A stretch of DNA of 48,915 bases from the NCBI GenBank assembly GCA_017463815.1, contig JAFTOK010000072.1, positions 1 through 48,915 of the forward strand. The letters run 5' to 3'. The translations under genes and the position numbers were made by a program. Origin of the DNA: Clostridia bacterium. GTDB taxonomy: Bacteria; Bacillota; Clostridia; Oscillospirales; CAG-272. The notes beneath the pieces were generated by a model. It saw only the letters and a program-made list of their open reading frames with translations, made no database searches and had not been told where the DNA came from. This document shows, in pieces, positions 1-48,915 of the stretch (the stretch's first letter is position 1; every line of letters starts with the position of its first letter).

Positions 1-73
1 CAACGCATTCCAAGTTACCCCAAAAGAGTTAACCTTTTGCATTTCAAAAAGTTATTATGAAAATATAAATTTT

Positions 74-337
74 TTGAAATGGAGAAATTATATTTTGAAT
101 ATAGGCGAGGCTTCCAGAAATCGCATAATAGATTTATGTCAAAAAAATAACATAACCATAAACAAGCTCGCCACCATCAGCGGCGTCACCCAATCCACGC
201 TCAATAATATCATAAGCGGGCGAAATAACAGCGCAACCGTGTCTACAATAAAAAAGCTATGCGACGGACTTAACATCACAATAGTAGACTTTTTCAACAC
301 GGAAGATTTTTTGAATTTAGAACAAGAAATAAAATAA
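74..337 (+). CDS. XRE-family helix-turn-helix transcriptional regulator (87 aa; TTG start as in the track, true start uncertain)
   Basis: HTH motif ITINKLATISGVTQSTLNNIISGRNN. AT-rich compared with neighbours. A strong hairpin terminator follows. Confidence 0.7.
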   Translation: MKWRNYILNIGEASRNRIIDLCQKNNITINKLATISGVTQSTLNNIISGRNNSATVSTIKKLCDGLNITIVDFFNTEDFLNLEQEIK

Positions 338-338
338 A

Positions 339-366
339 CAGGTATGCTTTTTGCATACCTGTTTTT
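339..366. terminator. Bidirectional intrinsic terminator between convergent genes
   Basis: Stem CAGGTATGC/GCATACCTG with a TTTTT loop, an A-run before and a T-run after. Confidence 0.6.
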
Positions 367-370
367 CTAT

Positions 371-1147
371 TCAATCATTACAAACAAATTCGTAATCTGC
401 GCCGAAATAGCTGTCCCAGCCGTCTTTGGAAACGGCGTTCCATTCCGCGCGCGTGCCGCCGAACGTAATCTTCTCTACTTTCATACAATAGAGGAAAACG
501 CTGTCGCCCATAAAGCTAAGGCTTTTCGGCAAAGTTATTTCTTTAAGGCTGCCGCAGTTGCCGAAAGCCTCCGCACCGATGTGCGTGAGCGTTTCGGGCA
601 GAGTTATCTCCGTCAGCGCGCCGCAGCTGTAAAACGCGTTTGCGCCGATATGCGTAACACCCTTCGGCACGGAAATATTTTTTATACTGCAATCGCCGAA
701 AGCGTAATCTGCGATTATTTTTGTGTCAGCGTGCAAAACGAAAGATTCTTTTGAATTTTCGGGCGCAAAAACGGCGGCATAATACGGGTTTTGCTCCGTG
801 CCTACGTAGTTCACGGTTTCGTATGTGTTATAAACAAGCGCCGCGCAATCTTCAAAAGCATTGTGCGCTATGGAAACCACGTTTTCCGTAACCGTCATTT
901 TCACGATATCCGTTCCGCGGAAAGCGTATTCGCCTATGGCGGTGACGGGCAAGTCCTTGTACTCTTTCGGAATGAGCACGTCTTTGTCTTTGCATTTGCC
1001 TATGCCCGTAACGGTGTATGCCGTGCCGCTTTCGTTAAGCGTAAAAGCAAGCCCCTTGCTTTCCTCGCCCGCCTTTCGCGTGCAGGAAGTGAACAACGTG
1101 CAAACGAGGAGTGCCGCCACAAGCACAAAAATTTTTATTTTTTTCAT
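371..1147 (-). CDS. BspA-type leucine-rich-repeat surface lipoprotein
   Basis: Signal peptide plus lipobox (LFTSC). Repeated IGxxAFxxCxxL units (IGEYAF, IGANAFYSC, IGAEAFGNC). Start moved to the ATG giving MKKIKIF; the track ORF starts at a TTG at 1165. Confidence 0.7.
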   Translation of the reverse strand: MKKIKIFVLVAALLVCTLFTSCTRKAGEESKGLAFTLNESGTAYTVTGIGKCKDKDVLIPKEYKDLPVTAIGEYAFRGTDIVKMTVTENVVSIAHNAFEDCAALVYNTYETVNYVGTEQNPYYAAVFAPENSKESFVLHADTKIIADYAFGDCSIKNISVPKGVTHIGANAFYSCGALTEITLPETLTHIGAEAFGNCGSLKEITLPKSLSFMGDSVFLYCMKVEKITFGGTRAEWNAVSKDGWDSYFGADYEFVCND

Positions 1148-1161
1148 ATTTTTTCTCACAA

Positions 1162-2067
1162 TCAAAGAAATTTTACTATCTTCAAAGCGCTTCCGCTTTC
1201 ATATTCGCGTATTTCGCCTATGCCGAAGAAGCCGCCCGCGCCGTGCACACGCAAAAGCGTACCCGTGGCATAAGACGTGCCTATTTTCTTTTGGTAAATT
1301 TCCGCTCCGTTTTTGGCAAGACGCTCGTAAAACGCAGGAAGTGTTACTTTTTCCAGGTCTTTGAAAAGGCTTTCCGTCGGTATCAGGAGCGCGTCGCGTT
1401 CTTCCACGGAAAGCGCCTCTATTTCCGCGAGCGTGTGCGCCTCGGAAACGTTAAAGCCGCCCGTTTCCGTGCGGAAAAGGCTGCTCATAGCGCCGCCGCA
1501 GCCGAGCTTCGCGCCGATATCGGCGCAGAGCGTGCGTATATACGTGCCTGCGGAACAAGCGACGTCGAGCGTGTAATCCTTGCCCTGCCCGTCTGCCGCT
1601 ATGGAGTATACGGTTACAGGGCGCGCTTCGCGCTCTATTACTATACCCTTTCTGGCAAGGTCGCAGAGCTTCTGCCCGTTCACTTTCAGCGCAGAGTACA
1701 TCGGCGGAACCTGCATAATATCGCCGCGAAAAGAGTTCACCGCATCAAGCACTTCTGCCTTTGCGGGGATATTTTCGCTTTCGGTCAGTATTTTGCCCGT
1801 TGTGTCCTCCGTATCGGTGGTGAGCCCCAGGCGCAAGCCCGCACGGTAGACCTTTTTGCCCGCCGTAACGTATTCTGCCGCCTTCGCTGCCCTGCCGATG
1901 AGCACAATCAGAAGCCCCGTGGCGTCGGGGTCCAGCGTGCCGGTGTGACCCACCTTTTTCGTGCCGTAAAGCTTCCGTATTTTGAAAACGACGTCGTGCG
2001 AGGTCATTCCCGCGGGCTTATTTACGGGCAGAACACCCGAAATCTCTCGTTCAATCATCAAAGCCAC
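1162..2067 (-). CDS. truB: tRNA pseudouridine(55) synthase TruB
   Basis: KPAGMTSHDVV and GHTGTLDPDATGLL motifs, ~300 aa. The start may be the ATG at 2058 rather than the GTG at 2067. Confidence 0.9.
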   Translation of the reverse strand: MALMIEREISGVLPVNKPAGMTSHDVVFKIRKLYGTKKVGHTGTLDPDATGLLIVLIGRAAKAAEYVTAGKKVYRAGLRLGLTTDTEDTTGKILTESENIPAKAEVLDAVNSFRGDIMQVPPMYSALKVNGQKLCDLARKGIVIEREARPVTVYSIAADGQGKDYTLDVACSAGTYIRTLCADIGAKLGCGGAMSSLFRTETGGFNVSEAHTLAEIEALSVEERDALLIPTESLFKDLEKVTLPAFYERLAKNGAEIYQKKIGTSYATGTLLRVHGAGGFFGIGEIREYESGSALKIVKFL

Positions 2068-3043
2068 ATTCCTTTACGATGCGTTCCACAGCGGAATCCA
2101 CTTCGTCTGCGCCAACGCTGCAGCCTGCCGCGCCGGCGTGGCCGCCGCCGCCGAAAATACCGCAGATTTTCGCCACGTCTATTTCGCAGGAGCTTCTCGT
2201 GGAAATTTTGAACGTGCCGTCATCTTTTTCGCGCGCGAAAATTGCGATTTTCACACCGTCCGCGCGGCGAATGACGTTTATAACGTCGTATGTATCTTCG
2301 TCTTCAAAGCCGCGTGCGTGCTTATCCGCGAGCATAATTTTAACGTAGGAAATTTTGCCGCCGCAGAGGTAGCGCATATGTTCCATAGCGAAAGCTTCCG
2401 CCGCGAGCGCGCTTTTGCTCTTACATTCAAAGAGGTTGCGGCAAATCTGCGCGTGGTTTGCGCCGTGCTCTATGAGCTTCGCCGCCACTTTGTGCGTGGC
2501 AGGGGTCGTGTTCGCATAGCGGAAACCGCCCGTGTCAGCCGCCAGCCCCGCATAGAGCAAGGAGACAGTTTTTTCGGGTATATTGCCCGAAAGGAGCGTG
2601 TTCACTATTCTGTAAACTATTTCTGCGCAAGCGCCTGCCTTCGGCTCTACGTAAAGATATTTCGCAAAGCGGTCGTGCGTGGCGTGGTGGTCGAGCGCAA
2701 GGTTAACCTTTGCGGCATACGGGCGAAGCGCACCGAACTGCCCGGGGGAGGCAACGTCTGCACTCATAAGAAATTCGGGGGTGAAATCCGCAGGCAGGCT
2801 TTCGAGCGTGAAGTCACGTTCGCCGTCTGTCATAAAAGCGAGGGAGGAGGGCACTTTGTCGCAGCAAACGGGGTACGCCGTTTTGCCGAGCTTGCGAAGC
2901 GTGTATACGAGTGAGAAGCAAGAGCCCACCGCGTCGGCATCGGGGTTTTCGTGCATAAAGATGAGAAAATTGTCCTTCTGTAAAAGGAGCTTGCAGATAC
3001 CTTGAATGGTGATATTATTCATCCTCTGCCACCTCTTCCCCAT
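2051..3043 (-). CDS. nrnA: DHH/DHHA1 phosphoesterase, NrnA-like oligoribonuclease/pAp phosphatase
   Basis: NPDADAVGS, DHH and GGGH motifs. Conserved rbfA-nrnA-truB context. The start may be the ATG at 3022. Confidence 0.8.
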   Translation of the reverse strand: MGKRWQRMNNITIQGICKLLLQKDNFLIFMHENPDADAVGSCFSLVYTLRKLGKTAYPVCCDKVPSSLAFMTDGERDFTLESLPADFTPEFLMSADVASPGQFGALRPYAAKVNLALDHHATHDRFAKYLYVEPKAGACAEIVYRIVNTLLSGNIPEKTVSLLYAGLAADTGGFRYANTTPATHKVAAKLIEHGANHAQICRNLFECKSKSALAAEAFAMEHMRYLCGGKISYVKIMLADKHARGFEDEDTYDVINVIRRADGVKIAIFAREKDDGTFKISTRSSCEIDVAKICGIFGGGGHAGAAGCSVGADEVDSAVERIVKECGFDD

Positions 3044-3401
3044 TCTCCTCTTCTGTCGTTTCTATTTTTTTGAGCAAGCGCATAATATCTGCGCCGTGCT
3101 CCATACCCTTGTCGTGCTCAAAGGAAAGTTCAGGGGTCAGGCGCAGGTTAAGCTCGCGCGCAATGTAGGAGCGCAAATAGCCCGCCGCGCTGTAAAGCCC
3201 CGTTTTTATTTCTTTCACGCTTTCGTTTTCATTGCCGAAAACCGAAAAATAGATTTTGGCAAATTTAAGGTCGCCCGAAACGTCGGCTTTTGTAATTGTT
3301 ATTATGGCGTTTGCCACACGAGGGTCTTTAACCGTGCGAATGGCTTCTGCCATAACGCGCGTAACCTCGTCGTTTATTCTTGTACGTCTGTATTTGGACA
3401 T
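3015..3401 (-). CDS. rbfA: Ribosome-binding factor A
   Basis: MSKYRRTRINDEV...ITKADVSGDLKFAKIYFSV is typical RbfA. Start trimmed to the internal ATG; the track ORF extends to 3494 through the AT-rich promoter. Confidence 0.85.
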   Translation of the reverse strand: MSKYRRTRINDEVTRVMAEAIRTVKDPRVANAIITITKADVSGDLKFAKIYFSVFGNENESVKEIKTGLYSAAGYLRSYIARELNLRLTPELSFEHDKGMEHGADIMRLLKKIETTEEENGEEVAEDE

Positions 3402-3465
3402 TTCCGTTAAGTCCTTTCCGCGCCCAAACGGCGCTATTATGAGATAAAAAATTATATACACAATT

Positions 3466-3494
3466 ATTTTATCATCTTTTTCGCGCAAAATCAA
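3466..3494 (-). promoter_or_regulatory. Sigma-A-like promoter for rbfA operon
   Basis: Minus strand TTGATT-17 nt-TAAAAT, about 65 nt upstream of the rbfA ATG. Confidence 0.4.
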
Positions 3495-3587
3495 TGATAT
3501 ATATAATAATTATGATGTAAAATTTATGTTAATGGCGAAATAAAAAGCAGATATTGCAATAATACCTGCTTTTTATTGTTCCCGTTT

Positions 3588-4550
3588 TCAGGCTTTACGC
3601 CGCCCATAGCTCTGCCCAAGTATAACCGCCGCAAAAACCACGCACGGGAAAACCACGTTGCACACGGCGAGCGCCGCGCCGAAAAACCACGGAAACAACA
3701 CCGAAAGCGCCCAAACTGCGGCACAGAGCGCCGCAAATACGGCGATTTTTTTTGCGCAAACCGCCCTGCCGCTTTCGGGAAGCGCCAAAACGTCGCCTAT
3801 GGAAAGCGAAAAGGCGAAAAGCCGCCCGAGCGCCGGAAACCACATAAGGAAGGAAGAAAGCACGCTTCCCGCCCCCGTGAAAACCAAAAATATATGCACG
3901 AGTCCTGCCGCAAACACAGCCAGCACCCCACAGAGCGCAGGTGCGGGGCGAAAAGACGAAGCCCGCGCAAAATCGCTCTGCTCATCCGTCTTCGCGTGGC
4001 GCAGATATAGCGAAAAAAATACGGGCACCGCGCCCACAGCGGCAAAGCAAGCGGGCAAATCCTCTTGCCCCAAGGCAAAGCTCGGCGTCTCCCCGCCCCC
4101 GCCGAGCAAGGAAAGCGGCAAGAGAATGGCAAGCGGAAATACGCAAAGCTCTGCAAAGCGCCCGAGCGTGCTGAATCCGCGTAATTGAGCCATAACGCAA
4201 AGAATCACGAGCACGGGCAAAACGGCGAATGCCTGCCCGTTTTCATAGAAATTTGCCGCGCCCTTCGCAAGCTCCCAAAGCGATGCCAAAAACGGTAGCG
4301 CAAGCAAAACCGCGCAGGGCGCCCTCAAAACATAGCCGTACGTCCCAAAAACCGAGCGGCAAAGAGCCGCAAAAGAGCCACAGCTTTCGTGCGCGGCGGC
4401 ACACACCACGCACACACAAGCGCAGAAAAGGCACACAAACAGCGTGGCGGCAACGCTCGCACCGCCGTGAAGGCGAAACCCCGCCAGAATATAGCAAAAA
4501 ACAAGGCAAAAAAGCTGTGGTGCGGTAATTTTATTTTTCAAATCGGGCAT
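3588..4550 (-). CDS. Spore germination protein, GerAB/GerKB-like integral membrane (permease-fold) subunit
   Basis: Polytopic membrane protein. N-terminus KITAPQLFCLVFCYILAG resembles the Spore_permease family. Separated by 1 nt from the GerA-family gene (TGA-T-ATG), so probably translationally coupled. Confidence 0.55.
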   Translation of the reverse strand: MPDLKNKITAPQLFCLVFCYILAGFRLHGGASVAATLFVCLFCACVCVVCAAAHESCGSFAALCRSVFGTYGYVLRAPCAVLLALPFLASLWELAKGAANFYENGQAFAVLPVLVILCVMAQLRGFSTLGRFAELCVFPLAILLPLSLLGGGGETPSFALGQEDLPACFAAVGAVPVFFSLYLRHAKTDEQSDFARASSFRPAPALCGVLAVFAAGLVHIFLVFTGAGSVLSSFLMWFPALGRLFAFSLSIGDVLALPESGRAVCAKKIAVFAALCAAVWALSVLFPWFFGAALAVCNVVFPCVVFAAVILGQSYGRRKA

Positions 4551-4551
4551 A

Positions 4552-6000
4552 TCACGCCCTCCCCTCTGTGCGCACGGCGTTCTTGCCCGAAACAGCGGGC
4601 GGCACCTTTTTCATCTTCCAAATGGGCGACATATACAGGAAATCGCGAAGCCCCTCTGCCGAAAGTGGCGCAAACGGCGAAAAATACGGCACGCCAAAGG
4701 AGCTTTTGGCGGCACCGAACACGAGTGCGGCGGCAAGCACGGAGAAAAAGCCGAATATACCGAAAATACCACCCGCCAAAATAAGAACAAAGCGAAGAAT
4801 AGAATTGGGGTTCATATAAGGCGCACATATAAAATTACAAACGGCGGAGAACGCCACGATTATGAGCACAAATGGTGAAATTATGCCCGCGCTCACGGCA
4901 CTTTCACCTAGAATCAGCGAGCCGACCACGCCCACGGCGCTGCCCACAGCCTTCGGCATACGCAAGCCAACCTCGCGCAGAATTTCAAAGATTAAAAACG
5001 CAGTTATAATCTCCCAAGTGAGCGAAACCGTCATATCCTTGCGCGTTTCGGCGAGAAAATCGACCATTTCCTGCGGCAGAAAACCCATATGGTGTGCGGC
5101 GAGCGCCAGAAAAAGCCCCGGCAAAAATACGCCGAGCAAAACCGCCGCAAAGCGGAGCAAGCGCACGAACGTGGCGTAAAACGTATCTTTCGCATAATCT
5201 TCCGAAACCTGAAAGCCCTCACAGAAAAGGTACGGCACCGTCAGCACCACGGGCGAACCGTCTACGATAACGGCAATGCGCCCCTCCAATATCTTCGCCG
5301 CCACCTTGTCGGGGCGTTCGGAGTTGCCCACGGTGGGATAGAGCGCGTGCCCGCCGTCCTGAATATACATCTCTACACTGCCCGAATCTATAAGAGCGTT
5401 CGCGCGTATTGCGGCAAGGCGCTCTTTCAGCAAAGCCAGCGCGCGCTTATTCACAAGGTCGGAAATATACATAATTATCACGTCTGTTTTTGTAAGCGTG
5501 CCGAGCGTGATTTTTTCGCTTTTCAGCTTTTCACTCTTGATTCTGCGGCGCAAAAGAGTTGCGCTTTGCTGTGCGCTTTCGTTAAAACCATCGTGTGGGC
5601 CACGCACCACGTTTTCCGTTTCGGGCTCGGTGTTCGCTCTGCCCTCGTCGTTTTTCGTGGCGCAGATATAGCCGAAAATCCCCTCCGGCATATCTGCAAA
5701 AAGCAAAAGCGCGTTGCCTTCCAAAACGGCGTTTTTCGCCGCATCATAGCCAAGCGCGGCAGAAAAGCCCCCGCCCGTTACTATGCTTCCCAAACAAGCG
5801 TCCGCTCCGCCGCGAAGATACGCCGCAGAAATCGGTTCCAGCACAAATTTATTCAATAAATCTTTGGAACAATGCCCTATTATATATAATATATAGAAGG
5901 TTTGCCCGCCAAAAGCAAGCTCCCGTACCAAAAAATCGCTCATACCCGCAAACTCACCGCAAAGGTTGCCCTTTAAATCGGCAAATTTTCGTTCTTCCAA
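4552..6000 (-). CDS. Spore germination protein, GerA/GerKA family (A subunit of germinant receptor)
   Basis: 482 aa with a soluble N-terminal domain plus a C-terminal membrane domain. Sequence is typical of the GerA family (LLRRRIKS, IAVIVDGSPVVLTVP). TTG start preceded by GGGGGA. Confidence 0.85.
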   Translation of the reverse strand: MEERKFADLKGNLCGEFAGMSDFLVRELAFGGQTFYILYIIGHCSKDLLNKFVLEPISAAYLRGGADACLGSIVTGGGFSAALGYDAAKNAVLEGNALLLFADMPEGIFGYICATKNDEGRANTEPETENVVRGPHDGFNESAQQSATLLRRRIKSEKLKSEKITLGTLTKTDVIIMYISDLVNKRALALLKERLAAIRANALIDSGSVEMYIQDGGHALYPTVGNSERPDKVAAKILEGRIAVIVDGSPVVLTVPYLFCEGFQVSEDYAKDTFYATFVRLLRFAAVLLGVFLPGLFLALAAHHMGFLPQEMVDFLAETRKDMTVSLTWEIITAFLIFEILREVGLRMPKAVGSAVGVVGSLILGESAVSAGIISPFVLIIVAFSAVCNFICAPYMNPNSILRFVLILAGGIFGIFGFFSVLAAALVFGAAKSSFGVPYFSPFAPLSAEGLRDFLYMSPIWKMKKVPPAVSGKNAVRTEGRA

Positions 6001-6091
6001 AATACAAATCCCCCATTCTTTTAAAACGTTCCGTTTCTATTATTCGCCGCAAAAAAATTTTTATTCTTTTATGATTTTTTTCAAAAAACTA

Positions 6092-6120
6092 TTGAAATTT
6101 GTAATTCACCGTGGTATAAT
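6092..6120 (+). promoter_or_regulatory. Sigma-A-like promoter for rplS
   Basis: TTGAAA-17 nt-TATAAT. Leaves a ~90 nt 5-prime UTR before rplS. Confidence 0.5.
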
Positions 6121-6210
6121 ACTCACGTTGTATATTAAAAACACAAACGAGGCGGTCCGCTGCAATGCTCGCAAGAACGCTTCGGCACTACATTTATGGA
6201 GGAAACCAAA

Positions 6211-6555
6211 ATGGATAACAAAATCACAGCTTTTGTTAACGAGCAGCTTAAAACAGAAGTACCCCAGTTCGAAATCGGTGACACAGTTGAAGTTCAGAAC
6301 AGAATCAAAGAAGGTTCCAGAGAAAGAATTCAGCTCTTCACAGGTCTTGTAATCGCTAAGAAGAACGGCGGTATTTCCGAAACATTCACAGTAAGAAAAG
6401 TATCTTACGGTGTAGGCGTTGAAAAAACTTTCCCGATTCACAGCCCCAACGTTGTAGCAGTTAAAGTTACACGTAAAGGTAAAGTTCGCCGCGCTAAACT
6501 CTACTATGTTCGCGACAAAATCGGTAAAGACGCTCAGGTTAAAGAACTTATCTAA
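6211..6555 (+). CDS. rplS: 50S ribosomal protein L19
   Basis: GDTVEVQNRIKEGSRERIQLFTGLVIAKKNGG and KVRRAKLYYVR are hallmark L19 sequences. GGAGG lies 7 nt upstream of this ATG; the track starts 15 nt earlier. Confidence 0.95.
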   Translation: MDNKITAFVNEQLKTEVPQFEIGDTVEVQNRIKEGSRERIQLFTGLVIAKKNGGISETFTVRKVSYGVGVEKTFPIHSPNVVAVKVTRKGKVRRAKLYYVRDKIGKDAQVKELI

Positions 6556-6573
6556 GCTAACAAAACAAGTAAA

Positions 6574-6605
6574 ACAGGCTCCTTTATGGAGTCTGTTTTG
6601 CTTTG
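6574..6605 (+). terminator. Intrinsic terminator after rplS
   Basis: Stem ACAGGCTCC/GGAGTCTGT followed by a T-run. Confidence 0.6.
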
Positions 6606-6681
6606 TTAACGCAAAAAGTTTTGCAAAAAACTTTTTAGGAACAAAAACGTTCGGAAAGCCGCAGGCTTTCCTGCCATATCG

Positions 6682-6710
6682 AAAAGGAGGCGTAACACCT
6701 CCTTTTCTCT
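6682..6710. terminator. Bidirectional hairpin terminator (serves the minus-strand sleC operon)
   Basis: Stem AAAAGGAGG/CCTCCTTTT with a 7 nt loop. Confidence 0.55.
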
Positions 6711-6714
6711 ATCA

Positions 6715-7236
6715 TCAAGAGCTGTAATGAGAATTGTTATAATACGCGTTAAAGCTCTTCGCCGCCGCATCCCACGTGCGTTTATCCAACACACCTGTTT
6801 GCGGCAAACCGTTGTATCCCTGGAAACGCTTGAGCGCTTCCCTCGTTGCCTCGTCGTTTTCGCCGCTGATTACAATATCTTCAAAATCGTCGTATACCAC
6901 GGCAAGCGCGGAAAGTATGAGTTGAATCAGCACGATAATGTCGCTGCGCTCGCCGCTTTGCGAGGTGTAAGAGGGCGAGGGGAAAGGGTAAATCGGCTCT
7001 GCTTGCGAGGTCATATAGATGCTTTCCTTGTATCTTGCAAAAATCGCATCCCAAGTTTGCTTGTTTACCTCGCCGCTCGGCGCAATTCCGTTTTGCGCTT
7101 GAAAAGCCCGCACGGCATCGCGAGTATCCTCGCCATAAATTCCGTCGGGGTTTATAAGTGGGATTTCGCCCGTGATTTGCGCAATTTTACGAAGCATATA
7201 TTGAAGCTCGTAGACTTCTTTTGAAGGCTCTGCCAT
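6715..7236 (-). CDS. Peptidoglycan-binding (PG_binding_1) tandem-domain protein
   Basis: Two copies of the DGIYGxxTxxAVxxFQ...GxxxxxTW motif. RBS AAAGGAGAAG. 15 nt downstream of the SleC-like gene. Confidence 0.7.
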   Translation of the reverse strand: MAEPSKEVYELQYMLRKIAQITGEIPLINPDGIYGEDTRDAVRAFQAQNGIAPSGEVNKQTWDAIFARYKESIYMTSQAEPIYPFPSPSYTSQSGERSDIIVLIQLILSALAVVYDDFEDIVISGENDEATREALKRFQGYNGLPQTGVLDKRTWDAAAKSFNAYYNNSHYSS

Positions 7237-7251
7237 ATTCTATCTTCTCCT

Positions 7252-8640
7252 TTAGGAAATTGTGTCGCCCGGGTACTGAAATTCCGCGCGCAATTTGCCG
7301 TTTTCTATTTCGTTGTACTTTTCTGCGAGAAGCGCCCAGGTTATGGGGCCCACAACGCCGCTTTCGGGCAAGCCGAAAAGCCCCTGGAGCACGCGCACGG
7401 CGTTTTCTGTCGCCGCATCGTAATTTCCGCTCACCGCAGGCGGGGAAATTTCCGTGTAAACCTCCGCTATAACGCCGAGGAACGTTTGCACCGCCTCCAC
7501 ATCCTCGCCCGAAGAACCGAGAGTAAGGAGCACGCCGGGGAACGCCTCTGCCGAAACACCGCCGCCCGCCACGCTGGCTATAAGCCCGCGGTAGACGCTT
7601 GCCAGACGGTTCCAGGTTTCTTCATCTGCCTCTCCCGTTTCAGGCAAACCGTATTCACGTTGAAAAGCGAGCAACGAAGCTCTCGTCTGTTCGTCGAAAA
7701 CCCCGTTTATCGCAAGCGGCGGCACTTTTTGGTTAAAATCTGCCACGGTAGCGAGAAAATACTGCACCACGGAAACGTCTATGCCCGTGTCGCCAAAGGC
7801 GAGTGTGCCGGAAAACTGCTTTTCAACCTCGGAAAGTGTAAGCCCCTCGCTTTCAAGCTCGTTCAGCTTCTTCACGGCATTGTAGATTGCCTGTATTCTG
7901 TACCAAGTGGCTTTGCCTACTATCCCGTCTGCCGTAAGCCCGAAAATGCGCTGAAATTCCAGCACGGCATCCTCCGTTTCTGTGGTAAAAATACCGTCGG
8001 GCGCGGATATTTTAGGTATAGCGGGGTAGTTTGCCGAAATGCGGTTCAGGCGCGTCTGCAGTGTGCGGACGTCGTTGCCCGCCGAGCCCAGACGCAGCGG
8101 CACACCGGGGTAGCTTGCGCTTACGTTTTCTATAGGTGCGTCGCGCACTATGTTTATATCGTCGCCGTAGTAGTAGCGCAAAATATCATACGGAATATAG
8201 CCTTGCTCCGCAAGCTCTACCGTGCCCCACTGCGAAAGGCCGTCGCACATAGTGTTCACACCGTCGCAGTACAGGGCATAAAGCGGCTCTATAAACCCTT
8301 GCCGCGCGATGTAATCGTTGAAAATATCGTCCACTATTTCACTTATATTGTCGAAAATGTCGCGCCCGAAAACGAAGCTCTGGTCTATTGCCGTGGAGTT
8401 GGTTATGTCGAAATCATACCCGCGCGAGCGGTAATATTCCGTATAGATTCTGTTGAGCGCAAAGGAGATTTGCGCGTATATGTTGGCACGCAGGGCGTTT
8501 TCGGGCCACGTCGGGTAAATTTCGCTCGAAGCCACGTTTTTTATATAATCCGCAAAACTGAGAGTGACGTTCTGCGCCGCCGAATCGGGCGGCCCCAGGT
8601 GCACGGTCACGTTTTCGGGTATAACGGGCAATTCCGCCAT
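7252..8640 (-). CDS. sleC: Spore cortex-lytic enzyme SleC-like catalytic domain plus three PG_binding_1 domains
   Basis: N-terminal region DYIKNVASSEIYPTWPENALRANIYAQISFALNRIYTEYYRSRGYDFDIT matches my recollection of clostridial SleC mature enzyme. Followed by 3 PG-binding repeats. Confidence 0.75.
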   Translation of the reverse strand: MAELPVIPENVTVHLGPPDSAAQNVTLSFADYIKNVASSEIYPTWPENALRANIYAQISFALNRIYTEYYRSRGYDFDITNSTAIDQSFVFGRDIFDNISEIVDDIFNDYIARQGFIEPLYALYCDGVNTMCDGLSQWGTVELAEQGYIPYDILRYYYGDDINIVRDAPIENVSASYPGVPLRLGSAGNDVRTLQTRLNRISANYPAIPKISAPDGIFTTETEDAVLEFQRIFGLTADGIVGKATWYRIQAIYNAVKKLNELESEGLTLSEVEKQFSGTLAFGDTGIDVSVVQYFLATVADFNQKVPPLAINGVFDEQTRASLLAFQREYGLPETGEADEETWNRLASVYRGLIASVAGGGVSAEAFPGVLLTLGSSGEDVEAVQTFLGVIAEVYTEISPPAVSGNYDAATENAVRVLQGLFGLPESGVVGPITWALLAEKYNEIENGKLRAEFQYPGDTIS

Positions 8641-8655
8641 TTTTAAGCCCCCTTT

Positions 8656-9081
8656 CTAAAGCCCCTGCACGTTTCCGCCGCCGCTCACTATTATGTTGGA
8701 AGAAGGATATTTTTCCGCACCCGCCGTATCGGGCAAGGGGAGCATATTCACGGGCAGAACAGAAGTTGTGTCGGGGTAAATTTGCACGTCGCGCGTGACA
8801 AGCGTATAAAAATCTTTGTGAGAAACTTCCACGTCGTAAAGTGCGTACGGCACGCCGCCCGTATTCGGGCTGAGCGAGAGCGATTTCGGCGGGGTTTCCA
8901 GCGTGATAACGGGCGTTTTGCCGCTTTCGTCGGTTTCGAGCACCGCCACGGGGTAGCTTTCGCCGTCGCTTCTTCTGCCGCGAACAAAAACGAGCGCCCC
9001 CTCCACGGGGTAGGCGGAGCTTGCGGTGAACGCGCGCACGCCGAACTTGCCGTACGATTTTTCGGGATTTTGAAAATTCAT
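8656..9081 (-). CDS. Stand-alone homologue of the SleC N-terminal pre/pro region (carboxypeptidase-regulatory-like beta-sandwich)
   Basis: 141 aa. ETDESGKTPVITLETPP...YDVEVSHKDFYTLVTRDVQIY resembles the N-terminal segment of full-length SleC. TAG stop, then AAAGGGGG RBS, then the ATG of the catalytic gene. Confidence 0.6.
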   Translation of the reverse strand: MNFQNPEKSYGKFGVRAFTASSAYPVEGALVFVRGRRSDGESYPVAVLETDESGKTPVITLETPPKSLSLSPNTGGVPYALYDVEVSHKDFYTLVTRDVQIYPDTTSVLPVNMLPLPDTAGAEKYPSSNIIVSGGGNVQGL

Positions 9082-9216
9082 ATAAGTACACCTCCGTAAT
9101 TCAAACTAATGTATTATATGAAGAAGTGTCGATTATGTGATTTTTTCAAATGTGATATTTACTTTTCTTTTCAAATAATGTATTATTAAATCATAGAAAA
9201 AACAAGGAGCTTTTTT

Positions 9217-10578
9217 ATGAAATACGAGCTTTTGAATTACGATATATTCCCAAAGGTTTTCCCCGCAGGCGGCACGGGAAAAATTACGGTTAAACCGCTC
9301 GGTGCACACGCGGCATTTGCCGAAAACGAGATACACCACATTCGCATAATGCCTATGAGCCACGGTGCGTTTTACGTTTACAAGGAGCGCGAAAACGTTT
9401 TCGATTTTTACATCACGCCCAACAAGCGCGGTGAAATGCATTTTTCGTTCAAATTCCCCGAGGAAGGCGAATACTCCGTACGCATTCTGGATTCCAAAAA
9501 GAAACCGATTGTCAAGCTCGCGCTCTACGCTGTGGAGGCGGATTTATACGGCAAATACGCCTATTTCGGCGATTTGCATATGCACTCCTGCCTTTCCGAC
9601 GGCAAGGAAGCGCCCGAAATAGTGGCTTCAAACTACCGTTCCTACGGATATGATTTTATGGCGCTTACCGACCACAGGCGCTACTACCCCTCGCTGAGAC
9701 TTATAGAAAAATTCAAGGATATTCCGCTTGATATGAAGATTTACCCCGGTGAAGAGGTTCACACGCCGGATACAGACGTGCATATTGTAAACTTCGGCGG
9801 CAGCTACAGCGTGAACGCGCTCTATGAAAAATCCGCGCAGAACGAATTCGGCACAGCGGTAAAAAAACGCTCTATGCCAGGAACGGAAAACGTGCCGCCC
9901 GTTATGAACGAGGAAGAATACCACGCGGCTTGTGCGGCGGCGGCAGAACGATATGATATACCCGAAGGCATAGAAAAGCAATCTTTCGGCGCCTGCGTGT
10001 GGATTTTCGATGAAATAAGAAAAGCGGGCGGGCTCGGTATATTCTGCCACCCATATTGGATAAGCGACGTGTACCAAGTGCCCGAAAACTTCACGGAGTA
10101 TATGCTTACGGTTCATCCGTTCGACGCTTTTGAGGTACTCGGCGGCGAAAGCTACTACCGCCAGAACGGTTTCCAGACAGCGCTCTACTATGAAATGCGC
10201 TCCCGAGGCATAGATTTTCCCGTCGTGGGTACAACAGACACACACGGCTCCACAGAGGCAAACGCAAACAGGCTTGTGGCAAACACCATCGTTTTCGCAG
10301 AAGAAAACACGCGCGACTGTATTGTTTCGGCTATTAAAAACGGCTATTCCGTGGCGGTGGACGGCACGGGTGCGGAGCCGCGCTACGTGGGGCATTTCCG
10401 CCTTATAAAATACGCGTGCTTCCTTATGGAAAACTATTTTCCGCTCCAACGCAAACTTTGCGAGCGCGAGGGCGCGTTTATGCGAGAATTTGCGCTTGGC
10501 GACCAAAGCGCAAAAAAGATGCTGGAGCATTGTGCTGGCAACGTGCCCGGGCTCCGCAAAAAATACTTCGGACATTAA
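9217..10578 (+). CDS. PHP-domain metal-dependent phosphoesterase with N-terminal beta-sandwich domain
   Basis: GDLHMHSCLSDG, ALTDH and TDTHG histidine motifs of the PHP superfamily. RBS AAGGAG. Confidence 0.7.
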   Translation: MKYELLNYDIFPKVFPAGGTGKITVKPLGAHAAFAENEIHHIRIMPMSHGAFYVYKERENVFDFYITPNKRGEMHFSFKFPEEGEYSVRILDSKKKPIVKLALYAVEADLYGKYAYFGDLHMHSCLSDGKEAPEIVASNYRSYGYDFMALTDHRRYYPSLRLIEKFKDIPLDMKIYPGEEVHTPDTDVHIVNFGGSYSVNALYEKSAQNEFGTAVKKRSMPGTENVPPVMNEEEYHAACAAAAERYDIPEGIEKQSFGACVWIFDEIRKAGGLGIFCHPYWISDVYQVPENFTEYMLTVHPFDAFEVLGGESYYRQNGFQTALYYEMRSRGIDFPVVGTTDTHGSTEANANRLVANTIVFAEENTRDCIVSAIKNGYSVAVDGTGAEPRYVGHFRLIKYACFLMENYFPLQRKLCEREGAFMREFALGDQSAKKMLEHCAGNVPGLRKKYFGH

Positions 10579-10620
10579 AAACACAAAAAAGCGCTTTCGC
10601 GCTTTTTCTTTAGGCAAAAT

Positions 10621-10650
10621 AAAAACCGCCGCGAAATGCGGCGGTAAAAT
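10621..10650 (-). terminator. Intrinsic terminator after ABC operon
   Basis: Stem CCGCCGC/GCGGCGG followed by a T-run on the minus strand. Confidence 0.6.
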
Positions 10651-10651
10651 T

Positions 10652-11551
10652 TTAGTTTTTGATGACTTTGGAAAGGAACTCCTGAAGTCTGGGATGCTTG
10701 GGATGGTCGAAAAATTCGGCAGGAGGTGCGCTTTCCTGAATTTTGCCGCCTGCTACAAAGAGCATTCTCGTAGCAACTTCGCGAGCAAAGCCCATTTCGT
10801 GCGTTACAATAACCATCGTCATACCCTCGTTTGCGAGCTGTTTGATAAGCTCCAGAACTTCGCCGACCATTTCGGGGTCGAGCGCGCTCGTGGGTTCGTC
10901 AAAAAGTATTACCTTCGGGTCCATAGCAAGCGCGCGGATGATTGCTATACGCTGTTTCTGACCGCCCGAAAGAGTTGAGGGGTATACGTCCTTTTTATCG
11001 TAAAGACCTATACGGTGGAGAAGCTCCGTGGCTTTCGCTTCGGCTTCTTCCTTTGTTTTAATCTTGAGGTGAACGGGCGCAAGCGTGAGGTTTTCCATAA
11101 CCGTGAGGTTGTTGAAAAGGTTGAAGTGCTGGAACACCATACCGATATCGCGGCGAGCGACATTGAGGTCTATGCAAATTTCCTTTTCAAGGTGCTTGTG
11201 CGCCGTTTTAAATTCGCCGCCCTCGTTTTTGCGAAGGAGCTTTTCTGCTTTTATTTTTTCAATGGCATCTTCCTTTTTCAGCCCCTGCGCCATAAGCTTT
11301 TTGCAGGTTGCGCTCACGGCAATCAGGTCGTCGTGAAGATAAGGGTCTATATAGGAAACGAGCTTGCCGTCGAAGATAACTTCGCCCGCCGTGGGCTCTT
11401 CCATACAGTTGAGGCAGCGAAGAAAAGTGCTTTTACCGCCGCCGGAAGGTCCTACGATAACAACTTTTTCGCCCGCGGAAATATGCTCTGTTATTTCATC
11501 GAGAACGGTGAGCTCCCCGTATCTTTTTGTAAGTTTAATTACGTCTATCAC
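10652..11551 (-). CDS. Amino-acid ABC transporter ATP-binding protein (GlnQ/PAAT family) with ~55 aa insertion
   Basis: Walker A GPSGGGKST, signature LSGGQKQR, Walker B ILFDEPTSALD. Extra segment between Walker A and the Q-loop. Confidence 0.9.
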   Translation of the reverse strand: MIDVIKLTKRYGELTVLDEITEHISAGEKVVIVGPSGGGKSTFLRCLNCMEEPTAGEVIFDGKLVSYIDPYLHDDLIAVSATCKKLMAQGLKKEDAIEKIKAEKLLRKNEGGEFKTAHKHLEKEICIDLNVARRDIGMVFQHFNLFNNLTVMENLTLAPVHLKIKTKEEAEAKATELLHRIGLYDKKDVYPSTLSGGQKQRIAIIRALAMDPKVILFDEPTSALDPEMVGEVLELIKQLANEGMTMVIVTHEMGFAREVATRMLFVAGGKIQESAPPAEFFDHPKHPRLQEFLSKVIKN

Positions 11552-12245
11552 TTTTACCGAGGCTCCTTTCGAGTGCTTTTACCATAACTGTAATCGCGAG
11601 TACAAGCACGATATAAATAAGTGCCATTACAATGTAAGGTACCATAAATTCGTAGCTGTTCGTACCCATATCGTTGAACGCCTTGTAAAGGTCTGCCGTG
11701 CCTACAAAGCTTACAATCGACGTTTCCTTTACAAGCACGATAAATTCATTGCCGAGTGTGGGAAGAATGTTCTTAACCGCCTGAGGAACGATTATTTTTA
11801 CCATCGTTGTAACAAAGTTAAGACCGAGCGCCCTGCCCGCCTCCATCTGGCCGGGGTCTACAGACTGAATACCGCTTCGCATAATTTCGGAAACGTATGC
11901 GCCGCTGTTAAGGCCGAAAACCGTGATACTTACGGCAAGAGAGGAGAAGTTGAGCCCGAGCAAGGGCAAGAGAACGTAGTACGCAAGAAGAAGCTGAACA
12001 ACCATCGGCGTACCGCGGAAGAAGCTTACGTACACGTCGCAAATGCTGTTAAGCACGCCCGTAGCTTTCTTTTCCTTCGGCATAACGCGCACCGCAGCAA
12101 TAAGAGTACCGATAACAACGCCTATAATAAGACCTATAACAGCTATCAAAAGTGTGTTACGAAGGCCTATAAGCACGTCATTATAGCCACCGTATTCATA
12201 AAAATATGTCCAAAATTTTTGGATTTTTCTATCAAAACCGCCCAT
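11535..12245 (-). CDS. Amino-acid ABC transporter permease (His/Glu/Gln/Arg/opine family)
   Basis: EAA-like motif EAGRALGLNF, 5 predicted TM segments. Overlaps the ATPase gene start. Confidence 0.9.
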   Translation of the reverse strand: MGGFDRKIQKFWTYFYEYGGYNDVLIGLRNTLLIAVIGLIIGVVIGTLIAAVRVMPKEKKATGVLNSICDVYVSFFRGTPMVVQLLLAYYVLLPLLGLNFSSLAVSITVFGLNSGAYVSEIMRSGIQSVDPGQMEAGRALGLNFVTTMVKIIVPQAVKNILPTLGNEFIVLVKETSIVSFVGTADLYKAFNDMGTNSYEFMVPYIVMALIYIVLVLAITVMVKALERSLGKSDRRN

Positions 12246-12324
12246 TTTTAATTCCTTTTAAACGGCACGAAACCTCGTCATTTTGGCGAGGTTTTGCGCG
12301 ATATGTAAAAATTCTTCTGTAAAA

Positions 12325-13167
12325 TCAACCGTTCATTTCGCGAACGATGCATTTTGCGGGAGCTTCGTCGATAACAACGAAAGAGATGTTGCCGTTAATC
12401 ATATCCTGAACGGCAAGGGAGCCTGCTTTGTAACCGTTTGTTGTTACGCCGTAGCCTTCAAATTCAAAATCTTCGTCGCCTTCGAGGTAGAACTGACCTG
12501 TTGTACCTGTCTGGCAGCCTGCTTTAACATCTTTACCGAATGTTTTAAGAATTGCTTCAACGTCTGCAACTGTTTTGCATTCGTCAAATCTTGTGTCGTC
12601 TGCCATAACAACGAGCATCTGAGATGCGTTGTAGTAGGATTCGCTGAACGTAACGAACTCTTCACGGTCTTCTCTTACTGTAAGACCTGCCATAGCGATG
12701 TCTGCATAGCCCTGAGAAACCTGAAGGCAAACAGCGTCGAAGTCCATATTTTTGATAACAAGCTCTTTGCCGAGGTAATCAGCGAGGAGTTTTGCAATTT
12801 CCATATCAACGCCGTAGTATGTATCGCCTTTTTTGTATTCAAAAGGCTCAAACTGTGCGTTTGTAGCAACTACGAGCTGGTCTTTTGTTGCATCTTCAAC
12901 GGCGGAAGTAACGCCTGTGGGTTCGCCGCCCTGGAAGTATTTTTCGCAAATCGCGTCGAGCTGACCGTTTGTTTTGATGCTCTGAATGAACTCATTTACT
13001 TGTTCAAGAAGTTCAGGCTGGTTTTTGTCTACGCCGAAAGCGTATTTTTCGTCTGTAAGAGCGATGTCGATAACTTTAACATCCTGTGTGCCGCCGCAGG
13101 AAGCGCAAGCAAGAAGCGTGAGCGCAACGAGAACAGAGGCAAGAATAAGACTTACGATTCTTTTCAT
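12325..13167 (-). CDS. Amino-acid ABC transporter substrate-binding lipoprotein
   Basis: Signal peptide plus lipobox (LLACASCGG). SBP_bac_3-like sequence (FEPFEY, GLTVREDRE). Confidence 0.85.
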   Translation of the reverse strand: MKRIVSLILASVLVALTLLACASCGGTQDVKVIDIALTDEKYAFGVDKNQPELLEQVNEFIQSIKTNGQLDAICEKYFQGGEPTGVTSAVEDATKDQLVVATNAQFEPFEYKKGDTYYGVDMEIAKLLADYLGKELVIKNMDFDAVCLQVSQGYADIAMAGLTVREDREEFVTFSESYYNASQMLVVMADDTRFDECKTVADVEAILKTFGKDVKAGCQTGTTGQFYLEGDEDFEFEGYGVTTNGYKAGSLAVQDMINGNISFVVIDEAPAKCIVREMNG

Positions 13168-13240
13168 TTTTTAATCTCCTAATGATATTTAATTAAATTT
13201 ATTTATATAAGATATATAAATATAATAATGATTACGCTAC

Positions 13241-13269
13241 ATTATATAATACAGCGGGGGTTTTGTCAA
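13241..13269 (-). promoter_or_regulatory. Sigma-A promoter for the ABC transporter operon
   Basis: Minus strand TTGACA-17 nt-TATAAT, perfect consensus. Confidence 0.55.
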
Positions 13270-13339
13270 TACTTTTTGCGGAAAATATTCATTTTTTGTG
13301 AATATTACGCCCGCTCATTGAAAAATTATTCATAAATAT

Positions 13340-14713
13340 TCACTGCACGAGCAGTGCGGCAACTTCATTTACCGTACCTGCGCCCAAAACAAGGATTATA
13401 TCGCCCGTGCCGGCCTCCGCACGCAGTTTTTCCGCCGCATCGGCATAGGAGCTTGCATATTCACCCGAAGGAGTAGCTTTTGCCAGCGCCTCGGAAGAAA
13501 CGCCGTATGTGTTTACCTCGCGTGCGGCGTATATATCCACAAAATAGATTTTGTCCGCCCCCGCAAAGCTGCCCGCAAACTCCTCGAAAAGCGAATACGT
13601 GCGGGAATACGTGTGCGGCTCGAAAACGCAGAGCAGTTTGCCCGCACACAGTTTGCGTGCGGCAGAAACGGCGGCTGAAAGCTCCTTCGGGTGGTGCGCG
13701 TAGTCGATGTATACCTCTGCGCCGCCCACGCTTCCCTTTTTCTCAAATCTGCGTGAAAGCCCTGTGAAATCCGCAAGGCGGAGCGCTATATCCTCAGCGC
13801 TCACCCCCGCGTGCGCGCAGGAAGCCGCCGCCGCGAGCGCGTTGTAAATATTATGCTCGCCGGGCACGGAAAGGCGCGTGTGGCAGAAGAAAGAGCCGTG
13901 TGCAAAAATGTCAAATTCAGCGTACCCGCCCTCGTAGGAAATATTGCGCGCCGCAAAATCCGCCGCGGAATTTATACCGAACGTGGTGACGGGCAATCCC
14001 GCGAGCGCCGAAACCGTGTTTTCGTCGTCGCCGTTTGAAACGACAATGCCGTTTTCCTCCGCGAGCGCTATTTCCGCATATTTGCGGAAAGAAGCCTTTA
14101 TCTGGGCAAGACCGCCCGTGAAATAGTCCGTGTGGTCGAGGTCTATATTCAGCACTACGGAAACCGTTGGGAAAAAGCCGAGGAACGAATCTTTATATTC
14201 GCACGCCTCGAAAACGAAGTCCTCCTTTTCGCCCACGCGGTAAGCCCCGCCCATTTCGGCGGTTTCCGCGCCGCACATAACCGTGGGCTCCTTGCCCGAG
14301 GCGATGAGCACGTGCGAAATCATCGCCGTGCAGGTGGACTTCCCGTGCGAGCCCGAAACGCCTATGCGCGTTTCGTATTTTTTCATCATATAGCCGAGCG
14401 CGTCTGCACGGTAAACAAGCGGTAGCCCCAAGCGCTTCGCTTCGGCAATCTCGGGGTTCTGCTCGTTCACGGCGCCCGTGTAAATAACGGCATCTGCCCC
14501 GTGTACGTTCGCGGCGTCGTGCCCGTGGTGCACGGTTATGCCCGCGCGCATAAGTTTGCGCGTCATATCGTTCTGCGCCCTGTCGGAGCCGCTGACGATA
14601 TACCCTTTCGATTTGAAAACAAACGCTATGCTGGACATACTTATACCGCCGATGCCCACGAAAAAGAGCGTGCGCGCATTTTCAAGCACGTCGAAATTAT
14701 CTTTAAAAACCAT
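13340..14713 (-). CDS. murC: UDP-N-acetylmuramate--L-alanine ligase
   Basis: GIGGISMSSIA and GSHGKSTCTAM motifs. Mur ligase length and domain order. Confidence 0.9.
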   Translation of the reverse strand: MVFKDNFDVLENARTLFFVGIGGISMSSIAFVFKSKGYIVSGSDRAQNDMTRKLMRAGITVHHGHDAANVHGADAVIYTGAVNEQNPEIAEAKRLGLPLVYRADALGYMMKKYETRIGVSGSHGKSTCTAMISHVLIASGKEPTVMCGAETAEMGGAYRVGEKEDFVFEACEYKDSFLGFFPTVSVVLNIDLDHTDYFTGGLAQIKASFRKYAEIALAEENGIVVSNGDDENTVSALAGLPVTTFGINSAADFAARNISYEGGYAEFDIFAHGSFFCHTRLSVPGEHNIYNALAAAASCAHAGVSAEDIALRLADFTGLSRRFEKKGSVGGAEVYIDYAHHPKELSAAVSAARKLCAGKLLCVFEPHTYSRTYSLFEEFAGSFAGADKIYFVDIYAAREVNTYGVSSEALAKATPSGEYASSYADAAEKLRAEAGTGDIILVLGAGTVNEVAALLVQ

Positions 14714-14890
14714 AGAAAAACCTCTATAATAAAAAACAAACTTTTAAAATTACATATATTTTCCCCCAAAAGCGCTTAAAACGACAAATTGTTAACTAAA
14801 TTATTAATTTTCATTTGAATAAAGTTCATAATTTAGTTGTAGAATATAGAAAACGATGAAAATACAAACAATTTCAAGGAGAAAATAAAA

Positions 14891-15211
14891 ATGGAAATCA
14901 CAGATGTAAAAATCAGAAAAATCTTCGACGAAGGCCCTATGAAAGCCGTAGTATCCGTTACATTCGAAGGCGCACTCGCACTTCACGACGTTAAGGTGAT
15001 TAACGCAAGAGATAAGTTCTTCGTTGTTATGCCCTCCCGAAAAAATCCCGACGGCACATACCGCGATATAGTTCACCCGATTAACGCAACGATGCGCAAC
15101 GCGCTCGAGGAAACGGTTATCGGCGCTTACTTCAAATACCTCAAGGATATTGAAGACGGCATTATTCCCGCCCCCGGTACGGAAAAAGAGCTTATTGAAT
15201 ACGCAGACTGA
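14891..15211 (+). CDS. spoVG: Septation/sporulation regulator SpoVG
   Basis: MEITDVKIRKI...KAVVSVTFEGALALHDVKVI...FVVMPSRK is the canonical SpoVG sequence. RBS AAGGAG. Confidence 0.9.
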   Translation: MEITDVKIRKIFDEGPMKAVVSVTFEGALALHDVKVINARDKFFVVMPSRKNPDGTYRDIVHPINATMRNALEETVIGAYFKYLKDIEDGIIPAPGTEKELIEYAD

Positions 15212-15230
15212 ATTTTTTTCATAAACCTCC

Positions 15231-15267
15231 AAAATCTAACCTGCCGCACGGCAGGTTAGATTTTTTT
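15231..15267. terminator. Bidirectional intrinsic terminator
   Basis: 11 bp stem TCTAACCTGCC/GGCAGGTTAGA, GCAC loop, flanked by an A-run and a T7 run. Confidence 0.7.
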
Positions 15268-15281
15268 GTGTCATTTTCAAA

Positions 15282-15776
15282 TCAATATCCGAATTTTCCG
15301 CTCAGGCTGTCGTCGTTCTCTATCCAATCCTTAACGTCATAGACAGTGTATTCCGTTTTGTTTTCGCGCACAATCACTTGCTCTATGCCCGCGTTTATAA
15401 CCTGACGTTTGCACATCATACAAGAGCAGGTGCCGGGCATAAGCTCGCCGGATTTCACGTCTATGCAAGCCATATAAAGCGTAGCGCCGAGCATCTGGTC
15501 GCGCGAGGCGGCGATGATGGCGTTTGCCTCCGCGTGTACGGAACGGCACATTTCGTATCTTTCGCCGCGCGGTATGCCGAGATGGTCGCGCATACAGAAG
15601 TTCATATCAACACAGTTTTTGCGTCCGCGGGGTGCGCCGTTATATCCCGTCGATATTATTATATCGTTTTTGACAATTATTGCGCCGAAAGCGCGGCGAA
15701 GACAAGTGCTTCTCTGTGCCACCGTCTGCGCTATATCAAGATAATAGTTTACCTTATCAGGCCTGTTAAGTGCCAT
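15282..15776 (-). CDS. comEB: Deoxycytidylate (dCMP) deaminase, ComEB-like
   Basis: Zinc motifs HAEANAI and CSCMMCKR (PCxxC-type). Confidence 0.85.
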   Translation of the reverse strand: MALNRPDKVNYYLDIAQTVAQRSTCLRRAFGAIIVKNDIIISTGYNGAPRGRKNCVDMNFCMRDHLGIPRGERYEMCRSVHAEANAIIAASRDQMLGATLYMACIDVKSGELMPGTCSCMMCKRQVINAGIEQVIVRENKTEYTVYDVKDWIENDDSLSGKFGY

Positions 15777-15815
15777 AAAAACCTCCGTTTTTAAAACATA
15801 TAATAAAATTTCGCC

Positions 15816-16559
15816 TTATTTTTCAGGTTCAAATTCGTATACGGGAAGCACCTGAAGTTTGAAAAGGTTTATTTTGTGGAGTCTGTCTATTTTTGCCTTC
15901 TTTTCTTCGTCATCTATAACGCCCTCGCGAATGTATTTGTCGAGCATAGCGTAGGTGAAGCCGAGCTTGTCCTCATCGGTAGAGCCGGAAAGGCCGTCGG
16001 AAGGAACTTTTTCTATGAATTTTTCGGGCAAGCCGAGGTATCTGCCTATTTCCTTAACCTCAGCAACGGTAAAGCGGGAAATGGGACCGAAGTCGCCCGC
16101 GCTGTCGCCGTAGCGTGTGGAGTAGCCTACCCAATCCTCGGAAAGGTTGCAGGTGTTTGCCACTCTGCCGTTTTTAGATTGAGAAACCATATAAAGCACG
16201 GACATACGTATTCTGGGGGGAAGGTTTACCTTGGACTGGTTGGAAACTTCGAGTCTGCCGCCCAAAGCTTCGTAAACGCCTGCAACAGCGGGGTGGATAT
16301 CCACAACCATATTGTCTATTTCGAGGAAATCGCAGAGGTCGTGGGAGTAATCTATATCGCTCTGTTCGCCGTCGGGCATAAGCACGCCGAAAACACGCTC
16401 TTTGCCGAGCGCCTTGCAGCAGAGCGCCGCCACAACAGAGCTATCCTTTCCGCCGGAAATGCCTATAATCACGTTGCAACCCTTGCCGTTCTGCTCGAAC
16501 CAATCCTGAATCCATTTAATGCAACCCTCGGTTGCTTTTTTTACGTCGAAATTATACAT
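15816..16559 (-). CDS. nadE: Ammonia-dependent NAD+ synthetase
   Basis: PP-loop GISGGKDSSV, ~250 aa. Confidence 0.9.
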   Translation of the reverse strand: MYNFDVKKATEGCIKWIQDWFEQNGKGCNVIIGISGGKDSSVVAALCCKALGKERVFGVLMPDGEQSDIDYSHDLCDFLEIDNMVVDIHPAVAGVYEALGGRLEVSNQSKVNLPPRIRMSVLYMVSQSKNGRVANTCNLSEDWVGYSTRYGDSAGDFGPISRFTVAEVKEIGRYLGLPEKFIEKVPSDGLSGSTDEDKLGFTYAMLDKYIREGVIDDEEKKAKIDRLHKINLFKLQVLPVYEFEPEK

Positions 16560-16625
16560 AAAAATCTCCTTTTAAAAATCAAGATAAATAATGTCACAAG
16601 GGCGAACAATGTTCGCCCTGAAATA

Positions 16626-17657
16626 TTAAAGTATGTCTGCCATTTCGAGAATAAGTTTTTCTGTCTTTTCCCAGCCGAGGCACGGGTCTGTGATAGATTT
16701 ACCGTAGATGCCTTCGCCGATTTTCTGCGCGCCGTCTTCGATGTAGCTTTCAATCATAAAGCCCTTAACTATGCTGCGAACGTCTTTGTTGTATCTGCAG
16801 GAGTGAAGAACTTCTTTTGCGATACGCACCTGCTCTGCGAATTTTTTGCCGGAGTTTGCGTGGTTCGTGTCCACGATAACTGCGGGGTTTTTGAGGTCGG
16901 GCTTCGCCGCGTATTCTTCGTAGAGGTTTACAAGGTCTTCGTAGTGGTAGTTCGGCATAGACTGACCGAATTTATTAACGTAGCCGCGAAGAATCGCGTG
17001 TGCGTAGGGGTTGCCGAAGCTTTCTACTTCCCATCCGCGGTAAATAAACTGGTGTGCGTGCTGGCCCGCTGTGATAGAGTTCATCATAACGGAAATATCG
17101 CCGCTCGTGGGGTTCTTCATACCAACGGGAATATCGAGGCCGCTGGCTGTGAGTCTGTGGTGCTGGTCTTCCACGCTTCTTGCGCCGATGGCAACGTAGG
17201 AAAGAAGGTCGGAAAGGTAGCGGTGGTTTTCGGGGTAGAGCATTTCGTCTGCCGTGGAAAGACCTGTTTCCGCAAGAGCTCTCATATGGAGCTCACGAAT
17301 AGCAACGATACCCTTGAAAGCGTCGGGGGCTTCGTTGGGGTTGGGCTGGTGAACCATACCCTTGTAGCCATCGCCTATAGTTCTGGGCTTACCTGTGTAA
17401 ATTCTGGGGATAATGATGAGCTTGTCCGCAACCTTATCCTGCACACCTTTGAGTCTGCAGATGTAGTCTATAACGGAATCTTCGTTGTCTGCGGAGCAAG
17501 GGCCGATAACGAGCACCATCTTATCGCTCGCGCCCGTGAAAACCTTTTTGATTTCCTCGTCGCGTGCGGCTTTCACCGTTGCAAGCTCGAAAGTGAGGGG
17601 GTACATTTCTTTAACTTCCATAGGAATGGGAAGTTTGCGTTTAAAATTCATATTCAT
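16626..17657 (-). CDS. aroF: 3-deoxy-7-phosphoheptulose (DAHP) synthase, class I
   Basis: GPCS, KPRT and GARSVEDQ motifs of class I-alpha DAHP synthases. Last gene of the aromatic operon. Confidence 0.85.
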   Translation of the reverse strand: MNMNFKRKLPIPMEVKEMYPLTFELATVKAARDEEIKKVFTGASDKMVLVIGPCSADNEDSVIDYICRLKGVQDKVADKLIIIPRIYTGKPRTIGDGYKGMVHQPNPNEAPDAFKGIVAIRELHMRALAETGLSTADEMLYPENHRYLSDLLSYVAIGARSVEDQHHRLTASGLDIPVGMKNPTSGDISVMMNSITAGQHAHQFIYRGWEVESFGNPYAHAILRGYVNKFGQSMPNYHYEDLVNLYEEYAAKPDLKNPAVIVDTNHANSGKKFAEQVRIAKEVLHSCRYNKDVRSIVKGFMIESYIEDGAQKIGEGIYGKSITDPCLGWEKTEKLILEMADIL

Positions 17658-17734
17658 AGGAGTTTATTGCCTTTCAAATTATATATTTTTTATTATTTTG
17701 TTCATTTTAAGAAAGTTATTTGCAAAGCTTTCTT

Positions 17735-18598
17735 TCAAGAAAGCTTTTTATCGAACATTCCGCGGCGCTCTGTGGAAAGACGCATCATCTTCTTCATCGT
17801 GTCCACGTCGTCCGTTTCCATACTGCGGCGGAGCTTTTCAAGCTCGCCCTCGAACGCTTTAATTTCGGAAATGAGCATATCCTTGTTGAGCATAAAGAGC
17901 TCGCTCCACATATCCTCGTTGATTCGCGCGATTCGCGTGAGGTCGCGGAAGGAGTCACCCGTGTATTTGCAAAGGTTTGCGTCGTCGTTGCACGTCATAA
18001 GAGCCACGGCTATGCAGTGCGTAAGCTGGGAAAGGAAAGCTATCATTCTGTCGTGCTTCTGCGGGGAAATAACGGAAACGTTCGCAAAGCCGAGCATTTC
18101 ACCCAAAGCCTTGCACGTTTCAATGGCATATTCGCTGTTGCTCGCCGTGGGCGTAACTATGTAGTTCGCGCCCTTGAACATAGCGGGGTTGCTGTTCTCG
18201 ATACCGTAAACCTCTCTGCCCGCCATAGGGTGCGCGCCGATAAACTCAACGCCCTCGGGCAAATTATTTTGAATTTCGTCTACAATAGCGCATTTAACGC
18301 CCGTAACGTCTGTTATAATAGCGCCTTTTTTAAAGTATTTGCCGTTTTCCTTTATCCGATCAACAAAAACGTGCGGGTAAAGGGCGAAAACGGCTATGTC
18401 AGCTTTCGCTATCATCTCTTTGTCGATTTCCGTCGTGCCTTCTTTTATCATACCGTGCTCAAGCGCGTAATCGATTGTGCTCTGCTTGCTCGTTATGGCA
18501 TAGACCTCATAGCCCTTTTCCGTAAGTACTTGCGCGTAGCTGCCGCCGAGAAGGCCGAGGCCGACAATCAGTATTTTTTTACTTTTTTCAATTTCCAC
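17735..18598 (-). CDS. tyrA: Prephenate dehydrogenase
   Basis: Rossmann motif IVGLGLLGGS and HPMAG motif. GTG start with GAGGT 8 nt upstream. Overlaps the aroA stop. Confidence 0.85.
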   Translation of the reverse strand: MEIEKSKKILIVGLGLLGGSYAQVLTEKGYEVYAITSKQSTIDYALEHGMIKEGTTEIDKEMIAKADIAVFALYPHVFVDRIKENGKYFKKGAIITDVTGVKCAIVDEIQNNLPEGVEFIGAHPMAGREVYGIENSNPAMFKGANYIVTPTASNSEYAIETCKALGEMLGFANVSVISPQKHDRMIAFLSQLTHCIAVALMTCNDDANLCKYTGDSFRDLTRIARINEDMWSELFMLNKDMLISEIKAFEGELEKLRRSMETDDVDTMKKMMRLSTERRGMFDKKLS

Positions 18599-19799
18599 TT
18601 TGAGATACCTCTATTCCAAGTTTCTTTATAACGCTGAAAAACGCGGGGTAGCTTTTTCTGCACGCTTCCGCGCCTATAATCTCGCCGCCTGTAAGGCTTG
18701 CGAGCACCGCCATAGACATAACCACGCGGTGGTCGTTATGCCCGAAGAGCGGTTCGCACGGGGCGCGGAAGTATCCGCCCTCTACGATAATGTCGTTTTC
18801 GTTTACCGTAACGGGTACGCCGAATTTCGAAAGCTCCTCTGCCATAACGGCTCCGCGGTCGCTCTCTTTTATCTTAAGGCGCGCCGTACCCGTAAGGCGA
18901 ACGCCGTTTTTCGCCGCCGCCACGCTCATAAGTATGGGCGCGAGGTCGGGGCAATCGGAAATATCTATTACAGGTGTACCCTCTTTGAGCGCGGCAAACT
19001 GCTCTATATAAGCCTTGTCGCCCTGCACGCTGTCCGCGCGCAAGCCCGAAACTTCCACCTCTCCGCCGAAAAGGTTGAATGCGGAAAGGAACGCGGCGTT
19101 GGAGTAGTCGCCCTCCACCGCTCTGTCCGCAGGGGCATATTTCTGCCCGCCGACGATGGAAATGGTGTATGCGTCCTTCCACTCTGCCTTCACGCCGTAT
19201 GCGGCAAGCGCCTCCATAGTTATGTCTATATACGGCTTGCTGTCCAGCGGGGGCACTATGCAGTTTTCGCTGTCGCCCGCAAGCAAGGGGAGCGCGAACA
19301 TAAGCCCGCTTATAAACTGGCTGGAAATGTTGCCCGGAACGGTAAACCTGCCCGCCTTCAGCGGCCCGCAAACGCGGATATGGTCGCCCTCGTGCGAGAA
19401 AGTGAGGTTTTGCTCGCGGCAGATGTTTTCGTACACGCTCATCGGGCGGGAAAGAAGCTTGCCTGCGCCGTAGAGCTTGCATTCTGTGTCCTTAACAAGG
19501 CAAAGCGGTATGAAGAAGCGCATCGTGCTTCCGCTTTCGCGGCACATAAGCGCGCCGCGTGCTGCGCCGTACACGTCGCTTTCGGAAAAGGCAACGTCCG
19601 CGCCCTGTTTTTCGTATTTTGCACCGAAGCACGCAGCCACACAATCGAGCGTAGCGAGGATATCTTCGCTTTCTTCCAGGCCCTGCACGCGGCTTTCGCC
19701 CGCCAAAGCGGCGCATATAAGCAAGCGGTGTGCAAAGCTTTTGGAGGGCGGAGCGGATACGGCGCCGTGTGCTGTGCTTTTTTCTATTTTAACATTCAT
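18588..19799 (-). CDS. aroA: 3-phosphoshikimate 1-carboxyvinyltransferase (EPSP synthase)
   Basis: PPSKSFAHRLL, LKIKESDR and NDHRVVMS motifs. Confidence 0.9.
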   Translation of the reverse strand: MNVKIEKSTAHGAVSAPPSKSFAHRLLICAALAGESRVQGLEESEDILATLDCVAACFGAKYEKQGADVAFSESDVYGAARGALMCRESGSTMRFFIPLCLVKDTECKLYGAGKLLSRPMSVYENICREQNLTFSHEGDHIRVCGPLKAGRFTVPGNISSQFISGLMFALPLLAGDSENCIVPPLDSKPYIDITMEALAAYGVKAEWKDAYTISIVGGQKYAPADRAVEGDYSNAAFLSAFNLFGGEVEVSGLRADSVQGDKAYIEQFAALKEGTPVIDISDCPDLAPILMSVAAAKNGVRLTGTARLKIKESDRGAVMAEELSKFGVPVTVNENDIIVEGGYFRAPCEPLFGHNDHRVVMSMAVLASLTGGEIIGAEACRKSYPAFFSVIKKLGIEVSQSGN

Positions 19800-19800
19800 A

Positions 19801-20241
19801 TCAGATTCTCTTTTCAGGCATATTTAAAAGCAGGTCTATTGCCTCTGTGTATCCCGCGAAGCCGTGGCCCGCAATCGTTGCAAAGCAGTATTCGCGCACG
19901 AAGCTGATGCTTCTGAAGCCCTCGCGTTTGGAAACGTCGGAAATGTGTACCTCAACGGCGGGTATAGCCACCGCCTTGAGCGCGTCGAGCAATGCAACGC
20001 TCGTATGCGTATATGCCGCAGGGTTTATGACGATACCGTCGAAAACGCCGAGCGCCTTCTGTATCTTCGTAACCAGATCTCCCTCGTAGTTGGATTGGTA
20101 AATTTCCGCTTCAACACCCTTTTCCTTGCAATGTGCCTCTATCATTTCGCAAAGGTCGGCGTAGGTGCTTTTGCCGTATATATCGGGCTCGCGTATGCCA
20201 AGCATATTGAGGTTCGGCCCGTTCATAACAAGTATTTTCAT
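19801..20241 (-). CDS. aroQ: Type II 3-dehydroquinate dehydratase
   Basis: MKILVMNGPNLNMLGIREPDIYG and INPAAYTHTSVA motifs. Confidence 0.9.
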   Translation of the reverse strand: MKILVMNGPNLNMLGIREPDIYGKSTYADLCEMIEAHCKEKGVEAEIYQSNYEGDLVTKIQKALGVFDGIVINPAAYTHTSVALLDALKAVAIPAVEVHISDVSKREGFRSISFVREYCFATIAGHGFAGYTEAIDLLLNMPEKRI

Positions 20242-20255
20242 TGTTTTATTCCTTT

Positions 20256-21509
20256 TTATCCCTTAAAATCTGCTATTATCTTCTCCGCGAGCGCCTCTGC
20301 CGTGCCGTCGTTCTTAGTGTGCACGTCGCACGTGCCCGTGTAGATGGGGTATCTTTCCTCATAACGCTTCTTAAGCATTTCCCTGTCGGAGGAAAGCGGG
20401 CGGTCGCTCGTGGGCACAATATCTTCTATATCACGGTCTATAAAGTAAATTTTGCCGTTGCCGCGCAGAGCGAGCACGTTTTCCTGCCTTAGCACAGCGC
20501 CGCCGCCCGTGGAAATAACGTTGCCGACGGTGTCGTGGCAAAGTTCCGCTATAACCGCGCTTTCGGCGTCGCGGAAAGCCGCCTCTCCGTGTTCTCTTAT
20601 ATAATCGGCAGGTGTGCCGTATTTTTTCGTAAATTCTTCGTCCGTGTCGTAGAACGCTCTGCCGAGCTTTTCGGCGATAAGCGCACCTACCGTGCTTTTT
20701 CCGCACCCGGGCATACCCGTAAGCACGATATTCTGCTTCGCAAGGAACAAATCTTTAAAAATCTGCTCTGTAACTTCGTCTGCCACGGGCTCGCCCGTGA
20801 AAAGCTCTGCTGCCGCCGTAGCCTGCGCCACGAGCATATAAAGCCCGTTTACCGCGGGAATACCCATAAGCTGTGCTTCGTTTGCGAGTTTTGTGCGCAA
20901 GGGGTTGTACACTACGTCCACAACGCCTTTAAGGCTCTTAAAACTTGCAAGGCTTACCGCCGAGCCGTCGAAAGGTGTTGTTTCCGTGTGCGGGTACATA
21001 CCGCAGGGGGATGTGTTGATAATGTATTCCGCATCTTTATAGTCGCGCGCCGCATCGTCGTAGGAAATAACGATTTCGTGCGCCTTCTGTTCTACAAATT
21101 TGATACATTTTGCGCCCAAATCCTCGCAAACGGCGTGCGCTGTTCTGCTCGTGCCGCCGTAGCCGAGTATAAGCACGGTTTTGCCGCTCAAATCAAATCC
21201 TGCGCGCAAAATAAGACTGCGCAATCCCACAAAGTCTGTGTTATAGCCGTGGAGTTTGCCGTTTTCGTTAATCGCCACGTTTACAGCGCCTATTTTTTCC
21301 GCCTGCTCGCTTATAGTAGCGAGATAAGGTATAATATCGCGCTTGTAAGGAATGGTGATGTTTATTGCCGTAAAATCGCGTTTTTCCGCAAAATCGGCAA
21401 AATCTTCTTTTTCAACCTCTATAAGTTCATATGTGTATCTGCCGAGTTTTTCGTGTATTTCCTTGGAAAAGCTGTGCGGCAATTTTTCGCCTAAAAGTCC
21501 GTATCTCAT
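20256..21509 (-). CDS. aroE: Bifunctional shikimate dehydrogenase / shikimate kinase (AroE-AroK fusion)
   Basis: N-terminal half is AroE-like (YGLLGEKLPHSFS, NTDFVG, GYGGTSR). C-terminal half has the P-loop GMPGCGKSTVG and the shikimate-kinase DTDEEF motif. Start set to the ATG giving MRYGLLG. Confidence 0.85.
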   Translation of the reverse strand: MRYGLLGEKLPHSFSKEIHEKLGRYTYELIEVEKEDFADFAEKRDFTAINITIPYKRDIIPYLATISEQAEKIGAVNVAINENGKLHGYNTDFVGLRSLILRAGFDLSGKTVLILGYGGTSRTAHAVCEDLGAKCIKFVEQKAHEIVISYDDAARDYKDAEYIINTSPCGMYPHTETTPFDGSAVSLASFKSLKGVVDVVYNPLRTKLANEAQLMGIPAVNGLYMLVAQATAAAELFTGEPVADEVTEQIFKDLFLAKQNIVLTGMPGCGKSTVGALIAEKLGRAFYDTDEEFTKKYGTPADYIREHGEAAFRDAESAVIAELCHDTVGNVISTGGGAVLRQENVLALRGNGKIYFIDRDIEDIVPTSDRPLSSDREMLKKRYEERYPIYTGTCDVHTKNDGTAEALAEKIIADFKG

Positions 21510-21543
21510 TTTAAATATCCTCATTGATATAAATTTTACCAAA

Positions 21544-21659
21544 AATCGCCAAAGCGATTTTCTTCCTTAACCCGCCGCAGGCGGATTTCACCGACGCCCC
21601 GCGTTGATTTCATATTGCGAAGCAATATTTCACATTTTGCGTCACGCAAAATATTTCAC
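21544..21659. repeat. Tandem array of 5 short GC hairpins, each followed by ATTTCA(C/T) (~21 nt period)
   Basis: AATCGC/GCGATT, CCGCC/GGCGG+ATTTCAC, CGACGC/GCGTTG+ATTTCAT, ATTGC/GCAAT+ATTTCAC, TTTTGCG/CGCAAAA+ATTTCAC. Confidence 0.5.
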
Positions 21660-21667
21660 CGTGCAGA

Positions 21668-22759
21668 TTACCCGAGGTAATCTGTACCGTATCTTCCCGC
21701 CAGCATATCGCAAATGGCGATTGCCGCAAGACTGTCCACCACTATTCTCGCGCGGTGGGCAATGCACGGGTCGTGTCTGCCCTCTATTGAAATGTCTTTT
21801 TCTATGTTTTCTACAAAATCTATCGTTTCCTGTTTTTTGTAAATAGACGGTGTGGGTTTTATAACCGTTGTGAAGCACACGGGGTTTCCGTTGGTAATGC
21901 CGCCGTTCACGCCGCCGTTGTTGTTCGTTTTCGTATAGACTTTGCCGTCTGCGCCCATACGGAAAGCGTCGTTTGCCTCGCTCCCGCGCATTTTCACAAA
22001 ATCCGCTCCCGCGCCGAAGAGCACGCCTTTTACACCCGGCACGGAGAACATCATATGGGCTATAACGCTCTCGAACGAGTCAAAATAAGGTTCGCCCACG
22101 CCCGCAGGCATACCTATTATAACCGTTTCGAGCATACCGCCCACGCTGTCGCCCTCTGCCGCCGCTTTCTCTATTTCCGCGCGCATTTTTTCTTCCGCTT
22201 CAGCGGAAAGCACGGGGAAAACCTTTCCGTAGAGGTCGTCTATATCCGCTTTCAGGTCACCGAACGCTCTGTCGGGAACGCCCGCAAGCTCCTTTATGTG
22301 CGTGCCGAGGTAAATTCCCTTCTTCGCAAGCGCCGCGCGCGCAATGGCACCCGCCGCAACGAGCGCGCTTGTGACTCTGCCCGAAAAGTGGCCGCCTCCG
22401 CGGTAGTCTTCAAAGCCGTGGTATTTGCAGTATGCCGCAAAATCCGCGTGACCGGGGCGCGCCAAGCCGTACGTCTTTTTATAATCCTTGCTTCTCGTGT
22501 CTGCGTTGGGTATGATGATTGCTATGGGCGTGCCCGTTGTCTTGCCCTCGAAAACGCCGCTCGCTATGGTGTATTCGTCCTTTTCCTGCCTTGCCGTGGA
22601 AATTCTTCCTGCGGGGCGGCGGAGTGTGAGCGCGTGGCGAATTTCTTCTTCGTCAACCTCTATGCCGGGGGCAATGCCGTCCAGCACTGCACCTATGAAC
22701 GGGCCGTGGCTTTCGCCGAAAACGGTGAGGCACACGCTCGTACCGAATGTGTTTTTCAT
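21668..22759 (-). CDS. aroC: Chorismate synthase
   Basis: FGESHG, RPGHAD and GRHDPC motifs. Confidence 0.95.
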   Translation of the reverse strand: MKNTFGTSVCLTVFGESHGPFIGAVLDGIAPGIEVDEEEIRHALTLRRPAGRISTARQEKDEYTIASGVFEGKTTGTPIAIIIPNADTRSKDYKKTYGLARPGHADFAAYCKYHGFEDYRGGGHFSGRVTSALVAAGAIARAALAKKGIYLGTHIKELAGVPDRAFGDLKADIDDLYGKVFPVLSAEAEEKMRAEIEKAAAEGDSVGGMLETVIIGMPAGVGEPYFDSFESVIAHMMFSVPGVKGVLFGAGADFVKMRGSEANDAFRMGADGKVYTKTNNNGGVNGGITNGNPVCFTTVIKPTPSIYKKQETIDFVENIEKDISIEGRHDPCIAHRARIVVDSLAAIAICDMLAGRYGTDYLG

Positions 22760-22769
22760 ATTTTTCTCC

Positions 22770-23789
22770 TTAGCAGAAGCTCTGCTTCGTTTTTTCTTCT
22801 ATTTCGGGAAGGCTCAGCTTCTTTATTTCAAAGCTGCCGGGAGCGTGCACGAGAACTGCGTCTACGCCGCCCACAGCGCTCTTTTTGTCGTGGGAAACCG
22901 CCGTCATAACCTCGCGGAGCGCCGCACTGTCAAGCACGAGTTCCGTGGGCAAGCCTGCCTTGGCAAGCACGGGGATAAGGCGCGCGCGAACTTCATCCGA
23001 GCACATCGGCAGCATACCGAGCGCGACACATTCGCCGTGGTAGAGCGCCCCCGCCTGCTGTGTTTCTATGCCGTGGCCTACCGTATGGCCGAAATTGAGT
23101 ATTTTGCGCAAGCCCGCTTCCTTTTCGTCGCATTCCACGACGTATTTTTTTATACGGAGCGCTTTTTCTATGACCGTGTCTATGTCTGCGTAAATATCAT
23201 CCGCGTTTTCGAGCATCGCGAACATTTCCGCGTCGCTTGTAAGCGACATCTTTATAGCCTCTGCCATACCCGCCGCAACCTGACGCTTGTCGAGCGTTGC
23301 AAGCACGTTCGGGTCTATTATGACTTTTTTTGGCTGATAGAACGCACCGATTACGTTTTTGTAGCCGTGGAAATCCACCGCCGTTTTGCCGCCGATGGAA
23401 GAATCCACCTGCGAAAGAAGCGTGGTGGGTATGTTGTAGAAATCCACGCCGCGCATATACATCGAAGCGGCAAAGCCCGCAAGGTCGCCCACAACGCCGC
23501 CGCCAACTGCGACAACCGCGTCCTTTCGCGTAAAGCCCGCATCGAGCATTTCGGCGAGGAGCGTTTGCAGGCAATCGAAGTTTTTGCTTTCCTCGCCCTG
23601 CGGTATCACTACCTTAAATGCTTCCTTAGCAAAGGAAGCCACCGTGTCAGCATACTCTGTCGGAACGCCGCTGTCTGTAACGACCATCACTTTTCTGTTT
23701 AAATTTATCAGCTCGCCCACGCGGGAAAGCGCGCCGCGGGAAAGTTCTATATCATAACTCGAAACGCCGAGTTCAACGTGTATCGTCAT
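22770..23789 (-). CDS. aroB: 3-dehydroquinate synthase
   Basis: GGGVVGDLAGFAA and GHTVGHGIE motifs. Start set to the ATG (MTIHVELG), 7 nt after AGAGG. Confidence 0.9.
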   Translation of the reverse strand: MTIHVELGVSSYDIELSRGALSRVGELINLNRKVMVVTDSGVPTEYADTVASFAKEAFKVVIPQGEESKNFDCLQTLLAEMLDAGFTRKDAVVAVGGGVVGDLAGFAASMYMRGVDFYNIPTTLLSQVDSSIGGKTAVDFHGYKNVIGAFYQPKKVIIDPNVLATLDKRQVAAGMAEAIKMSLTSDAEMFAMLENADDIYADIDTVIEKALRIKKYVVECDEKEAGLRKILNFGHTVGHGIETQQAGALYHGECVALGMLPMCSDEVRARLIPVLAKAGLPTELVLDSAALREVMTAVSHDKKSAVGGVDAVLVHAPGSFEIKKLSLPEIEEKTKQSFC

Positions 23790-23865
23790 AATAATACCTC
23801 TCATTCAGGGGATTTTTGTCTATTTTTCGCAAAAGCAGTTGTGCGTTATGCAAAAAACTCCTTCC

Positions 23866-23927
23866 ACCATCTTCGATGGTCCCTCCCTCAAGAGGGAGGC
23901 TCAAATAATTCCCGTTCGCGAAGCGAA
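23866..23927. repeat. Partial copy (hairpins 3-4) of the multi-hairpin repeat family plus TTCGC-GAA-GCGAA hairpin
   Basis: ACCATC-TTC-GATGGT, CCTCCCT-CAAG-AGGGAGG and TTCGC-GAA-GCGAA. Confidence 0.45.
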
Positions 23928-23934
23928 CCCCGAA

Positions 23935-23966
23935 ATTATTCATTATTCACTATTCATTATTCATTA
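23935..23966. repeat. Heptamer tandem repeat (ATTATTC)x4.5
   Basis: attattc attattc actattc attattc atta, read directly from the sequence. Lies between pheA and aroB. Confidence 0.7.
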
Positions 23967-23986
23967 AAACGCGCAAGCGTTTCTAT

Positions 23987-25069
23987 TTATCTCACCGCAT
24001 ACGAGCCCACGAGCTTGAGCTTGTCGCAAACCGTGGCAAGCTCTGCGAGCATTGCGTCGCCGTTTGCGCTTCTGATGTCGCCTTCCGCCTCCATATAGAA
24101 GTAGTATTGCCACATAAGCTCTCTCATAGGTCTGGAGTGAAGCCCGCGCATATTGTAGCCGTATTTACCGATGATGTTTATAGCTTCTGCCAAAGCGCCC
24201 GCTTCGTGCTTAACCGTGAAAACGAGCATAAAGTTGTCGTCGGGCCTGCCCGTGCGCTTGTTTTCCACGCGGGAAAGTGTGGCAAAGCGTGTGGTGTTCA
24301 TATTGCTTTCGTTGATGCCGTGTGCCAGCACCTCAAGGCCATATATTTTAGCGGCTTCGTCGCCCGCGATGGCGGCAACGTTCTTTTTGCCGAGCTCCGC
24401 CACGTGCTTTGCCGCAAGCGCCGTGTTGGAAAAGGAAACGGGGGTTATGCCGTGCTCGCGCAGGTAAACGGCAGATTGTTCCAGCGCCTGAGGGTGGCTT
24501 ATCGCCTCTGTTATGTCTTCAAGCCTGCTTCCCGGCACGCCGAGCAGGTTCTGCGTTACGGCAAGACCCATAACGCCGTTTATATAGAGCGTACCCGAGA
24601 AAATCAGGTCCATAACCTGCCCTACCTCGCCCGCATAGCTATTCTCTATGGGCAGAACCACGCTGTCGCATTCGCCGCGCACGCAAGCGTTATACGCCTG
24701 CTCGAAGTCGCCGTATGCGATATGCTCCGCATCGGGGAAAAGTTTTTCCGCCGCCAGGGAGGCAAACGCGCCCGGTATGCCGCTGTACGCGATTTTCGCG
24801 CCGCTTATAAGCTTGTGCTGGAAATCGCGCGAGAGCTCCATAGTGTATTTTATAAAGTTTACGTAGTAGGCGCGCAGTTCTTCGTCTTCCACAAGTGCGC
24901 TGTTTTTGGCAATGACCGCGTTTTCACGCGCTTCGTCGAGTATGGGAAGCCCGCGCTCTTTTTTATATTCCGCCACAAGGCGCGCGGCGTTCATTCTTTT
25001 GCAAAAAAGCTCCGCTATGCCCTTGTCGGCTTCGTTTATGAGTATTCTCGCCTGTTCAAGTTTATCCAT
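23987..25069 (-). CDS. pheA: Bifunctional chorismate mutase / prephenate dehydratase (P-protein) with C-terminal ACT domain
   Basis: N-terminal CM_2-like helix (RILINEADKGIAELFCKRM...LPILDEARE), PDT domain, C-terminal ACT (ESRP-like LHSRPM). Start set to the ATG with GGAG 6 nt upstream; the track uses a TTG at 25087. Confidence 0.85.
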   Translation of the reverse strand: MDKLEQARILINEADKGIAELFCKRMNAARLVAEYKKERGLPILDEARENAVIAKNSALVEDEELRAYYVNFIKYTMELSRDFQHKLISGAKIAYSGIPGAFASLAAEKLFPDAEHIAYGDFEQAYNACVRGECDSVVLPIENSYAGEVGQVMDLIFSGTLYINGVMGLAVTQNLLGVPGSRLEDITEAISHPQALEQSAVYLREHGITPVSFSNTALAAKHVAELGKKNVAAIAGDEAAKIYGLEVLAHGINESNMNTTRFATLSRVENKRTGRPDDNFMLVFTVKHEAGALAEAINIIGKYGYNMRGLHSRPMRELMWQYYFYMEAEGDIRSANGDAMLAELATVCDKLKLVGSYAVR

Positions 25070-25083
25070 TGTTTTCTCCGTTT

Positions 25084-26274
25084 TCAAATCTTACCGTAGT
25101 CTTTTGCAAGTGCGCGGAACGCGGGAAGTGCGCGTTCTATCTGCTCTGTTGTAACGCAGTAGGAAATTCTCACGTACCCCGTAACACCGAAGCTGTCGCT
25201 TGGCACGAGCAGAAGCTCGTGCTTCTTCGCCGCCTCGCAAAATTCACCCGCATCCTCGCAGAACGCCTTCACAAACATATAGAAAGCGCCGTCGGGGTTT
25301 ACACATTCATAGCCGTACGCCGTAAGCTCGCGGTAGAGCAGCTTTCTGTTCGTATCGTAAATGGAAGTGTCGCTCGTTTTTCCTATGCAAGCGGGCACTA
25401 TTTTCTGCATAAGGCTGGGGGCACACACAAAGCCGAGCGCCCTGCCCGCGCCGCAAACGGCGAAGAAGAGCTCGCGCCAATCCTCACACTTTTTGGAAAC
25501 GCAGATGTAACCTATGCGCTCGCCCGGCAAGGAAAGCGATTTGCTGAACGAATAGCAGGAAATCGTGTTGCCATAGTAATTTGCCGTATACGGCACTTTC
25601 ACGCCGCCGTACACAAGCTCGCGGTACGGCTCGTCCGATATTATATATATAGGATGATTATATTCTTTTTCCTTCGCAGAAAGCAGCGTGGCGAGCGCCT
25701 TTATGCTCTCCTCCGAGAAAACTACGCCCGTGGGGTTGTTGGGGGAGTTTATTATAACCGCTTTCGTGTGCTCATTCACGGCAAGCGCGAGTTTTTCCAC
25801 GTCCACTTGGAAATCCCCCTCGCGGCAAGGCACTTCCACGAGCTTTGCGCCCGCGTTCTCCGCAAAAACGCGGTATTCGGGGAAGTAAGGAGCGAGAACT
25901 ATTACCTCGTCACCCTCGCACACAATCGCGTTAAGCGTCACCGTAAGAGAAGCCGCTGCGCCCACGGTCATATAGATGTTCTCCGCCGTGTCGTCCGTGC
26001 CGTATGTCGCGGCGAGATATGCCGCTATGGCTTTTCTCGTTTCCATATCGCCGGGGGCGGAGGTGTAGCCGTGCAGAAGCACGGGGTTTTCTTCCTCCAC
26101 GAGCTTTTTAATCGTTTCGTTCACAACAGGCGGCGGGCAAACGCTGGGGTTGCCGAGGCTGAAGTCGAAAACGTTTTCTTCGCCTATTTCCGCCTTTCTC
26201 TTTTTGCCGTATTCAAATATTTCGCGTATAGCCGAGCTCTTTTTGCCCAGCGCGAGCATCTTTTCCGAAATCAT
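25084..26274 (-). CDS. Class I/II PLP-dependent (aromatic/aspartate) aminotransferase
   Basis: SFSKSLSLPGERIGY lysine motif, NNPTG motif. First gene of the aromatic operon. RBS AGGAG. Confidence 0.85.
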   Translation of the reverse strand: MISEKMLALGKKSSAIREIFEYGKKRKAEIGEENVFDFSLGNPSVCPPPVVNETIKKLVEEENPVLLHGYTSAPGDMETRKAIAAYLAATYGTDDTAENIYMTVGAAASLTVTLNAIVCEGDEVIVLAPYFPEYRVFAENAGAKLVEVPCREGDFQVDVEKLALAVNEHTKAVIINSPNNPTGVVFSEESIKALATLLSAKEKEYNHPIYIISDEPYRELVYGGVKVPYTANYYGNTISCYSFSKSLSLPGERIGYICVSKKCEDWRELFFAVCGAGRALGFVCAPSLMQKIVPACIGKTSDTSIYDTNRKLLYRELTAYGYECVNPDGAFYMFVKAFCEDAGEFCEAAKKHELLLVPSDSFGVTGYVRISYCVTTEQIERALPAFRALAKDYGKI

Positions 26275-26293
26275 AATTTTCTCCTAAAATCCC

Positions 26294-26338
26294 AACAAAA
26301 AAATAAAAAACGCAGAACACCTTTTCACGGCACTCTGC
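26294..26338 (-). terminator. Attenuator terminator in the aro operon leader
   Basis: Minus strand GCAGAGTGCC-GTGAAAA-GGTGTTCTGC followed by GTTTTTTATTTTTTT. Sits ~20 nt before the RBS of the aminotransferase gene. Confidence 0.65.
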
Positions 26339-26413
26339 AAACAAAAAACAAATACCGCAAAAAAACCACTGGCATTCTGCGGCACAATTTTCAAACAAAA
26401 TCAAAACTATGCG

Positions 26414-26485
26414 TTATACAGCCTGCCCTACGAAAGTTACAGCGTAATAATAAAATCGCATAGCATAATAAAACATTGTGTTCAT
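26414..26485 (-). CDS. Phe/Tyr-rich leader peptide (23 aa) MNTMFYYAMRFYYYAVTFVGQAV
   Basis: ATG preceded by AAAGGA. 8 of 23 codons are Phe or Tyr, in two clusters. Located between the promoter and the terminator of the aro operon leader. Confidence 0.6.
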   Translation of the reverse strand: MNTMFYYAMRFYYYAVTFVGQAV

Positions 26486-26531
26486 AGCTGTTTTTTCCTT
26501 TCGTATGCGGCTTTCATCCGCTTTTTGTTTA

Positions 26532-26560
26532 ATTATACACTCATAAAAATACCGTGTCAA
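26532..26560 (-). promoter_or_regulatory. Sigma-A promoter of the aromatic supraoperon
   Basis: Minus strand TTGACA-17 nt-TATAAT, perfect consensus. Confidence 0.7.
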
Positions 26561-26720
26561 TATTTTTGAGCAAAAAAATATAAATTTTTTGTATTTTTAT
26601 TTAATATTTTACCTTTTCCACCGCTCTGCCGCCCCACTCGGCACCCTGCACCACTTCGCACAAATCACGACAAGCCTTTTTGTGCAAACAAACAATTTTA
26701 GACAAATGTAGAAAATACTA

Positions 26721-26749
26721 TTGACTTTCACAAACGACAAGTGTAGAAT
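26721..26749 (+). promoter_or_regulatory. Sigma-A-like promoter of blaI/blaR1-like operon with overlapping GACAA(A/G)TGTAGAA repeats
   Basis: TTGACT-17 nt-TAGAAT. Direct repeats GACAAATGTAGAA (~26701) and GACAAGTGTAGAA (~26737). TGTA-N10-TACA dyad over the -10 element. Confidence 0.5.
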
Positions 26750-26790
26750 ATAATTACAGAGAAAAACAAAATGCGATAGGAGCGATGATT

Positions 26791-27177
26791 ATGAAAAAAG
26801 AACTTGTGAGCCTGCCGGACGCCGAATTTGAAGTGATGAGCGCCTTGTGGCATTGTAACGCCGAATTTGTGCCCACCACGGAAATTTTAGCGCAGATGAA
26901 AACCGAAAAGAAAGCGCAGACGGTTCTCACAATGCTCACGCGCCTTGCGGATAAGGGCTTCCTTTCCTCCCGCAAAAACGGCAAGGAAAGGCTTTGGAAA
27001 GCCGAAGTGAGCGAGGAAGAATACCGTTCTTCCGAGGCAAAAAGAATCGTAGAAAAAGTCTACGGCGGCTCTTTCGTGGGCCTTATCAGCGCATTTTACG
27101 ATGGCAAGGGTCTTTCCGAGGCCGATGCAGAGGAGCTTATAAGCTGGCTCGACAAAGAAAAAGGAAAGAACGGGTAA
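26791..27177 (+). CDS. BlaI/MecI/CopY-family winged-helix transcriptional repressor
   Basis: LPDAEFEVMSALW...TVLTMLTRLADKGFLSSRKNGKE is a typical Penicillinase_R fold sequence. AGGAG lies 8 nt upstream of this ATG. Confidence 0.85.
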   Translation: MKKELVSLPDAEFEVMSALWHCNAEFVPTTEILAQMKTEKKAQTVLTMLTRLADKGFLSSRKNGKERLWKAEVSEEEYRSSEAKRIVEKVYGGSFVGLISAFYDGKGLSEADAEELISWLDKEKGKNG

Positions 27178-27181
27178 TGCT

Positions 27182-28729
27182 ATGGAAATGGCGATTACAC
27201 AGCTCATTTTCGCAAGTATAACCGCAGTTTTGTTCATTTTGGCAAACTGCGCCGCGAGAAAGCGCGTGTCTGCGTGTGTGCGGTATGCCGTAGGTGTGGT
27301 TTTGGTGGCGGTGTTTATGCTGCCCGTAAGATTCCCACTTATGCGCATAAACATTCAGGCAGAAACGGCAGAAACCGCTTATTTCGAGCAAACTCCCGCA
27401 GGGAGCACGCAGGCGGGCATAGAAACGCCTGCTTTGCCGAATGCGGTGCCGCCCGAAAACTCGCCCTATGTGCCTTACGCGGAAAACCTTATTGTTGCAA
27501 TCTACGTATCAGGGGTGATTATCTCGCTTTTTTGCATCTTTTTCCGCTACTGCAGAGCGGCAAAAGCCTTGCAACGGTGCGGACGCGCACCCACGGAGCA
27601 AGAAAAACGCCTTTTGCTCGAGATTTGCGCAGAACAAGGTGTTTCCCGTGCGCCGCGGATGCTCGTTTGCCCGCAAAACGCCATCGGTTCTTCCCTGATG
27701 TTTGGATTCAGGCGGCAGACCGTTCTTATATCGGATAATATGGAGGAAGGGGCGCTGCGGCTTATTTTAGGGCACGAAATAACGCACTGCAAGCGGAAAG
27801 ATTCCGTTTTCAAGGCATTTCTTGCCCTGCTCGGCTCGCTTTATTGGTTCAACCCAATAATTCACCTCTTTATACGCACGATGAACAGCCTTTGCGAAGA
27901 ATCCTGCGATGAAAAATTCCTTAGCGGCAGCAGCTACGAAAGAAAACTGCAATATTGCCGCCTGCTTATCGGCACCGCTGCCGCTAAAAGCAAAAACAAA
28001 ACAATTTTTACTACTTTTAAAGGAGGCAGTAAAACTATGAAAAGACGACTTGAAAATATACTGAATAAAAAAAGCAAAATTGTAGCAGCCGTTCTCGTGG
28101 TTTCCGTACTTCTTGTAACAATGCTCACATCCGCAATCTATTTCACGCTCCCGCCAAACAACGTAAAGGTGGCATACCTTGATGAGTGGGATAAGGTTTG
28201 GTCTTCTTTGGGCGAAAACGACACTGTAAAAAGCGACTATGATGTGGAATATCAATATTCCGTGAATTCCGATGAAATTACGGTTACGGGTATTGTAAAC
28301 GGAAAGTCGTTTGACGTTACGGGCAAGCTCGTTTCCCGCAATCACAACGGAGCAAAGCTTTTCTACGATTTTTCCCCCGATAAAAAGGGAAATTACAATG
28401 TAAAACACCTTAGCGTTCAGCTTGCACAACACACGGAAATCGAAGCACCCGCGGACCACAACCCCGAACACGGGAGCTGGAATCATTCGCTTAAAGCTTT
28501 TTTCAGCGATTTTGCAAAAAACAACCCAAAATATAAAAATATGCTTGCGCTCTACCTCAATCCTATCGGCACAGATGATATTTTGGTAATAGAAATTTTC
28601 TTGGAAGAAGATTTTCTTACAGCGTACAGCGCACAAAACGAAGTACCTTATACCGAAGAAGGAAGCAAACATCTTAATTGGTTTGTTTATTGGTATGAAG
28701 AAAACGGTGCTTTTGATTTAGATGAGTGA
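27182..28729 (+). CDS. BlaR1/MecR1-like M56 zinc-metalloprotease signal transducer with a non-PBP extracytoplasmic C-terminal domain
   Basis: HEITHCKRKD (HExxH) plus the WFNP motif of Peptidase_M56. Multiple TM segments. The C-terminal ~200 aa has no SxxK/KTG penicillin-binding motifs. Confidence 0.8.
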   Translation: MEMAITQLIFASITAVLFILANCAARKRVSACVRYAVGVVLVAVFMLPVRFPLMRINIQAETAETAYFEQTPAGSTQAGIETPALPNAVPPENSPYVPYAENLIVAIYVSGVIISLFCIFFRYCRAAKALQRCGRAPTEQEKRLLLEICAEQGVSRAPRMLVCPQNAIGSSLMFGFRRQTVLISDNMEEGALRLILGHEITHCKRKDSVFKAFLALLGSLYWFNPIIHLFIRTMNSLCEESCDEKFLSGSSYERKLQYCRLLIGTAAAKSKNKTIFTTFKGGSKTMKRRLENILNKKSKIVAAVLVVSVLLVTMLTSAIYFTLPPNNVKVAYLDEWDKVWSSLGENDTVKSDYDVEYQYSVNSDEITVTGIVNGKSFDVTGKLVSRNHNGAKLFYDFSPDKKGNYNVKHLSVQLAQHTEIEAPADHNPEHGSWNHSLKAFFSDFAKNNPKYKNMLALYLNPIGTDDILVIEIFLEEDFLTAYSAQNEVPYTEEGSKHLNWFVYWYEENGAFDLDE

Positions 28730-28766
28730 TAACCAACCCATTCATATAGAAAAACTCCAAAAAACG

Positions 28767-28800
28767 AGGCTTCCCGCTTGGGAAGCCTTGTTTTTGTTTT
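28767..28800. terminator. Bidirectional terminator between convergent genes
   Basis: AGGCTTCCC-GCTT-GGGAAGCCT followed by a T-rich run. The hairpin resembles the terminal hairpins of the repeat family. Confidence 0.6.
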
Positions 28801-29592
28801 TCATAACGCTGTGTCGAGAAGCATCATAACCGCAAACCCCACCAGCGTGAAAAGCGCCGCCACGCTTTTGTTTTCCGCCGTGCCGCTTTCGGGCAAAAGC
28901 TCCGCTACCACCACGTAGAGCATAGCCCCCGCCGCAAAAGAAAGGCAAAACGGCAAAAGCGCGCGCACGTACACCACAAGCAAAGCGCCAAACACACCCG
29001 CCAGCGGCTCCACAGCCCCGCTTAATTGCCCCCAAAAGAAAGCGCGTGCGCGGGAAACGCCCTCTCGCCTCAGCGGCACGCTTACAGCCGCACCCTCCGG
29101 GAAGTTTTGCAAACCTATGCCCAGGGCGAGCAAGCAGGCAGAGGCAAACGCCGCCCCGCCCTCGCCGTGTGCAAGCGAAGCGAAAGCCACACCTATGCAC
29201 AGCCCCTCGGGTATATTATGCAACGTCACAGAGAAAACAAGCATAGCGGCGCGGCTTCTCTGCCCCGTGTTTTCTGCGCGTTTTGCGGCACGGGAAAGCA
29301 AAGCGTCGCCCGCAAAAAGGAAAGCTCCGCCCGAAATAAAGCCGAAAAGTAGCACCGCGGGCGCAGAAAAGCCGAGCTCTGCACACATTTCCTCGGCGGG
29401 CAACAGGAGCGACCAAAAAGAAGCCGCCACCATAACTCCCGCCGCAAAACCGAGCATCGCATCCAGCACGTTTTTGTTTATTTTTTTAAAGAAGAAGACA
29501 AGCGCAGCCCCCGCCGCCGTAACGCCCCAGGTAAAAAGCGTAGCCGCCAGCGCCTGCATATATGGGGGAAGAGAAGAAAAAAATTCTATCAT
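28801..29592 (-). CDS. ZIP-family divalent metal (zinc) transporter, ZupT-like
   Basis: LHNIPEGL motif, 8 hydrophobic segments. Start set to the internal ATG (MIEFFSSLPP); the track ORF extends 55 codons upstream from a GTG. Confidence 0.8.
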   Translation of the reverse strand: MIEFFSSLPPYMQALAATLFTWGVTAAGAALVFFFKKINKNVLDAMLGFAAGVMVAASFWSLLLPAEEMCAELGFSAPAVLLFGFISGGAFLFAGDALLSRAAKRAENTGQRSRAAMLVFSVTLHNIPEGLCIGVAFASLAHGEGGAAFASACLLALGIGLQNFPEGAAVSVPLRREGVSRARAFFWGQLSGAVEPLAGVFGALLVVYVRALLPFCLSFAAGAMLYVVVAELLPESGTAENKSVAALFTLVGFAVMMLLDTAL

Positions 29593-29740
29593 AAACACGT
29601 ATCCTTTAAATCGTTTTAGGATATAATATGACAAAATGTGCGCAGACGTGAGGAAACTATTATAAAGGCTCTCACTTGGGGGAGGTGGCATTTGCGAAGT
29701 TTTACGGAGCAAATGACGGAGAGGGTTTCCGTCACACAAA

Positions 29741-29776
29741 AAGAAAAAAAAAGGCACTCTTACGAGTGCCTTTAAA
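29741..29776 (-). terminator. Intrinsic terminator after small lipoprotein gene
   Basis: Minus strand AAAGGCACTC-GTAA-GAGTGCCTTT followed by a T9 run. Confidence 0.6.
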
Positions 29777-29790
29777 AAGTTTAACTTAAA

Positions 29791-30138
29791 TTAGTCTTTT
29801 GTGTATTTTGTGCCGCCGATTTTGATGTAATCGTCGCCTTTTTCAAAGCTCTTTGTGCCGCTGAAACCAGCAAGAAGGTCTTCCCAAGAAGCAGAGCCGT
29901 CGTCTACGTTGTCGAGTGTGATTGTGATTTTGTCATCGTCGATTTCGTATTTGCCTGTTGCTTCAAGGTCGCCCATTGTGATTGTTACTTTGCTGCCGCT
30001 GAATTCGAGTTCTGTTGCGCCAAGACCGAACAAACCGTTATTAGAATATGTACCGGAAAGACCGCCGCAAGAAGCGAGAGCGAGGCAAAGTGTAGCAACA
30101 ACGAGTGCAAGAGCGAGAACTTTTGTAAGTTTTGTCAT
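29791..30138 (-). CDS. Small secreted lipoprotein of unknown function
   Basis: Signal peptide plus lipobox LALASCGG. GGAGG lies 7 nt upstream of the ATG giving MTKLTK. Confidence 0.6.
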   Translation of the reverse strand: MTKLTKVLALALVVATLCLALASCGGLSGTYSNNGLFGLGATELEFSGSKVTITMGDLEATGKYEIDDDKITITLDNVDDGSASWEDLLAGFSGTKSFEKGDDYIKIGGTKYTKD

Positions 30139-30369
30139 TGTGATTTCCTCCAAATAAATTTAGTATAGATAAATATTAGCACGGGGTAACCCCATACAAT
30201 ATCTATTATATACGTTTTACAAAAAAAGTCAAGTATTTTTGTTCATAATTTATTTATCAAAAATTCATTTATGTAAAGTAAGGATTATTTTTTTAATACT
30301 TGACGGTTTGCAATTGAAGTGGTAAAATAAGCGTATAGAATACCCATATGATTTGGAGATGAACACTTT

Positions 30370-31785
30370 ATGAAAAAAACAAAAATAATATGCACGATGG
30401 GCCCCGCCTGCGAAAGCGACGCAACGCTCGAAAAAATGATGCTCGCGGGAATGAACGTGGCACGCTTTAACTTCTCGCACGGCGAACACGCCGACCACAG
30501 GCGCAGAATGGACGCAGTTAAGCGTGTGCGCGAAAAGCTGGGCTTACCGATTGCCATACTTTTAGATACAAAAGGCCCCGAATACCGCATAGGCACGTTT
30601 GAAAACCACAAAATCGAGCTTGAAGACGGCGACAGCTTCGTTTTCACCACAGAAGATTGCGTAGGCGACGAAAAGCGCGTTTCCGTTTCGTACAAGCATC
30701 TGCCGAGCGAGCTTTCCGTGGGCGACACGATTTTGCTTAACAACGGCTTGCTGGAATTTTTGGTGGAAGAAACCACGGAAACGGAAATCCGCACGAAAGT
30801 AATCATCGGCGGCGAGCTTTCCGACAGAAAGAGTATGAGCTTCCCCGGCAAAATGCTCCGCCAGGAGTACCTTTCCGAAAGGGACAAGGAAGACATTCTT
30901 TTCGGCATAGAAAACGACGTGGACTTTATCGCCTGCTCTTTCGTTTCCATTAAAGAAGACATTCTCGCCATACGCGAGTTTGTAAACGCGCACGGCGGCG
31001 AGAAAATAGACCTCATCGCGAAAATCGAAAACCGCTCCGGCGTGGACAACATAGAAGAAATCCTCGACGTGAGCGACGGCATAATGGTGGCGCGCGGCGA
31101 TATGGGCGTGGAAATCCCCTTTGAGCAGCTGCCCGCCATTCAGAAGCATATGATTACGCTTTGCCGCTACAAGGGCAAGCGCGTCATCGCCGCCACGGAA
31201 ATGCTGGAATCTATGGTTACGAAGCCGCGCCCCACGCGTGCGGAAATTTCCGACGTAGCAAACGCCGTGTACGACGGCACGAGCGCGGTTATGCTTTCGG
31301 GCGAAACGGCGGCGGGTATGTACCCCGTAGAGGCTGTGCGCGCTATGGCGAAAATCGTGGCGCAGACGGAAAAGGATATAGACTACGTTCACCTCTTCCG
31401 CACATCGGAATTTAAAATCGCCAACGAAACAGACGCCATTTCCCACGCCACCTGCGACCTTTCCATAGACCTCGATGCAAAAGTAATCGTTGTCTGCACG
31501 CGAAGCGGCAAAACGGCGCGTATGGTTTCGCGCTTCCGCTCGCCCAAAACGATTATAGGCCTCACGACAGACGAAAAGGCGTGGCGCCAGCTTTCGCTTT
31601 CCTGGGCGGTTAAGCCTATGATGAGCGAGGAATTTCAGTCTACAGACGTGCTTTTCTACCACGCCACGAGGGTTGCGCGCGAAACGGGCCTTGCCGCAAA
31701 GGGCGATGCCATCGTTATCACGGGCGGCATCACGAACGGCCACTCGGGCAACACTTCGCTTATAAAATACGAAGTTTTGAGGTAA
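30370..31785 (+). CDS. pyk: Pyruvate kinase
   Basis: MKKTKIICTMGPA, ARFNFSHG and MVARGDMGVEIP motifs. Confidence 0.95.
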   Translation: MKKTKIICTMGPACESDATLEKMMLAGMNVARFNFSHGEHADHRRRMDAVKRVREKLGLPIAILLDTKGPEYRIGTFENHKIELEDGDSFVFTTEDCVGDEKRVSVSYKHLPSELSVGDTILLNNGLLEFLVEETTETEIRTKVIIGGELSDRKSMSFPGKMLRQEYLSERDKEDILFGIENDVDFIACSFVSIKEDILAIREFVNAHGGEKIDLIAKIENRSGVDNIEEILDVSDGIMVARGDMGVEIPFEQLPAIQKHMITLCRYKGKRVIAATEMLESMVTKPRPTRAEISDVANAVYDGTSAVMLSGETAAGMYPVEAVRAMAKIVAQTEKDIDYVHLFRTSEFKIANETDAISHATCDLSIDLDAKVIVVCTRSGKTARMVSRFRSPKTIIGLTTDEKAWRQLSLSWAVKPMMSEEFQSTDVLFYHATRVARETGLAAKGDAIVITGGITNGHSGNTSLIKYEVLR

Positions 31786-31789
31786 AAAT

Positions 31790-31822
31790 AAAAACGGATT
31801 CTTTTTCGGAATCCGTTTTTTT
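31790..31822. terminator. Bidirectional intrinsic terminator
   Basis: CGGATTC/GAATCCG stem flanked by an A-run and a T-run. Confidence 0.7.
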
Positions 31823-31825
31823 GTT

Positions 31826-32518
31826 TTATACTTTGGCTTTTGCTTCCGCTATAGCGTGGTTTATGCTTTCGCAAAGGCTATCTACCGTGGCGTTGTACTT
31901 TACGGGGATACGCGCGGCTTCCTTTCCGCCCTCGGAAATAACGAAAAACCAGATTTTCGTGTTGTTTTTCTCGTCGAAAACGCGTTCTTCGCAAACGGTG
32001 GAAACGCCGTCCATATCCTCGAAAGCAAACTGCATTTCGGTTTCATCCTTGCCGTCTTCTATAAGCGAAAAGGTTTTTTGGGAAATGTATACGCCGTCAT
32101 TCGTAAAAAGAAGCGCGGCAACGGTATATTTGCTGGAACGGTACTTTCTGTCCGTTCTGCCGCGGCGCACGATTACGCCCTCGCCATCGTACACGAAATT
32201 GCCGAGAAGAGCGGGTTTTATCCTGCGGGAAAGCGTTATGTGTACGCTTTCGAGCGTTTCCTCGTCATATTTTTGCGTGGCACGCAGCACGGCTTCGTCT
32301 ATCTCGCCTTCGCTCGCCCGCCCGGAGGACGGCGCAAAAGCCACCACGGCGCCCACGAGCGCCACACCAAAGCAAAGCGGCGTCTGCATAGGCATAAAAT
32401 CGAAGCCCAATATATTGGTTATGGCAAAGAACACCGCCGCCACACCAATTATTATAACGCCCACGTAAAAATGCCTGTCGTTGCTGTTGTAATATTTAAG
32501 GTTTCTTTTGTAATCCAT
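31826..32518 (-). CDS. Membrane protein of unknown function (2 N-terminal TM helices plus soluble domain)
   Basis: ORF with coding-like composition. Hydrophobic segments VGVIIIGVAAVFFAI and LCFGVALVGAVVAFA. No family recognised. Confidence 0.5.
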   Translation of the reverse strand: MDYKRNLKYYNSNDRHFYVGVIIIGVAAVFFAITNILGFDFMPMQTPLCFGVALVGAVVAFAPSSGRASEGEIDEAVLRATQKYDEETLESVHITLSRRIKPALLGNFVYDGEGVIVRRGRTDRKYRSSKYTVAALLFTNDGVYISQKTFSLIEDGKDETEMQFAFEDMDGVSTVCEERVFDEKNNTKIWFFVISEGGKEAARIPVKYNATVDSLCESINHAIAEAKAKV

Positions 32519-32698
32519 AGTCTTTCTCCCTTCAAAGCCTATTATTCTGATGTTATTATATCATATATCCTTACAATTTTAAAGATGTGTAAGGTATAAA
32601 ATAAAAAATTTTCATTTTGTTCACATTTGGGTTTTTGAATCCATTTGTTTTTCAGAGCATATGTATGTATAATTATTAAAAAAATTTCTTAACTGTAC

Positions 32699-32727
32699 TT
32701 GATATTCTTGCTATTGTATGATATAAT
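32699..32727 (+). promoter_or_regulatory. Sigma-A promoter (extended -10) of the SCIFF operon
   Basis: TTGATA-17 nt-TATAAT with TG at -15/-14. ~30 nt upstream of the SCIFF ATG. Confidence 0.6.
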
Positions 32728-32757
32728 GTGTGTAATAATTCCTATGGAGGTGCTATT

Positions 32758-32904
32758 ATGGAACACATCAAAACAGTTGAAACAAAAAACCTTTGCGAAA
32801 GCGCTAAAAACGGCGGCTGTGGCGAATGCCAGACATCTTGCCAGTCCGCTTGCAAAACAAGCTGCGGTATTGCTAACCAGCAGTGCGAAAGCAAAAACAA
32901 ATAA
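32758..32904 (+). CDS. SCIFF (six-cysteines-in-forty-five) ranthipeptide/RiPP precursor, 48 aa
   Basis: MEHIKTVETKNLCESAKNGGCGECQTSCQSACKTSCGIANQQCESKNK. GGAGG 7 nt upstream. Exact family core GGCGECQTSCQSACKTSC. Not in the ORF track because it is under 60 aa. Confidence 0.9.
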   Translation: MEHIKTVETKNLCESAKNGGCGECQTSCQSACKTSCGIANQQCESKNK

Positions 32905-32923
32905 TCAAATTTAAAAATGCCCA

Positions 32924-32952
32924 CCGAACAGGGGGCATTTTTAAGTATATAA
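32924..32952 (+). terminator. Weak hairpin plus T-run between precursor and maturase (probable partial terminator)
   Basis: ATGCCC-N10-GGGCAT followed by TTTTT. Confidence 0.45.
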
Positions 32953-32979
32953 ATATAAATTCGGGAAAGGAACCTTGAA

Positions 32980-34356
32980 ATGATACATCAGTATAAACTC
33001 GGCGGCTACAACGTAGTCCTCGACATATGCTCGGGTTCGGTGCACGTGGTAGACGACGTCGCCTACGACATAATTGAGCTTTTTGAAGCACACACGCGCG
33101 AGGAAGTTATAAAAACCGTCGGGGAAAAATACATAAACGGCGCAGACATCACTGCGGCGGATATAGAAGAATGTTACGCGCAGGTAGAAGCTCTGCGCGA
33201 CGCGGGCAAGCTCTTCTCGCCCGACACGTTCGAGCCTATGGCGGGCAAGCTCAAAGAAAAAACGGCAGGCGTTGTCAAAGCGCTCTGCCTGCACATAGCA
33301 CACACCTGCAACCTCAACTGCTCCTACTGCTTTGCAAGCCAGGGCAAATACCACGGCGACAGAGCCGTGATGAGCTTCGAGGTGGGTAAGCGCGCGCTTG
33401 ATTTCCTCGTAGAAAACTCGGGCACACGCCACAATCTGGAGGTTGACTTCTTCGGCGGCGAACCGCTTATGAACTTCGACGTTGTAAAGCAGCTCGTGGC
33501 ATACGCCAGAAGCATAGAAAAAGAGCATAACAAAAACTTCCGCTTCACGCTCACGACGAACGGCGTGCTTATTGACGATGACGTTATAGATTTTGCCAAC
33601 CGCGAGATGAGCAACGTCGTGCTCAGCCTCGACGGCAGAAAAGAAATCCACGACCGCTTCAGAGTGGACTACGCGGGCAAGGGCAGTTTCGACAAAATCG
33701 TGCCCAAATTCCAGAAGCTTGTGGAAGCGCGCGGCGGCAAAGACTACTATATGCGCGGCACATTCACGCACGCAAACCCCGATTTTCTCGAGGATATCAA
33801 AACGATGCTCGACCTCGGCTTTACGGAGCTGAGTATGGAACCCGTTGTCTGCGCCCCCGGCGACCCCGCGGAGCTTACAGACGAGGATATGGAAATAGTT
33901 AAAGACCAATACGAAAAGCTCGCAGAGCTTATGTTGGAGCGCCACCGCGAGGGCAGACCCTTCACCTTCTACCACTATATGATAGACCTTACGGGCGGCC
34001 CGTGCATATACAAGCGCATTTCGGGATGCGGCTCGGGCACGGAATATATGGCTGTTACCCCTTGGGGCGACCTTTACCCCTGCCACCAGTTCGTAGGCGA
34101 CGAAAAATTCAAGCTCGGCAACATTTACGAAGGCGTTACGAACACGGAAAAACAGGGCGAATTTGCCGCTTGTAACGTATACGCGCGCCCCGAATGCCGC
34201 GATTGCTGGGCAAGGCTCTATTGCTCGGGCGGCTGCGCGGCGAACGCATACCATTCCACGGGCGCTGTTACGGGCGTTTACAAAAAGGGTTGCGAACTCT
34301 TCAAAAAACGTATGGAATGCGCTATAATGCTCGCTATTGCGAAGCAATTTGAATAA
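32980..34356 (+). CDS. Radical SAM/SPASM-domain SCIFF peptide maturase (thioether-forming, CteB/Tte1186 type)
   Basis: CNLNCSYC radical-SAM cluster motif. C-terminal Cys-rich SPASM region (GPCIYKRISGCGSG, CRDCWARLYCSGGC). Adjacent to the SCIFF precursor. Confidence 0.9.
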   Translation: MIHQYKLGGYNVVLDICSGSVHVVDDVAYDIIELFEAHTREEVIKTVGEKYINGADITAADIEECYAQVEALRDAGKLFSPDTFEPMAGKLKEKTAGVVKALCLHIAHTCNLNCSYCFASQGKYHGDRAVMSFEVGKRALDFLVENSGTRHNLEVDFFGGEPLMNFDVVKQLVAYARSIEKEHNKNFRFTLTTNGVLIDDDVIDFANREMSNVVLSLDGRKEIHDRFRVDYAGKGSFDKIVPKFQKLVEARGGKDYYMRGTFTHANPDFLEDIKTMLDLGFTELSMEPVVCAPGDPAELTDEDMEIVKDQYEKLAELMLERHREGRPFTFYHYMIDLTGGPCIYKRISGCGSGTEYMAVTPWGDLYPCHQFVGDEKFKLGNIYEGVTNTEKQGEFAACNVYARPECRDCWARLYCSGGCAANAYHSTGAVTGVYKKGCELFKKRMECAIMLAIAKQFE

Positions 34357-34358
34357 GA

Positions 34359-35687
34359 ATGAACACTCCGATTTGTGAGTTTTTGGAAAATTATGTGCAA
34401 AAAGGCGCGACGCGCCTGCATATGCCGGGGCACAAAGGTATAGGTGAAACGGAAAAATACGACCTTACGGAAATAGACGGCGCAGACAGCCTGTATGAAG
34501 CGAGCGGAATTATCGCGCAAAGCGAAAAAAACGCGGGCGGGCTTTTCGGAGCGCACACGTTCTATTCCGCAGAGGGCTCTTCCCTCGCCATTCGCGCGAT
34601 GCTCTACCTCGCCACGCTACACGCCGCAAGCCGCGGCGAAAAAGCGCGTGTGCTCGCAGGGCGCAACGCCCACAAGACGTTTGTGAGCGCCGTGGCGCTG
34701 CTCGGCACAGAGGTGGAATGGCTCACGGGCGGCGGCTCGTACCTTTCCTGCCGCGTGACGGCGGAAACCGTGCGCGAATATTTTGAGAACGCCCAAAGCC
34801 TTCCCACGGCGGTGTACCTTACCTCGCCCGATTACCTCGGTAATATGGCGGATATCGCGGGCGTGGCGCGGGTTTGCCGCGAAAACGGCGTACTTTTGCT
34901 CGTGGATAACGCACACGGCGCATACCTTAAGTTTTTGCCCGAGTCTATGCACCCCATAGACCTCGGTGCGCATATGTGTTGCGATTCCGCGCACAAAACT
35001 CTGCCCGCGCTCACGGGTTGTGCATACTTGCACGTGGCAAAAGACGCGCCGCAGATGCTTTCCGAAAACGCAAAAAACGCGCTCGCGCTTTTCGGCTCCA
35101 CAAGCCCCTCTTACCTTTTGCTCGCCTCGCTCGACGCGGCGAACAAGTACCTCGCGGAAAATTATCGCGAAAAACTTGCCGCGTTCGTGGGGCGGCTGGA
35201 ACTGCTCAAAAAAGAACTGCGCGCGCACGGCTACGCCTTTTCGGGAAACGAGCCGCTGAAGCTCACGTTCAACACGAAAGCCTACGGCTACCTCGGCGCG
35301 GAGATGGCGGAATATCTTACAGGGCAGAACTTCGTGCCCGAATTTTACGACCCCGATTTCCTTGTGCTTATGTTCACACCCGAAATAAGCGAGGGGGAAA
35401 TGGCAAGGCTTCGCAAGGTGCTGCTCGCTCTGCCGAAGCGCACGGAAATTTTCGTTTTCCCGCCGCGCCTCTCGCTCCCCGAGCGTGCTATGCACCCGCG
35501 CGAGGCGGTGCTTTCAGCCTGCGAAAAGCTACCCGTGGAAAAATGCGTGGGCAAAACGCTCGCCGCCGTCACGGTAGGCTGTCCGCCCGCCGTGCCTATA
35601 GCGGTTTCTGGCGAGGTTATAGACGAAAGCACGGTAAAATGCTTTAAATATTACGGCATTTCACATTGTAACGTAGTAAAAGAATAG
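34359..35687 (+). CDS. Orn/Lys/Arg decarboxylase-family (fold type I PLP) enzyme
   Basis: HMPGHKG, YSAEGSS and CDSAHKTLPALT (PLP-lysine) motifs of OKR_DC_1. Starts 2 nt after the maturase stop. Confidence 0.75.
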   Translation: MNTPICEFLENYVQKGATRLHMPGHKGIGETEKYDLTEIDGADSLYEASGIIAQSEKNAGGLFGAHTFYSAEGSSLAIRAMLYLATLHAASRGEKARVLAGRNAHKTFVSAVALLGTEVEWLTGGGSYLSCRVTAETVREYFENAQSLPTAVYLTSPDYLGNMADIAGVARVCRENGVLLLVDNAHGAYLKFLPESMHPIDLGAHMCCDSAHKTLPALTGCAYLHVAKDAPQMLSENAKNALALFGSTSPSYLLLASLDAANKYLAENYREKLAAFVGRLELLKKELRAHGYAFSGNEPLKLTFNTKAYGYLGAEMAEYLTGQNFVPEFYDPDFLVLMFTPEISEGEMARLRKVLLALPKRTEIFVFPPRLSLPERAMHPREAVLSACEKLPVEKCVGKTLAAVTVGCPPAVPIAVSGEVIDESTVKCFKYYGISHCNVVKE

Positions 35688-35695
35688 CTTTATAC

Positions 35696-35731
35696 AAAAA
35701 CATCGTTGTGTCGATACACAACGATGTTTTC
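35696..35731. terminator. Bidirectional intrinsic terminator
   Basis: 11 bp stem CATCGTTGTGT/ACACAACGATG flanked by an A-run and a T-run. Confidence 0.7.
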
Positions 35732-35734
35732 TTT

Positions 35735-37093
35735 TTATCTGTTTGCCATAGGTTCATAGGGAACGTCTTCTTTTACACTTATGTAAGCGGGGCGAATTAT
35801 TTTGCCCGCGTTCTGAATTTCTTCTATACGGTGCGCGCTCCAGCCGGCTATGCGAGCTATGGCGAAAATCGGCGTGAAAAGCTCATACGGCAAGCCGAGC
35901 ATCTTGTAGACCATACCCGAATAAAAATCCACGTTGGCACTGACGCCTTTGTAAATTTTGCGTTTTTCCCCGATTATCTGCGGTGCGAGCTTCTCCACGG
36001 TTTCGTAAAGCTCAAATTCTTCTTCCATACCCTTTTCCACGGAAAGCGCTTTTGCAAAGGAGCGCAATATATCCGCGCGCGGGTCGGAAACGGAATATAC
36101 CGCGTGGCCCATACCGTATATAAGCCCCGCGCGGTCGAACGCTTCCCTATCCAGCAGTTTTGCGAGATATTCCGCTATTTCTTCCTTGTTCTTCGTGTTT
36201 ATGCTCGCTTTCATATCGTCGAACATCTGCATAACCTTTATATTCGCGCCGCCGTGGCGGGGGCCCTTGAGCGAGCCGAGCGAGGCGGAAACGGCAGAGT
36301 ACGTGTCCGTACCCGAGGAGGTTACGACGTGCATAGCGAACGAGGAGTTGTTGCCGCCGCCGTGCTCTGCGTGGAGCACGAGCGCGAGGTCCAAAAGTTT
36401 GGCTTCAAGCGGCGTGTATTCGCCGTTTTCGCGCAGTATATAGAGCAGGTTTTCCGCCGTGGAAAGCCCCTGCTTGGGGTAATGTATAAAAAGGCTCTGC
36501 CCGTTGTGGTAATGCTGGTAAGATTGATATCCGTACACGGCGAGCAACGGAAACTGTGCTATAAGCGCTATGCACTGGCGCAGCACGTTTGCCGTGGAAA
36601 TATCGTCGGGGTTATCGTCGTAGGCGTAGAGCGCCAGCACGCTACGGGAAAGAATGTTCATCATATCCTTGCCGGGCGCTTTCAAAATCATATCGCGCAC
36701 GAAAGAGGGCGGCAGAGTGCGGTATTCCGCAAGCAACGCGCTGAAATCCGCAAGCTCGCGCTCGTTGGGAAGCTTTGAAAAAAGCAAAAGATACACGGTT
36801 TCCTCAAAGCCTTGGCGGTTATCGGCGACAAAGCCGCGCACAAGGTCGCGAACGTTTATGCCGCGGTAGTAAAGCCTGCCGTCGCAGGGGCGTGTGAGCC
36901 CTTCTTCGTTCTTTTCCTTTGATATTATTGTAGAAATTTCCGTAAGCCCCGCCACGACACCCGTGCCGTCTATATCGCGCAAGCCGCGTTTTACGTTGTT
37001 TTCCGCATACATCTGCGGCACGATATTGTTGTTGATATCGGAAAGCGCGGCGAGCTTCTGTATATATGGGGTAATTTCCGAATAATTTGTCAT
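35735..37093 (-). CDS. Citrate synthase
   Basis: GHAVY and DFYSG-type motifs (MGHAVYSVSDPRA, NVDFYSGMVY). Start set to the ATG giving MTNYSEI; the track ORF starts 13 codons earlier. Confidence 0.85.
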   Translation of the reverse strand: MTNYSEITPYIQKLAALSDINNNIVPQMYAENNVKRGLRDIDGTGVVAGLTEISTIISKEKNEEGLTRPCDGRLYYRGINVRDLVRGFVADNRQGFEETVYLLLFSKLPNERELADFSALLAEYRTLPPSFVRDMILKAPGKDMMNILSRSVLALYAYDDNPDDISTANVLRQCIALIAQFPLLAVYGYQSYQHYHNGQSLFIHYPKQGLSTAENLLYILRENGEYTPLEAKLLDLALVLHAEHGGGNNSSFAMHVVTSSGTDTYSAVSASLGSLKGPRHGGANIKVMQMFDDMKASINTKNKEEIAEYLAKLLDREAFDRAGLIYGMGHAVYSVSDPRADILRSFAKALSVEKGMEEEFELYETVEKLAPQIIGEKRKIYKGVSANVDFYSGMVYKMLGLPYELFTPIFAIARIAGWSAHRIEEIQNAGKIIRPAYISVKEDVPYEPMANR

Positions 37094-37273
37094 CTTTTCT
37101 CTATTTCCTTCCTGATTTGGGTATTTACGCATTTACTACGTATATTTTACCATATTTGCGGTTAAATTGCAGTAAATAATCTTTAAAAATTCTGTAAATT
37201 TATTGTCGAAAAGCTAAAATTCGGCGCTATTTTCGCCGTTTTCGGGTATTTTATTTTTCTTCGCCAAAAACTA

Positions 37274-37302
37274 TTGACAATTTTCTTTTGTAAAACTATA
37301 AT
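37274..37302 (+). promoter_or_regulatory. Sigma-A promoter of ilvA-ridA
   Basis: TTGACA-17 nt-TATAAT, perfect consensus. Confidence 0.6.
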
Positions 37303-37326
37303 ATTTTTATGATATATTTGAGTGGC

Positions 37327-37360
37327 AACCGCCCAATATCGGGGCGGTTTTCACTTTTTT
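37327..37360 (+). promoter_or_regulatory. Terminator-like hairpin inside the ilvA 5-prime leader
   Basis: AACCGCCC-N7-GGGCGGTT followed by TTCACTTTTTT. It abuts the GGAGG RBS. Confidence 0.45.
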
Positions 37361-37371
37361 GGAGGCATATT

Positions 37372-38571
37372 GTGTTAACCATAGATAAAGTTTATGATGC
37401 GGCGCGCGTGCTCGAACCCGTTGTGCGCCACACACAGCTCATAGAAGCACCGCGTATGAGCGACGAGCTTGCCTGCAAGCTTTATTTAAAACCCGAAAAT
37501 CTTCAGCTTACGGGTTCTTTCAAAGTGCGCGGCTCCGCTTATAAAATTTCACAGCTTACAGACGAAGAAAAATCCCACGGTGTTATCGCTTGCTCCGCAG
37601 GCAACCACGCGCAGGGCGTTGCCCTCGCTGCTACGAAGCAGGGTATAAAATCCGTAATCTGCCTGCCCGCAGGCGCGCCTATTTCCAAGGTTCAAGCAAC
37701 TAAAGGCTACGGCGCAGACGTTTGCCTTGTAGACGGCGTTTACGATGACGCTTACGCAGAGGCAATCCGCCAGAGAGATGAGCTTGGATATACGTTCATT
37801 CACCCGTTCGACGATGACGACGTTATCGCAGGTCAAGGCACAATCGGCCTGGAAATCCTCAACGAGCTCCCCGATACAGACGTGGTTGTCGTTCCCGTTG
37901 GCGGCGGCGGTCTTATTTCAGGCGTTGCGTACGCGCTCAAAACGCTCAAACCCTCCGTAAAAATCTACGGTGTTCAGGCGGCAGGCGCACCCTCTATGTA
38001 CAACGCAGTCACAACGGGCGTGCCCGAAAAGCTCCGCTCCGTTTCCACCTTTGCAGACGGCATCGCCGTTAAAGCACCGGGCGAAAATACGTTTGAATAC
38101 TGCAAAAAATACGTAGATGAAATCGTAACCGTTACGGAAGACGAAATTTCCGCGGCTATACTCCACCTCATCGAAAACCAGAAGCTTATCGCAGAGGGCG
38201 CTGGCGCGGTTTCCGTGGCGGCTGTCAAATTCGGCAAAATCCCCGTGGCGGGCAAAAAAGTAGTTTGCATCGTTTCGGGCGGTAACATCGACGTTACAAT
38301 TCTTTCCCGCGTTATAGACCGCGGTCTTCACAAGAGCGGCAGAGCTTGCTCTATAGTTATTGAGCTTATAGATAAGCCCGGTCAGCTCGAAATGGTTTCC
38401 CACATCATCGCGGAATGCGGCGGCAACGTGGTTTCCGTTCACCACGAGCACGGCGACGCGCAGGCGGTAAACGGTTGTTTCCTGCGCCTCGGTATGGAAA
38501 CCAAGAGCTTCGAGCATATCGAAGAAATCAAAAACAGCCTTATAAAAGAAGGCTTTAAAATCGTACAGTAA
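37372..38571 (+). CDS. ilvA: Threonine ammonia-lyase (threonine dehydratase) with C-terminal ACT-like domain
   Basis: [12 protein letters not shown] (PLP lysine) and GGGGLISG motifs. GTG start 6 nt after GGAGG; the track ORF begins at an upstream in-frame ATG at 37309. Confidence 0.85.
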
Positions 38572-38589
38572 AATATTCGGAGGTTTAAT

Positions 38590-38967
38590 ATGTCCAAGGT
38601 TATTTATACAAAAAACGCACCCGACGCCATCGGCCCCTATTCCCAGGGAATCATAACAGGCGGCTTGCTCTTCACATCAGGCCAGATTGCCATCAACCCC
38701 GCAACGGGCGCGGTTGAAGCCGTTACAATCGAGGAACAGACAGAGCAGGTTTGCAAAAACATCGGCGCACTTTTAGAAGCGGCAGGCACATCCTATGAAA
38801 AGGTTGTGAAAACGACTTGCTTCCTCGCCGATATGGGCGATTTCGCCGCATTCAACGCAGTTTACGGCAAATACTTCGTTTCCAAACCCGCGCGCTCCTG
38901 TGTGGCGGCAAAAACGCTCCCCAAGAACGTTCTTTGCGAAGTGGAAGTAATCGCAGAAGTGGAATAA
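38590..38967 (+). CDS. ridA: RidA/YjgF-family reactive enamine/imine deaminase
   Basis: APDAIGPYSQGI...GQIAINP...PARSCVAAKTLPKNVLCEVEVIA is canonical RidA. Functionally linked to ilvA. Confidence 0.85.
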   Translation: MSKVIYTKNAPDAIGPYSQGIITGGLLFTSGQIAINPATGAVEAVTIEEQTEQVCKNIGALLEAAGTSYEKVVKTTCFLADMGDFAAFNAVYGKYFVSKPARSCVAAKTLPKNVLCEVEVIAEVE

Positions 38968-39014
38968 TAAAAAAGAGCGCTTTGCGAAACTTCTCATAAG
39001 GAAGTTTACAAATT

Positions 39015-39048
39015 TCGGCAGGGAGATTGTCTTCTCTGCCGATTTGTG
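39015..39048 (+). terminator. Hairpin terminator after ridA
   Basis: TCGGCAG...CTGCCGA stem followed by a T-rich tail. Confidence 0.5.
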
Positions 39049-39069
39049 TTATAATGGAGTTAACAAAAG

Positions 39070-39187
39070 CCTCCCTTGTGTAAAGGGAGGTGCCGAGCGA
39101 ATGCGAGGCAGAGGGATTGTAACGGCAGAAGATAGCGAAAAACAATCCCTCAGTCGCTACCGCGACAGCTCCCTTTGCACAAGGGAG
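39070..39187. repeat. Multi-hairpin dyad repeat, divergent copy A
   Basis: CCTCCCTT-GTGT-AAGGGAGG; central stem GAGGGATTGT/ACAATCCCTC; GTCGC-TACC-GCGAC; GCTCCCTTT-GCAC-AAGGGAGC. Confidence 0.5.
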
Positions 39188-39365
39188 CCTTTGGACACGC
39201 TTGTGCATCTTTAGTGGTATTGGCTTTGCCCGAAGCGTTTGTTATACAAATGCGAAATCGGCGATAAAACGGAACGGTAAACTTGAATTTGTAGGGATGG
39301 TGTTTATGAAAAGATTTATATCATTGATACCTACTCGTAAGAAAATAATTTTGAAGGAGAACACG

Positions 39366-39899
39366 ATGATAAAAGTTAAAATAATAGACAGTGCTCGAAA
39401 AGATGACATCAACATCAAGAATCATCCATTCAAGCTGTTCGGGCTGATGCTACCGTCCTATAATAACGGCAAATGGGATCATACAGAGATTGTTTTTCCA
39501 CCCGAAAACCATACTGAAATGCGCTTTCCCGATGAGAATTACGATTACGACAAAATGAAAGATGAGCATATTTTCATCGGAGCATACGATGGAGAACAAT
39601 GTATCGGGCTTGCAATTATGCGAGATGATTTTTTCAAATATATGTATCTGTACGACTTGAAAGTGAACTCTGCATATCGCAGCAAAGGTGTCGGTGCTAT
39701 GCTTATTGATAAGTGCAAAGAAGTAGCCGTTGAACAGGGCTATCGCGGTATCTATACGCAGGGGCAAGACAATAACCTCGGTGCGTGCAAATTCTATCTT
39801 AAATGTGGCTTTGAAATTGGCGGTATTAACACTCACGTTTATAATGGCACACCACAAGAAAATAAGAAGGATATTTTCTTTTACATAGATGCCGAATGA
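39366..39899 (+). CDS. GNAT N-acetyltransferase, streptothricin acetyltransferase (Sat)-like
   Basis: 177 aa. PFKLFGLMLPSYNNGKWDHTE and TQGQDNNLGACKFYLKCGFEIGGINTHVY resemble my recollection of Sat4/SatA. AAGGAGA RBS. ~38-40% GC by eye. Confidence 0.65.
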   Translation: MIKVKIIDSARKDDINIKNHPFKLFGLMLPSYNNGKWDHTEIVFPPENHTEMRFPDENYDYDKMKDEHIFIGAYDGEQCIGLAIMRDDFFKYMYLYDLKVNSAYRSKGVGAMLIDKCKEVAVEQGYRGIYTQGQDNNLGACKFYLKCGFEIGGINTHVYNGTPQENKKDIFFYIDAE

Positions 39900-39911
39900 G
39901 GATAGCTATTT

Positions 39912-40457
39912 ATGAAGTATGATAACAAAACAATCAAATTAAAAAACGGACAATCGGCAATTTTAAGAGCGCCAAGTGCGAATGATGCAGCCGAGCTGAT
40001 TGCCTATATGAAAACCGTTTTTGGTGAAACGGACTTTCTGATGCGTTATCCCGAAGAGTTTGAAATGAGCGTGGAGGATGAGGCAAAAATCCTTGAGGGG
40101 TTGGAAAGTTCCGAAACAAGCCTAATGATATGCTGCGAAGCAGACGGAAAGCTTGTCGGCAACTGTCAGCTCAGCTTCAACCAAAGAATTAAAACTGCCC
40201 ATCGCGCAACCATTGCAATTTCCGTGTTAAAGGACTATTGGGGACAAGGTATAGGTACGGCTCTGTTTGAAGAAATGATTAAGGTTTCCAAAGATAAGGG
40301 TGTCTTGCAAATGGAGCTTGAATTTGTAGAGGGCAACGAGCGTGCCAAAAGGCTTTATGAAAAAATAGGATTCGCTGTCGTTGCCGAAAAGCCGAATGCC
40401 ATTCGGCTGAAAGACGGAACGATGCTCAAAGAGTATTTTATGGTGAAATATTTATAA
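39912..40457 (+). CDS. GNAT-family N-acetyltransferase
   Basis: Acetyl-CoA motif WGQGIGTALFEEMI...ERAKRLYEKIGF. Low GC. Confidence 0.75.
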   Translation: MKYDNKTIKLKNGQSAILRAPSANDAAELIAYMKTVFGETDFLMRYPEEFEMSVEDEAKILEGLESSETSLMICCEADGKLVGNCQLSFNQRIKTAHRATIAISVLKDYWGQGIGTALFEEMIKVSKDKGVLQMELEFVEGNERAKRLYEKIGFAVVAEKPNAIRLKDGTMLKEYFMVKYL

Positions 40458-40503
40458 TTATGCTTATCGTCAAATTCCAATTTATCGAACAGAATAAACA
40501 CAA

Positions 40504-40540
40504 CCCCGACAGACCTTGAAAATCTGTCGGGGTTTTATAT
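40504..40540 (+). terminator. Intrinsic terminator after GNAT pair
   Basis: 10 bp stem CCCCGACAGA/TCTGTCGGGG followed by TTTT. Confidence 0.65.
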
Positions 40541-40560
40541 TTGTTTACTGCATAAAAAAA

Positions 40561-40674
40561 GCCTTCTCCTGCGGGAGAAGGGGGACCGCGAAGCGGTGGA
40601 TGAGGAGTTGCTTTGATTTTGGAACACCTCATCCGTCAGCCTTCGGTTGCCACCTTCCCCCGCTGGGGAAGGCT
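40561..40674. repeat. Multi-hairpin dyad repeat, copy B
   Basis: CCTTCTCC-TGCG-GGAGAAGG; ACCGC-GAA-GCGGT; GGATGAGG...CCTCATCC; CAGCC-TTC-GGTTG; CCTTCCCC-CGCT-GGGGAAGG. Confidence 0.7.
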
Positions 40675-40792
40675 ATTCAATTTTACCGCTAATTTTGCAG
40701 ATTCTTAGGCGCTCTTTTTTGCCCTACCAAGTGCCTTGCACTTTTGATATGATATTTCAAAAATCCTCGCCAAAGCGAGGATTTTTCACTTT

Positions 40793-41716
40793 TTACACAA
40801 GCAAAACCATAACGGGAATGGTAAGCACCGAAAGCATCGTGCCCAGCAACATAAGGTTTGCCGCCGTTTCTTGCCCTTCGCCGAGCATTTCGGCAAAGTT
40901 CAGCACCACGCTCGCTACGGGGCAAGCTACCATAATGTAAACAGAGGTTTTCAGGTTTTCATCCACGGGGAAAAGGCGCAAAAGCAGAAGCGCTATGAGC
41001 GGCAGAACAAGCTGCTTTGCCGCGATGATAAGATATTGCACCGGCACGGCAAAAACCTTTTTCACGCTCATCGTGGCAAGGCGCATACCCATTATCAGCA
41101 TACAGAGCGGCGTTGTCATACGCGCGAGCAGGGCGAGCATATCGCCAAGCTCCGCTGGCAAAGCCACACCCGTAACAAACAGCGGTATAGCCACCAGAAG
41201 CGAAAGCACCGCAGGGTTGAGCGCTATTTTTTTCACGCTCATATACTTCGGGTTGTTCGTTATAATCGCAGAGCCGAGTGTCCAGCCGAGAATGTTCATA
41301 ACGAGCGAAAACATCGCGGAAAACGCCACCGCCTGCGGGTAATCGGGCAAAAGCGCCTCTAAAACGGGCACACCCATAAACGCACAGTTGGAAAAGCAAA
41401 GGGAAAGCGTGTATACGCGGTAGCGCACGTCCTCGATTTTCTTGCGAAAAAGGAAACGGAACGTGAGAAGCACCGTCACCATAAGCACGAGCACGAAGAA
41501 GAATACAAAAAGCATATCCGCAACCATACGGAGCGAAAATTCCACGCGCGAGAAAGAATAAATTATAAGTGCAGGCGAGCAAACGTACATAAGCAGTTTT
41601 GCAAAAGCGGAAATAGCGTCGCCTTTAACAAGCCCACTTTTCACCATAAGAAAACCCGGGCAAGCATACAGAAGCATAACCGCCACGGTGGAAAGAGCGA
41701 TAAAAAAACTGCCCAC
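40793..41716 (-). CDS. AEC (auxin efflux carrier) family transporter
   Basis: ~10 TM segments with the typical two-half membrane-transport architecture. Start set to a GTG 7 nt after AGGAAG. Confidence 0.75.
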   Translation of the reverse strand: MGSFFIALSTVAVMLLYACPGFLMVKSGLVKGDAISAFAKLLMYVCSPALIIYSFSRVEFSLRMVADMLFVFFFVLVLMVTVLLTFRFLFRKKIEDVRYRVYTLSLCFSNCAFMGVPVLEALLPDYPQAVAFSAMFSLVMNILGWTLGSAIITNNPKYMSVKKIALNPAVLSLLVAIPLFVTGVALPAELGDMLALLARMTTPLCMLIMGMRLATMSVKKVFAVPVQYLIIAAKQLVLPLIALLLLRLFPVDENLKTSVYIMVACPVASVVLNFAEMLGEGQETAANLMLLGTMLSVLTIPVMVLLV

Positions 41717-41872
41717 AAAAACACTTCCTTTCAAAAATATATCCGAACAATAATATAGCACAAATGCCGCATACTTTCAAGAATTTTTTAAAAAATCCTA
41801 TATATTGCATATTTCTGCCGCAACCTTAATATATTTTTGCTATGAACAAAAAATATTTGGGAGGAAACAAAA

Positions 41873-43345
41873 ATGAGCAATATTTACCGCGACATCGCCA
41901 CCCGTACCGCGGGGGATATTTACATAGGCGTGGTTGGGCCCGTACGCACGGGCAAATCCACCTTTATCAAAAAATTTATGGAAACGGTCATCGTGCCGAA
42001 TATCAAGGGCGATTATGACAAAAAAAGAGCCAAAGACGAAATGCCCCAATCTGCCGCGGGCAAAACCGTTATGACAACAGAACCGAAGTTCATCCCCGAC
42101 GAGGCAGTTACGGTAACGCTCGACGGAGGCGAGGAATTTTCCTGCAAAATGATAGATTGCGTGGGCTACATCGTGCCCGAAGCGCTCGGCAACTACGAAA
42201 ACGGCGAGCTGCGTATGGTTATGACGCCGTGGTCCGACGAGCCGATGGCTTTTGACCGCGCGGCGGAAATCGGCACGGAAAAGGTTATCCGCGAACACGC
42301 GACAATCGGTGTGCTCGTTACTTGCGACGGCACGTTCGGCGACATTCCGCGCGCAAACTACGAAGCGGCGGAGGCGCGTGTGGCAAGCGAGCTCCACGAA
42401 ATAAACAAACCGTTTGTTGTGGTGCTCAACTCCGCGCACCCCGAAAGCGCAGAGGCTGTAAACCTCGCTCTGGAGCTCGAAAAACGCTACAAAGCGCCCG
42501 TTGCGCTCGTAAACTGCCTGGAGCTTGACAAAGAGGACATCGGGCACATTTTAGAGCTTGTGCTTATGGAGTTCCCCGTTTGCGAAATCCGCGTGGAGCT
42601 GCCGAACTTCATCGCCTCGCTCGACCGCTCGCACCCCGTTTACAAAAGTATGCTCGCGCAGGTAGTGGAATGTGCGGGAAACATCAAGGTGACGGGCGAT
42701 ATAGGCACGTGTTTTGCCTCTGCCACGGAAAACGAGCACATTAAAAACACGTACGTTTCGCGCCTCGACCTCGGCACAGGCAAAGCAGAAATCGCCGTGA
42801 GCGCCGCCGACGGGCTTTTCTACCGCCTTATAAGCGACGTAGCAGGCACGGAAATAACAGACGATGCTTCGCTTATGTCCACAATAGCGCAGTTTGCGGG
42901 CGCAAAACGCAAATACGATAAAGTTGCGGCGGCTATAGACGAGGTGAACAGCACGGGTTACGGCATTGTGGTGCCCGAAATCTACGACCTCAAGCTCGAA
43001 GAACCCGAAATCGTGAAAAAAAGCGGCGGCTACGGCGTTCAGCTTCGCGCGTCCGCGCCATCCATTCATATGATAAAGGCAGACATAAAAACGGAAGTTT
43101 CGCCGATTGTGGGCACGGAGGCGCAATCGGAAGAGCTTGTGAACTTCCTCTTGCGCGAGTTTGAAACCGACCCTCAGCGAATTTGGGAAACGAATATGCT
43201 CGGCAAATCGCTCTACGAGCTTGTAAACGAGGGCTTGCACGCAAAACTTTCTCATATGCCCGACGATGCGCGCGCTCGCCTTTCGGAAACGCTCCAACGT
43301 GTAATCAACGAGGGCGCAGGCGGGCTTGTGTGTATTATTCTTTAG
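41873..43345 (+). CDS. spoIVA: Stage IV sporulation protein A (spore coat morphogenetic ATPase)
   Basis: MSNIYRDIATRTAGDIYIGVVGPVRTGKSTFIKKFM (Walker A) and full-length similarity. RBS GGGAGG. Confidence 0.95.
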   Translation: MSNIYRDIATRTAGDIYIGVVGPVRTGKSTFIKKFMETVIVPNIKGDYDKKRAKDEMPQSAAGKTVMTTEPKFIPDEAVTVTLDGGEEFSCKMIDCVGYIVPEALGNYENGELRMVMTPWSDEPMAFDRAAEIGTEKVIREHATIGVLVTCDGTFGDIPRANYEAAEARVASELHEINKPFVVVLNSAHPESAEAVNLALELEKRYKAPVALVNCLELDKEDIGHILELVLMEFPVCEIRVELPNFIASLDRSHPVYKSMLAQVVECAGNIKVTGDIGTCFASATENEHIKNTYVSRLDLGTGKAEIAVSAADGLFYRLISDVAGTEITDDASLMSTIAQFAGAKRKYDKVAAAIDEVNSTGYGIVVPEIYDLKLEEPEIVKKSGGYGVQLRASAPSIHMIKADIKTEVSPIVGTEAQSEELVNFLLREFETDPQRIWETNMLGKSLYELVNEGLHAKLSHMPDDARARLSETLQRVINEGAGGLVCIIL

Positions 43346-43354
43346 AGTGGCTCG

Positions 43355-43486
43355 CCTTCCCCTCGAGGGGAAGGTGGCACGCCTCGCGTGACGGATGAGG
43401 TGTAGCCGTCCGCAGACGGCGTTATCTCAAAAAATCAAAGACACCTCATCAGTCCCTTATGGGACAGCTTCCCCTCAAGGGGAAGC
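43355..43486. repeat. Multi-hairpin dyad repeat, copy C
   Basis: CCTTCCCC-TCGA-GGGGAAGG; CACGC-CTC-GCGTG; GGATGAGGTG...CACCTCATC, with an inner GCCGTC-CGCA-GACGGC; GTCCC-TTAT-GGGAC; GCTTCCCC-TCAA-GGGGAAGC. Confidence 0.7.
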
Positions 43487-43595
43487 CCAAAAGGCGCCAC
43501 CCATACAAAAATCCCCACGCATTCGCTTATTTAAAAAAGTTTACATCTATTAGTTGTAAATTAACCACTTTTCAAAAATATCCGTTATCATATAT

Positions 43596-43616
43596 ATAAG
43601 AAATCTAATTTCTTAT
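43596..43616. promoter_or_regulatory. Perfect palindrome ATAAGAAAT-CTA-ATTTCTTAT upstream of the HTH gene (candidate operator)
   Basis: 9 bp arms read directly from the sequence. 28 nt upstream of the ATG. Confidence 0.35.
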
Positions 43617-43644
43617 ACTAAATATAATTAACGGAGAAAAAACA

Positions 43645-43899
43645 ATGTCAAACGAAGAAATCATCGAAAGAATACGCATTCGCAAGGAAAATTTTGTTCA
43701 TAACGTGATATGGTTACGCAAATATTACTGTATACCCAAAAAAAGAATGGCAGAACTTTTGGGAATATGCGTTTCAAGCTGGAATAAAATCGAAAAAGGT
43801 ATATTTCCCGGAAAAATGACTTCAAATATCGTAATAAACATTTGCGAAAATTTCCGCGTTACTTCCGATTCTCTTTTCGAGAAACGATTTGGGGAATAA
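43645..43899 (+). CDS. Small XRE-like HTH protein (84 aa)
   Basis: PKKRMAELLGICVSSWNKIEKG is an HTH-like segment. GGAG RBS, low GC, own terminator. Confidence 0.6.
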   Translation: MSNEEIIERIRIRKENFVHNVIWLRKYYCIPKKRMAELLGICVSSWNKIEKGIFPGKMTSNIVINICENFRVTSDSLFEKRFGE

Positions 43900-43909
43900 A
43901 CTTGCCGAC

Positions 43910-43938
43910 AAAAAAACGCACCTGCGGGTGCGTTTTTT
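43910..43938 (+). terminator. Intrinsic terminator
   Basis: CGCACC-TGCG-GGTGCG followed by T6, preceded by an A-run. Confidence 0.7.
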
Positions 43939-44011
43939 CTCGTTCTAGTGTGTTGATAAAGTCGGTTCAAAATTTTTCTTTCGGCAATTTAGACAAAAGT
44001 AATTATTAGTA

Positions 44012-44126
44012 GCCTTCCCCAGCGGGGGAAGGTGGCAGCCGAAGGCTGACGGATGAGGTGTTTTTAGGCAGAACTTACTCCTCATCCACCGTCTGCGACG
44101 GTCCCTCTTCTCCCACAGGAGAAGGC
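44012..44126. repeat. Multi-hairpin dyad repeat, copy D
   Basis: CCTTCCCC-AGCG-GGGGAAGG; CAGCC-GAA-GGCTG; GGATGAGG...CCTCATCC; CCGTC-TGC-GACGG; TCTTCTCC-CACA-GGAGAAGG. Confidence 0.7.
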
Positions 44127-44180
44127 TTAACCTGTTAATTTTTTATTTTCTGATTTTTTACACGGCTTTTTCTTTTTGCG

Positions 44181-45311
44181 TTATTTCATTTCGATAAGCT
44201 CGTATTGCGAGGTTCCAAGACCGATTTTTTCCGCGTGCTCCAGGCAGCTTCTCCATTCGGATTCGGGGCGGGAGTTTTTGAAGTGGTCGTGGTGGTCGCA
44301 GAAATCGTGCTTTGCCATATTGTCTGCAAGCTGGCTTCCCGGCAGGGGCTTTTGCTTGAGGCACGCGTCCACGCACGCGCGGTCGAGCGCAAGCGGGTCT
44401 GTGGAGGCGAACATACCCACGTTGGGCAGGATGGGCGCATCGTTTTCTGCGTGGCAATCGCAGTTTGGCGAAACGTCCACGATAAGCGAGATGTGGAAGT
44501 TCGGTCTGCCGTCTACCACGGCTTTCGTGTACTCAGCCATACGGCAGTTGAGCACCTTTGTGGCGTTGTCGTTCTTAAAACGGATAGCGTCGAAATTGCA
44601 CGCGCCAAGGCACCTGCCGCAGCCAACGCAATTTTCCGTATTTACCGTCATTTTCTTCTTTTCCGCATCGAAAACGAGGCCGTTGTTTGCACATTCACGC
44701 AGGCAAAGGCGGCAACCGCGGCATTTTGCTTCTTTTATAAAGGGTTTGCCGCTACTGTGCTGTTCCGTTTTGCCCGCACGGGAGCCGCAACCCATACCTA
44801 TGTTCTTTATAGCGCCGCCAAAGCCCGTCATTTCGTGGCCTTTGAAGTGAGTGAGGCTTATAAATACGTCGGCATCCATAACCGCCCTGCCGATTTTCGC
44901 AGTTTTTACGTATTCGCCGCCCGCAACGGGCACTTCTATATCGTCCGTGCCCTTAAGCCCGTCGCCGATTATGATGGGGCAACCCACCGTGAGCGGTGTA
45001 AACCCGTTTTCCCAGGCACATTCCAGGTGCTCCAGCGCGTTTTTTCTGCTGCCGGGGTACATCGTGTTACAGTCCGTGAGGAACGGCTTGCCGCCGAGCT
45101 CTTTTACGACGTCCACCACGGCGCGCGCATAGTTCGGGCGCAGGTAGCTTATGTTGCCAAGCTCGCCAAAGTGCAGTTTTATAGCCACAAACTTGCCCTC
45201 TAGGTTAAGCTCTGCGATTCCCGCCGTTTTCATAAGTCTTTTTAGCTTCGTGGGCAAGCCCTCGCCGAGCTTCGCACGAAAATCTGTAAAATATACTTTT
45301 GCTTTTTCCAT
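44181..45311 (-). CDS. DUF362-domain protein with two 4Fe-4S ferredoxin-type cluster motifs
   Basis: CRGCRLCLREC and CVGCGRCLGAC motifs. N-terminal DUF362-like region (FVAIKLHFGE, FLTDCNT). Confidence 0.8.
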   Translation of the reverse strand: MEKAKVYFTDFRAKLGEGLPTKLKRLMKTAGIAELNLEGKFVAIKLHFGELGNISYLRPNYARAVVDVVKELGGKPFLTDCNTMYPGSRKNALEHLECAWENGFTPLTVGCPIIIGDGLKGTDDIEVPVAGGEYVKTAKIGRAVMDADVFISLTHFKGHEMTGFGGAIKNIGMGCGSRAGKTEQHSSGKPFIKEAKCRGCRLCLRECANNGLVFDAEKKKMTVNTENCVGCGRCLGACNFDAIRFKNDNATKVLNCRMAEYTKAVVDGRPNFHISLIVDVSPNCDCHAENDAPILPNVGMFASTDPLALDRACVDACLKQKPLPGSQLADNMAKHDFCDHHDHFKNSRPESEWRSCLEHAEKIGLGTSQYELIEMK

Positions 45312-45333
45312 AATTTTCTCCGTTCAAAATGTT

Positions 45334-46692
45334 TTATGCTCCGGCAAGCGCCGCTGTTATATCTCTGCTCATACCGTCTACTATGGCTTCAACCAGCGCC
45401 ATATCGTCGCCCTCTGCCATTATGCGTATCAGCGGCTCTGTGCCCGAGGGACGCACCACAACTCTGCCGTTCTGCCCCAAGGCTTCTTTTGCTTCGTCCA
45501 GTATTTCGCGCACCTTATCGCTTGTGTAAAATTCCAGCTTCTGTTCGTGGTTGGCGCGTATATTCTTCGTAACCTGCGGATATTGCTTCATAACCTTGCC
45601 CGCCTCGGAAAGCGAAATTCCCTTTCTGCAAAGCACGGAAAGAAGCTGAAGCGCCGTAAGCTGCCCATCGCCCGCCGTGGCGAAATCGCGGAAAATGACG
45701 TGCCCCGTCTGCTCTCCGCCGAAATAGTAATCCTCCAAAAGCATCTTTTCCAGCACATATCTGTCGCCAACCTTTGTGCGCACAAATCTTATGCCGTTTT
45801 CTTCGCAGAATTTGCCCAAGCCAAAGTTGGAAACTATCGTGCCGACAAGCGCGTTGCCCGTAAGCCTGCCGCGTTCCTTCATATCCTTCGCTATAATTGC
45901 CATAATAAGGTCGCCGTCTACAATGCTTCCCTTTTCGTCTACACAAAGGCACCTGTCGGCGTCGCCGTCGAACGCTATGCCCATAAACAGCCCGTTTTCC
46001 ACAACGTACTTCTGCAGAACCTCCAGATGTGTAGAGCCGCACCCCTCGTTTATATTATATCCGTCGGGCTCGCAAGCGAGCATATGGCATTTTGCGCCCA
46101 ACCCCTCAAAAAGCTCCTTCGCCGTGCCGGAGGCAGAGCCGTTTGCGCAGTCTATGGCTATTTCCACGCCGTCGAAAGCGTAAAGCACCGTGGAGCGTAT
46201 ATGCGCTATATAATCCTTTGCCGCGTCTGCCGCGTGCGTGACTGTACCAACCATATCAGGGGTAACCGTGCCGAGCTTTTCGGGCGCGTCCAGCACGAGG
46301 TATTCCACGCGTTCTTCCAGCGCGTCGGGCAGTTTCATACCCGCCTCACCGAAAATTTTTATACCGTTGAACTCGCTCGGGTTGTGGGAAGCGGAAATCA
46401 TAATGCCCGCGTGCGCTTTGTATTTGCCGATAAGATATGCAACGGCAGGCGTCGGCACAACGCCGAGATTTATAACGTCCATACCCGCAGAGCAAAGCCC
46501 CGCACTCATAGCGCAAGCGAGCATTTCGCTCGATTGGCGCGTGTCCATACCGAGCACCACCGTGTCTGCGCGTTTGTGCCTGCCCTTGTTAAGCACGTTT
46601 GCAATAGCCCTGCCGAGCTGCATAGCCGTTTCACACGTCAGCTCCGTGTTCGCTATGCCGCGGATACCGTCTGTTCCGAAAAGTCTTCCCAT
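45334..46692 (-). CDS. glmM: Phosphoglucosamine mutase
   Basis: MGRLFGTDGIRG, the SASHNP phosphoserine loop and GEQTGH motifs. Start trimmed to the ATG after AAGAGGG. Confidence 0.95.
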   Translation of the reverse strand: MGRLFGTDGIRGIANTELTCETAMQLGRAIANVLNKGRHKRADTVVLGMDTRQSSEMLACAMSAGLCSAGMDVINLGVVPTPAVAYLIGKYKAHAGIMISASHNPSEFNGIKIFGEAGMKLPDALEERVEYLVLDAPEKLGTVTPDMVGTVTHAADAAKDYIAHIRSTVLYAFDGVEIAIDCANGSASGTAKELFEGLGAKCHMLACEPDGYNINEGCGSTHLEVLQKYVVENGLFMGIAFDGDADRCLCVDEKGSIVDGDLIMAIIAKDMKERGRLTGNALVGTIVSNFGLGKFCEENGIRFVRTKVGDRYVLEKMLLEDYYFGGEQTGHVIFRDFATAGDGQLTALQLLSVLCRKGISLSEAGKVMKQYPQVTKNIRANHEQKLEFYTSDKVREILDEAKEALGQNGRVVVRPSGTEPLIRIMAEGDDMALVEAIVDGMSRDITAALAGA

Positions 46693-46799
46693 TGTTCCCT
46701 CTTTCCGAACGCGCACGCGTTCTTTGTAAAATTATCTTTACTTATTATTTTACCATATAATTCAAAACTTTACAACAAGCAAATTGAAAAGCTTCAGGG

Positions 46800-46969
46800 T
46801 TTTTGAATGAGTTAATAAAATATGAACAAAGTCAAATCAAGCAATAAAAAATCCGGTTTAGTTGGCCTTCCCCTAGCATCAGCGATAGGGGAAGCCCATC
46901 AAGTCAGTTTTTGCCCAAAACAATCAATACAAAAATGTCGTGTTCATAAATTGTTTACTCATTCAAAAA
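46800..46969. repeat. MITE-like unit: 28 bp imperfect terminal inverted repeats flanking ~114 bp
   Basis: TTTTTGAATGAGTTAATAAAATATGAAC (46800-46827) against the reverse complement of 46942-46969, 24/28 identical. The interior carries the GGCCTTCCCC...GGGGAAGCCC hairpin. Confidence 0.45.
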
Positions 46970-47000
46970 CCGTGTGGAAAGTTTTAAGACGAGATTTTAC

Positions 47001-47040
47001 AAAAAATTCCGCACACTCACGTGTACGGAATTTTGTATTT
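47001..47040. terminator. Bidirectional terminator (serves the minus-strand LysM gene)
   Basis: 12 bp stem AATTCCGCACAC/GTGTACGGAATT (1 mismatch) flanked by A6 and a T-run. Confidence 0.6.
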
Positions 47041-47067
47041 ATATGACGGGTTCGCCATAACTGTTTT

Positions 47068-47673
47068 TTATTTTCTTATAAACATCTGTGTCCAATAATT
47101 TCCGTCGTCAACATATCCCACGCCAATGTGCGTAAAAGAAGAATTCAAAATATTTGCACGGTGGCCGGAGGAATTCATCCACGCATTCACGACAGCCTGG
47201 GGGCTTCTTTGCCCTCGTGCTATATTTTCCCCCGCGCTTCTGTATGTGATGCCGAAGTTTTTTATCATTTGAAAAGGAGTTCCGTATACAGGGCTTGTGT
47301 GAGAAAAATATTTATTGTCTTTCATATCCTGCGATTTATAGCGCGCAACACGGCCCAGCTCCCAATCGTATGTAAGCTCCTTTAAACCGTTTTGCACTCT
47401 GATTTCATTCACAAGCCTGATAACCTCTTGTTCATAGCTTAAAACGGTGCTGTTCTCCGCAGGTATTGTCAAAACCTGCCCGGGGTATATTAAATCGGCG
47501 TCGCGTATGTGCGGGTTTGCCGCTTTGAGCTCGCTCAGCCCCACCTGATATTTCACGGCAATCTTCCACATAGTATCGCCAGCCGCCACCGTATGGGAAG
47601 AAGCCGCCGATACGCTTATGGCAAACACAACACTAATTGCAACACTTAAAATAAAAACAAATAGTTTTTTCAT
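47068..47673 (-). CDS. Secreted LysM-domain plus CAP/SCP (YkwD-like) protein
   Basis: Signal peptide. LysM (HTVAAGDTMWKIAVKYQVGLSELKAANP...IYPGQVLTIP). SCP motifs (GENIARG, WMNSSGHRANILN). GGAGG lies 8 nt before the ATG giving MKKLFVF. Confidence 0.8.
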   Translation of the reverse strand: MKKLFVFILSVAISVVFAISVSAASSHTVAAGDTMWKIAVKYQVGLSELKAANPHIRDADLIYPGQVLTIPAENSTVLSYEQEVIRLVNEIRVQNGLKELTYDWELGRVARYKSQDMKDNKYFSHTSPVYGTPFQMIKNFGITYRSAGENIARGQRSPQAVVNAWMNSSGHRANILNSSFTHIGVGYVDDGNYWTQMFIRK

Positions 47674-47918
47674 CTGTTGCACCTCCATATATAGATTTAA
47701 ATTTTCTCGATGAATGTATACCCGTTGTATATATATTGTAACATATTTTCCACCGTAATTCAAATGTAAGTCTTGGTAATGCCCCTACGCGTACTACGCA
47801 AGGGCAAATTTCGTTGAAAAAAGAAAGCAAGTCTTTAGGGTCGTACCCTAAAGGACAGTTTTGCAAGAATACGGTATATCTCGAAAGAGGTATGCCGTAT
47901 TCTTGCTTTTTTTAGTCC

Positions 47919-48915
47919 TTACGCGGATTTACGGATTTCTTCCATCATTTCGCGGAGTTCGTTCTCGTCGGGAATGTCGATCAGACCTGCCGCCGTAAAG
48001 TAAACGTCAAGCTTTACTCGCTTTCTTCCGTCAACCTTTTCGCTGTTGTGAACCTCAATTCGTCGTATAAGTCGATTAACGATTTCGGGAGTAAGCTCCT
48101 TAATATCGGTACACTTACGGATGGTTTCAAGGAATATACGGAGATCTACCTTATCTTGCTCAAATACCTTTAAGGAGTTTTCTGCCTTTGCAACCGCTTC
48201 TATGAGTGCTTTTTGTTCCGCCTCATATTTACCCATCATTTTAGAGAAACGGTCATCGGGAATTTTACCGAGCACGTTATCCTCGTACAAACGCTCAATC
48301 ATAGTGTCGATCTCGGCAATTCGGCGCTTGTCTTTCTCAATGGAAGCCTTCATATTCCGCACGTTAGTTTCCTTCGTGATATTATGCTTCTTGGCATACA
48401 TATAAAGGAACACCGCCTCGTACTGCTGAATAAAGAGTGCTACGCGCTTTACAAGTTCAAGCATCATTTCCCTTAAAACGACTTCACGAATAAAGTGGAT
48501 AGTACAACCACCTCGACTTTCCTTGTAGGCAGAGCATCGGTGAAACTCTTGGTGCGGTTTTATGCTTTTTGCCGCGCAGAAGTAAAGCTTCGATCCACAA
48601 TCAGCGCAGTAGAGCAAACCCGAAAACAGACTCTCTCTACCCGTTGCGGTGTTTCGTCTGCGACCATCACGAAGCTCTTGAACACGATTGAAGGTATCTT
48701 CGTCTATGATAGCTTCTTGGGTATTCGGAATGATCTGCCATTCTTCCTCGGGATTGTAAACCGTCTTGTGAACCTTATAGCTGACGAGTGAAGTCTTGAA
48801 ATTGACTGTGCAACCCGTGTACTGCCGGTTCGCCAAAATGTGCTTGATGGTTGAGGTATCCCAAGCATATTCACCTCGCTTTGGCATAGGATTTGAAGTC
48901 TTACGCCCGATTGAC
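47919..48915 (-). CDS. Large serine recombinase, C-terminal part (recombinase domain, zinc ribbon, coiled coil). The gene continues beyond the window edge.
   Basis: LYCADCGSKL...HRCSAY zinc-ribbon Cys pattern, then a coiled-coil tail. The frame stays open upstream of the track Met to position 48915, so the N-terminal resolvase domain lies outside the window. Confidence 0.85.
   Translation of the reverse strand, partial: SIGRKTSNPMPKRGEYAWDTSTIKHILANRQYTGCTVNFKTSLVSYKVHKTVYNPEEEWQIIPNTQEAIIDEDTFNRVQELRDGRRRNTATGRESLFSGLLYCADCGSKLYFCAAKSIKPHQEFHRCSAYKESRGGCTIHFIREVVLREMMLELVKRVALFIQQYEAVFLYMYAKKHNITKETNVRNMKASIEKDKRRIAEIDTMIERLYEDNVLGKIPDDRFSKMMGKYEAEQKALIEAVAKAENSLKVFEQDKVDLRIFLETIRKCTDIKELTPEIVNRLIRRIEVHNSEKVDGRKRVKLDVYFTAAGLIDIPDENELREMMEEIRKSA

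Follow-up and report, generated by a model that had tools for sequence, protein, structure and literature searches.

The closest described systems to the leader discussed here are the 1258 uORF-12 and 336 uORF-13 'aromatic amino acid attenuators' reported from Firmicutes, including Clostridia, by Stav et al. 2019 (BMC Microbiol 19:66, PMC6429828). In uORF-13, an F-Y-F consensus lies in the loop of a stem, P1, that is followed by a terminator, mostly before aroF or tyrA; uORF-12 encodes an F-Y-rich peptide directly before stem P1 of a more complex structure and is found mostly upstream of amino-acid transporters, sometimes of shikimate or Phe/Tyr genes (PMC6429828). In Acholeplasma, Phe codons of the uORFC-13-1 leader lie ahead of aroF (Brewer et al. 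2021, PMC8632094). The Leu-rich attenuator peptide of ilvD in Staphylococcus aureus has genetic support from peptide and terminator mutations, its antiterminator sequestering the poly-U tract (PMC5794164). In Corynebacterium glutamicum, the aroR attenuator has transcriptome support, responds to Phe limitation and is reported to be unresponsive to Tyr (Neshat et al. 2014, via PMC11802643).

The leader described below introduces no new principle, since Phe/Tyr-rich leader attenuators of aromatic genes in Firmicutes were catalogued in 2019. A sequence-only reading of this DNA had called such a leader unusual in Firmicutes, a view outdated by the aromatic amino acid attenuators that Stav et al. 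2019 list there. Its assignment of the element to the leader-peptide attenuators holds, with the small upstream ORF (uORF) conserved in more than 55 loci and no T-box or riboswitch found by Rfam. The element is very likely a transcription attenuator of the ribosome-mediated, leader-peptide kind, which senses how much charged tRNA-Phe and tRNA-Tyr is available and controls a nine-gene aromatic operon. Comparative support comes from the conserved uORF, from covariation of both the antiterminator helix R1:R2 and the terminator in relatives of a simple type, and from the compatibility of all helices in the subtype studied here.

The operon and its promoter

The window, that is, the whole stretch of DNA analysed (48,915 nucleotides; positions 1-48,915 of contig JAFTOK010000072.1, assembly GCA_017463815.1), comes from a Clostridia bacterium of CAG-272, and the leader lies on its minus strand, as do all features given below. 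Downstream of the leader is a nine-gene operon (16626-26274), defined by Pfam and NCBIfam matches and with a gene order shared with related genomes: aminotransferase, chorismate mutase/prephenate dehydratase, aroB, aroC, an aroE-aroK fusion, aroQ, aroA, tyrA and DAHP synthase. The matches cover the entire shikimate pathway plus the Phe and Tyr branches, and trp genes are absent from the Pfam/NCBIfam annotation of the operon's genes, which confirms the proposal of an operon for Phe and Tyr without trp genes; the DAHP synthase gene that closes it had been overlooked. Gene content thus agrees with the leader codons described below, the Phe and Tyr branches being in and the trp genes out. In the window operon and its relatives, aroF is the last gene and has no leader of its own. 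Among the 120 DAHP synthase matches listed, all were at least 76% identical, with aroF last in the same operon; sought as a route to genuine uORF-13 examples, the listed matches were all same-operon relatives.

The sigma-70-type promoter (26532-26560) matches the consensus at 12 of 12 positions, with TTGACA at 26560-26555, a 17-nt spacer and TATAAT at 26537-26532, exactly the perfect promoter that had been read there before. It is the top-scoring promoter-like site in an 11-kb scan, and related leaders carry a TTGACA -35 box and a -10 box at the equivalent relative position. Transcription would start near 26525. Close to this 5' end, a hairpin, GCGG-AUGAAAG-CCGC (26507-26521; -5.9 kcal/mol, z = -2.5), retains its stem in leaders of the window type with loops that vary, and may stabilise the 5' end of the mRNA.

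The leader peptide and its Phe/Tyr codons

The leader ORF runs from an AUG at 26485 to a UAA at 26414 and comprises 23 codons plus the stop (MNTMFYYAMRFYYYAVTFVGQAV). Phe or Tyr accounts for 8 of the 23 residues and there is no Trp, so that the ORF, including the AAAGGA ahead of it, is present as originally described. The Shine-Dalgarno sequence, GAAAGGA (26496-26502), lies 10 nt ahead of the AUG, and relatives have GAAAGGA or GGAGG at the same position before their uORFs. The conserved core is formed by the codons CGA UUU UAU UAU UAC (Arg-Phe-Tyr-Tyr-Tyr, 26444-26458), the proposed stall site.

Homologous uORFs occur in more than 55 loci, and the homologous leaders lie upstream of the same operon in Clostridia; the expectation that the uORF would be kept in related genomes was thus borne out. 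Of 80 species-level loci, 49 carry a uORF with the R-F-[Y/F]-[Y/F] core ahead of the orthologous aminotransferase, as do all four metagenome loci and further relatives. Across loci the core begins without exception with CGA-UUU (Arg-Phe) and continues with two or three Tyr/Phe codons: in 45 distinct uORFs, CGA and UUU were each present 45 times, and the two positions after UUU were always Tyr or Phe, with synonymous UAC/UAU variation (24/19). This synonymous variation and the interchange of Phe and Tyr point to selection on the translated codons. The peptide upstream of the R-F-Y-Y core diverges between subtypes. Pairing of CGAUUUU with a downstream AAAAUUG was considered by eye as a reason for its conservation and dropped, the partner not being kept between subtypes.

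When the 257-nt leader was shuffled 5000 times with its dinucleotides preserved, 3.4% of the shuffles had an AUG-started ORF of 10-45 codons with at least 8 Phe/Tyr codons, and 1.7% had a run of four or more such codons. In this U-rich leader, the uORF of the window sequence alone is therefore only marginally significant (P about 0.03), and the decisive support for it is its conservation in other genomes. A pattern scan of metagenomes for the uORF core plus R1 gave the four loci mentioned, every one with the same operon, and revealed no other regulated genes. A scan of the gathered sequences for other uORFs with Phe/Tyr runs followed by a terminator returned just artefacts within coding regions.

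Antiterminator and terminator in simple-type relatives

The alternative helices are best resolved in the 42 distinct leaders of the simple type, which have a single terminator. There, R1:R2 reaches 92% pairing and 6 of its 13 pairs differ on both sides, a number of double changes reached by none of 500 shuffles, and sliding the partner lowers pairing to 27-47%. For the base helix of the terminator the pairing is 99%, and 3 of its 7 pairs show such double changes. Alignment columns 94-97 belong both to R1:R2 and to the terminator 5' arm, making the two helices mutually exclusive. RNAalifold finds R1:R2 as the sole conserved helix before the terminator 3' arm and the terminator when the whole leader is given; it shows no conserved helix between the 5' part of the uORF and R1, hence no trp-like segment 1, no stem around the aromatic codons and no extra conserved aptamer-like structure. 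In single-sequence folds, R1:R2 belongs to the minimum-energy fold in all 42 leaders before the 3' arm is present, the terminator forms in 42 of 42 when R1 is masked, and with R1 free 30 of 42 have the antiterminator as their minimum-energy fold. The antiterminator is thus best identified, with support from these data, as R1:R2 overlapping the terminator 5' arm, and its dependence on ribosome position would follow from the geometry.

Five segments and two predicted terminators in the window leader

In the window subtype, R1 (GGCAGGCUGU, 26418-26427) lies over the last uORF codons as the 5' strand of antiterminator 1 and folds with R2, pairing with positions 26380-26371. A sequence at the last uORF codons had been recognised as partly complementary to the 26381-26371 arm, which agrees with this pairing. 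Where the uORF stops just before R1 (loci L002-L005), R1 is kept as RNA all the same. An inner hairpin P (GCAUAGUUUU...AAAAUUGUGC, 26382-26412) folds inside R1:R2 and is 90% paired in 11 leaders. R2 (GUGCCGCAGAAUGCC, 26371-26385), invariant in all window-type leaders, serves antiterminator 1 as its 3' strand and the hairpin T1 as its 5' arm, partnering alternatively with R1 or R3; the P 3' arm and the T1 5' arm have GUGC in common. R3 (26339-26363) comprises the T1 3' arm (26362-26352) and a U-rich tail, UUGUUUUUUGUUU (26351-26339), and doubles as the 5' strand of antiterminator 2. T1 (26385-26352, tail 26351-26339) folds at -15.8 kcal/mol and is 99% paired in the 11 leaders, with its U tract broken or shifted by 1-3 nt in several relatives.

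R4 (26322-26339), the 3' strand of antiterminator 2, consists of the 5' arm of the second hairpin, T2 (26339-26329), and an A-rich loop (26328-26322), and R5 (26297-26321) of the T2 3' arm and a U tract. T2 was found by a terminator scan and pairs UGCAGAGUGCC (26339-26329) with GGUGUUCUGCG (26321-26311), followed by UUUUUUAUUUUUUU (26310-26297); it folds at -12.6 kcal/mol (z = -2.9) and is 95% paired in the 11 leaders. T1 and T2 are thus predicted intrinsic terminators between the uORF and the first gene. T2 is the intrinsic terminator (26338-26312) of the sequence-only reading, the only one noted there, and T1 was missed.

When a covariance model built from simple-type leaders alone was applied, it matched window-type leaders at E = 7e-4 to 6e-3, and the window itself weakly at 26344-26463 (19.3 bits, E = 0.23). 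The model aligns its terminator to T1, and the match ends inside R3 at 26344; judged by this alignment, T1 is the homologue of the single terminator of simple relatives; it is the ancestral terminator. The second match of the model in the window (37238-37357) was rejected as an unrelated promoter and terminator-like hairpin with no Phe/Tyr uORF.

Folding of seven window-type leaders in different states gave R1:R2 plus P in 7/7 with a ribosome at the Phe/Tyr codons, and T1 in 7/7 with a ribosome at the stop codon. R3:R4 forms before R5 in all seven (-10.7 to -18.3 kcal/mol) and is weaker than T2 in three. Once R3 is there and R1 is free, five of the seven have T1 as their minimum-energy fold, so that kinetics must decide on read-through. 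In the divergent L088 group, R3:R4 is retained via changes on both strands (-24.8 kcal/mol). The window subtype is thus predicted to add a second terminator, T2, with a freed R3 able to mask R4, and for this relay step folding energies and one divergent group form the evidence. Covariation in the 11 window-type leaders was no better than in shuffles, the helices being almost invariant, and is uninformative because the sequences are too similar. Compensatory changes, which had been proposed as a check, are therefore seen in R1:R2 and the terminator of the simple type and not in the almost invariant window-type leaders.

Proposed mechanism

Several features of the leader correspond to ribosome-mediated attenuation: the promoter is separated from the first gene by a short ORF that has its own ribosome-binding site and is enriched in the cognate Phe and Tyr codons, and R1, in or just after the 3' end of this ORF, forms an antiterminator that excludes the terminator. 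When Phe or Tyr is scarce, the ribosome would stall at CGA-UUU-UAU-UAU-UAC, a block of codons 16 nt upstream of R1, so that R1 would remain free. Free R1 would pair with R2 around hairpin P and sequester the T1 5' arm, the unpaired R3 would then bind R4 (the T2 5' arm and A-rich loop), and R5, left without a partner, would let RNA polymerase cross both U tracts. When Phe and Tyr are plentiful, on the other hand, the ribosome would run through R1 to the stop codon and mask it, so that R2:R3 could form T1, R4 (or R2) could pair with R5 to form T2, and transcription would end.

The translating ribosome would thus act as an anti-antiterminator, and an untranslated leader would by default be read through, because no upstream RNA segment pairs with R1. 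For termination, the ribosome would have to follow RNA polymerase closely, and whether it does so has been questioned for Bacillus subtilis (PMC7858274). Ribosome positions and timing, how efficiently T1 and T2 really work and how the leader actually responds to Phe and Tyr are inferred.

Alternative explanations

The wiring first proposed for this locus had a single terminator (26338-26312), an antiterminator formed by the near-duplicate arm CGCAGAAUGCC (26381-26371) with the terminator 3' arm, and GGCAGGCUG as a trp-like segment 1. The 11-bp pairing is real: the arm can pair with 26321-26311 in 98% of cells across 11 related leaders, and the helix belongs to the full-length minimum-energy fold. 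It is the role of antiterminator that does not fit, since the helix runs straight to the U tract and would itself act as a terminator-closing stem, and it is impossible until the T2 3' arm has been transcribed. Moreover, with a stall 16 nt upstream of R1, R1:R2 would block that 'antiterminator' and give termination under starvation, therefore an inverted regulation with the wrong sign for a biosynthetic operon. The helix (26381-26371:26321-26311) is without covariation, its pairing potential is automatic from the R2-like/R4-like and R3-like/R5-like duplication, and the scheme ignores T1, homologue of the only terminator in the 42 simpler relatives; this arrangement is highly improbable. Still further from the data is the reading that the ORF arose by chance in a U-rich spacer and that the tandem terminators behind it are ordinary ones that regulate nothing. 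The Phe/Tyr enrichment, with P about 0.03 in the window alone, would leave room for it, but the terminators sit between a consensus promoter and the first operon gene on the same strand, and Clostridia families whose aminotransferases are only 60-65% identical share the uORF and the two alternative helices, with covariation. The comparative data already contradict such a reading, and it is extremely improbable.

Other explanations keep the switch and change the sensor. Firmicutes often use T-box, TRAP or PyrR-type factors, and the frequency of such factors there would favour a trans-acting RNA-binding protein or uncharged tRNA, with the small ORF incidental or just modulatory; CGA-UUU, being invariant as nucleotides beyond the amino acids encoded, could be an RNA or protein contact. 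However, Rfam scans found no known family on the leader, either in the window at the gathering threshold or in the leader at E up to 10, where the proposed check for a T-box or riboswitch also came out negative, no T-box or other known family appearing even at these permissive thresholds. No T-box or riboswitch was found in the leaders of relatives (8 leader loci, E up to 1), nor any known family matching the leader in 20 leaderless loci, and the T-box scan (RF00230) did recover a true T-box elsewhere, in locus L017, at 110 bits, a sign of adequate sensitivity. No repeated protein-binding motif was noticed, and RNAalifold gives no further conserved structure fit for an aptamer. On the side of translation, frame, Shine-Dalgarno sequence, Phe/Tyr enrichment with synonymous changes and the placing of the stop with respect to R1 and the inner hairpin are all kept across lineages whose leaders otherwise diverge, which makes a trans-acting factor very unlikely. 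The invariant codons also raise the question of an arrest peptide, Arg-Phe-Tyr-Tyr, sensing something other than tRNA charging, much as TnaC senses a free amino acid in the exit tunnel. Arg is always CGA and the first Phe always UUU in the 45 distinct leaders, and ordinary leader peptides conserve just the regulatory codons. Against this, stalling at the codon level directly delivers the induction on scarcity that a biosynthetic operon needs, the Phe/Tyr interchange and variable flanking residues fit 'hungry codon' sensing, and residues upstream of the core differ between subtypes; we consider an arrest peptide of this kind very unlikely.

Significance of the leader

The leader-peptide attenuator reading corrects the wiring by bringing in the first terminator and the true antiterminator, both missed before, and offers a testable model of one promoter controlling the entire shikimate/Phe/Tyr pathway in many uncultured gut and rumen Clostridia (Acutalibacteraceae, Oscillospiraceae, Ruminococcaceae-type MAGs and the window's own clade). 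It would also provide a natural example of one ribosome-sensing event relayed to two terminators. A more speculative proposal, tentative and on balance rather doubtful, is that the family represents a distinct design: a three-strand default-on switch with the ribosome as anti-antiterminator, a relay gating two tandem terminators, and CGA-UUU perhaps as a slow-decoding or arrest module. If so, its wide conservation would imply tight ribosome-polymerase coordination in these Clostridia, because termination requires a ribosome at R1 before the polymerase finishes about 70 nt, and such coordination would contrast with the 'runaway transcription' picture from Bacillus subtilis. Since repression needs a ribosome that catches up with the polymerase, the family could be a useful probe of transcription-translation coordination in Clostridia.

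Comparison with known attenuators

Like uORF-12 and uORF-13, the window leader is a bioinformatically defined Phe/Tyr-rich short ORF followed by a terminator stem, located before shikimate/Phe/Tyr genes in Firmicutes including Clostridia, with many environmental sequences. Compared with the published text on uORF-13, here there is no stem enclosing the aromatic codons, the core reads R-F-Y-Y, and the aminotransferase gene always comes first, then pheA, with aroF last. The layout is compatible with the published text on uORF-12, the core codons lying 5-16 nt before R1:R2, but all examples here precede the aminotransferase-pheA operon and not transporters. The descriptions of both make no mention of tandem terminators, whereas the window subtype has T1 and T2. 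C. glutamicum aroR also has a Phe-Tyr-Phe leader peptide before an operon with a DAHP synthase gene (PMC11802643), but it belongs to Actinobacteria and has another peptide and RNA structure (per PMC6429828). uORFC-13-1 and S. aureus ilvD likewise belong to the leader-peptide attenuators of Firmicutes or Tenericutes, with another lineage or amino-acid specificity and no sequence relationship to the window leader.

With the E. coli pheL-pheA and trpL-trp leaders (Yanofsky 1981; PMC3082878), the window leader has in common clustered end-product codons, a terminator with a mutually exclusive antiterminator, and a ribosome at the stop codon that masks the antiterminator 5' strand. The E. coli leaders have four segments, with the codons in segment 1 pairing with segment 2, and by default terminate when untranslated. 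The window leader has no segment 1, its stall would lie upstream of all paired RNA, and its default would be read-through (30/42). Of the 'classical pheA/trp-type' logic first proposed, leader-peptide attenuation therefore stands and the four-segment design does not, RNAalifold giving no segment 1 and the antiterminator being the default in 30 of 42. Moreover, unlike pheL, it has Phe and Tyr codons rather than Phe only, and belongs to Bacillota, not Proteobacteria.

In the his leader of Salmonella and E. coli, hairpins A:B, C:D and E:F alternate with B:C and D:E, and the last hairpin alone is a terminator. The window subtype resembles it in that a distal terminator would receive the position of the ribosome through a chain of over three alternative helices, R1:R2 / R3:R4 versus R2:R3 / R4:R5. 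The two differ in that the intermediate hairpin T1 also bears a U-rich tail, and in parity: the window subtype has five segments with the stall before the first, and the his leader has six with the stall on the first.

Promoter, leader peptide and operon

The element upstream of the aromatic amino-acid operon is classed with high confidence as a leader-peptide attenuator, as the sequence-only reading had proposed, and every coordinate in that reading is correct. The promoter, TTGACA-17-TATAAT (26560-26532, minus strand), scores 12/12 and is the top site in an 11-kb scan. It is followed by a leader of about 250 nt whose ORF (uORF; 26485-26414, minus strand) has 23 codons, is preceded by GAAAGGA and encodes MNTMFYYAMRFYYYAVTFVGQAV. 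By itself, the Phe/Tyr (F/Y)-rich ORF is only marginally unusual for so U-rich a sequence, with 3.4% of 5000 dinucleotide-preserving shuffles yielding an ORF with at least eight F/Y codons and 1.7% yielding a run of at least four. A 5'-terminal hairpin, GCGG-AUGAAAG-CCGC (26507-26521, minus strand), lies a few nucleotides past the predicted transcription start; all leaders of the window's type have one, with varying loops, and the simple type described below is without it.

Nine co-directional genes (26274 to 16626) follow the leader, encoding a PLP aminotransferase (NF005305), chorismate mutase/prephenate dehydratase, AroB, AroC, an AroE-AroK fusion, AroQ, AroA, TyrA and a DAHP synthase, the last of which was missing from the initial gene list; trp genes are absent, as the sequence-only reading had stated. 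Related contigs repeat the same nine-gene order. The aminotransferase is 96% identical to its counterpart in a roe-deer caecum MAG, and the host is an uncultured Clostridia bacterium. The Rfam search suggested for the leader detected no T-box or riboswitch even at E up to 10. Genes for a BlaI/MecI/CopY-type repressor and a BlaR1-type M56 peptidase (26785-28729, plus strand) are divergent from the operon, while relatives have an ABC transporter as the upstream neighbour instead of this pair.

Distribution and conservation of the leader ORF

Conservation of the uORF, another of the checks suggested, was assessed in 80 species-level loci that carry the aminotransferase orthologue, and a short upstream ORF with an F/Y cluster was present in 49/80, 90-280 nt before the aminotransferase. 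The distance rises to about 370 nt in two loci, L029 and L035, through an insertion of about 300 nt that separates the leader terminator from the start of the aminotransferase. The uORF is also present in further relatives and in 4/4 metagenome loci from a pattern scan. Carriers comprise the window's clade and numerous MAGs of the class Clostridia with the labels Acutalibacteraceae, Oscillospiraceae or Ruminococcaceae, the aminotransferases of the latter MAGs being only 60-65% identical to that of the window. Some examples of leader peptides in relatives are MFRGFGYYRFYYNSLDCLCSAGNCK, MIRNFVFRFFYFINADCLCTE, MFGCVNYRFYYFKTDCLYACKA and MKKMYYYAMRFYYYTASL.

Among 45 distinct uORFs, the core Arg is CGA in 45/45 and the following Phe is UUU in 45/45; each of the next two positions is Tyr or Phe without exception, with free synonymous variation at the second (UAC 24, UAU 19), and a fourth aromatic residue is present in 62%. 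The four codons preceding the Arg are 38-64% F/Y, and none of the three codons after the aromatic block is F or Y, a pattern that fits the expectation for translated regulatory codons. CGA and UUU are invariant in the window (26444-26458) and in all related leaders, although neighbouring codons vary synonymously; CGA is thus fixed at the nucleotide level despite being a non-regulatory codon.

As judged from the loci compared, the leader is lineage-specific. Fifteen loci, together with L085-L087, carry the same operon with a promoter 30-60 nt from the start codon and have neither uORF nor terminator. Upstream of the promoter in five leaderless operons (L046, L056, L065, L071 and L073), about 100-220 nt before the aminotransferase, is a repeat of the TTTAAAsnGTAAmACTTTAAAs type, possibly a transcription-factor site standing in for the attenuator. 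Another locus, L038 (2870-2975), retains the terminator and has lost promoter and uORF, and an upstream small membrane-protein gene extends up to the terminator. In L017, from an Acutalibacteraceae MAG, a true T-box leader (110 bits; 2217-2473, opposite strand) is located upstream of the aromatic leader in divergent orientation, so both mechanisms coexist in these genomes.

The proposed switch in simple-type relatives

The logic of the switch was derived from relatives with one terminator only, of which 42 distinct leaders were aligned (A1). The first pairing segment, R1 (GGAUUGUCUGUGC), is located within the uORF at 5-8 nt past the aromatic block and pairs with a downstream segment, R2 (GUAUAGACAGUCC), the helix enclosing a small hairpin that spans the uORF stop codon. 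R1:R2 is 92% paired, with 6/13 pairs changed on both sides; the observed values were reached by 0/500 shuffles, and sliding the partner by 1-3 columns lowers pairing to 27-47%. In the base helix of the terminator, pairing is 99% and 3/7 pairs are changed on both sides. Because the last four nucleotides of R2 are the first four of the terminator, the two structures are mutually exclusive, and the common columns co-vary with both partners. Given no hints, RNAalifold detects no conserved helix as far as R1; before the terminator 3' arm, R1:R2 is the sole conserved helix, and the full leader yields the terminator. With the leader cut short of the 3' arm, the minimum-energy fold contains R1:R2 in 42/42 leaders; with R1 masked the terminator forms in 42/42, and with R1 free the antiterminator is still preferred in 30/42.

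These results point to a three-stranded logic. Stalling of a ribosome on the aromatic codons would leave R1 free and allow read-through, whereas translation through R1 would free R2 and cause termination; a leader without translation would be read through, making the system default-on. Ribosome positions in this model are estimated from standard footprint sizes.

Two predicted tandem terminators in the window subtype

The longer-leader subtype (alignments A2 and A3) comprises the window, L001-L006, L081-L084, L088-L091 and L093. Its R1 is GGCAG(G/U)CUGU; the uORF stops immediately before R1 in L002-L005 and after it in the other leaders, so R1 is conserved as RNA and not as codons. R2 (GCAGAAUGCC) pairs with R1, enclosing a hairpin (P), and doubles as the 5' arm of a first terminator, T1 (GUGCCGCAGAA...UUUUGCGGUAU, 26385-26352, -15.8 kcal/mol, followed by UUGUUUUUUGUUU), which the sequence-only reading overlooked. 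The terminator that it did describe, T2 (26339-26311, U tract to 26297), was recovered by the scan (-12.6 kcal/mol, z = -2.9). A covariance model built from simple-type leaders only matches L004, L002, L003 and L082 at E = 7e-4 to 6e-3 and, weakly, the window (26344-26463, 19.3 bits, E = 0.23), where its terminator aligns to T1, which makes T1 the ancestral terminator and T2 an addition. With a ribosome placed at the F/Y codons, R1:R2 and P form in 7/7 leaders (-20.4 to -24.3 kcal/mol); with one at the stop codon, T1 forms in 7/7. In this set of folds, T2 has the minimum energy in 5/7.

Sequestration of R2 would leave the T1 3' arm (R3, UUUUUGCGG...) available to pair with R4, which comprises the A-rich loop of T2 and the T2 5' arm. 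R3:R4 forms before the T2 3' arm (R5) appears in 7/7 folded leaders (-10.7 to -18.3 kcal/mol; T2 on its own, -12.6 to -18.1 kcal/mol). The best evidence for this relay is in the divergent L088-L090, where R3 and R4 are altered on both strands with pairing kept (CGGAUAUU...CACCG with CGGUG...GGAUAUCCG) and R3:R4 (-24.8 vs -18.6 kcal/mol for T2) is the minimum-energy fold even with R5 present. The 11 closest leaders are compatible with every helix (R1:R2 100% paired, T1 99%, T2 95%, R3:R4 76-88%), but the helices are nearly invariant in them, so that covariation is no better than in shuffles and the relay from R1:R2 to R3:R4 across two terminators is a well-motivated inference rather than a demonstrated fact.

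The sequence-only reading had instead taken 26381-26371, a near-duplicate of the T2 5' arm, as pairing with the T2 3' arm to form the antiterminator. The duplicate arm is real, as is its complementarity to GGCAGGCUG (26427-26419), and the pairing of 26381-26371 with 26321-26311 is conserved as a potential (98% paired), shows no covariation and is nested around R3:R4 in the full-length minimum-energy fold. This helix abuts the U tract and needs the 3' arm to be made first, so it would close the terminator rather than prevent it. We read it as a by-product of the duplication of R2-like/R4-like and R3-like/R5-like segments, and at most as a second way to close T2; if R2 as well as R4 can close T2, read-through needs both masked. 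Under the wiring originally proposed, starvation would promote termination when the ribosome stalls 16 nt upstream of R1, which is the wrong sign. The attenuation reading holds as to class, and its mechanism is corrected to an R1:R2 antiterminator and T1.

Other non-coding elements of the window

A Gut-1 RNA (Rfam RF01706; 21580-21661, minus strand; 51.9 bits vs a gathering score of 50) lies exactly in the aroC / aroE-aroK spacer; its small hairpins form a row, with GUGAAAU between them. In four related operons, one with a 94% identical aroF, the spacer is only 8-77 nt and Gut-1 is missing from the whole locus, so it is an insertion particular to the window genome. The pheA-aroB spacer (23805-23986, minus strand) is 182 nt long, against only 11-45 nt in relatives, and contains GAATAAT-like tandem repeats and three GC-rich hairpins (GUUCGC..GCGAAC, CCUCCCUC..GGGAGGG and ACCAUC..GAUGGU); it may act as an internal promoter or as a regulatory element sustaining the common pathway when Phe/Tyr are plentiful. 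A candidate second leader-terminator at 37274-37370 (plus strand) has a consensus promoter (TTGACA-17-TATAAT), then a hairpin (GGCAACCGCCC..GGGGCGGUUUUC) and a U run that come just ahead of the next gene's RBS. An F/Y uORF is absent, and only the terminator accounts for the weak match of the covariance model (17.2 bits).

Significance and relation to known attenuators

Specialists may find interest in the three-strand logic with its default-on state, the proposed relay across two terminators in tandem and the invariant CGA-UUU codon pair. Since repression needs a ribosome to catch the polymerase, this family might also serve to probe how transcription and translation are coordinated in Clostridia, a question debated for Bacillus subtilis (PMC7858274).

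No Rfam family matches any leader subtype. The view that a leader-peptide attenuator is unusual in Firmicutes is contradicted by the catalogue of Stav et al. 2019 (PMC6429828), whose two 'aromatic amino acid attenuators', uORF-12 (1258 representatives, 90% in Firmicutes: Bacilli, Clostridia, Erysipelotrichia) and uORF-13 (336 representatives, Clostridiales among them), are Phe/Tyr-rich peptides followed by terminators ahead of shikimate and Phe/Tyr genes or transporters. The same authors cite an F-Y-F attenuator in Corynebacterium glutamicum, aroR, for which there is experimental support (as summarised in PMC11802643). Acholeplasma has a Phe uORF before aroF (Brewer et al. 2021, PMC8632094), and a Leu-rich attenuator peptide of Staphylococcus aureus has genetic support (PMC5794164); together, these cases make the claim outdated. 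Compared by published description, uORF-13 differs from the present element, which has no stem around the aromatic codons, another core and aroF last in the operon. The layout of uORF-12, likewise compared by published description, is alike, but every example in the present set stands ahead of the aminotransferase-pheA operon. The element is best filed as a lineage-specific addition to an already described kind of attenuator.

Follow-up and report, generated by a model that had tools for sequence, protein, structure and literature searches.

Few RiPP families are as widespread and as well modelled as SCIFF and its maturase ScfB, which the NCBI pipeline names automatically. The cysteine criterion used here for a SCIFF precursor was six Cys in the conserved C-terminal register of a peptide of about 45-50 aa; a further criterion, taken from PMC5300114, was a distance of no more than about 500 bp from a ScfB radical-SAM gene. 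The first SCIFF peptide characterised in vitro was Tte1186a, which received one thioether, from Cys32 (PMC8326336). Thr37 was reported as the acceptor in vitro for Tte1186a and CteA, whereas Thr34 was reported as the acceptor in vivo by Hudson 2019, as that work is cited in two later papers; the site is thus Cys32-Thr37 in vitro versus Cys32-Thr34 (S-C-gamma) in vivo, and its position is disputed even for CteA (PMC8326336, PMC8172795). Other enzymes of this kind act on other substrates: PapB on Cys-X3-Asp repeats, QhpD on the protein QhpC (PMC8172795).

The near-universal distribution of SCIFF in Clostridia argues against an antimicrobial role (PMC8326336). In C. beijerinckii and C. ljungdahlii, knock-outs attributed to Chen et al. 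2020 indicated a role in regulation or quorum sensing (PMC8102284, PMC8326336). They reportedly changed the transcriptome, with sporulation genes down and agr up (PMC8102284), and the two species have the only SCIFF members with in vivo phenotypes. A sequence-only reading of the DNA studied here had described the physiological role of SCIFF as unknown, which in view of the knock-outs is only partly true.

We analysed a window of 48,915 nucleotides (contig JAFTOK010000072.1), the whole stretch of DNA under study, together with a comparative set of 160 related SCIFF loci, both close (a gut Oscillospirales-type clade) and distant. The closest genome records were ruminant-gut MAGs of Clostridia, Oscillospiraceae and Acutalibacteraceae, and the host itself belongs to the Clostridia. 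SpoIVA and GerA are encoded in the window. The features of the locus are as follows.

32699..32727, + strand: sigma-A-type promoter with an extended -10 (TTGATA at 32699-32704, 17-nt spacer, TG at 32719-32720, TATAAT at 32722-32727)
32746..32750, + strand: Shine-Dalgarno sequence GGAGG, 7 nt 5' of the scfA ATG
32758..32904, + strand: scfA, 48-aa SCIFF ranthipeptide precursor, from HMM matches, codon-position pattern and nr identity (leader of about residues 1-20, including Cys13; core from Cys21, with Cys21/24/28/32/36/43, Thr34 and Gly37)
32909..32946, + strand: hairpin resembling an intrinsic terminator, in the gap between scfA and scfB (GC core at 32916-32939, then a U-tract from 32940)
32980..34356, + strand: scfB, 458-aa radical-SAM/SPASM SCIFF maturase, predicted to form thioethers, from HMMs and CteB homology (putative RRE-like domain at the N-terminus; CX3CX2C motif at residues 110-117, 33307-33330; SPASM Cys at residues 342-447, 34003-34320)
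34359..35687, + strand: gene of a 442-aa PLP-dependent protein of the short AAT-fold Orn/Lys/Arg-decarboxylase family (SpeA/YaaO family), from PF01276 and PF03711
35697..35730, no strand assigned: strong operon-end hairpin of 15 bp with a T-run, from the terminator scan

We consider, with a probability of about 0.93, that we are dealing with a canonical SCIFF ranthipeptide operon, scfA-scfB, on the core chromosome of an uncultured spore-forming gut bacterium of the Clostridia, of the Oscillospirales type. It is an already known, routine example, because the SCIFF family is annotated automatically and the exact ScfA sequence was already deposited in NCBI nr; the fresh points are lineage-specific details.

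The coordinates and the translation given earlier for the 48-codon ORF were verified, and this ORF, from ATG to TAA, translates to exactly MEHIKTVETKNLCESAKNGGCGECQTSCQSACKTSCGIANQQCESKNK. In the curated HMM search the peptide scored 78.8 bits against TIGR03973 (cut-off 50; E = 2e-22) and 79.3 bits against PF13165 (cut-off 27), residues 3-44 being aligned with model positions 2-43, so that the HMM check proposed for the SCIFF assignment came out in its favour. The count of six Cys had to be corrected to seven (residues 13, 21, 24, 28, 32, 36 and 43): the six canonical ones stand in the register C-x2-C-x3-C-x3-C-x3-C-x6-C within a peptide of 48 aa, and Cys13 is additional. The gene lies on the same strand as scfB, 75 nt upstream of it and thus well inside the distance of about 500 bp. 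The 90% cluster of ScfA comprised 2,141 members, those with a name being called "six-cysteine ranthipeptide SCIFF". The gene had been presented as hidden; it is indeed absent from the list of ORFs of at least 60 aa, but the ordinary gene callers used for public assemblies do call it and tag its product PF13165.

The 458-aa protein described 75 nt downstream, with a CNLNCSYC motif and a Cys-rich C-terminus, was recovered as the ORF at 32980-34356, the motif (CX3CX2C) occupying residues 110-117. ScfB scored 764.7 bits against TIGR03974 (cut-off 425; E = 3e-230), which upheld the maturase assignment in the same HMM check, and the Pfam models Radical_SAM (PF04055, 59.3 bits), Fer4_12 (PF13353, 42.5 bits) and SPASM (PF13186, 26.4 bits, cut-off 21.5) were each over cut-off. 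For both ScfA and ScfB, chance is excluded by their E values of 2e-22 and 3e-230 against curated HMMs. The assignment to the CteB type was also sound, since CteB (PDB 5WGG) aligned with ScfB residues 1-451 at 54% identity (E = 7e-165) with each cluster-binding Cys kept, Cys342, 350, 368, 406, 409, 415, 419, 438 and 447 of ScfB each being aligned with a CteB Cys. Named cluster members of the enzyme are called SCIFF maturase. The alignment with CteB takes in the N-terminus of ScfB from residue 1 and shows conserved blocks there, SG.VHVVDD among them; the Pfam PqqD model matched residues 12-69 with 17.6 bits, under its cut-off of 23.4.

The locus had been credited with its own extended -10 promoter (TTGATA-17-TATAAT), and this was confirmed: the site matched 11/12 consensus positions plus the TG, was the top site within the 3.6-kb region scanned, and was conserved in position among the relatives. 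A promoter site scoring at least 10 was found in 64/73 relatives versus 3/73 shuffled controls, the TG was present in 70/71 of those scoring at least 9.5, and the distance from the -10 box to the ATG was mostly 29-36 nt. The GGAGG reported 7 nt 5' of the ATG, a strong ribosome-binding site, was located at 32746-32750, and 60 of 76 relatives had this motif no more than 16 nt from the start. The hairpin between scfA and scfB had a dG of -24.5 kcal/mol (z = -4.8; 0/200 shuffles fold equally well), and a hairpin followed by a T-tail was found in all 73 distinct clade intergenic regions and in 41/41 of those in distant clades, versus 2/74 coding controls. The promoter scan gave no + strand promoter-like site between this hairpin and scfB. 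Because the U-tract is short and a second promoter is absent, the terminator is probably leaky, and the hairpin may act as a leaky terminator or attenuator and as a 3' stabiliser of the scfA transcript. At the other end, the operon-end hairpin is placed between the stop of the PLP gene (35687) and that of a convergent citrate synthase gene (35735; Citrate_synt Pfam tag), and its position between convergent gene ends suggests that this terminator is bidirectional. An Rfam search detected no RNA families in or near the locus.

According to the mechanism that we propose, transcription would start about 30 nt 5' of scfA and the hairpin would stop most transcripts, yielding a short, abundant and stable scfA mRNA, while the read-through fraction would provide for expression of scfB and of the PLP gene. 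As the 34 nt between the hairpin and scfB contain no promoter, a high substrate-to-enzyme ratio would be expected. That the order precursor, hairpin, maturase is kept universally suggests that the levels of precursor and enzyme are set transcriptionally. The putative N-terminal RRE-like domain of ScfB would then bind the ScfA leader, SAM would be cleaved at the [4Fe-4S] cluster of the CX3CX2C motif, the 5'-deoxyadenosyl radical would abstract a side-chain hydrogen, and the two SPASM auxiliary clusters may help to join a Cys sulfur to a non-alpha carbon.

With respect to the site of the link, Thr34 was invariant in 98/98 distinct peptides, and Gly37 was found in all 62 distinct clade peptides, the window peptide included, whose residues 19-41 were unchanged throughout. 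The changes specific to the clade are Gly37-Ile38 and the extra leader cysteine Cys13, which is invariant there. Thr37, a reported thioether acceptor although not a formal family criterion, is absent from the window peptide. Gly37 together with the invariant Thr34 predicts a link from Cys32 S to Thr34 C-gamma, as for CteA in E. coli; on the other hand, the lack of Thr37 and the extra Cys13 mean that the number or positions of the links in this clade could differ from those of any characterised SCIFF. A whole clade with a highly conserved ScfB, without Thr37 and with a Thr34 that never varies, bears on the discrepancy between Cys32-Thr37 and Cys32-Thr34, and such comparative by-products are of some value to ranthipeptide research.

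The ScfA product most likely serves in regulation or signalling and not as an antibiotic; the signalling role is drawn from a single knock-out study, made in Clostridium species that are distant from this host. The operon encodes no protease or exporter genes. In many Clostridia of the distant clades, scfAB is flanked by yajC and secDF, so that SCIFF loci are found inside housekeeping operons, either with yajC/secDF or, in this clade, before the YaaO/SpeA-family PLP gene; this setting fits a physiological rather than an antibiotic role and suggests partners.

The PLP gene begins 2 nt after the scfB stop. Its product scored 110.4 bits against PF01276 and 24.5 bits against PF03711, has no REC domain and carries the SxHK motif as SAHK, with Lys213 encoded at 34995-34997. 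The best solved relative was S. aureus 2X3L (E = 8e-31), and the matches returned by a search with the protein were all from the same clade, at 58% identity or more, and bore generic names. The gene was directly 3' of scfB in 71/71 clade relatives with room for it versus 1/69 distant loci. No conserved internal promoter for it was found among the relatives, and a candidate inside scfB (34300-34328, 10/12) was discarded as a chance match, only 2/79 relatives scoring that there. No conserved gene followed the PLP gene in 80 relatives, and no other conserved neighbours were seen in the clade, the remaining large ORF clusters being shadow ORFs within scfB and the PLP gene. The orthology marker of YaaO is a position immediately upstream of tmk; here a terminator and the convergent citrate synthase gene follow instead. 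The PLP gene is co-operonic with scfAB and is a candidate for a role in the SCIFF system.

Other explanations of the locus were weighed against this reading. The out-of-frame ORF of 71 aa (32699-32914), noted earlier as masking scfA, is present with a TTG start, and both it and a 58-aa extension from a GTG at 32728 exist mechanically, the former being the longer, so that either might be taken for the real gene and the SCIFF-like frame for a coincidence. Nevertheless, the 71-aa product matched no Pfam or NCBIfam family, and its frame is broken by stop codons in 37/76 relatives. The differences among relatives, 6197, 1778 and 47026 at codon positions 1, 2 and 3 of the 48-aa frame, concentrate at the third, indicating purifying selection on scfA, and the peptides of all relatives begin M-[EK]-H-I-K at this ATG with its preceding GGAGG. 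Moreover, the 71-aa ORF starts at the -35 hexamer and the GTG lies directly 3' of the -10 box (32722-32727), so the first start codon would precede the point where transcription likely begins, and the second would lie at that point or just before it. On these grounds both ORFs were rejected as genes, and we give this explanation almost no credit. Just as little can be given to the view that the maturase is an ScfB-related orphan, or another thioether/SPASM enzyme of the PapB, QhpD or CcpM type, with a different substrate and a peptide adjacent by chance. Related models did match ScfB (571.5 bits for the exception model not_ScfB, NF040492; 281 for PapB and 263 for QhpD), but these scores are under the curated cut-offs (855, 340 and 453, respectively), whereas TIGR03974 is far over its own. 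In addition, nearly all loci with enough upstream sequence have the peptide 5' of the maturase: at no more than 450 nt in 76/82 close loci, at about 1-1.3 kb in 2 more, and in 65/80 distant loci.

That this clade has a SCIFF pathway of its own with the PLP protein as a dedicated third component, through tailoring of ScfA or through a metabolite linked to peptide function, seems to us unlikely, although several observations speak for it. The paralogue YaaO has been implicated in a protein post-translational modification, the 5-aminopentanolylation of EF-P (PMC8503589). The gene, separated from scfB by those 2 nt and lacking a conserved promoter of its own, is kept by every species-level relative with room while every other flanking gene differs; it occurs together with the peptide changes Cys13 and Gly37-Ile38, and at an unrelated locus (L146) a divergent family member (29% identity) is also 3' of scfB. 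Against this, it does not adjoin scfB in 68/69 distant SCIFF loci, which implies that SCIFF maturation in general is independent of it and removes it as a universal SCIFF partner. The protein also evolves much faster (median identity 56%, versus 82% for ScfA and ScfB), and elsewhere SCIFF loci sit among unrelated housekeeping genes (yajC, secDF), a precedent for co-transcription with a housekeeping enzyme. No PLP-dependent decarboxylase is known to us as a tailoring enzyme of RiPPs. We are somewhat more sceptical still of a distinct three-gene system in this clade, formed by ScfA with Cys13 and Gly37, ScfB and the YaaO/SpeA-family PLP enzyme. We hold the same degree of doubt for its two corollaries: that the cross-link topology is unlike that of every characterised SCIFF, without the Thr37 acceptor and possibly with Cys13 involved, and that the PLP enzyme contributes to maturation or belongs to the same physiological pathway. 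If true, such a system would provide the first biochemical handle on the purpose of SCIFF peptides.

The canonical scfA-scfB operon, which is the reading we prefer, most resembles CteA/CteB (thermocellin) of Acetivibrio (Clostridium) thermocellus (PDB 5WGG/5WHY). The identity of 54% between the maturases holds over the full length, with the CX3CX2C motif and all SPASM Cys kept in ScfB; the core GGCGECQTSCQSACKTSC of CteA is identical, in the same Cys21/24/28/32/36/43 register, and there is a hairpin between the two genes, as here. In contrast, CteA has Thr37-Val38 and Lys13 where the window peptide has Gly37-Ile38 and Cys13. The CteA-type peptide of locus L083 and the window ScfA were identical at 30/46 positions, counted by eye, and in this CteB-like locus HD-domain and secD/secF genes come after scfB, whereas here the PLP gene does.

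Tte1186a/Tte1186 of Caldanaerobacter subterraneus belong to the same TIGR03973/TIGR03974 families, but the reported acceptor Thr37 is without counterpart in the window peptide. The SCIFF of C. beijerinckii and C. ljungdahlii is of the same family, in a different order of Clostridia. PapA/PapB (freyrasin) and QhpD share the radical-SAM/SPASM architecture and the non-alpha (C-beta or C-gamma) thioethers, their models matching ScfB with 263-281 bits, under the family cut-offs. Finally, the third gene shares both of its Pfam domains with the 'ancestral-form' AAT-fold YaaO/SpeA decarboxylases of Firmicutes (PMC8503589) and S. aureus 2X3L, as well as the short form that lacks a REC domain and the SxHK PLP-lysine motif. 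It differs from them in length (442 aa versus about 480-490 aa), scores about 110 bits to 2X3L, and follows scfB, whereas YaaO precedes tmk (PMC8503589).

The features of the scfA-scfB region are listed below, where scfA encodes the 48-aa SCIFF ranthipeptide precursor ScfA and scfB the 458-aa radical-SAM/SPASM SCIFF maturase ScfB.

32699-32727: promoter TTGATA-17-TATAAT with a TG extension, matching 11/12 positions, the best site of the 3.6 kb scanned
32699-32914: 71-aa ORF with a TTG start, in another frame, overlapping scfA
32746-32750: GGAGG of scfA, 7 nt 5' of the ATG
32758-32904 (+): scfA, ATG to TAA, encoding MEHIKTVETKNLCESAKNGGCGECQTSCQSACKTSCGIANQQCESKNK
32909-32946: hairpin between scfA and scfB (dG -24.5 kcal/mol, z = -4.8), with five U after it
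32980-34356 (+): scfB, 458-aa ORF starting 75 nt past the scfA stop
34300-34328 (+): promoter-like TTCAAA-17-TATAAT inside the 3' end of scfB, matching 10/12 positions, 31 nt before the start of the third gene
34359-35687 (+): third gene, a PLP-dependent decarboxylase-family gene of 442 aa (PLP gene), starting 2 nt past the scfB stop
35697-35730: terminator hairpin with a perfect 15-bp stem, T-rich after the stem on the + strand, between the convergent PLP and citrate synthase genes
35735-37132 (-): citrate synthase gene, convergent with the PLP gene

The small ORF with its GGAGG, the out-of-frame 71-aa ORF and the 458-aa protein downstream, all proposed by a sequence-only reading, were found in the sequence. 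The peptide, described there as having six cysteines, has seven: the canonical 21, 24, 28, 32, 36 and 43 plus Cys13. In HMM searches ScfA matched TIGR03973 with 78.8 bits (cut-off 50, E = 2e-22), as that reading had anticipated, and the Pfam SCIFF model with 79.3 bits (cut-off 27), and the product of the 71-aa ORF had no match in the NCBIfam and Pfam searches run. Pairwise comparison of 74 distinct DNA versions gave 6197, 1778 and 47026 differences at the first, second and third codon positions of the 48-aa frame, and stop codons interrupted the 71-aa frame in 37 of 76 relatives. This third-position excess together with the stops shows that the 48-aa frame is the one under selection and that the 71-aa ORF, whose being the real gene had been named as a refutation, is an artefact.

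In ScfB, CNLNCSYC occupies residues 110-117 and nine cysteines lie from residue 342 to 447; the protein scored 764.7 bits against TIGR03974 (cut-off 425, E = 3e-230), supporting the proposed maturase of CteB/Tte1186 type. It reached 571 of the 855 bits required by NF040492, the curated exception model for ScfB look-alikes, and stayed under the cut-offs of PapB, QhpD and other maturase models. Radical_SAM, Fer4_12 and SPASM domains were above the Pfam threshold, and a PqqD-like match at the N-terminus was below it.

Public collections (NCBI, ENA) contain the exact ScfA peptide as well as the exact maturase and the exact third protein. The 90% cluster of ScfA has 2,141 members, the named ones being 'six-cysteine ranthipeptide SCIFF', and named members of the ScfB cluster are 'thioether cross-link-forming SCIFF peptide maturase'. 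The peptide is indeed missing from a list of ORFs of at least 60 aa; however, it is not hidden elsewhere, since gene callers call the 48-aa gene on identical metagenome contigs and tag it PF13165. The SCIFF system is thus known already and annotated as a matter of routine; the observation holds and its interpretation is supported. That it is the clearest RiPP system in the window holds trivially, because no other radical-SAM or RiPP gene occurs among the window genes examined.

The close relatives comprised 80 species-level genome loci with ScfB 80-98% identical to that of the window and two metagenome contigs with an identical ScfB, giving 82 loci. All 80 were MAGs of uncultured Clostridia, Oscillospiraceae or Acutalibacteraceae, most of them obtained from ruminant gut, the nearest being RGIG3924 from roe-deer caecum (ScfB 98%). 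In 76 of the 82 loci an scfA ORF preceded scfB by at most 450 nt, and in two others (L066 and L082) it lay about 1-1.3 kb upstream, separated from scfB by additional DNA; locus L020 had no scfA in the 1.45 kb available upstream of scfB, and in three loci the contig offered too little upstream sequence to judge. A divergently oriented gene for a 230-aa predicted membrane protein (31826-32518, -), without Pfam or NCBIfam match, had homologues only on the two identical-ScfB contigs and none among the 80 relatives, which places it outside the SCIFF module.

The window, apparently an entire contig because no contig longer than 48,915 bp is recorded for its proteins, is core chromosome of a spore-former, with truB, rbfA, gerA, an amino-acid ABC transporter, Mur ligase, NAD synthase, an aromatic amino-acid biosynthesis operon, a blaI/blaR-like pair, pyruvate kinase, citrate synthase and spoIVA. 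The BlaI/BlaR-like pair (26791-28729, +) consists of a Penicillinase_R repressor and a Peptidase_M56 sensor according to Pfam tags on the matching contig L001. A Gut-1 RNA (Rfam RF01706; 21580-21661, -), barely over the gathering score (51.9 bits against 50), lies inside the aromatic operon, with chorismate synthase (21668-22759, -) on one side and a shikimate dehydrogenase/kinase fusion (20256-21542, -) on the other; as Gut-1 has no known function, its position ahead of an aro gene may offer a hint.

The extended -10 promoter put forward for the locus was found and its position was conserved, the end of the -10 falling mostly 29-36 nt before the scfA ATG. When the 12 hexamer positions were scored with half a point for TG, 64 of 73 relatives and 3 of 73 shuffled controls reached at least 10; the spacer was 17 nt in all relatives listed, and 70 of the 71 relatives with a score of 9.5 or more carried TG. 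A hairpin followed by a T-tail occurred, with differing stem sequences, in all 73 distinct clade intergenic regions and in 41/41 from distant SCIFF clades, compared with 2 of 74 same-length stretches inside scfB, and the promoter scan gave no + strand promoter-like site between the hairpin and scfB. The site at 34300-34328 is probably due to chance, since only 2/79 relatives score as high there. A single promoter would serve scfA, scfB and the PLP gene, the hairpin acting as a leaky terminator that would keep scfA mRNA far above scfB mRNA, and read-through would express scfB and the PLP gene as far as the 35697-35730 hairpin, which is likely a bidirectional terminator.

The PLP protein has the major and C-terminal Orn/Lys/Arg decarboxylase domains (Pfam) and a SAHK motif with Lys213, and no NCBIfam equivalog matches it. 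It belongs to the 'ancestral-form' AAT-fold decarboxylase family, of which Firmicutes have two paralogues, SpeA, for polyamine synthesis, and YaaO, encoded upstream of tmk and influencing 5-aminopentanolylation of EF-P (PMC8503589). Among solved structures the best match to the PLP protein is 2X3L (E = 8e-31), an uncharacterised S. aureus protein, and a large protein search returned same-clade matches only, with generic names. Where the contig left full room, a homologue directly followed scfB in 71/71 clade relatives, and where it left partial room in 3/4, mostly at 3-30 nt; the 2.7-kb contig L042 had none in the 1.2 kb after scfB. No other flanking gene was conserved, every other neighbour differing among clade relatives.

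Such constancy could point to a functional tie between the enzyme and SCIFF, but mere co-transcription would also account for it, and we consider the tie unlikely. Among distant loci a short AAT-fold decarboxylase followed scfB in only 1/69, namely L146 (5440-6765, +), whose ScfB is 50% identical and whose peptide has Thr37. Its decarboxylase shares 29% identity with that of the window and is more similar to 2X3L (143 bits); the pairing could have arisen independently or be ancient. The order in distant clades was tgt - yajC - (DUF3792) - scfA - scfB - secDF - recJ (for example L135 5364-7733, L087 1767-2249, L144 873-2015 and L100 5991-8450), with SecDF immediately 3' of scfB in 50 of the 80 distant loci (L083-L162); a full-text search found no open paper naming both SCIFF and secD. 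With the PLP gene in the clade and yajC/secDF in distant clades, SCIFF loci sit in core housekeeping operons with a lineage-specific partner.

The role of SCIFF peptides had been called unknown, which is only partly right: C. beijerinckii knock-outs showed decreased sporulation-gene and increased agr expression (Chen et al. 2020, as cited in PMC8102284), and the presence of SCIFF in nearly all Clostridia speaks against an antimicrobial role (PMC8326336). The best guess at present is that the peptide serves regulation or signalling.

CteB, the crystallised SCIFF maturase (5WGG/5WHY), matched ScfB residues 1-451 (E = 7e-165) with 54% identity, and the CX3CX2C and every SPASM cysteine were conserved. 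From homology with CteB and Tte1186 and from reviews (PMC8326336, PMC8172795), the N-terminal domain of ScfB would bind the leader, a 5'-deoxyadenosyl radical generated at the CX3CX2C cluster would abstract a side-chain hydrogen, and two auxiliary clusters would help to join the Cys sulfur to a non-alpha carbon. The acceptor is disputed: in vitro work gave Cys32-Thr37, whereas co-expression of CteA and CteB in E. coli gave Cys32-Thr34 with an S-C-gamma bond (PMC8326336, PMC8172795). Our comparison covered 98 distinct SCIFF peptides, of which 62 belong to the window's clade and 36 come from distant loci (ScfB 47-65% identical to the window's). Thr34 was invariant in all 98, while position 37 was Thr in 36/36 distant and Gly in 62/62 clade peptides, Gly37-Ile38 (codons 32866-32871) replacing Thr37-Val38. 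Cys13 (codon 32794-32796) was invariant in the clade leader and mostly Lys or Gln in distant clades. This rules out Thr37 as a universal acceptor, and with Thr34 invariant the cross-link of the window's ScfA is predicted to be Cys32-Thr34. Three traits specific to the clade are modest leads, namely Gly37 alongside an invariant Thr34, the additional Cys13 and the obligatory PLP-gene partner, and the Thr34/Gly37 comparison bears on the disagreement between the in vitro and E. coli results for the acceptor.

Follow-up and report, generated by a model that had tools for sequence, protein, structure and literature searches.

Hairpin-rich intergenic repeats of gut Clostridia as probable miniature relatives of a DUF559 gene cassette

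Among catalogued repeats, the closest relatives of those described here are the BoxC/PIT/TMECO elements, known from E. coli and further Proteobacteria (Bachellier et al.; Hoyne and Maher; Holder et al. 2015, PMC4666352). Like our units, a TMECO unit consists of a pyrimidine-rich arm, a short loop, the complementary purine arm and then a G/A-rich block; both groups are intergenic, show no strand bias, frequently form inverted pairs of two unlike types, vary in presence between strains and have hitherto been without known function or mobility gene. In the tests of Maher and co-workers, as far as they are related in PMC4666352, the E. coli elements had no promoter or terminator activity, and the published BoxC/TMECO work (PMC4666352) reports no associated mobility gene and does not mention DUF559. 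More loosely related are the CGTC-tagged REPs (Di Nocera, De Gregorio and Rocco 2013, PMC3733652), which, as here, are mostly head-to-head dimers with heterodimers common. They lack a dedicated transposase, are frequent in Alphaproteobacteria and are unreported in Firmicutes (PMC3733652).

The repeats of the REP/BIME/REPIN-RAYT type (PMC3116915, PMC2817692, PMC5581495) resemble ours in being short GC-rich palindromic units, lone or in head-to-head doublets able to form a long hairpin, in occurring in many copies per genome, in flanking a single-copy, vertically inherited gene under purifying selection and in the likely recognition of the units as folded single strands. Bacterial MITEs (Correia, RUP, BOX, ERIC; PMC3184786) are likewise small, non-coding, structured elements with inverted termini, dispersed between genes and plausibly descended from, or dependent on, a coding parent element. 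Furthermore, selfish, site-specific nucleases with the fold encountered below have a precedent in the Vsr-like homing endonuclease I-Bth0305I (PMC3239194).

We analysed a window of 48,915 nucleotides from a Clostridia bacterium, in which an initial annotation had described a family of dyad-symmetric intergenic repeats. The four full copies, A to D, are present at the sites it had given (Table 1), translation of the repeats does yield the spurious PSPxGEG-type peptides it had mentioned, and the family is a genuine interspersed structured one, very abundant in gut Clostridia. An exact pattern with 22 specified bases was found at at least 119 genome loci, mostly in Clostridia and also in Negativicutes and Hyphomicrobiales. 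With a model of the half unit (see below), 874 kb of element loci and window yielded 231 units, whereas 570 kb of unrelated Clostridia control loci gave none (nhmmer) or 2 weak units (covariance model, CM); the repeat is thus present far beyond chance. The repeats had been left without a named family, which agrees with the absence of any Rfam match, even at E<=10, but overlooks the BoxC/PIT/TMECO and CGTC-tagged relatives.

Although the whole dyad had been taken as the repeat, the actual unit is a half of about 50 nt, in which a terminal hairpin (CCTTCCCC/GGGGAAGG) is followed by a small hairpin whose loop is G-N-A and then by a head, GGATGAGG. As in REP doublets, a full copy consists of two halves placed head to head, here of unlike subtype (alpha and gamma in B and D, alpha and beta in C). 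The five-helix layout was recovered as proposed, the long-range central stem GGATGAGG..CCTCATCC being flanked on each side by a small hairpin and, outermost, a terminal hairpin. The 3-nt small-hairpin loop had been exemplified by GAA, which does occur, but read from the outer end to the centre the loops follow G-N-A and include others; G-N-A was found in 128 of 205 units and the complementary loop about once. The small-hairpin loops are of the C-GNA-G type, which is known to give very stable DNA minihairpins. The two strands are equivalent in fold, as had been noticed, but the unit has an orientation, and B and D run in opposite directions, as reverse complements of each other (inverted repeats I1 and I6, arms 91-93% complementary).

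When compared with dinucleotide shuffles, copies A to D folded with z values of -4.6 to -10.1, and 0 of 200 shuffles were as good. The stems covary strongly: pairing was 92.6% (76.0% in shuffles), double-sided changes numbered 175 (55 in shuffles) and the covariation score was 0.435, a value reached by 0 of 500 shuffles (0.175 in shuffles); slid controls gave at most 0.094. The small hairpin of the alpha half occurred in 90 distinct sequences, 92% Watson-Crick paired versus 55% in the control, with G.T wobbles and A.C mismatches in a ratio of 12:2; this sense-strand wobble suggests recognition as a single strand. The extension of the central stem also covaries (110 of 210 paired, versus 71±6 with permuted partners). 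Half units are solitary in about 58% of cases; pairs within 200 nt comprise 49 head-to-head, 12 tail-to-tail and 10 tandem arrangements. Central-spacer lengths cluster at 19-22 nt, and in the alpha-gamma subfamily the length is fixed and the sequence variable, the spacer of D being as long as those of B and of five other loci (L013, L022, L046, L060, L113).

Table 1. Repeat units and related features in the window
Feature	Coordinates	Strand	Evidence or description
Copy A	39068..39190	+	full head-to-head doublet, divergent subfamily
Copy A, halves	39068-39114; 39148-39190	+; -	
Copy B	40560..40674		
Copy B, gamma-type half	40560..40605	+	CM 42 bits, E 1e-10
Copy B, central spacer	40606..40626	.	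sequence
Copy B, alpha-type half	40627..40674	-	CM 57.4 bits
Copy C	43353..43488		
Copy C, alpha-type half	43353..43400	+	CM 60.5 bits
Copy C, central-stem extension and 37-nt variable loop	43401..43443	.	sequence, fold
Copy C, beta-type half	43444..43488	-	CM 46.8 bits; partner-half typing
Copy D	44011..44127		
Copy D, alpha-type half	44011..44058	+	CM 62.2 bits, E 7.6e-17
Copy D, central spacer	44059..44079	.	15 nt between GAGGTGT and ACTCCTC
Copy D, gamma-type half	44080..44127	-	CM 33.7 bits, E 3e-8
Lone gamma-like half	23860..23901	-	sequence; CM E 0.037
Lone diverged alpha-like half	29666..29724	+	CM 20.1 bits, E 3.9e-4
Solo terminal-type hairpin	46864..46897	.	GGCCTTCCCCTA..TAGGGGAAGCC, long loop

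Copy A has terminal hairpins CCTCCCTT/AAGGGAGG and a central stem GAGGGATTG/CAATCCCTC, in which GAGGGATTG is the head; it folds with z values of -10.1 and -7.5, coincides with an inverted repeat (I8, 87% complementary) and matches the CM weakly (E 1 and 0.31). The gamma half of copy B reads CCTTCTCC-TGCG-GGAGAAGG, ACCGC-GAA-GCGGT and head GGATGAGG, and its alpha half, on the minus strand, GCCTTCCCC-AGCG-GGGGAAGG TGGCA-ACC-GAA-GGC-TGAC GGATGAGG. In copy C, the variable loop contains a small hairpin of its own (GCCGTC-CGCA-GACGGC) and the minus-strand reading of the beta half is GGCTTCCCC-TTGA-GGGGAAGC TGTC-CC-ATAA-GG-GAC TGATGAGG. The copies were said to lie usually just after a stop codon; this is the case only for C, which begins 9 nt past that of spoIVA (ORF 41873-43345, Pfam SpoIVA), while about 100 nt and a canonical terminator separate A, B and D from the stop. 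In the terminator scan, that of ridA (39015-39042) precedes A, and B has one on either side (40502-40535 and 40759-40786).

Several observations concern the dispersal of the units. Metagenome contigs break at each copy, where word depth rises from 6-9 in the flanks to 340-1900. Relatives whose SpoIVA is 86-88% identical have no copy C downstream of spoIVA, and more distant relatives hold simple terminators at this site. A search for target-site duplications found none, only a conserved aAAG ahead of the terminal hairpin. According to gene-context statistics based on crude ORF calls, lone halves are oriented 16:11 relative to flanking genes, thus without bias, units are slightly in excess in convergent regions (28% vs 21% background), divergent regions are not depleted, and no association with promoters was seen.

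The units can be told apart from each of the described systems. The 3-nt second loop of TMECO is replaced by a 17-25-nt linker forming its own covarying G-N-A hairpin, the arms are of 8 rather than 9 nt and differ in sequence, the block is GGGTGAGGG in TMECO versus the head GGATGAGG here, and the hosts are mainly Clostridia rather than E. coli and other Proteobacteria; compatibility of the head with a TMECO-style triplex is weakly above shuffles. A dimer in Bosea (L230) joins a canonical TMECO-type unit head to head with one unit of the present family, the third TMECO block acting as head, and in E. coli a distance of 168 nt separates BoxC/TMECO no. 9 from ycjD, a DUF559 gene. With the CGTC-tagged REPs, the alpha half, whose reverse complement is CCTCATC-CGTC-A[stem-loop-stem]T-GCCA, shares the CGTC tag, the A-T first stem pair, a CCA-containing tail and Alphaproteobacteria as a host group. 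However, our stem has 4-7 bp instead of 8-9 and a second pair other than A-T, our loop 3-4 nt instead of 4-5, AGTC or CACC takes the place of CGTC in the beta and gamma halves, and a terminal hairpin and head block are added. In comparison with REPs, the GTAG tag is absent and the unit comprises two hairpins and a head (about 50 nt) instead of one 20-40-nt palindrome.

Among the 119 element loci, DUF559 is the only gene family met repeatedly beside the repeats: in 4 of them a DUF559 ORF directly adjoins units; this was so in none of 80 control loci. When contexts were picked by protein homology alone (L200, L210, L220, L221, L222, L223, L228 and L229, representing 7 independent insertion sites), units flanked the DUF559 ORF on both sides in all 8. 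In most contexts the head, GGATGAGGTG, is the gene's Shine-Dalgarno sequence, the start codon lying 3-7 nt past GAGGTG or GAGGCG in L220, L221, L222, L223 and L229. At the other end, C-terminal tails encoded by the antisense unit (TSS...PSPQGEG) occur in 81 of 120 homologues. In Hyphomicrobiales (L089), the DUF559 gene lies within a full alpha-alpha' element. Since taxa as distant as Clostridia and Hyphomicrobiales both use the head as ribosome-binding site and the partner unit as coding sequence for the C-terminus, gene and repeats have probably long co-evolved as one unit. In two cassettes (L210 and L029), the units are placed tail-first toward the gene. Comparison of the orthologous L220 and L229 showed single units cleanly present or absent, and the gene between their units is under purifying selection (dN/dS 0.10). 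The cassette protein matches the solved DUF559 protein 3HRL (E 1e-14), and both belong to the superfamily of I-Bth0305I, which is intron-encoded in a phage gene without flanking structured repeats; the DUF559 proteins here are putative nucleases.

We therefore read the repeats of the window, where neither a DUF559 gene nor a remnant was found, as miniature, ORF-less members of a family that, at full length, is a small DUF559 gene cassette, with a probability of about 55%. The cassette is a gene of about 120 codons for a Vsr-like PD-(D/E)xK endonuclease, set between two inverted structured units of about 50 nt; the upstream head provides its Shine-Dalgarno sequence, the downstream unit its final codons and stop, and the gene occupies the place that the variable central loop has in the copies of 115-130 nt. 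Short ORF-less copies and lone halves, scattered among housekeeping genes, would probably be non-autonomous relatives, comparable to a REPIN and its RAYT or a MITE and its parent. The units may fold as single-stranded DNA hairpins, possibly with an intrastrand triplex as in BoxC/TMECO, and their folded ends would be recognised and nicked by the DUF559 nuclease, host repair or replication then copying or moving them in trans. PD-(D/E)xK nucleases are not known to form a covalent intermediate, and the copying step therefore has to be assumed. As the central loops of short copies contain no recognisable ORF remnant, internal deletion is only a putative origin; the opposite history, with the gene entering a doublet that already existed, is an equally good fit. 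Such a cassette would differ from REPIN-RAYT in its PD-(D/E)xK nuclease in place of a Y1 HUH transposase and in units overlapping the ribosome-binding site and C-terminal codons, and from MITEs in the absence of target-site duplication, in a candidate parent encoding no DDE or other known transposase and in half units that are stable alone. An orphan class of bacterial palindromic repeats, that of the E. coli BoxC/TMECO relatives, hereby gains a candidate partner enzyme.

Could the nuclease instead be a free-standing homing enzyme for which the doublet of an older, independent palindromic family (REP- or BoxC-like, host or selfish) is the homing site, its ORF having entered the central loop of some copies? 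A homing endonuclease with the Vsr/DUF559 fold has been proven (I-Bth0305I; PMC3239194; PMC3424549), the central loop is precisely where the ORF is found in L089, L200 and L220-L223, and the remnant-free short loops and the single cassette per locus beside many ORF-less copies would be understood. We nevertheless consider this unlikely: a homing gene that finds hundreds of identical targets in a genome is expected to occupy many of them, whereas the observed contexts are single, species-stable and under purifying selection; the junctions shared from Clostridia to Hyphomicrobiales imply co-evolution, and the arrival of ORF-less units at new intergenic sites is left unexplained. A role as host cis-elements (bidirectional terminators, stabilisers of mRNA 3' ends, or nucleoid or topoisomerase sites as proposed for REP/BIME), with an incidental DUF559 link, is more doubtful still. 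CTTT(T) follows each terminal hairpin read outward, the outer hairpins of A and B resemble terminators on the minus strand in the scan, C occupies the place of a plain terminator in relatives and the convergent excess points the same way; yet A and B already have canonical terminators beside them, no T-run is present at the relevant ends of C and D, the orientation of lone halves and the divergent regions show no corresponding bias, the related E. coli elements were inactive in the tests cited via PMC4666352, and an incidental link cannot account for conserved junctions in 8 of 8 contexts.

Movement of the repeats, as REPINs or PATE-like elements, by a Y1 single-strand transposase of the IS200/RAYT type appears very improbable. 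Head-to-head doublets, lone units and vertical persistence mirror REPIN-RAYT (PMC3116915; PMC5581495), the wobble suggests single-strand recognition and the L220 cassette has a Y1_Tnp gene 2.8 kb away; however, the ends of that gene bear no units or other repeats, Y1_Tnp does not recur among the 119 loci, and a separate palindrome family in these genomes, which does carry the GTAG tag missing here, is the natural RAYT partner. Hardly any weight is given to a structured non-coding RNA with a multi-helix junction, whether small RNA or cis-regulatory element, toward which the initial annotation leaned with its cloverleaf or four-way junction. Strong predicted folds, covarying helices and a central stem pairing a Shine-Dalgarno-like with an anti-Shine-Dalgarno-like sequence would suit it, but catalogued RNAs give no match, the strands fold alike, promoter association and orientation bias are lacking (16:11), B is enclosed by terminators, most half units are solitary and the loops are of the DNA-minihairpin type.

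The isolated pieces in the window can also be classified. Of the fragments listed earlier, two are not copies: 28767-28800 looks like an ordinary intrinsic terminator, and at about 26610-26640 neither a hairpin nor a CM match was found. The hairpin at 46864-46897 is indeed a lone one of the terminal type, flanked by an unrelated 34-nt inverted repeat (I4), but had no match in the CM search and its relation to the family is only plausible, as a possible remnant. In contrast, the fragment at 23866-23899 corresponds to a true gamma-type half (23860-23901) with compensated stems, between pheA-like and aroB-like genes (Pfam of the flanking ORFs); its terminal hairpin is CCTCCCTC/GAGGGAGG and its small hairpin ACCATC-GAA-GATGGT. 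The alpha-like half at 29666-29724, absent from that list, reads GGCTCTCAC-TTG-GGGGAGG TGGCA-TTTGC..GCAAA-TGAC GGAGAGGG.

Direct reading of the four full repeat copies in the window (A to D) confirmed the repeat observation of the initial annotation, including its layout of five helices. In most units, the terminal hairpin is formed by CCTTCCCC, 3-4 nt and GGGGAAGG, with a stem of 8 nt. A doublet, in which two halves of ~50 nt stand head to head, runs in the order terminal hairpin, small hairpin, long-range stem GGATGAGG...CCTCATCC enclosing a variable loop, small hairpin and terminal hairpin. Compared with dinucleotide shuffles, copies A-D folded far more strongly on both strands (z -4.6 to -10.1). 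In the minimum-energy folds, the terminal palindromes frequently paired with each other and not each on itself. The two terminal hairpins of B and of D are unlike (CCCC/GGGG vs CTCC/GGAG) and the compensation is internal to each, which favours local hairpins. Alignment and a repeat finder revealed that B is the reverse complement of D, and the element is thus oriented. Copy A is a diverged relative with the layout common to B-D, in which the helices are different but compensated (GAGGGATTG/CAATCCCTC).

A covariance model of the half-unit matched all six halves of B, C and D and, weakly, the halves of A. A fragment suspected near 23866 proved to be a real lone half, and a diverged lone half that had been overlooked was added. 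By sequence reading and by the covariance-model scan, the sites proposed at 28767 and ~26610 were not copies. Two other features of the window were recorded. A 34-nt inverted repeat, 85% complementary, surrounds a solo terminal-type hairpin in the intergenic region past a phosphoglucomutase-like gene. Between C and D, an 84-aa ORF with its own canonical terminator had no Pfam match and no homologue in any fetched locus.

Coordinates of the repeat copies and of other features in the window and in fetched loci (L numbers)
Feature	Sequence	Position	Basis
Copy A	window	39068-39190	direct reading
Copy B	window	40560-40674	direct reading
Copy C	window	43353-43488	direct reading
Copy D	window	44011-44127	direct reading
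Lone half	window	23860-23901	half-unit covariance model
Diverged lone half	window	29666-29724	half-unit covariance model
Inverted repeat, two arms	window	46795-46828 and 46941-46974	
Solo terminal-type hairpin	window	46864-46897	
84-aa ORF	window	43645-43899 (+)	
Terminator of the 84-aa ORF	window	~43907-43935	
Stretch covered by metagenome contigs	window	43354-43487	
Gut-1 RNA (RF01706), full-length	window	21580-21661 (-)	Rfam
Three tandem 49-nt copies	L058	5395-5560	
Y1_Tnp gene	L220	6672-7211	
Hybrid dimer, Bosea sp. ANAM02	L230	2515-2660	
Stretch with ycjD (DUF559), E. coli K-12	L227, NC_000913.3	1351030-1351830	sequence

An exact-pattern scan (GGAAGGTGGC-N8-14-TGACGGATGAGG) of one genome per species matched at least 119 loci, compared with ~0.5 chance matches by our estimate. 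Most of the listed loci belong to gut and rumen Clostridia (Oscillospiraceae, Eubacteriales, Pseudoflavonifractor, Faecousia), and the remaining ones to Selenomonas, Schwartzia, bins labelled Dehalococcoidales and Hyphomicrobiales (Bosea, Roseiarcus). In the listed loci, a partner was present downstream within 400 nt for 54 of the 129 alpha halves and absent for 75. The partners are of types beta, gamma, delta, epsilon and alpha', and the plan from outside to centre is shared: terminal hairpin, small hairpin, (G)GATGAGG. The repeating unit is the half-element and not the whole dyad.

A first nhmmer model built on alpha halves alone missed the partner types, and a strict regex-and-hairpin finder was too narrow. 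With the covariance model of the half, ~296 units were detected in 825 kb of element loci, whereas unrelated Clostridia loci surrounding spoIVA (570 kb) gave 2 weak matches. The family is therefore confined to certain lineages yet very dense where found. Among 231 nhmmer units, the pairs within 200 nt were head-to-head in 49 cases, tail-to-tail in 12 and tandem in 10. Head-to-head pairs at this distance include 98 of the 231 units and mostly join two unlike types, alpha with beta, gamma, delta or epsilon.

Other arrangements were also seen. On contigs of three metagenome runs (X1-X3) covering copy C, the 3' end of one element was joined to the 5' start of the next through 21-22-nt spacers (for example TTTGTGCATGGGCAGGCGGTAA); their fixed length suggests tail-to-tail arrays, regularly spaced as in BIME clusters. 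In L058, three tandem copies, each starting with the head (GGATGAGGTGTCGCCGCGAAGCGGC...), are located between a gamma half and a DUF559 ORF. A second abundant palindrome, unrelated and GTAG-tagged (..GTAGGGGCG-N-CGCCCCTAC..), often occurs near units in L016, L075, L108, L116 and other Clostridia loci, and looks like a classical REP family.

The covariation check suggested by the initial annotation was carried out on a model-based alignment of 134 distinct units, and the stems were found to covary beyond every one of 500 shuffles. Paired cells amounted to 92.6% vs 76.0% in shuffles, double-sided changes to 175 vs 55, and the covariation score to 0.435 vs 0.175 (0/500), slid controls giving at most 0.094. 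In the small hairpin, compensatory changes were observed at all five modelled pairs. For alpha halves (90 distinct small-hairpin sequences), Watson-Crick pairing reached 92%, vs 55% when the arms were swapped between copies, with 12 G.T wobbles and 2 A.C mismatches; the terminal hairpin displayed 48 T.G wobbles on the sense strand. The structure is constrained, and on one strand. The central stem reaches 2-3 bp past GAGG/CCTC, and this extension covaries (110 of 210 paired vs 71±6 with permuted partners).

The loop of the small hairpin is G-N-A in 128 of 205 units (GAA 80, GTA 22, GCA 17, GGA 9), and the complements of these loops are nearly missing among the same units. C-GNA-G is reportedly the motif of the extraordinarily stable DNA minihairpins of Hirao, Yoshizawa and co-workers. 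The loops thus give a hint, rather than a proof, that the folded species may be single-stranded DNA. In BoxC/PIT/TMECO, the third block mirrors the purine arm (purine-motif intrastrand triplex). Scoring the purine arm of the units against the head for such a triplex was only weakly positive, with a mean of 6.5 valid triplets out of 8 vs 5.45 in shuffled or parallel controls (median empirical p 0.19); the gamma arm reached 8/8, and in A-type units arm and head covary at 7/8.

Analysis of the neighbouring genes demonstrated a physical and evolutionary link between the units and DUF559 genes. All-against-all clustering of the ORFs of the at least 119 element loci gave no recurrent neighbour, families being shared by at most 7 loci. 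Three ORFs located immediately beside elements were the exception; they formed a small cluster and matched Pfam DUF559 with E values of 1e-27 to 1e-32. A fourth DUF559 ORF lay within the central loop of a complete alpha-alpha' element of a Hyphomicrobiales contig (L089), the central stem of which is extended to ~28 bp. A DUF559 gene was present in 0 of 80 control loci, and a large-gene search between distant inverted units returned housekeeping genes only. The L029 protein has at least 8000 homologues at E<1e-10, many on very short contigs. In a reverse test, homologues were selected on protein similarity alone and their flanks were then fetched: the ORF was bracketed by units in all 8 look-ups, representing 7 independent insertion sites (among them groES|pepF, valS|Fe-ADH, truB|DUF6062 and tex|eamA).

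The units form the ends of the gene itself. Five cassettes (L220, L221, L222, L223 and L229) have a sense half with GGATGAGGTG at its end (GGATGAGGCG in L229) and the start codon 3-7 nt further on, so that the head is the Shine-Dalgarno sequence. The distance from head to start codon is ~45 nt in L200 and L228. The last codons and the stop of L200, L220, L221, L222 and L223 are within the antisense partner half (CACCTCATCC...), which accounts for repeat-encoded tails, such as HIS-TSS-TASGPPSPQGEG, at the end of 81 of 120 representative homologues. The PSPxGEG-type peptides of the window, regarded initially as spurious, are indeed repeat-encoded, and in DUF559 proteins they occur as real annotated C-termini. 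In L228 and L229, the downstream units are located beyond the stop codon and not across it, and in the L210 and L029 cassettes the units face the gene tail-first. The nearest solved structure to the cassette protein is the DUF559 protein 3HRL. At 2.8 kb from the L220 cassette, a Y1_Tnp (IS200/RAYT-type) gene occupies an operon-like position; neither units nor other repeats were found at its ends. Milman et al. found DUF559 proteins enriched among predicted inversion targets, which fits genes lying between inverted repeats.

The best-supported account of the window copies is that they would be REPIN-like elements without an ORF, belonging to a family that has the DUF559 nuclease cassette as its full form. 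The nuclease would recognise and mobilise the units, which may fold as single-stranded DNA. The main rival keeps the link and reverses the history, the DUF559 gene homing into pre-existing doublets. The orthologous loci L220 and L229 have the 5' half and the gene in common, individual units are cleanly present or absent, and the dN/dS of the gene is 0.10 at pS 0.455, which indicates that it is maintained and vertically inherited and is no decaying passenger. In the window, no DUF559 gene or remnant was detected, even at E<=50. A partial coverage of the literature yielded no paper linking DUF559, PF04480, ycjD or Vsr-like proteins to these repeats, which is absence of evidence only.

By contrast, the reading of the copies as RNA cloverleaves or four-way junctions, put forward in the initial annotation, was not supported. 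An Rfam search over the copies gave nothing at gathering scores and chance-level matches only at E<=10, and ARAGORN found no tRNA and no tmRNA. On crude ORF calls, which gave many spurious overlaps, the elements had no strong preference for a class of intergenic region, and the orientation of lone halves was not biased with respect to the direction of the genes (16:11). Copy A follows the ridA terminator and B is flanked by the canonical terminators of two convergent genes. These positions, together with the lack of class preference and of orientation bias, argue against a role at the transcript level. The source organism was found in a few gut metagenomes only and in no RNA runs. A hammerhead ribozyme, prompted by CTGATGAGG on the minus strand of C, was rejected for lack of a GAAA core and of an Rfam match. 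The sole Rfam match in the window is a Gut-1 RNA (51.9 bits, gathering score 50), which has no relation to the repeats.

REPIN-RAYT systems resemble the present family in their head-to-head doublets, which can fold into one long hairpin, their lone units and a single conserved flanked gene. However, REP/REPIN sequences are single palindromes of 20-40 nt with GTAG at one end and flank a RAYT (Y1_Tnp) gene, whereas the units have no GTAG, possess two hairpins and a head in ~50 nt, and flank DUF559 genes; membership in REPIN-RAYT fails on these points. Read as its reverse complement, the alpha half is CCTCATC-CGTC-A..T-GCCACC, with the CGTC tag and CCA tail of CGTC-tagged REPs, and it also resembles the REPs of Di Nocera et al. 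in the first stem pair, the dimer habit and the lack of a transposase. The tag of these REPs is CGTC (or TGTC/CCTC), whereas beta and gamma halves carry AGTC or CACC. Their stems are of 8-9 bp with A-T at pairs 1 and 2 and loops of 4-5 nt, against stems of 4-7 bp, A-T at the first pair alone and mostly 3-nt G-N-A loops in the units. No mobility gene was found for CGTC REPs (Di Nocera et al., PMC3733652). The units bear inverted termini, as MITEs do, but a MITE has as its parent an insertion sequence with a known transposase and the same termini, whereas DUF559 is the only gene found between the unit termini. With exact ends not set by filled/empty pairs, no target-site duplication was evident; a conserved aAAG is all that precedes the terminal hairpin.

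The nearest catalogued relative is BoxC/PIT/TMECO. Both have inverted pairs of two different types, and both begin with a C-rich stem (9 nt, 8 nt in the units), a first loop (3-6 nt) and a complementary G-rich stem. In BoxC/PIT/TMECO, a second loop of 3 nt (TTA or CCG) leads directly to a second G-rich block GGGNGAGGG, whereas in the units the purine arm is followed by a 17-25-nt linker, which forms a hairpin of its own, and only then by the head GGATGAGG. According to Holder et al. (PMC4666352), no mobility function has ever been found near TMECO. In E. coli K-12, the DUF559 gene ycjD is preceded by a hairpin CACCTCATTCTGACA...TGTCAGAATGAGGTG, whose 3' arm GAATGAGGTG holds the start codon, the annotated GTG being within GAGGTG; a CCCTCTCCC arm encodes the C-terminus (..SPSP), and the gene is followed by a duplicate of a 3' fragment. 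One of only 23 TMECO copies in 4.6 Mb, no. 9 of Holder et al., lies 168 nt downstream of ycjD; the chance of a TMECO within 200 nt is ~0.2% by our estimate. In Bosea sp. ANAM02, a hybrid dimer directly upstream of a DUF559 ORF sets a canonical TMECO/BoxC-type unit head to head with one of alpha' type. The TMECO third block GGGTGAGGGG is in the place of the head, and the annotated protein begins inside the repeat (MNRDRAPSPLAGEGWGEGS). Many alphaproteobacterial DUF559 proteins carry peptides such as PSPLAGEGWGEG at their start or end.

Catalogues of short palindromic repeats, among them REP, BoxC and the CGTC-tagged REPs, go back 30 years, and to our knowledge a partner enzyme (RAYT) is known for GTAG-type REPs only. 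The kind of element described here (REP/BoxC-like palindromic repeats) is known already; the unit anatomy, the host range and the partner gene are new. Tentatively, and with the odds somewhat against it (about one in three), DUF559 (YcjD-type, Vsr-like) nucleases might be the long-missing partner enzyme of a cross-phylum orphan superfamily of GC-rich palindromes, comprising the Clostridia units, BoxC/PIT/TMECO of Enterobacteria and Alphaproteobacteria and perhaps CGTC-tagged REPs. This would be a second vertically inherited REPIN-RAYT-like system, in which structured DNA units are maintained by a PD-(D/E)xK nuclease and not by a Y1 transposase. The units as conserved ends of DUF559 genes in Clostridia and Hyphomicrobiales, with the Bosea and E. 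coli cases, provide a concrete and directly testable candidate for the missing mobility gene, and a very large family of uncharacterised "endonuclease domain-containing proteins" gains a first functional context.

The copies of the window lie among housekeeping genes (a PALP enzyme, RidA, two GNATs, a membrane transporter, SpoIVA, DUF362 and phosphoglucomutase). For SpoIVA, a look-up by exact protein gave no match, and orthologous spoIVA loci were taken from a metagenome scan, in which synteny past spoIVA was already broken. Relatives with 86-88% identical SpoIVA had a downstream site without copy C or with a different subfamily member, and more distant ones had a plain terminator. Contigs of X1 and X2 gave no strain-level presence or absence, the "joints" stemming from other abundant organisms. 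Because the repeats seed spurious ORFs and false protein extensions (PSPxGEG tails), a repeat model improves annotation. In metagenomes with the organism at 6-9x, contigs ended at every copy and the summed word depth over the copies was 340-1900. The community therefore contains the units in very many copies, and in practice they are one reason why metagenome assemblies of gut Clostridia are fragmented.
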